Source: Euprymna scolopes (Eukaryota). From it: DNA of 64,000 nt. The DNA lies in NCBI GenBank assembly GCA_053919585.1, contig CM132807.1. The stretch is one strand, 5' to 3'. Made by a program: the position numbers and the translations under genes. Below are positions 1-64,000 of this stretch, piece after piece. The notes under the pieces are model-generated. The model searched no databases. It was not told the origin of the DNA and saw only the letters and a list, made by a program, of their open reading frames with translations. Positions within the stretch are counted from its first letter, which is position 1. Every line of letters starts with the position of its first letter.

Positions 1-2630
1 CCCTGACGAATTGAACCTGACAAACTGAAAGGTCTCGACCTTTTTTCATTCACTGTTACCATCACCGCGGAGTTAGCATAGAGAAGATGAACCCACGAGC
101 GAAATTTCGAGCCAAAAGCGGCCGCTGGCAGAACAGCCCCCAAGTACCGATGGTCAAACCTATCGAATGCTGTGGACTGATCTAAATTGATCAGCGCGGC
201 TTTAGTGTCGACTTTTTCTATCATCAAACGTATCGTGTGAAAGTTGTCCTGGATTGTCCTACCCTTCTCGTTGCTTATACAAGCTGCAGACGATTTTCGA
301 GATTCTTGACCAAAATCTTTAACTCAACCTTAAGCATCATTAAGGGTCAATAATTACATAACCCATTCCCACCATCTTTGTTTTTGCGAACATGCTTTAC
401 GACACTCATACTAAAGTACTTTGGGATTGAGATGTTACCAAACCATGAGTTAAATAAAACCGTCAGCAAAGGAACAAAGATGTGCAACAACCTCAAATAC
501 CCCTGGTAGGGCAGACCATCGATCGCAGCTGACTTATTAAGACCAACCCGCTTTAGGACTTAAATGAGTATATTCTCTATTATGCCCCATTCGCACTTAT
601 CCGCTTCGGTCGTCGAAAGACGAGAAAAGTCAGCTGAATGTGTCGAACTGTTCTAATGACAGACTGGGTTCCATGGAAAAAAGCTCCTGAAAATGAGAGC
701 TAAACGCCCTGTTTGGTGGTCACGGTACGCCCGTCTGGCAATGTGACACGAGCGATGTGCCTATCAGCAGCTTGCCGAAATTCCTGTGCACGCAAGTCAG
801 TGGTCATGTTTGTTGCTTCCTTGGGCACTCTTCTTAACCTAGCCTTAACCATTAAAGATTGGTGCTCCTTTTCAGTAAGGGGAAAAAGCTGACCTTTAAT
901 TATATTAACACTAGCATTATCCCCCTCCGTCACCGCCTGATTTAATCTAAACTCTAGTGTTGCTTTAACTGCCCTAGATTCTAGGTTGAGTTTTTTTTTT
1001 ACTAAAGTTGGCAGAAAACAACCTATGTCTTCCTTAATTTGTATCCATCACTTATTCCCAATAATTGCTCCCGTCAATTCCCACTTTGGGATTAGTAGCA
1101 GTCCGTTATAAAAGCCTTCCACGTCGAACAACGACGTGTAGAACTTCCAATAACCCGTTAATCCAGGCTTAGGTTTATGTAAGTTTACCCAAACACGAAC
1201 AATTCTGTGATCCAAGTAAACTATATTGTGAGTAAGCACAACATTTCTTAGACAGCGCACGCAAATGGTCACCAGGAATAAGGTTGGTTTCCTGCACGCA
1301 ACAGATGTCTTCTCCGAGATGCTTCAGGCCCAGGCTCAAGAAAAATTTTCGTGAGTCGGCCCTTAGCCCTCGGACATTCACACTAGCAAAGTTGATTTAG
1401 ATTTCATAGAAACATGTATTCTGGGGTTTTGGGGGTGGTTTTGTGTTTTTTCTTCCGTGAGGGAGGTTGGGATTTACTGGAGGAATTGGGTACTGTTTGT
1501 CTTTGGGCATCCAACTTCTTTTTGAGATTTACTATCTCCACATATTTTAGTTTGCCTGGGTCATTCTGTAGCATGACCTCCTCCCTTGATTTCTCTAAGG
1601 AGAGGCGTCCAGGAGACTTTTTCCCTATGGCTATTTGCCAGGGCTCCCTTTTAAGGTCTTTGTTTGTCGTTTCCTCTGCAAGAGGGCGGGGATCTTTTAT
1701 TGAGATGTCGATCTCTAGGTTCTGTCCACTCTTGATTCTGAGTAACAAGGGGTTGTTCTTTTGGGGACAATCCGAAGTAAGATGGCCGATTTCCCCGCAG
1801 TTTCAGCAAGTTGGTCTTCTTCCTGACACAATGATGGGAGTTTTTCATCCTCTATTTCCAAGAAGAATGGTATAATGTTAAAATTGTCCTTGTCAAGCAG
1901 TACGTCATTAGATCAGATGCCATGGAGCTCATCATATTAGACGAATACCATTTCGCAAAATTTCATAAGGAATGGTCCAATATGTTCCCCATTTATATGG
2001 TGCGGGATGTTCTACGCGTACCGTGCGTAAAATATAATTCGTTGTGATTATCTCTTTTTGGGACAAATTTAGACAGTCCTGTGGTGAACTAAAAAGTGCA
2101 TTTCATGCATTATCCCATGCACTTTATTAGTCGAAAATGCCTGGTTCCAGTAGTGGCTAGGGGTTGGTGACGATTTCCGTTCTAGCACTGATCACTTTTT
2201 TTGTCTTCTCATCAGCAAAAAATGGGATTAGTCTTCTTTTTTGTATGTCCTGGAATTTTAGGAGATCTGCAATGAGTTCTTTATCAGTAACGAAGGTGAG
2301 CATATTTTTTAGCCTCCTCCGTAAACTCGACTATATTGATGTCTACTTCAGGTGGTTTGAACCAGGTATTACTTGGCACGGTAGGGGTAGCGTCTTCATA
2401 TTGTCCATATTGTCAATTACAATAAGTGTTTGGCCCGCGGAAGCGACCAAAGCCAAACCGTTATAAAACGGGTAAAAATAGTTTAAAAAATTAGTTATAA
2501 AAATTAACAGAAAAAAAACACGGCAAAAAACTGGTAGTAGCAACAAAAACAACAACAACAAAAATGACGACAAGAATAACACGTTGTAGAGGAGCGCAAT
2601 AGAACAATAATACTTCACCAAAACGTCAAG
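1..2630 (-). mobile_element. Decayed L1/Tx1-clade LINE (5' UTR, ORF1 with CCHC knuckle, ORF2 APE endonuclease and RT); runs off the left edge
   Basis: Minus-strand peptides: ORF1 knuckle C*NCGEIGHLTSDC (1767-1808); endonuclease start NVRGL...CVQETNL (1175-1381 ORF); YLDHRIV and GYWKF motifs (1048-1272 ORF); RT LINLDQSTAFDRFDH...GSIRQG at 1-200. Many stops and frameshifts. Confidence 0.85.
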
Positions 2631-2639
2631 ACGAGTAAT

Positions 2640-5190
2640 GGGGGTTTTGACACCAATGATTTTTATTCACATGTAACTTTGACAATACCACAAATGGTAA
2701 AAATCTCCTCATCAAGGAATCCTATTTCATTAATTTTGATTCAAACTTTAATCCACAAAGTAATTTTATCGAAATTGCCGACGGTAGTCAAATAAATGAT
2801 ATAGTCTTGAAATGAGGCGATGTTAAATATCACTAAAAATAATAAAGGCGAACTTTTTAACTATATTCTTAAAAATGATCTTTTCATACCTACATTTAAG
2901 CAAGAAAGATTTTCCGTGCAGGCTGCCATTAGAAAGGCGCGAATATAAAGTTTTACCCAAACAAATCAAACTTGATATACCCTAATGAAACTGTATTTGA
3001 CAAAAAAAAAATGATCGACTATATTATTTAAAAGGCATGGTTTCCTCAAAAACTGCATGTCACGACTTGGACACCTGACATAAAATTATAGGACACCGCA
3101 ATACAACTGATATTTAAAAAAATACAAATGTAGTCGAAGGCATGAAAATAACGATTTCCCAAATTGTGATATTTGTGCACAAGGGAAAATGACAAAAATA
3201 TGTAAGCAAAACACCAGACAAAGAGGCTACAAAAATTCTTTCACGTGTGTACTGTGACTTGGCAGGTCCGGTCAGCCCGATAGGAGAAATATTCTAGCTA
3301 TTTTGAACTTTGTTGCTGATCTTTCCGATTTGATTATAGTTTATTTTCTACAAAAAACAAATCTGACACTATCCTCGCCAATAAGAAATATTTAGCTGAT
3401 ATTGCCCCGTACTACTCGGAAAAATGTAGTCGCGTAGACAATGGGATTGAATTTACTAGTAAAGACTTTGAACTGCTATTAAGTAAACATCGTATTAAAC
3501 AAGAGAAATTGGCGCCGTATTCCTCATTTCAAATTGGCACCGCTGAAAGAGCATGGCGGACACTTTTTGAGATAGAAAGGTGTCTACTTATCGAATCGAA
3601 ATTAGCGCATTGTTTGTGGGCGTACGCTTTAATGGCAGCAGCATATATCAAAAATAGATCGTCCAATAGAAGATTAGGCAAACACCTTATGAAGCGTTTT
3701 GCGGTGTAAAACCAAAAATGAATCGAATGTATATATTTGGTTCAGATTGCTTTGCATTTATAGAAAACATAAGTAAAGTAAATATTAAAAGCGAAAAAGG
3801 TATTTTCGTAGGTTAAGATAAAACAGTCCAGCATATTTAATCTACTTTCCAGCCCAAACTGCCATAAAAAGGGTTAGATGAGTAAAATTCAATGATACAT
3901 TAAATTTAAAAAATGTCAAGCCAGTGAACGAAAAACGTGAGGAAATATTATCTTAATCGATCACAATTAACTAATATGTTAATGGCGACAATTACAGTAG
4001 AACTACTGATGTAAATATTAACCAGACGCGTCGATACCCGATAAGGGAGTGAAAAAGGTCAGACTTCTTAAAAACTGAAAAGAAACAAGACTACGCAGTG
4101 GATTACTGTTATTCGCACACCGGAAAGTTATAATGAGGCGATTATAAGTGATAATGAGAAAATCACCAAGAATGGAAAAAAGCTATGGAATCTGAAGTGA
4201 AAGCTTTATCTGAAAATAACACTTACGAAATAGTAACAAAACCAAAATACAAGAATATACTTTCTTCACACTGTTTTTTCCCAAAAAAACATCAGTTTCT
4301 GACAGTGAAACTTTTAAAGTAAGATTTGTGTCAAAAGGTTTTTCACAAATTTCTGGAGTGGAATATTTTGCCACATTTTCATCAACGACAAATTTAACGA
4401 CAATTACAATTTCCGCTCAATACAATTTAAAAGATACATCAAATAGATGTAAGAAATGCTTATATAAATGCTCTGATTGACTGTGAAATCTCTATTTACC
4501 CCCCAGAGGGATTTAAATGAAAAATAAAAATTCCGTGTGGAAATTGAATAAACCCTTATACGAACTAAGACAAAGTGCTGACAATTGGAATTTACACTCC
4601 ATAATTATTTAATAGAACAATAATTCAAGCAATGTCCCGTAGACGCGTGCATGCATGCCAAAAATGTAGTTGATAAACTGTTGATTTTGTTTTTTTTTGG
4701 ATTAACGATATATTACTCGCCTAAAATTGTGACAACACTCAAAAAGATTTTAAAAATAAATTAAATAAAAGAGTTTAAATGGTCGATCTTGGACAATTGT
4801 CATGGTTCCTCGGTACAAAATTTACTTTTGAAAATGAAACTATAATTATTAACAAATCACGGTACATTGAAAACATTCTGGTCAAGTTTGGAATGCAAGA
4901 TTGCATACTGCGTACAATTCTCGTTGATATGGACATAAATATAAATATAGAGACCAGAAAAAAATTAATAGACGATCGATTATATAGAGAAATGATTGGA
5001 AGTCTCATATATTTGATGACACGCAAGTAGGCCTGAGATATGTTACACTCTAACAAAGCTATCTCAAAACTTACAAGACCGGCAATTAAGGACCTTAATC
5101 GTGCAAAAATCCTTTGTAATCTAAAAAGAACCAAGGAACAATCTTTAATATTTGAAAAGGGCGTCTTTTTCAAACTCTGTAATCTTTCTG
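2640..5190 (+). mobile_element. Ty1/copia LTR retrotransposon pol remnant (protease, integrase, RT), degenerate
   Basis: Integrase VYCDLAGP, RVDNGIEFTS, APYSSFQIGTAERAWRTL...LWAYA (3509-3709 ORF); RT FKVRFVSKGFSQISGVEY, WKLNKPLY, DLGQLSWFLG, LYREMIGSLIYL (4779-5030 ORF). Integrase precedes RT, the copia order. No LTRs recognised. Confidence 0.9.
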
Positions 5191-5229
5191 TGGAGCTAGG
5201 GAATCTGCACAGAATTTCGATTAGAACCG

Positions 5230-5655
5230 TTATTAAAGTGAAGGGGTGGAACGCTCTAGATCCGTCAGCAATGACTGAATAATTACAAGTATATCGCAAT
5301 TGTATTTAATTTCTAATCTGATTTTAAATATAAAAAAGGAAATTGACAAGACCTTATATCATGTGCAAATTACGAACAACTAGTTAAGCATTAAAGCAAA
5401 CTACCACAACTATAAGGCGTTTCTAAGATTCATAAAGACGGTATTAAGTCTCATTGTCAGCAATATGAGTTCAGCATGGCATGCATTGAGCAAGTTCCTG
5501 GTAGATATAATTAGCACACTCATAGACAAATCTCTGTTGTAAGTCAAGTGTTCTGCTCATATCGTTCAAATAATCAACAACATTCATTACAACCCGACGA
5601 TGAGCTTTGAGGTACTGTCTACGAAAGTGTCACTAACGAGACTCTGACGATGTTA
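5230..5655 (+). mobile_element. Penelope-like element RT fragment
   Basis: Frameshifted peptide LPQL*GVSKIHKDG...IVSNMSSAWHALSKFLVDII...MSFEVLS matches the PLE RT motifs YGLPKIHK/PIVS and SFDV. Confidence 0.65.
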
Positions 5656-5656
5656 C

Positions 5657-5721
5657 TATTACATATGTGTGCTGATCATAGCTCGTATGTTCTAGGGATT
5701 TACCAGCACCCACATGTAATA
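5657..5721. repeat. Small inverted-repeat element with 18-bp arms
   Basis: tattacatatgtgtgctg (5657) matches the reverse complement of cagcacccacatgtaata (5704-5721) at 16 of 18 positions. Confidence 0.5.
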
Positions 5722-6779
5722 AAATTAAAACAAAAGAAAAAGATTTAATGAAAAAGAAATTTATTAAAAAAATAAATTAACAAGAAAAAAAAAGAAAAAG
5801 ATTATTGTTTTTGAAGGGCGACAACTCGCTAATAAAATTGTCTCCCCTTAGATCATAAAGAAAGTATTTCTTTATGTATTGTGTTTTGAAATGATTTACT
5901 CTATACGTATGTGCTTTTCGGTCAACAAACTCAAAGAATAAATAAAAACTTTACCAGAATCCAAACAGCAGTTCTTCCTTCAGTGAGATTTTTGTTTTTT
6001 ACGGCCTTTATGAGGATGCCGGAATTCGGACGTTGGTTGCCTATGTGTCCATCCCAAAAATATGTCACGAACTGACTTTACCCACCAATAGCGTTTCTTT
6101 TATATGAGTTTTGAAAGTAACTTCCTGGAACGTTCTAGAGACTCCAAATATTTTATATTTATAGACGCCGATTATTATTTATGTTTATGAATAACGACAT
6201 TCTAGAAACGTCTTTATGTTTTAATTAATATATCAATAAACAATTTTATATATTATAAGAAATATTTATATATTTCTTAATCCAATCATAGGAGAAATAT
6301 GTTCTCCTATGACAGTTTCGAAATAAGGTAACTTCAGACAATTCATTGAGTGAAGTCACTTTCCTACCAATTCCAATATAGTGATAATATGGATTCTCTG
6401 TGTAGAAACTGCATACTTCCAGATGAGATCTTTTCTACTGTATATTCGTGATGATATATGTATGCTGAAGGCCATCTTTTATTGGAAAATACCTAATTTC
6501 AAGACCCTTTATCGATATAACGAAAAGAAAGTAATTATAGGTGGCCGTCAACTCGGAGCTAAATCTATAGGTACGAATAGCAACGTAAATTTTCAGAGGG
6601 AATGGCATAGACTTTAAAACTCTGAACCAGGTACCAAAAACACCATCTGAAAACTCACCACAATTTGTATATCATACATAAAAGCATGGTAGGAAAAATT
6701 CAAAGTATATGTTATCCATAAAATTCGGGAAAATATGCAGGACCGATTCGATACTCTGAGAACGTCTTGTGTCAGCCAA

Positions 6780-7100
6780 TATAAATAATATTATGACAAA
6801 GAACTGTGTGCATGAATCCCATGAAATGGTGGGAAACCATACAAAGGTGAGACGTCGTTTACTAACAGTAAAGATATAAGAGCATTTACGGCTTATAGAA
6901 TAAGCTGTAAATGCCAAGAAAAAAAGTGTACCCTCATGAGACAAGTAAAAATGATCAGAACTTTGGAAAGTCAGACAACTAAACGAAGCAGCACATATGT
7001 TGGGTTAAGATCAATTAGTATAGAATTAAAAATGATAGGGGAAACGTTGCTTATAAATAATAGATAATATATGGAGTAATATAAAAAGCAATCTCAGTCT
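6780..7100 (+). pseudogene. Possible highly decayed gypsy/Ginger-type integrase (HHCC region)
   Basis: Frameshifted HESHEMVGNH...DIRAF...CKCQEKK resembles an integrase zinc-binding motif; weak. Confidence 0.25.
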
Positions 7101-7659
7101 ATAATATTTTGATAGCAGAAATGCCTCTTCTGAAAAAGCTTCGTACGTTTGCAACAGCAGATGCTACATAAAAACTCATTATATCAATATAATTAGTCGG
7201 TATCTTCTGTAACTAAGGAACTCCATTTTACACACATTTAGTCGCTATAATAAAACCTCATCATATAATAAGATCTCATCCTAGGAACAACAATACTATA
7301 TTAGAAACTATCTTTAGAGGAAGTAGTTCCTGTTTTTGCCTCGAAATATCAAGTCCTCCTAGTCATGGCAGAGGGGGGTAATGCATTTTCGGCAGATATA
7401 GGATTACATCCTTCGTAACTGGATCATAAACACCTGGAATTTTACTTTTCCGATTCAAAAATAATAAATTATTCCCAGAACAATTCCAGTCTTTCTGATG
7501 TGCTGGGTTCTAACCATTCGTATATTTTGGATTAACGTCATTCGCATGCAAAACGAACGGTAATGTACCAATCGAATATGGCGTCGAATTGCTACCTACT
7601 TTTACCCTCTGAGTAAATTGCTGCGTTCATTTTCTTACATTTCACCGTGTCATTTTGTA

Positions 7660-7800
7660 AATTCTCTCTCTCTCTCCAATGTATCTCTCTGTACATATTC
7701 TTCTCACCCTTCTCGCGCTTGCTCTCTAGCTCTCTCCGGCTCTGTCTCGAATGCTCTCTCTCTTTCTCTCTCTCTCTCCCTCTCTCGTTCGCTTTCTTCA
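7660..7800. repeat. (CT)n-rich low-complexity tract
   Basis: Interrupted ctctct runs. Confidence 0.8.
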
Positions 7801-8241
7801 TTTCATTTTATGCCGAAGAAAAACATGACGGCGATGCCGAATAAAAAAGAAAAAATATTTATGTCCCTTTCTTTCGCTCGCTCGCTTTGTACATTTGTTG
7901 CGGCAATTATATTTTCACAAAGAAAGTTACGTTGTTTTAAATATAATTTATTCAAATATACTTTATTTAAACATACGCAATCTATTTCGATTGTCGCCGA
8001 TTTAAATATGGATGTTACGGCAATATCATCTACTGGATTCGTACACATTTTGTTGTAACATATGTGAAATATTAACATTTTTAAACTGTAAAATTGTTCA
8101 TAGTTAACTATGTCTTATTTCTAACTTAACCCCCTTTTAAAATAAAAATATATAAAAATACGTAAACTCGTTTTCAATTGATCTTTTTAATCCCATATGT
8201 TTTCAAATAACTTCGATTTTTCTTTAAGTAACTTCGTTATG

Positions 8242-8246
<5 letters not shown>

Positions 8247-8306
<60 letters not shown>

Positions 8307-8438
8307 TACTGTTTTGGGGGGAAAGAATTCCAACAAAGTGCTGGATTACAAAGAAAAACTTTTTCGATGTAAGAACTTAATATCTATTTATGTAATTTTA
8401 CAGAAGTTCAGAAAAAAACATTGGTGAGCTTCTGTACA

Positions 8439-8487
<49 letters not shown>
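8247..8487. repeat. Two (TA)n microsatellites (about 8247-8302 and 8441-8487)
   Basis: Seen directly. Further (TA)n tracts near 9530, 10055, 10890, 20665, 24670, 28975, 30610, 31150, 32670, 32755, 33100, 38015, 38225, 39020 and 46760. Confidence 0.95.
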
Positions 8488-8489
<2 letters not shown>

Positions 8490-8760
8490 TAGCTCTTTTA
8501 ACAATCCTAACTTGTGTGAGACCTCTTTCTGCCTATAGAGGGAACGATTACGCATCGTTACACACAAAGCCGCCAAAATATTCAGTAACTCTTTATAGTG
8601 AGCCCAGTGCACGATACGAGAAAAACAATCCGAATTGGCATCTCCACACAATTTATTAGCGAGCAAATGTTTCCCGATCGCCGACTCATGAATCGGTGAG
8701 TGCCCAGATGTGCGTATTCCTTCAACCGCCAGATGTACTCGTAGATACAGACAAACAGCA
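8488..8760 (-). mobile_element. Penelope-like element GIY-YIG C-terminal fragment ending in (TA)n
   Basis: Peptide HESAIGKHLLANKLCG...LLNILAAL...LYRQKEVSHKLGLL matches the PLE C-terminal pattern SAIG.HL...C...L.ILEAL.I...LCRQKE. Confidence 0.65.
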
Positions 8761-9394
8761 GGTGTTTTTTCTTCTTATTTCATTTGGCTTCCTTCAAAAA
8801 CTCTTGCTGATAATTTAATTCTTAAACTTGTACATTTCAATTATTTTTTGCTTAAAATTTTTACGCCTGTAACGTCATCATGTCTGGGCACATTTAGCAT
8901 TGATTTTTCTATTTAAAATATATTCCATCACAATTCAAATTTTGTTCTCCTTCTTCATCTTCTTCACGAATTTTTCTTTATTCAGCCTTGCCTCGACAGT
9001 CGAGCTGTATTTTTCTTCCATTCTTTTTTTACGCACATTTTATCTTTCTTTTAATAATATATTGGAATTCTTCCCCTTTCCTTGTACCAATTTGTAAATT
9101 ATTCCACGGATTTCTGCCTTGTGGATTACTTTGGATCATCCTCCAATTACGCGATTCCTTTGGACTTTACTTGTGCGACTGGAAATTTACCAAACTTTCT
9201 TGGATTCTGCATCTTTGGATTTTACCGTCATTGGATATTTAACCCTTCACCAGACTGTCCATTCACGTGAAATCACTTTTTCATTCACCCTATCCCCTCT
9301 GCTTTATTTTTCGTTATCAAGTAAGATCTATGATTTACTTGTAGTGTCATTACATACTTTTGCAAGCAAAATCCGATCCCAAGTTTGGCTAAGC

Positions 9395-9527
9395 CCTACC
9401 CACTGAGGAGAAGGAAAATATTTCTTCGAAACCCCGCGGATTAATGGCTATCAAAATTTCAAATTAAGTATGTTTAACTCTTTTTCAAAGTGTTTTAACA
9501 TGTTTTATTAACTACTTGTTCTTATTT
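9395..9527 (+). repeat. Repeat 3' terminus with a degenerate hammerhead core; tail shared with 33038-33101
   Basis: CTGAGGA (9403), stem II GAAG...CTTC, GAAAC (9428); the tail tttcaaagtg...aacatgttttattaact recurs at 33058-33090; both copies end in (TA)n. Confidence 0.5.
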
Positions 9528-10052
9528 ATATATATATATATATATATATGCATATATATATATATATATATATATATAAATTGAACCTATCTGTTATATT
9601 GACTTAAGTCTCCTAAAATTCATTCAAAAATTATCTGCAAGAAATCTAGGTTCAGTGATCAGAATACATGGAAAAATTCAGTTATAAATGTGGGATTCGT
9701 TTGAACATTGGAAGTTGATGCATCAATCATCAGTGAGAAACTGTATTATACTTCAAAAAGTGATGAGGGAAGAAAACATGCTGATACACCGTCTCGTAGG
9801 TTACTTCAATTAGAATAAGCACTAAATATATAGAGAAATCAAAAGAATCAGAATCATACGAATAAATAATCAATATCTCAAAAAAGCAGATGCGTAAGCG
9901 CAGAATGCATAAATATATAATTAAATAGACATGTCCCCTTTGCGAGCATGCAATGTTTTTTGAAAAAAAAATTAAATATTTTTTCAAATATAAAGTTTGG
10001 AATCACGTAAGAGAATTACTTTTACAGTCTATCTTAGACGGACAGTTTTCTA

Positions 10053-10886
10053 ATATATATATATATATATATAAGGTAAAACGTCTGTGTGTGTGTCTTA
10101 GGACATTTTCCTACCAATTTTCTGTCAATTTTCGGTCTACCAACTCAAGATTTTACATAAGGAGTATTGATATTTGTGAAATCATTTTAATCAATTCTTA
10201 GCCAGAAATTTAGTTGTCAAGGGATCCAAGTTCAACGATTTTTCCTTTGAAGACTCTACCAAATTCCTCTGACAATTTTAAATGTAGGTTATTTGGATTT
10301 TTTTAATTTGATTTAAGGCCAGTAAAATAAAAGGGTTCGTGGTCAAACTTAAAAAATATTGACCTCTACGGTCTCTACTAAATTGTTAATCCATTTTTGG
10401 TTAAGCATATTAAATTTTACATAAAGGGTATTCAGCGAAAGGGCAATATTTTTGATCGGTGCGGGCCGAAAATTTGAGCTGCAAAAGGGTCAAAGTTAAA
10501 AAGATTTGATCTTTGCGGTATCTAGTCAATTTTCGGTGTAAATTTTTGAAATTTATACATTACGGTATTCAGATATTTTAATGAGTTTGGGGGCAAATAT
10601 TTGTCTGCCGAAAAATTGACGTTGAAAAGGGTTACCTTTGAAAATTTTACCTTATTCATCCGACAATTTTGGGTCTAACACTTTAAATTTTAGATGTAGG
10701 TAACTTGGACATGGGTCAAAGTAGGTTTGTTCATTTGAGACCAAAATAAACATGTTAAAAGGTTCAATTTGGGTCACATTTAAAAAATTGACCACTGCAC
10801 GAATTTACTCAGACAAATTTTGGACCAAATATTGAGCAAGATATGAACAGCACATAGGGCCCGACCCAAGCAAAGCCTAACTGCTA

Positions 10887-10887
<1 letters not shown>
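10053..10887 (+). mobile_element. Non-autonomous Helitron-like element
   Basis: The 5' part tatataaggtaaaacgtctgtgtg...acattttcctac is homologous to the element ending at 50480; internal degenerate subrepeats; 3' end ...aactgCTAG followed by T after a GC-rich subterminal segment. Confidence 0.6.
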
Positions 10888-10958
<71 letters not shown>

Positions 10959-11099
10959 CCATGTTTAACACCATGCTACGAACACGTTTCTCTCATACCA
11001 CTTCAGTGGCTCCTATATTTTTTATGATGGATACATATTATATTTATACACTTTACACTACTTGTGGCTTCTTTCATTTGTGATCCCTAGCAGGGGTCT

Positions 11100-11640
11100 A
11101 CAAGAACTTGTTGACGAGGTTGATTCAAGAACTTCCTGGATCAATCTACAGCAATTGTTTACAACAACTTGGTAACGAATATTCGGGCAAGGAGGACTTA
11201 CACTAAAAAAAAAAAACAGTCATTGGAAAACAACATTTCACGACAAAAAGGATTCAAGAAAAAAGGACACACGCGAATATTCGAAATATTTTTTCCTACA
11301 CTCGGGGGAAATTCGAAACTTCAAAATTATTTCATTTTAACAGTTTGCGAAGAACGGAAAACACTACTTGTCAACGTTTGGGAAAAAAACAACATTTGAT
11401 CGTAGAAATCCACCAAGACGGAATAAAAATCTTTGAAAAATAAGGACAACAATTTTTGCCGAAAAAGGATTTTCAAACACATCAAAAGCCTTATCTTGCT
11501 GTTAAAAACTACAGCAAGTGGAACTACTAGTTCAAACAGAACGCATAAAACAATTGCCGTGAGAATTACTATTGGTGAATCAATGATACAACGTTTTCAA
11601 AAAATACAAAATATTTTATTTTTATTTTCCTCTCTGTAAA
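11100..11640 (+). mobile_element. Possible Penelope-like GIY-YIG fragment
   Basis: Frameshifted NCRENY/IGES near 11550-11580 resembles C..C...YIGE; heavily decayed. Confidence 0.3.
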
Positions 11641-12149
11641 TACAAATGATGTTTAAAAAAATATTGGCGTTTTAAAAAGCATTTCTCTCTAATAATGCTT
11701 ATGGTTAAAGGGGATTAGTATTAGAAAAAGAACTCAAACAAATACAGCAAGTAGCAGGTAGTATAGTTTATTTTATTGGCTAAAACGAGTAATCCAGCAA
11801 TTAAAGTAAGTCGAATTTGAATTCGATTAAAATAAACAGTTCTCTGGCCGACGGGTTGTACGTCGAAGAAGAGAAAAACTACACAATTTCGCTAAGCACG
11901 ACACAAGAGAAGATACTGAGAAAATATGATGTTCTCTTCGCACAGAAAAAAGAAAAGTATAGACGACATTAAATAAATACTATAAACTCTCTTTCACAGA
12001 TAACTGACTAATTCTGTGTAAGGAAAAAATGTGTAGGATCAATAAGGAATTGAAACCTGTTCATAAATCTTACGAAAATTTTTAAAAAAGGAAAACGAAA
12101 TATATTAATTTCTGTATAAACGCAAACGCTGAATTATATTCTCAGGAAC

Positions 12150-14490
12150 ATTGCCATACGAGGGAAGTAAGTTTTTTTTTTCTCTAGTGTTGATACTATA
12201 AGAAAAGTAAATCAACAAATTGTATTCTTTCTGAAAAAGCACATTTTGTCATATTAAGTAATTCTGAATCTTACAAAAAAACAAAATAGACGATTTTGCA
12301 AAACATATGTAAGAAATGGTGAAATTCAAAGAAAGTCAACAATTATAACTTGAAAGAAGGTTCCGAGTGGAAAAATTTACAATACAGAAACAAAATGACG
12401 AGAAGTAACTGACAATAAAATACAGTTGAATCAGAAGTAGTTAAATAGAACGAAATATTTCCAGGAAAAACAAGAAAGAGAAAAGAAAGAAATGAAGGAA
12501 AAATATTGGAATCGAAAGAATTACAGTTAGATCAACAAAACCAGACAGATAAAAATCGATTTGATAACGCAAGTTTTAATGAATAACGACAACGGAAAAG
12601 AAACCAACACGGCTTTTCCCCCAAAATGTGATCTGGTCAAGTATTGATACATTTCACTATGCTCTTGAGGATGACTTTACATTTGAGTCATATTTCAGAA
12701 GATTTGAAGAATATTTATTTTATTTCGGTTCATGGCCAAATCAAAAGAAGGGCCGTTTATTGTTACGGAAGTTAGGTGCATCTGCACATAACACATTCGT
12801 GGGCGATGTTTTACTAGGAAAACCCAACGAATTGTCGTTTGACGAGGCAGTCAAACTGTTAATGGTGTTATACTGTCCAAAGCAAGCCTTTTCCATTAAA
12901 GATAGAAGTGCATTAATCTTACACATGAGGAGCGTCTGGACTATACGACATTTTCGTCTATAGTTAATAAGCACTGTGATGATTCCAAGTAATCGTCATT
13001 AACTGCGGACAATTTCAAATGCCTAATATTCACACAAGATAGCGAAAAAAGAGGCTGCTATAAGGTATTGGAACTTAAACCTAGTTTGACGCTTCAGATA
13101 CTGGCTGAAGATTGTCAGCCGTTCCTGGCAATAAAGAAAGATTCCAGAAACATAGCCAAAGCATATATCGCTCACATTAAAAAGATATGATTTAACAATA
13201 AAGGACACCCGCCTGCCAGGAATTTCCAACCAAGAAACAAAAAGAACACTTCACAAAATTATCAGGATAGACAAACCCCTAGGATCCCTAATGTGGGGGA
13301 CGTCATGAGTACATTTCATGTCAGTGCCAAAGGAAAATGCTGTGTGACCTATGCGAGAAAGCAGGGCACAGGCTTCATATTGCAGAGTAAATGTAGCAAA
13401 AATAGCTATATAAAAACTGCAAAAATGAACCTTTCACTAACATAAGAAAATATGTAAAGGCGAGAATCAGAAATAGAGAAGTGAAACTGCAACTCGATTC
13501 AGAATCGGATTTATCGATCACCAATTTTCACACAGTATAGAGGATAGTTATTAATGTGTCACTAAAAAGAACGACAAAAAAGCGTAAAGTGTTCGTTCTA
13601 AGGAACACAATAAATTTATTCGGGAATTATTGAATTCAAGAATTTGAATTATGGAACTCGCCAATGAGTGATTTTTGTCACAAAGTCTAAAACATAACGG
13701 CCGAAGATGACAAACTCAAAAAAGATCTCCAGGTGTTTTCTTTTGTGAAAAGCTTAGATGGTACACAAAAAAAACGAGATCCGAATTGCTGGACGAAGCA
13801 AAACTAATATTCATAAAGCCACGGAGCGTACCGTTCGTTCCGAGGGAAAATATTGAAGAAGAAGAATTTGAGAAAATTGTTTACACTGGGATGTTGCCCA
13901 TAATTAATTATAGTGAGTGTGCAGCCCCTACAGGATACGTGGAAATAATTCTAAAAAGATTAGAGTATGCGCGGATTTCTCTATCAGATTGAATATCTGG
14001 GTCATATTGTTGAGAGTAAATCCGATCCGGATAGGACCCCAGCAATAAAAGACATGCAAGAGCCTCATTGAAGAGTTTTTAGGCTTGCGAACTACTATCA
14101 AACGTTCATTTAGAACATGCATTAATTGTGTGCGTTATTGTACTATAAAAAGACCAAAATGGGATTGGATGCCTGAGTGGCAGTACAACGTTTTAGAAGT
14201 TAAACGTCAAATATGTCGCTGACTCACTTCAATCGGAACAAAAGATTATTGTCGCAACCGACGCAATGTCCTATTGGATCGGGACATGCAGGGCAATCAT
14301 TCTACTTAAGACGCCGGATGGGTCCAATAAGCCGTTCGCCCATGCGTCGAGAACATTACTGTTTGCCGAGAAGAATTACTTTCAAATCGAAAATGAAGCT
14401 CTGGGGATCATATTGAGGGTTAAAAATTCCACCGATTTTTACATGACCGTAAATTCAAATAACGAACTGACCATACGTATCTTATAATAT
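12150..14490 (+). mobile_element. Ty3/gypsy (Mag-like) LTR retrotransposon remnant: gag, protease, partial RT, RNase H
   Basis: Gag FTFESYFRRFEE...RLLLRKLG...PNELSFDEAVKLL (12628-12963); protease VKLQLDSESDLSI (about 13480-13520); KPRSVPF (13786 ORF); RNase [29 protein letters not shown] (14266 ORF). Confidence 0.85.
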
Positions 14491-15474
14491 GTCTAATTAG
14501 TGTAAATAATTCATAAAAACTGATTTGTCTTATTTTGTGCAAGTATTGTTGGAATGTTTTTAAACGGTAATACATTAATTTTCAAAGATCACACAATTCA
14601 GTAGCGTACAATGTATAGTTTGTGTTTACTTTCGACAGTCTCTTCACTATCAAATCCATTATTCATTTTACTAACACATTTAGTTAGCGATGTTTCTGAC
14701 AAAAAGGGGAAAAAAGTGCAGTTTTTCAGTTGAAAACTCATCAATCTAATATTATTTCAGACTTTGAATATTTAAGATCAGTGCTTGACATGAAGTTATG
14801 CTTGTCTTGAGCGATTCTCATACTAGGAAATTTCTGTTCAATATTACTGAGTATATCAATTTAATTTTGTCGCCTAAAATTCTTTTTCGTAAGTGAAACT
14901 CACTTACACATTAATGAATACCGTTATTGTTCATGGAAATAGGATCTTAATCCTTTCTTTCTTTTTAATCAGTAAAACTCACACATCCGTTCGTTAATCC
15001 TAAAGCTCAATGAATAGTACATTAACTAGCGCCGTCTGTGGAAATTCTACAAGGAGCTCAGAAATGTTTAGCGTAAATGGAAACGCTTTGATATTATTAT
15101 AGCTCTTTTGTTTAAACTGCAAAAAATATTTATGTAAGTTAACAAGGACGCCTGGTGTAGCTCGGTCGTAAAGTCCGTTTAAATATATTTTAATTCTAAA
15201 ATGCTTTCTCTCAGTTGCGACATTACACAAATCCATTATTTTTGCAGTACGATATTGATTGTAAGAAAATAAACTTGAATTGTAGTGAATATTCAGCATA
15301 TTGCCCGGTAGACAACGTTCTCAGTAAGTTATTGTTTATCTTACTGGTTATTGGTCGGTTGTTTTTGTTTTACGGCATATCAACCCTTTTCAGATATATT
15401 AATATCGAATCCAGTGATTTTGAAATAAAATATTTAATATTATATATTTTTTCAAGTCGGTTTCCATTTACACC

Positions 15475-15610
15475 ATATGTGGGACCTTAACAGGTACTAC
15501 CACTCCGGGTCAGAGTTGACCTAGGAGCAATGGTTCCAACTCCCCAAAGCCCGCAAGCTGGGGCCTCACGATCGGATATAGTTTAAGGTGTTATCCAGGA
15601 CTATCCTACT
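15475..15610. repeat. GC-rich short interspersed repeat fragment (SINE-like or LINE UTR-like)
   Basis: Abrupt GC-rich block gggaccttaacaggtactaccactccgggtcagagttgacctaggag containing a hairpin, in an AT-rich background; family not determined. Confidence 0.35.
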
Positions 15611-16453
15611 CGTAATGTAAAATATTTATTTACTCGAGAATAAAACATTATTTCATTTGAAAATCTTTTATATTTGTGCCAAAAAACAATCACAGTATTT
15701 AATATATTTCTCATGAAACTCATATGTAATGTTCCTACGCTACATTCTTCACCCGTAACTGCCCTTATTAGGTTAAATTTTTACCTTGTGTCTTTCCGGA
15801 AAAACGGTCGAATTACCCTTATAAACCTTGTCCAAAATTAATTTGTTAAATCTACTTACATATAGTGCATATTAGTATAGAATAACTAACTGGCAAATAT
15901 TCCATATTGTCAAAAAATATTGGTTGTCGTATGACAAGAGCTATATCGAGTAGAAGCTCTGGAATTTGGAAGGAAATGGATAACATTATTTTAAAACACA
16001 ATACTGATAAAAAGATAAATGTCTCACTCAAAGTGACAGCAAAGCTAAACAATCCTCTGGATAATTTGCTGGTTGTATATTTTCGCAGCACAGAAAAAAT
16101 TATAGCGAAGAGTATTTAAAACTTTTCAAGAAAAAAAGTTCATCATTTGCTCCAGAAACTGTTTTCATAATGATAACGCTCATATTTTTACGGTATGATT
16201 GAACAAAGAACATTCAAGTAGATAGATTAGTAAATGTTATTTAACATCTGTTGTCTATTGAAAAGACAGGCCTATATTATCCTTCACAAATGAGACACAC
16301 CCCTTTTAAAAACATTCCAGGGTTATATTGATCTATATTACTTCTAATTCAGTCACCTATTGATGCAAAAATGAGATGCACCCTATTAAAAATGTTAAGG
16401 TTTTTCATTGTGTTTTTCTAACTTCTGTATATATATAAAATATAAAATATATT

Positions 16454-16514
16454 TTAGTCATCGACATACAGACCTGTTTCGTTGTTTCACAACTCATCAG
16501 TGCCGCTAGACTAA
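16454..16514 (-). ncRNA. Type I hammerhead ribozyme, copy 1
   Basis: Minus strand: UUAGUCUAG-CGGCA CUGAUGA GUUG-ugaaa-CAAC GAAA CA-gguc-UG UA^ UGUCG-AU-GACUAA. Core CUGAUGA/GAAA intact, 4-bp stem II, short stem III, GUA cleavage triplet, stem I CGGCA/UGUCG extended by UUAGUC/GACUAA. Confidence 0.88.
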
Positions 16515-16519
16515 CACCT

Positions 16520-16590
16520 CTCCCAAGCCGAGGATCGAACCTAGAACCGTGGTGATGACAGTCGGCAGTCCTACCCTCTGACTACGGAAT
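16520..16590 (-). promoter_or_regulatory. tRNA(Asp)-derived Pol III internal promoter (A and B boxes), copy 1
   Basis: Minus strand: A-box-like TAGTCAGAGGG with D-stem GTC/GAC, anticodon-loop-like CTGTCAT, B box GGTTCGATCC, 3' end GGGAG as in tRNA-Asp. Acceptor and anticodon stems are decayed. Confidence 0.7.
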
Positions 16591-16774
16591 CGGTGGCCGA
16601 AATTAAACTGTCCGAATGTCTATTTAAATAAACATCCGTCCGCCACTCGTAGAGGGCTCAAACGTTTGTTTGTAAACAGACCGCGAGCTTCGCATTATTT
16701 CAGCTAAATTAAGTAGCGAGTAAGATAATTTACGATAGTGCTCTACCGAAGAGGGGAGCTTTATAAAATATATT

Positions 16775-16835
16775 TTAGTCATCGACATACAGACCTGTTT
16801 CGTTGTTTCACAACTCATCAGTGCCGCTAGACTAA
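16775..16835 (-). ncRNA. Type I hammerhead ribozyme, copy 2
   Basis: Sequence identical to 16454-16514. Confidence 0.88.
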
Positions 16836-16840
16836 CACCT

Positions 16841-16911
16841 CTCCCAAGCCGAGGATCGAACCTAGAACCGTGGTGATGACAGTCGGCAGTCCTACCCCCT
16901 GACTACGGAAT
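16841..16911 (-). promoter_or_regulatory. tRNA(Asp)-derived Pol III internal promoter, copy 2
   Basis: Same as 16520-16590 with one substitution in the D-loop region. Confidence 0.7.
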
Positions 16912-17389
16912 CGGTGGCCGAAATTAAACTGTCCGAATGTCTATTTAAATAAATATCCGTCCGCCACTCGTAGAGGGCTCAAACGTTTGTTTGTAAACAA
17001 ACCGCGAGCTTCGCATGATTTCAGCTAAATTAAGTAGCGAGTAAGATAATTTACGATAGTGCTCTACCGAAGAGAGGTCGATTGTTCACTTTTCTCAGAA
17101 TAATGTAAAATAGCACTAACCGAAAGTTGTTGCTGGACTTATAAAGTGTTCATGCAAAAATTTAGATCAAATGCTTGAGAATTTTTTTAAATGTTTTGTA
17201 TCAAAGTCGTAGACAAAAATATGCTGAAAATGGTTCGTGTTTGAAAGGCTTTTCTTGAGCATTCCTGAGAATACTAAGAAATTTCAATATTTCAAATCAC
17301 ATAATATCCATATAACAAAGCATAAATAATCTTCAAATTGTAAATCTGCACCGCCCCCTTTTATTTTATTTTTTACTTTGAGAATCACC

Positions 17390-18250
17390 ACATATCAAGG
17401 CTGTGTGGCAACTCTAGGATAAGTAAATATTCTGCATTCTGTCAAGAAAGGAAAATGTATTTTAGCTTCATCCCAGATGTGGCAGGAGTACTCCCTTTTA
17501 GAACAAAATTGTTGTTTGTACAGAAAGAGGATCGCGGCAGGAATGAGATATATTCTGGGGTGGTTAGGAATCTGATATAGGTATTTCATTTCAGATTCAG
17601 GGTAAAAATGAGTCAAAACAGGGGCTTTATCGAGGCAAGTGATGTTCATTTCAATTGGGGTAAACTGGGTATATAAGCATTAGTGGTGAACAGATAGTTG
17701 TTTAATTATGGATGTATTAAAGCTGGCCAACCATTCCTTATCTCATTATAGCACACGTTTAAGGTCAGAGGAGAGAGAATTAGAACACTTCTGATCTTTG
17801 TCGGCTTTTGTAGTGTTGCCATAGATGGTAGTATTGTCTGCATAGCTTCGACAAATGATCGAAGAATATGATTTGTGAGGTCCTTGATAAATATAAGGAA
17901 GAGAGTTGGGACCAATATCGATGCTTGGGGCATGCCAGTATTAATACTGTGACTTATTTCTGCCCATTAACGACAACTTTAATTGACTTATTAGAGCGAA
18001 AGTATTTAATCCTGAGAGGACTTTCTAGCTATTCAATAGCAAGAGATTTTATGAAGCAAACCTTTGTGCCAGACCCTATCAAATGCCTTATATATGCTAA
18101 GAGCTACCGCTTTGGAAATTAAATCTTTGTTAATAAATACACTGATTCTGTGTGATATCACAATTAGCTGTTGATCTCTCAGAGCGGAAACCATATTGCA
18201 TGTCAGTGAAAAGGTTATTTTTGTTGAGATGATTGACAAGTTCTTTAATT
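17390..18250 (-). mobile_element. CR1-like LINE RT fragment
   Basis: QYGFRSERSTA, AVALSIYKAFDRVWHKGLLHKI, PQASILVPTLFLIFI and EYSCHIW in the minus ORFs 18130-18360, 18033-18239, 17706-17933 and 17395-17649; homologous to 44423-45211. Confidence 0.9.
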
Positions 18251-18399
18251 ATTATAGTCGCATTAGCAAACCTTCTTTTCATGTTATGAATAAAGCAGTA
18301 ATATTTCAATATCTTAAAATTGATTTTTCTGTTATAAGTGAAAATGCAACAAACAAACAAATAAGGAAAAGGCGAAACATAGAGTCAAATCGCTCGATA

Positions 18400-20180
18400 T
18401 AAGAACCCATAGACAAATATGACGGTCTCAGTTTCAGACTCAAAACTTTGGCTGTGATGTGTCGATGTCTTCATTGAAAACCGTATACAGTTTGTAGTGC
18501 TTCCATTGTTAATACGCCCTAAGAATGTGAGCGCAAATCTGACAAGTCAAGATTCTTCCCATTAAATAATGATTCTCGAAGTTCAGAATCAGAAAAAATA
18601 TTCCGTCATTGGTGGTCCAAAAATACCAAACAATGTCAAATCTATTATTTCCAATGAGTTGCATTAAAATTAATATTTGGTACTCTTTTTAATCGTTTCT
18701 TGGTTGACTTCCCACTCCTGAAAGAATATAAAAGTTAATTAAATATTAAAAAAGGTCAACGGGTACTCTTCAATAATTATGGTGAAATTAGATAAAATCT
18801 TAAAAATGGGAATAAATTATTGTGTCATTGATAAATGAATAAATGTTTACTTACTCAATGCCCAAAATTATTTTTAAAGCTTCTTCTCTCACTTCAATTT
18901 CCTCATATTTGACAACTGAATATAGAATGTTTTCAGGCAGTAAACAAAATGCATTATCCTGTATATTTTAATGTTATCTACTGGATTTCATGAGGTTGCA
19001 CCTTAATCCTCTGGATCATATTAAAAATGTGCAATTGCTGATTGTGGAATTTACTTTTTTTTAATTTCAAACAAACAACTGGCATATACATTTACAATAA
19101 CATTTATTAACCTCTGGAGTTTTGTTGTTAACCTTTGTGTGTATGCACCACATAAAATTTGCCTGGTTTAAAGAACCAAATTTCCACGAAGCATATCTAG
19201 TCAACCTTACCTCTAGAAACACCTACTGTGTATTCTTTGGTCATAACTGAGGTTATTCATTTCATCAATTTTCAAAATTGAATCCAGAGGACTGCTAATG
19301 GTTGAAAATTATATTTGAGATCAACTATGATCATGATTTGAGCATAATTTCCCGAGGGGAGCTGAATGCTGTAGGGCCTTTTGCACAACCATTCATGTTT
19401 TTAAAAAGAGCATTGAAAGGTCGTTAATTATGATGCAAAGAGCAAACAATTGTATGAACATTAAACAATTCTTTTCTAAAATTGCAACCATTCCACCCTC
19501 ACAACCGCTGTTGGCATTAGTGTTGTCAACAATGATAGCCTTGATATATTTTTAACTGTTGCATTCATGCAAAACACCTATCATTGCTCTGCATGAACAC
19601 CACCTGTTAGGAAGATCTCTGTGTCAGATATATACTTTCATATGCCGTCTCTATTGTAAAAGTTAAATTGTGTTCTGATCCCTTAGTTCTTTATAGTTTT
19701 TTCTGTCCATTTTTCTCCACAATTTCTTTCTTTTTTGCCCTGTCAACTTTACAATAATAATAATATTGCTTATACTAATATTGAGTATAAATATAAGAAG
19801 ACTCAGAGCTTGCAAATCCAAGAGCAAGGCATTGGCAAGGCTGGCTCCGAGATTAGAAGATATGCCTCATCCCTGGTTAACCCAAAGTCATATCTGGGAA
19901 ATTTTATATGGCTATAAGGCCGTTTTAGATGCCTCTTTGGGTGCGAAAATTCTTCTTTTGGTTCTTCACTTTGGGAAGATGAGGAAAAGGGGTCGAAATA
20001 TTTCTCTGGGGATTTGAAGTTGAAGATGTTGGTTTTGAATGTACATTTTTATTAACCCCTCTCGTTCCTTTTTACTTTTTTTCACAGCACCGTTATCAGC
20101 TTGACCAAGCTGAAAATACCTTTCGGACCTATTTTGCTCCTCTGATCCTTTAGGTATTTTCGGTCCTCAACTGGAGCCTG
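18400..20180 (-). mobile_element. Decayed DNA transposon transposase, Sola2-like
   Basis: Frameshifted minus-strand peptides IKAIIVDNTNANSGCEGGMVAILEK, KGPTAFS, NLSYDQ, VNVYASCLFEIKK, DNAFCLLPENILY and EALQTVYG..RHRHITAKVLS follow the motif order I associate with Sola2-type transposases. TIRs not defined. Confidence 0.55.
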
Positions 20181-20662
20181 AAAAATCAGATTTTACTTAT
20201 ATTTAAATATATCTAAACAAATAAATATTAAATTAGTTTGCATTAAAATGTGGAAATTGGTTTGGATATAAGGTTATCTCACAAACACGTAGGAAAAATT
20301 AAAAATAACTTATCTTTTGTTGAAGAGGACAGGTGCAAATAATGTGCTTAATCTTGTAATTTTTTATTGCATTTTACGTGAGGGTCGTTACAAATTAAAA
20401 CTGGCATATTGCAAGAAAAAGACGAAATATCAAATAGTGAATCTAGTTTTAGTATACATAATTTCTTTTGGAAAGCGGCGAAAGAGATTTTCTATTCATT
20501 TGTTATATAGGATATAGTATTACAATAATTAATACTGAAAATGTAACTGAAATGTTACTCATTATTATGTACAATACAAACTTCCGGAATTTAAAAGAAA
20601 GACGAAACTATCTTCCTTCTTAAGAAGTCTGAAGACAACAAACATACTAAACATCTAATATT

Positions 20663-20711
<49 letters not shown>

Positions 20712-21129
20712 TTGTATCTACTAAAAACATTACAGAATACTCCATAACTTATATATTTCATGTCATACATGTACTTCAAATAAAATGATGTTACTTTGAA
20801 CTATAGTGAGCATCTTATCTTTCTGTCGTCTTAAATACTCAGAGAGTGGGCACCAAATTTAATTCCTAATATAAATTTAATCATACTTTATCATATTATC
20901 CTACTCCTAAACTATTAATAAAAACTATATCTAAACCATACATTAGCTCCACTTTCTCTCTCTCTCTCTCTGTGGCTCTCTCTCTCAAACTTATCCTGTT
21001 ACAAATTTAGTTGCTTCCACCGCATGAATTCTTACTTATCCTCTTTTCCATTAACAATGAAAATGAAAAGCATCGTAATGCCCTTTTTAGCACTCCGAGG
21101 AGTGTAACTTTTCCATAGGTATATAACCT

Positions 21130-24100
21130 ACTAGATAATCGATTCACATTAACAACCCATGCGGGGTCACAGAATACCTGGTTTATGACCCAGCCCCGAG
21201 ACGAACCCTTTCGATTCTGATGGATCCGTAGATCTTTCCAGGTTATCCGTCTAGAAGAGGGAAAACTCTGAAGCTTAACCTAGGAGAGGGAGACCTCTTA
21301 ATTCCCGCACGACAACCTTCCTAGGGTCGTTGACTCAAACAAATTACCGATTGGCAAACCTAAACTGCTTAACGGGGAGATATCCACTGTCTATCGCACG
21401 ACTTTCATACTCCTGATTTGCCTATTAGCCAGGCGCATAGGTGCTATCACAGGACGCGACAGAATCACCTAATAGTTGACCTTGTTTTCTGACTAGGGCA
21501 ATGAATGTCGTTTTCCCCACTCCCGCCAAATCCCATTCCCCTAAACTGGACACTGCTTCAGAACCATATATGCTGGTACAGTAAAAGTGGGGTGAATGTT
21601 CCCTGATGGGTTGAGGATACCGGATTGACAGTTCCTGGCTGCTGTTTTTGACGGATAGTTCAGACACCCTAACTCTTTGGTAGCGCTTAAAGTGGTTGTT
21701 CCATACACAGTTGGTAACATGGGGATGTCTGTAGTGCCATGTCGCTCATTGAAAGGGACCCTGCAGTCATCACTGGTGGGGTTTCCTGAGGCCACAAACC
21801 TATAGGTATGGAGACAGCTGATAGTCTCTTTATATTACATTTTTGATATTCTGCACAACCACTTGTGCAGTATCCCTCCCTCGCCCTAACTAAAACTTTA
21901 AATTAAATAAAGTGAAATGACAGTTAGATATAATTTACGTTTAAACCAGGAGGAAACTCAAAGAAAACCCATCTTCCTCCTCACTTGTCGCTGGCATTTA
22001 CGAATATCCCCGGGCTTAGAACTAAATTAGATTATGTTGAATCATTTCTCCTAGTAAACACCCCGGATATATTCGCATTAAGTAAAACTAACCTACATTC
22101 CTCCATTCCTTGTAACCATTTTAACATGCCTGATTATCTCCCACTCTGCCGTAAGAACTCATGCACAGTGCTATATTCATAACACCCCTCTGACTAGAGA
22201 AATAAAACTAGAATCAGACGACCAGGGCCTTTATGTGCTTAAGACTAAACATAATATTCGCTACCTCTATTTTCTCTACCGCTTCCCTTCAACCAGGACT
22301 ATACTCTAATAAACTAAGTAGCTAACAGCATGGATATAGCACCCTCCCTCGATATTAGCGCACAAGTATATGTATTTGGTGACTACAATGTCCACCATAG
22401 TAACTGGCTTGTATTCTCCACTTACACAGACGTAGCTGGTAGCACAACAAATAGTTACCTTATATCTCATTCCCTATCACAGACGCTTAAATTTCCGACA
22501 CGTTTCCCAAACCAACAAGAGCAACATGCTTCACTTTTAGATCTATTTCTGACTACAGTTCCAGATAATTGTATAACAGATGCCTTACAGCCCACTCGGG
22601 AATGCTGATCACGCTGCGATAATTGTAGAAATCGCCCTTTATTCTCAACCCAAAACTGAAGACCTACTGCTCAAAACAACGAGGTATTACCAAAAGGCTG
22701 ACTATGAAGCCATCAGAAATCTCAGCAGAGATACCCCATTGGGAAATATATTTTCTCTTCCAGCTGAACAGTGTGCAAATGAGACAACTGAATAGTTCCA
22801 AACTATAATTTAAGCATATTCCCACACGGAAATAGCAAACCTCACTCTCCCCAATTATTTACTTTTTACTTGTGCAGCTGTCATTGCTCAAAAGTAGAAT
22901 GCGTACCGACATAATTAAGTTCAAACAGACAGAATTATATAGAAGCAAGAAGTAATTGTAAGAAAGAGAGAGAGATACCGACAGCTTAAACGGAATACAC
23001 TGAAACCATCAGAAAACGCATCGAAACACAGGAACCCGCCAGTGTAGTAAACAATGGTCAGTCAAGGATTCCCCCACAATCAAACAAACATGAGATTGTC
23101 AGCACGGCAACCGAGAAGGCTAACCTGCTTGTGAGTAGGTTTGCCTCAAACTCCACATTAGACCATGCGCACCATTTCCTCCCGGATTTTCTTTTAAGGA
23201 CAGAAATATGGTATAATAAAAAACCAAGAAAGCTCAAAAGGATGTAGATCCGATCTCATCCCGGCTGTGCTATTAAAAAATGCTCCGCTTAGGAAGCTCC
23301 ATTTACAAAGTGTACAACAAATGCGTTAACGAATCTTGCTTTCTTGACTGCTAGAACACCGCTTCTGTGGCACCAATATTCAAGAATTCTGGTTAAAGAA
23401 CTGACCCATTAGCCTTCTCCCACTTTTCGCCAAAATATTTTAGTACTTAATTACTCAACTAGTCCATCACTTTGCAGCTGCTAAACTTCTGACCGACAAT
23501 CAGTATTGATTTAGGCAAGCCCGTTCCGCAGCAAATACTCTAACTGTAATCTCTGAACGTATATATCGTTCACTGGGCAAAATAGGAGTGGGTACAGCGG
23601 TAGCCCCCGATATATCTAAGGCTTTTGACAGGGTATGGCACGATGGTCTTCTAAGGAAATTAGATCATATGCTATCACTGAAAGAAAACATAATGTAATT
23701 AAAACCTTCTTAAGTAAGAGAAAATCAGGTTGTCCTCGACGGTCGTACATCTAAACAATATACCTCAGGGGGTCGATCCTTGGACCTTTATTATTCTTAA
23801 TATTCACAGGCGACATCCCTGATAAAATTGTTTCTGAGATGAGTATATTAGCTGATGACACTACTCTCTATAACAAACACGAGTGGAAAACAAATGAACG
23901 CATATCTAAGAAAATGACAGAAACACAAGAGGATGACCTCCAATCTGTAGTGGAATGGGGGAAAAATGGATGGTAAGATTCAATGCTTCCAAGACTAAGT
24001 TTTTTTTTCCATCAATAATTTCAAGAAACGTTCGCTACTACGAATAGCAATGGCCAAGAACATTACCCGAAAGTATTTTCTTTAAACTCCTCGGCCTCAC

Positions 24101-24385
24101 GTTTACAGGTAACATGAATTGAATTTGATACAGCTAAATCACCCCCCTTCACAGTAGAGATCCCTAGGTGTAAAAAATATTTCTACTCCAATGATTTCTT
24201 CCCTAGAACTGCTAGACTTTGGAACCCCACTTCAGAGAGTCTGCGTTTCCAACGGTACTGACATGCAGAAGTTCAAATGTAATATGAACATACATCTTGC
24301 TACGAATTTCCCTTCATAATACCTCTGCAACTTATATTACCGATAGCAGCCCCTACTTCAAAGTGGCACTGTGCCTTGTTTGGGA
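21130..24385 (+). mobile_element. Near full-length decayed CR1-like LINE (APE and RT) with a GC-rich upstream region
   Basis: Endonuclease FTNIPGLRTKLDYVE...FALSKTNL, VFGDYNVHH, LLDLFLT, PLGNADH (ORFs 21985-22795); RT DISKAFDRVWHDGLL (about 23610), GSILGPLLFLIF, ADDTTL (about 23850); the 3' UTR is cut by an N-gap. Confidence 0.88.
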
Positions 24386-24664
24386 NNNNNNNNNNNNNNN
24401 NNNNNNNNNNNNNNNNNNNNNNNNNNNNNNNNNNNNNNNNNNNNNNNNNNNNNNNNNNNNNNNNNNNNNNNNNNNNNNNNNNNNNNNNNNNNNNNNNNNN
24501 NNNNNNNNNNNNNTCTTGCTACGATGTGCAGATCGTTTCAATCATATTTGATATCATAAGCCAAGAAAAATTAAGGTACTAAAACTAAAAAAGTTTAACA
24601 CCTTTTAAAATTTTAAAGACCGTGAATTCGCAATGAATGGCGATTGAGGAAGTTTAAGTTCTTA

Positions 24665-24723
<59 letters not shown>

Positions 24724-25199
24724 CTCTCTTCTTTGTTATATGTACATTTTTACCCCCTAATAAACTTATGTGCGGGTGAATGTGCATTGTTTATTCGTGA
24801 TTATTCCACTAATAAAATATGCCGGGGGGTTTTACACGTATTGTATCTATCAATGAAAGCTTCACTACATCACGTAGCAACTAAATCGCTAAATCCATCT
24901 TATTTTCAGCGACATTCTTAAAAGTCGTGACTTGCATCACATTCGATTACCACATTAACGCGATTTTTATACTTGCTCTGAGCGTAGCACAGAAATAAAG
25001 CAAACCGATCTTAACATGTTAGAAAATGCTATATTTTTATTTCTGATGCGAGATTTGTTGAATGTGACAGACTCGTTAACATATTTAAAATTAATTAAAA
25101 TCATTGCATTAATTAGTAGAAAATCAATCTCATTTTAGAACCCCGTATAAAAATTTATAAACAGCATACTTCGTAAATACGCCTCTTTATAAATAACAC

Positions 25200-28100
25200 T
25201 AAAATTACTTAATAAAACATGTTCCGTGTCCTTCAAGCGGAAAGCAGGTTTGAGGCGCATTTTTTTAACTTGGCAATAAATAAGATAATGCTGAAGGTTG
25301 AGTCACACGCATGACAGAACATCGCGGGAAGAATTACGCGATTCATGCTAATTCTTTGTCATTTTATTTCGGATATCTCTGAATTCATATCTGAAATACT
25401 GAGCTCGGCATATGTGTGTTACTAGAAAATTCGATAATCAAGATCGTCAACATATTAGAGGAAACTTATTTCTTATTGTTAAAAGAATCCTGAAGGTATA
25501 GGATCCCAGGAAAAATATTAGTACTTTTTATACTTTCACAGCAGAATCTCGGTCAGGTACAATCATTGTAAATAATTCTAGTTTCCTCCTATGTTTACTG
25601 GGACTAAATGTAAAATTATTCTCTTTCTCAGAGGTACAATCCAGTGGAAGATAATGTTGGTATTAATGTGAAATGTTATCAATTTCTTGTTGAGCAGCAA
25701 TTACTGATAACCAAACTCTCAGTAGTTTGATGCAGTATTAATTATCCGCGACGTGTTGTCTATTTTTCTATTTAAAAAACAAATTCAGTCTTATCCTCGA
25801 GTGGCATTCTATCGTGATAAGCAGCGACGTATAAGCACACAAAGAACGATGGCTACATCCGGGTAAAGGTGGTTTATGGAAATCGTTTTTGCCTTTAAAC
25901 ACTACAAAATCGTTTTCGATATCTGGTGAACTTCTATCCTTACCCGTATCTGTAGTATCTTTCAAACAGATTAGACGTTGCAAATCATTGTCATTCGTTG
26001 TTATTTCACTTAATACGTGACTGATTTTACTCAATTTAATTTTTCTCTTTGATTTTCTGGTCTACGCATTAACATAGATGTGCTTCATTGTGAGATACAA
26101 CATGATTGTCTCCGACTCAAATATCAATGAATATTCTGGATATACAGTGTTTATATTTAAGCGAATGTTGTTTCCCCCATTAATCATTTTATTTTTTCTA
26201 TATAAAGCTTGGGCATTCAAATTGAAATCTAGTCATGCAATTGTTCTGTATCCTCGAATGACTTTAAAATATGATACTACGGGACTGTATGTACTTCACA
26301 ATAACTTTGACATAGCGGTTCCCGCCAGATCGGCTAAGTTAAGCAACATTGATCCAGATGGGTGACCATTTGGGAAGGCAAGGTGCTGTATGTACCGTGA
26401 GGTAAAATACCTAGTTGAGAAACTGGCGCGGTCTATCCTCCTGTCGAGTGTGGCTGGGACTCATTAATCCGTGGTAGGCACCCCATCTAGTACTGTCGTC
26501 ACAATAAAATGCCCTTGATAGCCCTGGCAAAATATCAAGTATTCAGCTACCGACAATATTTGAAGTACGCTACAAGCTCGTGCAGTGAATTAAATCTCGG
26601 CTGCTGTCGCGCTTGATTGATAAACGAAAAATCGAAATGTTAATAAATACAAAATTAAAATATAATTCTTATATGACAATATTTTTTATCGCCTAATACA
26701 AAAATTATAAATTTAATAGTTTATTTGTTGTTGTATATGTTACAGACAAGACAATGTCTACAGGTAGACACAAAACATATATTGAAAAAAAATAAACTGG
26801 AGTTTAAGATAAAAAGAGTTTATTGAACAGATAAAAAATGAAAGAAAAGGGTGTAAAAAGGTAACCATGTTTTTGTTTTACTGGCTTTTTATCGCGATGT
26901 AACAGCCGCGTTGAAGATGTAATATTCTACTTTGCTCAGTGCTTTGTGAAAATGTTTGTTTCCGAAAATTCTTTACGATCGGATTTTCTCCTAAGAAATT
27001 GGCCGATGTCAAACATGGTGAAAAGATCGCCCCAACTTAGTGTTCCTTCTCAGAGCTGATTTGATAATGAAGTTATAATCCTATTAGCGTCTATTCATAC
27101 TCATCGGAATTTGAAACCTTCTGGAATTTTCAAAATGAACACTTCGACCTTTTAACCTTGTAGATCTCTTAGAAATTTACACTTTTCGGTTATATTTTCA
27201 GTTCTTTCTTGAAACGCTTAACATATTATTTTATTTTCTAATTGAATTTTCATGTATTTTAATAGTAAAAGTTTTATAATATTATATATTTTATAATATA
27301 AAAAAATATTATATAATATATTTTATTATAATATATTATAATATATTATAATATAATTTTCATAATAGCAGAACCCGGAGAAATTCCACGATTGTTGACA
27401 ATTTTTAAAACACACATCAGTAATAAAGTCTTATTACATAACCAAAAAATTACTGTGAGGTAGGACAATGTACCATAAAGGTCTTTACTCTATCACGAAT
27501 CTATGGGTCTTCAGATCCAGGAATTTCTGCTGAAAAACGTGTACCAACTTTTTTAGCTATTGTAAGCTGATCGTGGTCACGCAGTATTATAATCACGTAG
27601 CAGTGTAGTAGCTTCTTCTTTAAAATTCAATAACATAAAGATATGCAAATAGAATTCTAAGTACATCTCTCTCTTTAATATCTTTGAAAAGTCCAGCTAG
27701 ATGTGCACGATTATTTCATCCTGATCAAGTTATTAGTTTTGTATAAAGATAGTAGAATAACTGATACCCAACGATCACCTTCTTCATTCCTAGCCAAATG
27801 ATCTGATTAATCAAGAATATGGGCCAGCTTTTAGTTGATTTTGATCGATGTTAAGTAAGCTCAATCAGCAATTGTCAACTGTTACATGTGCAATGGCCTT
27901 TTCTCTATATTTAGCATTTTATTCAATCAAGATTTGGAATTTCACGATGGATACAGATAGTCTGAATTTACTGGGGAGTGTTTTTCTGTAATTAGTAGGA
28001 TTGCAGCAATGTATGTCTATACAGCAGTGGCTGTTAAACTACTGTTGGAGGTGAAGTAATCATATAACATGTTGAATAAATGCGTTTTTCCTAGTCGATC

Positions 28101-28970
28101 CGTAGCATCTAAATAGAAGAGATTCTGTTGTATGGCTTCTTTTTTAATCGTCATGGCAGTCTTGGTGATATTAAAAATCTCTAAATGTTCATTGCTTAGC
28201 ATTTCAACATTAGGGCTGTTCGTATCTTGAGTCATATTATCTGTTGGAGTGTCACCTGTTGGGCCAAACAAACCACTTCCCTAGCAAGAGAAACCATGTT
28301 CAATAAATATACCTTTTATGAAATGAAGTGCAATGTGTTCACATATACTTTTATCATAAGCAGAAATGAAGTCTTGAATCATGCTCTGTTGACATCTAAT
28401 TCAAAGGCAACCACTGGATGATGATAAATGCACAACATTGCAAACATGCTACGTAGTTGTTTTGGCATTCTAAATTTAGTAGATTTAGTGAAAACATTAT
28501 CTAATTCAGAATCATCTTGGAATAGTCTACGGCTGATGCAAGCTTCACTAAATATAGGGAATGTATGCCCTTCAGCTGTTCTCAAATATTCAAATGATTT
28601 CGCTCCAGAGACATGAAAGCACAGAATCCGTAAGTGAAACTTGTCACCTTGGTTTTGTGACACTGAATACATTGTTTGAAATCAAATTACTTGACCATTA
28701 TCTTAAGAATTCACTGTGTAGTTGTTTTATTAAATACATAACAGATACGGAATACCACAGTAAAAATATTGGTTAGCAATAATATAATTCTGATTGAGTT
28801 CAAACCAGGCAGTCAACTTTATATGACCTTAGGATTTTTGAATGGCTTTTCAGGTTGCCCATGTTGATAGTAAACCTGTTGCTCTCCAGACATTTTTACA
28901 GCTTAACGGTACACAACATGAGACTGTCTATGCATTTACTATAAAGCAAGACGCCACACTACTGTTGGAA

Positions 28971-29016
<46 letters not shown>

Positions 29017-29210
29017 GGATATATACTGCATGACTGCATCTCTTTAGTCTGACCACATTACTTCTCTTAGCTCAGTATTAATAAATAAATCGTCACAATA
29101 CTTTAGTGTCTTTTATAAACATATTTAAGAAGTAGTTTATTCTTTTTGACAGAAGAGCAAACTTCTACGTTTCTAGGAACTCGATATTTTCTCAGGAGAA
29201 ATTTACGGAT
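25200..29210 (-). mobile_element. Helitron Rep/helicase remnants (fragmented and interrupted)
   Basis: LLRKYRVPRNVEVCSSVKKNKLLLKYVYKRH (Rep motif 3, about 29103-29210); QGDKFHLRILCFHVSGAKSFEYLRT...MPKQLRSMFA (28379-28672); decayed Walker A FYLDATDRLGKTHLFN (28017-28271); YVIEF and SAEIP...FMVHCP (Rep motif 2 region, about 27450-27650). The 25200-26050 portion is only weakly assignable. Confidence 0.85.
26290..26620 (+). mobile_element. 5S-rRNA-derived head plus non-5S body (SINE3-like), or a 5S pseudogene
   Basis: cggttcccgccagatcggctaagttaagcaaca...gatgggtgaccatttgggaaggcaaggtgctgta (about 26316-26390) aligns with invertebrate 5S rRNA (A box AAGTTAAGC, C box GATGGGTGACC) with an internal deletion; a GC-rich body follows. 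Confidence 0.7.
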
Positions 29211-29214
29211 TGTA

Positions 29215-30362
29215 ACTAAATCACAATTATTTCTACTTTTTAAGCAAATCAACAGTCTTCGACAAAGTATTGCATAAGGGCTTACTTCACAAGATTTCCA
29301 ACTACGGTATAACTGGAAATGTTTTCTCAATCATTACATCGTTTCTCTCTTATAGGCTCATAAGAGTATTGGTTTATGGTTAGAAATCAGAGGCCCATAG
29401 TATTAAGGTTAGAGTCACTCAGGGGTCCATTCTGGGTCCAAATCTCTTCTAGATCTACGTCAACAATCTCTGAAAACACATAAATCATTCGTTGACATCT
29501 ATGCTGATGAGACAACTATCTATGGCAACATAACAACGGCCGTAAATGACAAAGTTCTCTTTGATTCTCTCTCCTCTGATCTTGAGCGCGTGGTACGCTG
29601 GGGGAAGAGATGGCTGGTTACTTTTAATGCATATAAAACCAAGCTCCTATCCTTACATCATCAACGCTCTGATCCCCGTGTGGCATCAATTGAAATCGTT
29701 TAAGGGAAGGCCCATGTTTTGATAATCTTCTGGGCTCGACCTTTACTCCTGACCTGAAATGGAACGCGTATATTAAGTCAGTTTCCAAGGTCGCTGGAAA
29801 AATGGTAGTATCCTTCTACCGCTCCAGTAGATATCTCATTACTGATGCAATTCTCTATGTATATAAAAGCCAAGTACGCCCAAGAATGGAGTACTTCCAG
29901 CACATCTTGGCAGGAGCTGCTATCATGCCTTGACACATAACAAAATAGGCTTCGTTGTGAAGTGGGGGATGCCATTTCCTCCAATGAGCTTTACTCTTTG
30001 GTCCCCTCGCCAATCATTCACGATAAACATATGTCAAGCTGAAACCACTGTCAACAATTTTCCACACTCCTTATATGTGCCAAAACCAAAACGTAGATTC
30101 CATGAACAAAACTTCTTTCTAAGAAAGGGACGCCTGTGGAACTCTGCTCCGTTTTCCTGTTTCCCACCTGAGTACAACCCGCATGTCTTCAAGTCCAACA
30201 TAAACAAATTCCTGATGAACCGCCCCCTTAAGTAAGACACTTAATTAAATATCCAATACTAACAATTACTACGATACTATCCCATTGTTTACTGTACACG
30301 CATTAATCCTTATCCCCGAGTTGCTTCCGGCCTTGATAAGGTTTGACTACCTTGTAAAAAAA
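29215..30362 (+). mobile_element. 5'-truncated CR1-like LINE (RT C-terminal half, 3' UTR, A-rich tail) abutting the Helitron remnant
   Basis: HKGLLHKISNYGITGN, QGSILGP, DIYADET, NFFLRKGRLWNSAP..CFPPEYN..FKSNINK; ends ttgtaaaaaaa; highly similar to 44600-45300. Confidence 0.9.
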
Positions 30363-30601
30363 GCTGGCAATTTAACATGAAAGTGTTTGCTATAAAATNN
30401 NNNNNNNNNNNNNNNNNNNNNNNNNNNNNNNNNNNNNNNNNNNNNNNNNNNNNNNNNNNNNNNNNNNNNNNNNNNNNNNNNNNNNNNNNNNNNNNNNNNN
30501 NNNNNNNNNNNNNNNNNNNNNNNNNNNNNNNNNNNNNNNNNNNNNNNNNNNNNNNNNNNNNNNNAATTATACTTTTAAACAGACTGCATGTTGCTTAGAT
30601 T

Positions 30602-30658
<57 letters not shown>

Positions 30659-31145
30659 GTATAAAATTAGTTTAATATTGTAAGCAGATAAAAGAATATA
30701 AATAATGAAAACAAAATGTTTTAATAGCGAAATGATGAAGTTGTTAGAAGCAGCAAGAAAAAGATTTTCTTCTTAAAAGAAAGAAGTATGATATTTGACG
30801 TGAAAAAATTGGCCGATTCTCCTTTTCATTTTGTTCGAATGCACACATAACGAATGGCACAACGTCTGCTTGAATAAAAAGATAATTCAACATCCAGTAT
30901 GTTCTCTATTGACTTTTTGAATCACACATAATATTACAACAAAATGTCTGAAGAAGATAAAGTGGAGGAGTAACAACTCCAGAAAAAACAGAAAATTGAT
31001 AATCTTAATGATTTTTTCTGCAAACATTACCGAATTACATTTAAAAATGCAAAAGAGTTGCTATCAATTGCCCAATTTTATTATTTGATTATTATTGTAT
31101 TACTTATTTTGAAATATAGAATGATATGCTTATATGTATATGTAC

Positions 31146-31189
<44 letters not shown>

Positions 31190-31259
31190 GTGCATTTATA
31201 TATATATATATATATATATATACATAAGTATTTACTATGACATTGCTCAATATGTAAGA

Positions 31260-32150
31260 GAGGCTCAGTAGTAAATTTGGAAAATGTTAAAAGCCAAACT
31301 CAGCAGACAATTTGTAAATATAATCGGAAAAATCTTCTTCGTAACAAACATCTTGCTCAAAATCTTTGAATAAACAAGCAAATACTCTCTTGCGTGAAAT
31401 CCGATAAAACGATTTTAAAGCGCATAATAATAAAATATTAATTGAAAGCAGCAAAGAAAAGTAATAAAATTAATTTTAAAAAAGTCATTAATCTAACAAC
31501 GAAAATAACACAGCTGGCATGAATTTCATTATCAAAAATAGTAATAAGCAAAATCCCAATAGAAAAAAACACGCTAAAAGATGAGCAAAAAATCTGTAAC
31601 TGTAGAATGCAGCCACTTTCCAGCTACAATATAAATATCAGAGCTTGGCCTTTTGGCCAAGATCAAAGTGTAGTATGTGTTCTTCAGATGCTGCACTTCC
31701 ATTTCTTGTTCTCTTTAGGTGGAGGAGCAGTCCTTTACAACTGAGACAATTTTTATTTTTGTACCTTTTCTCCACGTTAAAAACCGACCCTGGTGTCTAG
31801 CTCTGTCCCGTGGGGAGGTATTGTAAATAGGTACAATATAAATGCCGCACACTTAAACATCGTCTACTTGATGCCAAGATTTATGCAAACGAAACCCGAA
31901 TAACAAAACCTTTCCACGTAGGAATCGACCGCTTAGATTTTGAAAGCAGCTATTACGACCACAGAAAATATATTAAAACGAATAAACGTCGAATAAAAAC
32001 AGGCTTAGCGAACACCTACTTTAAGTTCAAGGAAAATAAGCGCTCACAGATCGTCGAAGAGTATAACTTGTAGCAAGGCAGAACATGTAAAAGCTTAGAG
32101 GACCTGCGTGTTTCTATTAGTTTCTTGAAAAATGAGCTATCTTAAATTTT
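31260..32150 (+). mobile_element. Penelope-like element C-terminal/GIY-YIG remnant interrupted by a U2-like insertion
   Basis: NIIGKI, CNCR before the insertion; HVGI...FESSYYDHRK and TGLANTYFKFKE after it, matching the PLE GIY-YIG motif order. Confidence 0.5.
31637..31831 (+). ncRNA. U2 snRNA-headed retroposed sequence (divergent U2 copy or U2-derived SINE) with a 12-bp TSD
   Basis: ATCAGAGCTTGGCCTTTTGGCCAAGATCAAAGTGTAGTATGTGTTCTT matches the U2 5' end including the branch-site recognition sequence GTAGTA; Sm-like AATTTTT at 31748; flanked by TACAATATAAAT at 31625-31636 and 31832-31843. Confidence 0.8.
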
Positions 32151-32662
32151 AAAGAACCTCCAAATTTAGAAAACTGCTATAATGCAAAAAACATCGTATA
32201 TATACCTATAATGCATTTTATTTTAAGGATAACAGCAAACATATATAAATAATGTGAACAACAGTAACTAAAATGATAATGATAATCATAATAATAACTA
32301 ATTAATAAACATATAAAAAAAGAGCAATAAGAAATGTAAGAAAAACTCAAGATTAATGTGTATAATTCCTAAGAAAAAAGAGAAACACATCCCGCCAAAA
32401 TATACAACTAAAGAGCTCGATCAGAGGTCAATTAAATATTTATACGTAACAGTTTGCCCACTGACTGCAATGAATGTGTGTATAAGTAACTAAGAATCTG
32501 TTTGTCTAACTAGTAAACTTAGTACCACGTAAATATTTAAAAGACGACAAAATATAAATCCTACGCAATAATTTACACATCCTCAGGAAAATAAACGCGG
32601 AATCTTGTGTGGTTGTATTGCCATATCTATTTTTAAACGCACTATACACACACGCGCGCGCA

Positions 32663-32708
<46 letters not shown>

Positions 32709-32751
32709 GTTTAAAATAACGTGAAAAGTTAGGTCCTTTCAACCTACGCAG

Positions 32752-32819
<68 letters not shown>

Positions 32820-32978
32820 AAAAATACAATTAAATTTACCAAAATGATCCAAGATGGTAAAATGAAAGTATATTATAAATATTAAAGAATTAATATTTAT
32901 AAAATTATCTCAGCCAGATGTAAACCAAATAGAAATTATCTCAGCTCCATTAAACCAAATAGGAAATAGAGTTTATAA

Positions 32979-33098
32979 TACGAGCAAACAGTTAATAAAT
33001 CATGTTAAAAACACTTTGAAATGAGTTTCCACCTCAGATTAAATATGTTTTAACTCATTTCAAAGTGCTTTTTAACATGTTTTATTAACTGTTTGCTC

Positions 33099-33101
<3 letters not shown>
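32979..33101. repeat. Inverted repeat with about 49-bp arms and a 24-bp spacer, abutting (TA)n
   Basis: tacgagcaaacagttaataaatcatgttaaaaacactttgaaatgagtt versus the reverse complement of 33052-33101: 1 mismatch and 1 indel. Confidence 0.9.
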
Positions 33102-33170
<69 letters not shown>

Positions 33171-34665
33171 CTTCATTGGTTGAAAAGACCCAACTTTTCC
33201 CGTTTTATCATGCTGGAATTGTAAAAGTCTATAGCACTGAATATATCTAATGTCTATAATAAGCTCTAGCAAAAATGTCTTCTCTAGGAAATATATTACT
33301 ACGATATTTCCCAGCAAATATAGTTAGACCTATTAAAAATAGAAAAGAGTCTGGCTTCTTTCGATAATTGTACATCAATGCTGATGTACTGCTTGGGATA
33401 ATCCTTGGATATTTTTAAAACATTTTATAAATGTGCTCCGCGAAGAAATAATGTCAGATGAGGATATATATTTGATGGATGCACTGTGTTCTACTTCCGA
33501 CACAGTGGTAAAACAAATGTACAAATGTGTAAGTCAATGGCTAAATTTTTAGAAAATGACTTCAAGCGAAACTTTCTTTCTTTTAGTAATAATAAAACAC
33601 CTACCTAACCAGAGATTGTCATGAATAGCACCTCATACGATGCTCCAAAATTAGAATCTTCTGCCGAGTGATCACAGTTTATATACCGTGGGTGCAATAA
33701 GTATCACCTGTAAATAAGAGAACATATATAGAAACTACTATAAATTATATTCTTGTATCCAGTGGAAATAAAACGTCTGTGTGACAGTTGGCAATAAGGC
33801 CAAATGTAAAGAAATCAGATTTGTGCAGCTTTTACGGGGTTGGGAGCGAGCTGGATTTTCCTACATTTAAAAATAAACTTATTCTCAATCTGGCCTTTGT
33901 GAAGAAGTAAATAATAGAGCAGTTGTGTCGCTTCATTGTTTCATTATATCAAACGCCAGCATCGCATTAGTGGACGTTTGCTTTTAAAACCAGTTACAGT
34001 GTAAAATCTACGGAGAGTTACAGAGGTCTATCAGATCAATTAAAGGTTAAAACTATCAGCTTTTGGGTTCGATATACATCAGCTTCTGAATTCAGTATTT
34101 TTATCCCTCTCTTTTATCAGGATAGATATTCTGCTTATTCATTTCTCCAGAAAACGTGTGCATCTCATTTTCTCACTTTTCTCCCTTTCTTCCTCTCCAC
34201 TCTTGTGTACAAGGAAATAAATCAAAATAATTGAGGCAATTAGGGTTGATAAATAACTCTTGCTGTCTTACTATAAGTTGCCACTGACAAAGAAGAGGTT
34301 CGTGTTCAAGCATCTACATATAATATTGTACGTAAAGTAGCCCAATCGAGATTAAGCACGTGTCTTCGTCTTGTTATTTGATCACTGTAAGTCATTTTAA
34401 TGCTACAAAAAATGTGTGTTTTTTCTGGGGGGTTTAAGATACGTTAAATGAAAAACATGACATGATGTATAAACTTCTGTAAACGAGAATTATTACAGAA
34501 AATATATTTTTTAAATCATTGTACAAAATTATGTTTACAGTAATCAAAAATTTACAACATCAAATAATCACATTTTTTCGTAGACTATTAACGAATATCT
34601 ACACACTTTTGGGGAAAAAATGTACTGGAATCGGGCAAAGCTCCAGTTTTAATTCTGTTCGGCGC

Positions 34666-34743
34666 TTAATTTCAGCTTAAAAGTTTAATCTCAGCTTAAA
34701 AGGTAAATGTCAGCTTAAAAGGTAAATTTCAGCTTAAAAGGTA
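34666..34743. repeat. 19-bp minisatellite, 4 copies
   Basis: tcagcttaaaag at 34672, 34691, 34710 and 34729. Confidence 0.9.
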
Positions 34744-35779
34744 TGTATGGGACCACTTCATAAAATTGTTAAGGTTATTTAAAAATATCTGTCTTTGGAG
34801 ATGTTTGTTCGAGCAAGGTTCATATATGTAAGTTGGAATGTCTACTTATTTAAAAGAAATTCATGTTGAAAATTGTTTCTAATCTAAAACACCTTCGGTC
34901 AGTGTAAATTATTTTTTGTTTTAAAGTGTTTATAATAACTCTGCTAGTAGTTCATATTTAAATCCGAGTAATACATTATAAAGTTAATATGGAAAACACC
35001 GAGGAAAATGTAGTTGCTGGAAACAAGTAAGATAATTATAATATGCATAATACGATAATTATAATATACATCATATAAAGTAATAGGTTAATAAAACTCG
35101 TTCGCAGTGGTAGAGATGGCGATACTTCTTACTAGTATTGCCATCATGTTGCATTTCAAGAACAAAGATAGATGCACAGGATAATAAGTAAATGTCATGA
35201 TGGTTCCAAACCCAAAACCTCCTATTATAATATATTTTTCGGTTTCCTTTGAGATGAGGCTTAATAAGTTGTGCAGTCATTTGTATTTTGGCGGAAGCGA
35301 ATTTTACCCTCATTTTCATAGTTGTTGTTTTCCCACGTTTTAGTCAAACACATATTTTGCAAATTGTATTTAAAAGTACAACCTTAAAAACACAGAAATA
35401 ATTTGCTCTTGAGTATATTTACCTGATATTCATGAGCTAATATATTTCAAGCGATGTGTGTTTTAAAGATATGCACGTTAAAACTTACGGGAAAACTCGC
35501 ACTGCTTTATATAAACGGTAGTAACGTTGTAGACAATGATGATGACATCAAGCTAGTGGTGATTATAATATTTCAGATATAATAGAGGGTAATTACAGTA
35601 GGGGTCATTATAATAAAGAAATTATAACAAAATGAATAAGCTATACTCTGGCTCATGTGACTAACAAAATGAAAGTGTGGCAAAAAGAAATATACGAAAG
35701 TTTAAAGGTAAAATTAATGAAATTAAATCATGGAACAAATATTTTTGACGTTCAAAATTCTTTACTAAAACGAATTATC

Positions 35780-37155
35780 AATTGTATAAAATCGGGATAC
35801 TTGTAGTGCTATGTCGAGCATGGAAAACACTCTGCTGCTTTCTTCGCTGGGCTTTCACGAAGCCAAAACTTTCTCTGCCAAACTTAGCAAGGGCGTGCAA
35901 ATATACCAATTATGAGTACATAAAGCGCAATTAGTAATTCCTCCACTATCCAACAATCAGAATGTCGCATGCAGGGAAACCGTGAAAGTGGAACTGCTTG
36001 ATTTACGATTCGCCCCCAACTCCACATTAGAGCCAACAAACAGCCCGCTCAAAAATTTTTCTATACGGACTAAAGCCAAACGATGATAAGAAAATCACCC
36101 TTCACATACCTGCTCTTATGTCTATTATACTAATTTAGAAATGTTCAGCTGAGTTAGCTCCCGTACTTTTCAAACTCTACAATAAATGCTTCACTAAATC
36201 ATGATCTTCTCATAGCGGGAAAATGGTATCTATGTGTACAATAATTCTGTTGAAAGGACCGACCCTCTCAATTAGCTTCCTATCAGTCTTCTCCCTCTGT
36301 TCGCAAACATCTTCGAACTTTTAATCAATCAAGCACTAGCCCACCACGTCAAAAAGGTTTATATTATCCATTAAAAACAATATAAACTTAGGCGGTGCCG
36401 TTGTATTGCAAATATGTAAAAAGTCAGCTCTGAACGCATTTACCATTCACTGGATAAGGCAGGCGAAGCCAGGCCGTAGCCCTGTATATATCGAACATAT
36501 TTCACAATGTCTGGTAGGAAGAATTGCTTATGAAAAGCCAACTGTACGGTATATCTGGGCATATATTAAATATAATTAGATCCTTATAATATAATTAGAG
36601 CTAAGTATAATTAGATCGTCTAGGTTTTCACAGATGGGCGCGCATGTAAAAAGCATAGCATGAATGGGGAAGTTCCTCAGGGGTCGATATTGGACCACTA
36701 TTATTCCTGATATTTATTGACGATCTCCATGACAATATTTTGTTCGAGATTGGTATATTTTTTATTATACAACGCTAAGCAACATACATGAAGGAAGAAC
36801 AGATGTACACAAATCTAATACGATAGCTGGATCGTGAGAAAATGACAACCAGACTGTTAAGGAATAGGGTCGTAAATGAATGCTAACTTTTAATGCTGGT
36901 AAGACCAACCTGCGCTCCTTTTACAAGTTGCAGTTGGCCTCTCAGCGTACAAATCCAGAAGAAAACTTTTTACTCTAATAGTTTATTCCTTCGAACAGGT
37001 AGACATTCGAATTCCCTTCTTGCTACCCGATTTCCTAACTGCACTGATAAACAGAAGTTTAAATGTAAACCAACATCTTGTTAATCTTTCTTAAGCATGG
37101 TCCCAATAAGTTACCTATCAAGTCCAAGTAAGGGGAGAACCTGAGTAAAAAAAGA
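35780..37155 (+). mobile_element. Decayed CR1-like LINE fragment
   Basis: RFAPNSTL, PISLLPLFANIFE, VPQGSILDH, FYSNSLFLRTGRHSNSLL...QKFKC; related to 23000-24300. Confidence 0.8.
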
Positions 37156-38012
37156 CACAAATACATACGGCAAATAGCCCTAACACAACCCAATATTTTG
37201 ATACAGGTATTCAATATTTACTTACGAAACCATATCTAAGGAGCGATATCCATTCTAAAAGAGAAAAGATATGGATTCCATGTCGTAATTCTATTAATAA
37301 TTAAAATAAATGTATAAGGTAATTTAAAATGGTGAATAATTTTAATGAATATCAATAAAAAGTTAAACCGTCTATGGATGTTTAAGTGAGTATTAAATCT
37401 GTTGTAATCGCAAATGCAACAATTAATCAGAACTCTAGCATATATGGCGATTCGTCAATAAAACACCTAGAATCATTTGTTCCAACAAAATATATTATAA
37501 AAAGGAATTTCGGAATACGTAAGTTTTGGGATTTATGAAAATTAAAACGAATTCCTTAGAAATGTATTTAAAATCTCGATAGAACGTGTAAATATTTAAA
37601 CGATTAACACTATTAAAGATTCTATTCCCGTAGGAGATAACCGAAAATATCTACTTATTCTGAACATTTGGTTAAAATCTATTGCATGTTATAATATGAA
37701 AACTATGGTTGGCTTTACTTTAAGCAGATTATGCTAAAATATAAGTGAACTGCCTGGACTTAACGAAATCAAGAAATGTAATAACCATAATATAATTAAA
37801 CCAAAATCAATTCTGCAACTCATGTAGCTAATACATTTAAAATGAGAAAGAAATTAAGACGTTAAAATATTAGCACAAATCAACATGAGCTTTTACAGAA
37901 ATTAAATTTCCTGCTTAAAGAAAAATCATTTTAGATACAAGTAATATGTTCATAATGTCTTGACTTTTCCGGTTTTTCTATTTGACTTTCCAATGTATAC
38001 ATATATATCTAT

Positions 38013-38077
<65 letters not shown>

Positions 38078-38220
38078 GCGCGTGTGTGTAAGCGAGTGAA
38101 TGTATACTAGGAACTATTTGCGTTGGATCAAGAATTGGATTAGAGGTAGTGTTTCTGAAGAGGAAATAATATAAATATACAATACAGATTAAGATAAAAA
38201 ATTGTTCTCTGCTCTTAATA

Positions 38221-38271
<51 letters not shown>

Positions 38272-64000: not shown

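What the first reader, a model, noticed from the sequence alone, without database searches (positions are those of the whole stretch)
16441..17077. Tandem 321-bp units each pairing a tRNA(Asp)-derived Pol III promoter with an intact hammerhead ribozyme: candidate new retrozyme / circular-RNA retroelement
Seen: two near-identical head-to-tail 321-bp copies with no credible ORF. On the minus strand each reads as a hairpin-rich body, then a tRNA-like head (A box, CTGTCAT loop, B box GGTTCGATCC), then a complete type I hammerhead (CUGAUGA, 4-bp stem II, GAAA, GUA cleavage site, bulged extended stem I). The ribozyme is identical in both copies. Established: metazoan non-LTR retrozymes are short tandem repeats with type I hammerheads that yield monomeric linear and circular RNAs and are proposed to be mobilised by Penelope-like RTs; Schistosoma SM-alpha repeats combine tRNA-like Pol III boxes with a hammerhead. 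Inference: a read-through transcript would self-cleave twice and release an exact 321-nt monomer able to circularise. This may be a young, undescribed family that carries its own promoter, in a window where nearly everything else is decayed.
Basis: partly seen in the sequence, partly recalled or inferred. Interest (0 to 1): 0.9.

Follow-up and report, generated by a model that had tools for sequence, protein, structure and literature searches.

The report
Hammerhead-ribozyme retrozyme array in TA microsatellite
This is one young copy of a 321-bp non-coding jumping element of a large mollusc genome (about 15,000 units) that carries a self-cleaving hammerhead ribozyme and a tRNA-like piece. It is a new member of the known "retrozyme" class, and its genomic copies carry marks of ribozyme cutting.

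Summary
Window 16441-17077 is a 1.98-unit head-to-tail array of a 321-bp unit (98% alike), read on the minus strand. Each unit has an identical, canonical type I hammerhead preceded by a decayed tRNA-like piece.

It is not a single locus. The ribozyme 48-mer (up to 3 mismatches) occurs 15,360 times in the 5.9-Gb genome, in at least 2,390 arrays. Sampled units differ from the consensus by about 1.4%.

All 26 sampled arrays sit in TA-rich tracts, nearly all (TA)n microsatellites. The 3' end is fixed in the AU-rich tail and the 5' end varies. 38 arrays start exactly at the predicted cleavage site, against 1, 1 and 2 at control positions. None ends there.

Sister families (284 and 323 bp) keep the tRNA-like-plus-hammerhead module and show two compensatory stem changes. 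RNA libraries hold the repeat at high depth but not its flanks.

A very young Penelope-like element (806-aa ORF, copies 99.4-99.75% alike) uses the same (TA)n targets, but it has no similar ribozyme.

Verdict: a new member of the metazoan non-LTR retrozyme / Sm-alpha-like class. The circular RNA, the Pol III promoter and the helper enzyme are inferred, not shown. The scan already flagged this family elsewhere in this genome.

The parts
16441..17077 (-). Whole insertion: a 1.98-unit head-to-tail array of the 321-bp element (family A)
   Evidence: TRF period 321, 98% matches. BLAST to the unit and to the family consensus.
16762..17077 (-). Unit 1 (5' unit), lacking its first 5 nt. It has 3 substitutions against the family consensus within the matched positions 6-321.
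16441..16761 (-). Unit 2 (3' unit), full length, with 3 differences from the family consensus. It shares the G211C variant with unit 1.
16774..16836 (-). Type I hammerhead ribozyme of unit 1
   Evidence: Core and helices read directly. Custom model R1 gives 94 bits, E 2e-23. Rfam Hammerhead_3 gives only 18.6 bits.
16453..16515 (-). Type I hammerhead ribozyme of unit 2, identical to that of unit 1
16787..16788 (-). Predicted self-cleavage site of unit 1 (after GUA, between 16788 and 16787)
   Evidence: Position 295|296 of the unit. In the genome, 38 arrays begin exactly at unit position 296.
16466..16467 (-). Predicted self-cleavage site of unit 2 (between 16467 and 16466)
16840..16910 (-). tRNA-like piece of unit 1 (A-box-like 16895-16905, B box 16853-16862)
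   Evidence: ARAGORN only at an 80% threshold. z = 5.0 against the genome's own tRNA-Asp-GTC. Coordinates.
16519..16589 (-). tRNA-like piece of unit 2 (A-box-like 16574-16584 with a G-to-A change, B box 16532-16541)
16762..16775 (-). AU-rich tail of unit 1, holding one of the unit's T4 runs (16765-16768). It forms the internal junction with unit 2.
16441..16454 (-). AU-rich tail of unit 2, with a T4 run at 16444-16447. This is the fixed 3' end of the insertion.
   Evidence: 3' end at unit position 315-321 in all 26 sampled arrays. 2,390 such ends in the genome.
16427..16440 (.). Short TA-rich tract next to the 3' end, taken as a remnant of the (TA)n target
   Evidence: Sequence. All sampled arrays abut TA-rich microsatellite.

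Best explanation
The locus is one recent insertion of a high-copy, non-autonomous, non-coding retroelement. It is a metazoan 'non-LTR retrozyme' with an Sm-alpha-like design.

Shown:
- The 321-nt unit carries a canonical type I hammerhead.
- The family is dispersed: about 15,000 units in at least 2,400 arrays.
- Insertion is specific for (TA)n microsatellites.
- Insertions are head-to-tail arrays with a fixed 3' end in the AU-rich tail and variable 5' ends.
- 5' ends are strongly enriched at the exact ribozyme cleavage site.

Inferred mechanism:
1. A transcript that spans two or more units is cut by the hammerheads. They probably act in a paired (dimeric) form through the quasi-palindromic stem III. 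This gives 321-nt monomers with a 5'-OH at U296.
2. A reverse transcriptase/endonuclease nicks (TA)n. It uses the TA-rich DNA end to prime inside the AU-rich tail (AAAAUAUAUUUUAUA), or at a Pol III-terminated U-run there.
3. It then copies the RNA towards its 5' end.
4. Multi-unit products arise by one of three routes: copying uncut multimers, rolling round a ligated circle, or end-to-end template jumps between cut monomers.

The likeliest enzyme source is a Penelope-like element. A very young one with intact 806-aa RT + GIY-YIG ORFs uses the same targets.

The tRNA-Asp-like piece probably serves as an internal Pol III promoter that travels with the monomer. Neither this nor the circular form is shown.
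For: Anatomy:
- TRF and the sequence itself.
- Identical ribozymes in both units.

Family size and age:
- 15,360 hits to the ribozyme 48-mer with up to 3 mismatches, against 0 for the reversed control.
- 24,877 hits for the superfamily pattern.
- 2,390 array 3' ends followed by AT-only sequence.
- 44 units differ from the consensus by 4.5 positions on average.

Insertion signature (26 independent arrays):
- All lie in TA-rich microsatellite.
- The 3' end is always at unit position 315-321.
- The 5' end lies at scattered internal positions in 16 arrays and inside the tail of a further unit in 10.

Cleavage footprint:
- 38 arrays begin at the cleavage site, against 1, 1 and 2 at three control positions of the same design. 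The Poisson tail is below 1e-34.
- The probe 25-mers are about equally frequent in the family.
- No array ends at the cleavage site.

Selection on the ribozyme fold:
- Families A and B differ by compensatory changes at 10.2-11.2 (U-A to C-G) and 2.4-1.4 (G-C to C-G) with an unchanged core.
- 89% of cells are paired, against 19-46% when partners are slid. 22 double-change cells are seen against 10.2 +/- 2.1 in shuffles.
- Between families A and B the ribozyme is the best-kept module: 83% identity, against 55% for the body.

RNA:
- Three libraries recorded as RNA hold the repeat at summed depths of hundreds to tens of thousands (one polyA run covers only part of unit 1), and 0 on the flanks.
- The monomer folds compactly as a circle: -95.2 kcal/mol, z = -3.2.

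Helper candidate:
- 15,396 GIY-YIG candidates genome-wide.
- An 806-aa ORF with RVT_1 and GIY-YIG domains.
- Four ORF copies are 99.4-99.75% alike.
- These elements are flanked by (TA)n and occur in tandem and inverted arrangements.

Literature:
- Metazoan non-LTR retrozymes (PMC7229834).
- Penelope-like elements prefer (TA)n and form partial tandems (PMC8557442).
- Retrozymes as derivatives of Penelope-like elements (bioRxiv 10.64898/2026.07.22.740005).
Against: - No self-cleavage assay was possible, and no reads show RNA ends, strand or a circle. Only assembled contigs could be laid, and some of them run into (TA)n flanks.
- Rfam does not call the ribozyme at its own threshold.
- The ribozyme fold (-10.6 kcal/mol) is not the minimum-energy fold of the 63-nt piece (-15.5).
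- The abundant young Penelope-like element carries no similar hammerhead. Model R1 finds none in 26 of its loci, so no sequence link to a helper exists.
- Target-site duplications cannot be read in microsatellites.
- The tRNA-like piece is not recognised by standard tRNA tools.
- A T4 run lies between successive cleavage sites, so efficient Pol III termination would prevent a two-ribozyme transcript.
- Long arrays show higher-order patterns that point to later unequal crossing-over.
Confidence: 0.8

Rival explanations
1. It is a SINE mobilised by a microsatellite-specific LINE, not by a Penelope-like element. The hammerhead is a passenger or a processing aid.
For: No sequence is shared with the abundant Penelope-like element. 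The fixed 3' end with variable 5' truncation is also the LINE/SINE signature. No target-site duplications could be read.
Against: Exact head-to-tail multi-unit arrays, and inverted pairs around one (TA)n (L002, L013, L076), are the hallmark of Penelope-like insertions (PMC8557442). They are not typical of LINE-driven SINEs. A very young element of that type with intact ORFs uses the same (TA)n targets. No (TA)n-specific LINE was looked for.
Confidence: 0.15
2. The functional unit is a Pol III mini-cassette of about 150 nt: tRNA-like promoter, then hammerhead, then T4 terminator. The ribozyme trims the 3' end of a short RNA. The 170-nt body and the tandem form are by-products, and no circle is made.
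For: One of the unit's two T4 runs lies about 20 nt after the cleavage site, inside the fixed 3' end. The promoter-like boxes lie directly upstream of the ribozyme in all sister families. The array 3' end cannot be told apart from a U-run terminus followed by (TA)n.
Against: Genomic copies include the body, and whole multiples of the unit, upstream of the tRNA-like piece. The reverse-transcribed RNA therefore spans whole units. Arrays that start at the cleavage site continue through a full downstream unit (L002). The body is conserved between families at 55-73%.
Confidence: 0.15
3. The tRNA-like piece is a decayed relic without promoter activity. Transcription comes from read-through by Pol II or from neighbouring promoters.
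For: Standard tRNA finders fail on it. The anticodon and acceptor stems are degraded. The repeat is found in polyA/oligo-dT libraries, and some contigs run into flanking (TA)n. The lack of extra T runs is not statistically meaningful: about 1.6 T4 runs would be expected by my own rough calculation from base composition, and the number seen is close to that.
Against: The B box is perfect in families A and A'. Most sampled A''-type copies have GGTTCAATCC and families B/B' carry an extra T (GGTTTCAATCC/GGTTTCGATCC). Sister families keep near-canonical A boxes, 10 of 11 positions. The T-arm is better conserved than the body: 68-89% against 55-73%. The module keeps its place next to the ribozyme in every sister family.
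Confidence: 0.4
4. It is plain satellite DNA that spreads by unequal crossing-over or segmental duplication, with a fossil hammerhead and no retrotransposition.
For: A 19-unit array shares 7 array-specific substitutions and shows a higher-order repeat pattern.
Against: There are at least 2,390 separate arrays on all large contigs, in both orientations. Each has different flanks, the same 3' end and variable 5' truncation in (TA)n. The 5' ends pile up at the ribozyme cleavage site.
Confidence: 0.03

Closest known systems
Metazoan non-LTR retrozymes (Cervera & de la Pena 2020, PMC7229834; e.g. Mytilus, Acropora and axolotl families)
   Same: Short (150-450 bp) non-coding tandem repeats with a type I hammerhead, GC below 50% (here 44.5%), many dispersed copies, RNA abundant in transcriptomes, a compact predicted fold, and a weak stem III that suggests dimeric action.
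   Different: Here the unit also carries a tRNA-like A/B-box piece. Insertion is strictly into (TA)n with a fixed 3' end in an AU tail. 5' ends mark the cleavage site. The circular RNA has not been shown for this family. No cephalopod or tRNA-linked example is mentioned in that paper.
Schistosoma Sm-alpha / Sj-alpha SINE-like elements (Ferbeyre et al. 1998; PMC2770079, PMC8490949)
   Same: Tandem or dispersed units of about 335 bp that combine a tRNA-like region (scored as tRNA-Gln pseudogenes by tRNAscan) with an active type I hammerhead, in more than 10,000 copies.
   Different: A different phylum, and no sequence relation was tested. Here the tRNA-like piece resembles tRNA-Asp and lies in the 3' half of the unit, directly before the ribozyme. 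The relative order of modules in Sm-alpha could not be checked, because the 1998 paper is not held.
Penelope-like elements with pLTR hammerheads (Cervera & de la Pena 2014; Craig et al. 2021, PMC8557442; Li, Clavereau & Pollet 2026 preprint)
   Same: Partial head-to-tail tandems with 5' truncation, inverted pairs, a (TA)n microsatellite bias, and minimal or dimeric hammerheads with a palindromic stem III.
   Different: The family has no ORF. The abundant young Penelope-like element of this genome shows no canonical hammerhead in the loci sampled, and none like this one.
Ceph-SINEs of squids and cuttlefish (Akasaki et al. 2010; PMC5786205)
   Same: tRNA-related short retroposons of cephalopods, about 280-370 bp long.
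   Different: Ceph-SINEs have the tRNA head at the 5' end, a CORE/RTE-derived body and RTE partners. No hammerhead is reported for them, and the published Ceph-domain motif is absent here (sequence).

Membership tests
Hammerhead ribozyme, type I | Conserved core C3-U4-G5-A6-N7-G8-A9 ... G12-A13-A14, the A15.1-U16.1 pair, and H17 not G | tested here: met
   CUGAUGA ... GAAA ... A-U closing pair, and GUA| in both units. The core columns do not vary in intact copies of five sister families.
Hammerhead ribozyme, type I | Three helices around the core, with helix I open and helices II and III closed | tested here: met
   Stem I has 5 + 6 bp with an internal loop. Stem II has 4 bp and stem III 3-4 bp. 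89% of cells are paired, against 19-46% in slid controls. There are two compensatory pairs.
Hammerhead ribozyme, type I | Score above Rfam's curated gathering threshold (clan CL00010) | tested here: not met
   No gathering-level hit. The best is Hammerhead_3 at 18.6 bits against 48.5, E 0.56. The very short stem III of metazoan type I motifs probably costs score; that is my inference.
Hammerhead ribozyme, type I | Self-cleavage at the predicted site | not testable with these tools
   Indirect only: 38 genomic arrays start exactly at U296, against 1, 1 and 2 at control positions.
Metazoan non-LTR retrozyme | Non-coding tandem repeat of 150-450 bp, each unit with a type I hammerhead; no LTR, PBS or PPT; GC below 50% | tested here: met
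   321-bp units, arrays of 1 to about 19 units, GC 44.5%, no ORF.
Metazoan non-LTR retrozyme | Dispersed, multi-copy, with signs of retrotransposition | tested here: met
   15,360 units and at least 2,390 arrays. The 3' end is fixed, the 5' end is truncated, and the target is (TA)n.
Metazoan non-LTR retrozyme | Expressed as monomeric linear and circular RNA | tested here: inconclusive
   Contigs from three RNA libraries cover the repeat at high depth and not the flanks. Contigs cannot show ends, strand or circles.
tRNA-derived SINE (Sm-alpha-like) | Internal Pol III promoter: A box TRGCNNAGTGG and B box GGTTCGANNCC, 30-60 nt apart | tested here: inconclusive
   The B box is perfect. The A box is loose in family A (TAGTCAGGGGG) but matches 10 of 11 positions in families A'' and B. 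The spacing is about 43 nt. Activity was not tested.
tRNA-derived SINE (Sm-alpha-like) | A tRNA-related region that tRNA models recognise | tested here: not met
   ARAGORN at default settings and Rfam tRNA find none. It is seen only at ARAGORN's 80% threshold. Similarity to the real tRNA-Asp gives z = 5.0.
tRNA-derived SINE (Sm-alpha-like) | tRNA head at the 5' end of the element | tested here: not met
   The tRNA-like piece occupies unit positions 173-243 of 321. The phase of the unit is set by the array ends.
Non-autonomous derivative of a Penelope-like element | Insertion style of Penelope-like elements: partial tandems, inverted pairs, microsatellite bias | tested here: met
   Compared with PMC8557442.
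Non-autonomous derivative of a Penelope-like element | Sequence similarity to the pLTR or hammerhead of a resident Penelope-like element | tested here: not met
   There is no BLAST or model match in 26 loci of the abundant element. Other resident families were not sampled.

The most novel reading that the evidence does not exclude
The family is a self-promoted (Pol III) retrozyme that is currently active. Its ribozyme-cut RNA is reverse-transcribed into (TA)n by a resident, very young Penelope-like element that itself lacks a hammerhead. Tandem arrays would then be built by rolling-circle copying or by template jumps between cut monomers. This would make the family a natural, footprint-bearing system for working out how animal retrozymes move.
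Probability: 0.3. Interest if true: 0.6.

Novelty: new member of a known kind. Interest (0 to 1): 0.42.

Why it matters
How animal retrozymes are transcribed and mobilised is still inferred rather than shown. This family offers several things that make the question testable:
- thousands of very young copies;
- a precise target, (TA)n;
- a fixed priming site in the AU-rich tail;
- a genomic footprint of in vivo ribozyme cutting (5' ends at U296);
- a candidate helper with intact ORFs in the same genome.

The steps from cleavage through priming to array formation, and the promoter question, could be tested directly in a mollusc. For genome annotation, about 5 Mb of this genome (about 15,000 units) should be labelled as this element, not as satellite, tRNA pseudogene or miRNA-like hairpin.

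Tried and rejected
- Rfam at gathering level found nothing.
- ARAGORN at default settings found nothing.
- Rfam in E-value mode on sister copies gave only spurious miRNA-like hits, caused by inverted pairs around (TA)n.
- Ceph-SINE identity was rejected: different architecture, and the Ceph-domain motif is absent.
- A search for a hammerhead like this one in 26 loci of the Penelope-like element found none. The terminal CUUGAAGA...GAAAC motif of that element is not a canonical core, by direct reading.
- Comparing divergence within and between arrays did not separate the models. The medians were 8 and 6 differences, and variants shared within arrays were mixed.
- Avoidance of T runs as evidence for Pol III was not significant.
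- Read laying could use only assembled contigs, so it showed no RNA ends, strand or joints.
Whole-genome pattern counts replaced that step.
- The 1998 Sm-alpha paper is not held.
- Dfam and Repbase cannot be reached, so an existing library entry cannot be excluded.
Full report
**1. Observation.**
TRF reports a single array at 16441-17074 with period 321, 2.0 copies and 98% matches. On the minus strand each unit reads as follows:
- a body of about 170 nt;
- a 71-nt tRNA-like piece (unit positions 173-243);
- a 63-nt type I hammerhead (about 245-307);
- a 14-nt AU-rich tail (AAATATATTTTATA) that holds one of the unit's two runs of four T; the other is the TTTT at unit positions 158-161.

The hammerhead has the full core: CUGAUGA, GAAA, an A-U closing pair and GUA at the cleavage site. 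Stem II has 4 bp and stem III has 3-4 bp. Stem I has 5 + 6 bp around an internal loop. The two ribozymes are identical. Their predicted cleavage sites, 16788|16787 and 16467|16466, are 321 nt apart.

There is no credible ORF. The longest is 64 aa, and no frame of the circular monomer lacks stops.

Two caveats apply:
- Rfam does not call the motif at its curated threshold. There are no gathering-level hits, and the best is Hammerhead_3 at 18.6 bits, E 0.56.
- Neither ARAGORN nor Rfam sees a tRNA.

**2. It is a large, young, dispersed family.**
The genome has 5.9 Gb in 925 contigs. RNA runs that hold the sequence include a 'mollusc metagenome'.
- The family-specific 48-nt ribozyme sequence, with up to 3 mismatches, occurs 15,360 times (7,974 forward, 7,386 reverse). 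The reversed control gives 0.
- A looser pattern that covers sister families gives 24,877 exact hits.
- Array 3' ends followed by AT-only sequence number 2,390, which is a lower bound on the number of insertions.
- Forty-four units from 26 independent arrays differ from their consensus by 4.5 positions on average, or 1.4%.

The duplication in the window is therefore not an assembly artefact. The same exact head-to-tail junction recurs at many of the sampled loci with different flanks, and the 321-324-bp spacing of ribozyme hits across the genome fits this.

**3. Insertion signature.**
- All 26 sampled arrays (1.0 to 4.2 units; elsewhere up to about 19 units) lie in TA-rich tracts, nearly all (TA)n microsatellites.
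- The 3' end is always in the AU tail (unit positions 315-321), directly followed by (TA)n.
- The 5' end lies at scattered internal unit positions in 16 arrays and inside the AT tail of a further unit in 10.
- Inverted pairs of related elements around one microsatellite also occur (L002, L013, L076).

This is the pattern described for Penelope-like elements: partial tandems, inverted structures and a (TA)n bias (PMC8557442). Target-site duplications cannot be read in microsatellites.

**4. Footprint of cutting in vivo.**
A note from another stretch of this genome suggested looking for ribozyme-cut ends, so I tested this on family A with whole-genome pattern counts.
- Arrays whose first base is the base after the predicted cleavage site, preceded by eight A/T, number 38.
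- The same design at three other unit positions gives 1, 1 and 2.
- The four probe 25-mers are about equally frequent among family units, 32-39 of 44.
- The Poisson tail probability is below 1e-34.
- In at least 8 of the 38, the flanking dinucleotide is not TA, which fixes the junction at U296.
- No array ends at the cleavage site (0; one control position also gave 0). By contrast, 2,390 arrays end in the tail.

So the reverse-transcribed RNA often had a 5' end made at the hammerhead site, while priming always took place in the AU tail. Three kinds of template fit this:
- (a) uncut or partly cut multimers;
- (b) ligated circles copied more than once round, and sometimes reopened;
- (c) cut linear monomers joined by end-to-end template jumps.

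The data do not separate them. Internal 295|296 junctions are seamless in the sample. The 3' end also cannot be told apart from a Pol III-terminated U-run followed by (TA)n.

**5. The ribozyme is under selection.**
Sister families were found in flanks and by pattern search: A' (323 bp), A'', B (284 bp) and B'. All place a tRNA-like piece directly 5' of a type I hammerhead, and all end in (TA)n.
- Families A and B differ by two compensatory changes: stem II 10.2-11.2 changes from U-A to C-G, and stem I 2.4-1.4 changes from G-C to C-G. The core is unchanged.
- On 26 distinct ribozyme sequences, 89% of cells form standard pairs, against 19-46% when partners are slid.
- 22 cells carry a change on both sides, against 10.2 +/- 2.1 in shuffles (0 of 500 shuffles reach it).
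- These amount to only about two independent events.
- Between families A and B, identity is 83% in the ribozyme, 68% in the T-arm, 63% in the 5' half of the tRNA-like piece, and 55% in the body.

The hammerhead fold (-10.6 kcal/mol) is not the minimum-energy fold of the isolated 63-mer (-15.5). The stem III region is quasi-palindromic in family A (self-duplex -11.4 kcal/mol) and a perfect 10-nt palindrome in family B (-15.4). This fits the dimeric mode reported for axolotl retrozymes and for the hammerheads of Penelope-like elements (PMC7229834).

**6. The tRNA-like piece.**
- The B box is perfect.
- The A box is loose in family A but matches 10 of 11 positions in families A'' and B.
- ARAGORN calls the piece only at an 80% threshold. 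In one B'-type copy it calls tRNA-Asp (GTC).
- The genome's real tRNA-Asp-GTC (about 714 matches) aligns to the family A piece with z = 5.0 over shuffles, against 2.7 for a tRNA-Gln control. For family B, Asp and Gln score equally.

A tRNA origin is therefore likely, and an Asp origin is plausible.

The piece sits in the 3' half of the unit, not at its head. As a promoter it could give a complete 321-nt monomer only from arrays with two ribozymes downstream of it. By my reading, 16 of the 26 sampled arrays qualify. A T4 run lies between successive cleavage sites, so termination would have to be leaky. Promoter activity is an inference.

**7. RNA.**
Only assembled contigs were available. One oligo-dT library covers both units at summed depths of thousands to tens of thousands. 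Two polyA libraries reach hundreds to about 20,000, with one of them lacking the 5' part of unit 1. All three have zero depth on both flanks. This argues for abundant family RNA. It shows neither strand, ends nor circles, and some contigs run from the unit into (TA)n. As a circle, the 321-nt monomer folds to -95.2 kcal/mol, against -79.3 +/- 4.9 for shuffles (z = -3.2), with 62% of bases paired.

**8. Candidate helper.**
- A Pfam GIY-YIG search gives 15,396 first-look candidates.
- Many belong to one Penelope-like element with an 806-aa open frame (RVT_1 plus a C-terminal GIY-YIG domain).
- Four ORF copies are 99.4-99.75% identical.
- These elements are flanked by (TA)n, end in ...CATA|(TA)n, and occur in tandem and inverted arrangements.
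- The sampled loci show no canonical hammerhead belonging to the element itself, and none like that of family A.

The link therefore rests on a shared target, shared insertion style and similar age, not on shared sequence.

**9. Comparison and novelty.**
The element meets the descriptive definition of metazoan non-LTR retrozymes (PMC7229834). It shares the tRNA-like-plus-hammerhead design of Sm-alpha/Sj-alpha (PMC2770079, PMC8490949). It is not a Ceph-SINE. I found no paper that describes such a family in cephalopods or other molluscs with a tRNA-like module. Repbase and Dfam could not be checked.

Other follow-ups in this scan, on other DNA of the same genome, reached the same classification for this 321-bp family and for a 337-bp sister.

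I rate it a new member of a known kind. Its added value is the cleavage-site footprint and the (TA)n/AU-tail priming rule.

Noticed in passing
window 9403-9460 (+), next to (TA)n at 9527-9578: Another hammerhead-like core (CTGAGGAG...CGAAAC followed by a CCGCGG palindrome). It belongs to a different short-element family that is also seen upstream of a Penelope-like element in L052.
   Followed up: partly
window 39157-39200 (+), next to (TA)n at 39021-39066: A further hammerhead-like core (CTGAGGAG...GAAA) beside a TA microsatellite. An earlier scan note describes a head-to-head pair here.
   Followed up: no
G000 genome-wide; examples L051-L056: [quoted passage not shown] It is inserted in (TA)n, in tandem and inverted arrangements. 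It has no canonical hammerhead; near its end is a CUUGAAGA...GAAAC motif that departs from the core.
   Followed up: partly
L013:1116-1232 (-): A 5S rRNA match above Rfam's gathering score (44.7 against 38 bits). It abuts, in inverted orientation, the truncated 5' end of a family A array. It may be a 5S pseudogene or a 5S-derived SINE.
   Followed up: no
G000:C19:127555184-127581656 and C14:19.09-19.37 Mb: The genuine tRNA-Asp-GTC gene is present in about 714 copies, many of them in long tandem arrays with a period of about 335 bp.
   Followed up: no
L076 (G000:C1:11250800-11258800): A 19-unit family A array. Its units share 7 array-specific substitutions and show a higher-order pattern of variants, which points to later unequal crossing-over. 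It is followed by an inverted, diverged copy.
   Followed up: partly
L002:2447-2829 and L013:1729-1983: Tail-to-tail inverted pairs of family A with a sister family across one (TA)n tract. They form long hairpins that give spurious miRNA-family hits in Rfam.
   Followed up: partly
window, 1,707 N in all: The window holds masked or gap stretches. They were left as they are.
   Followed up: no
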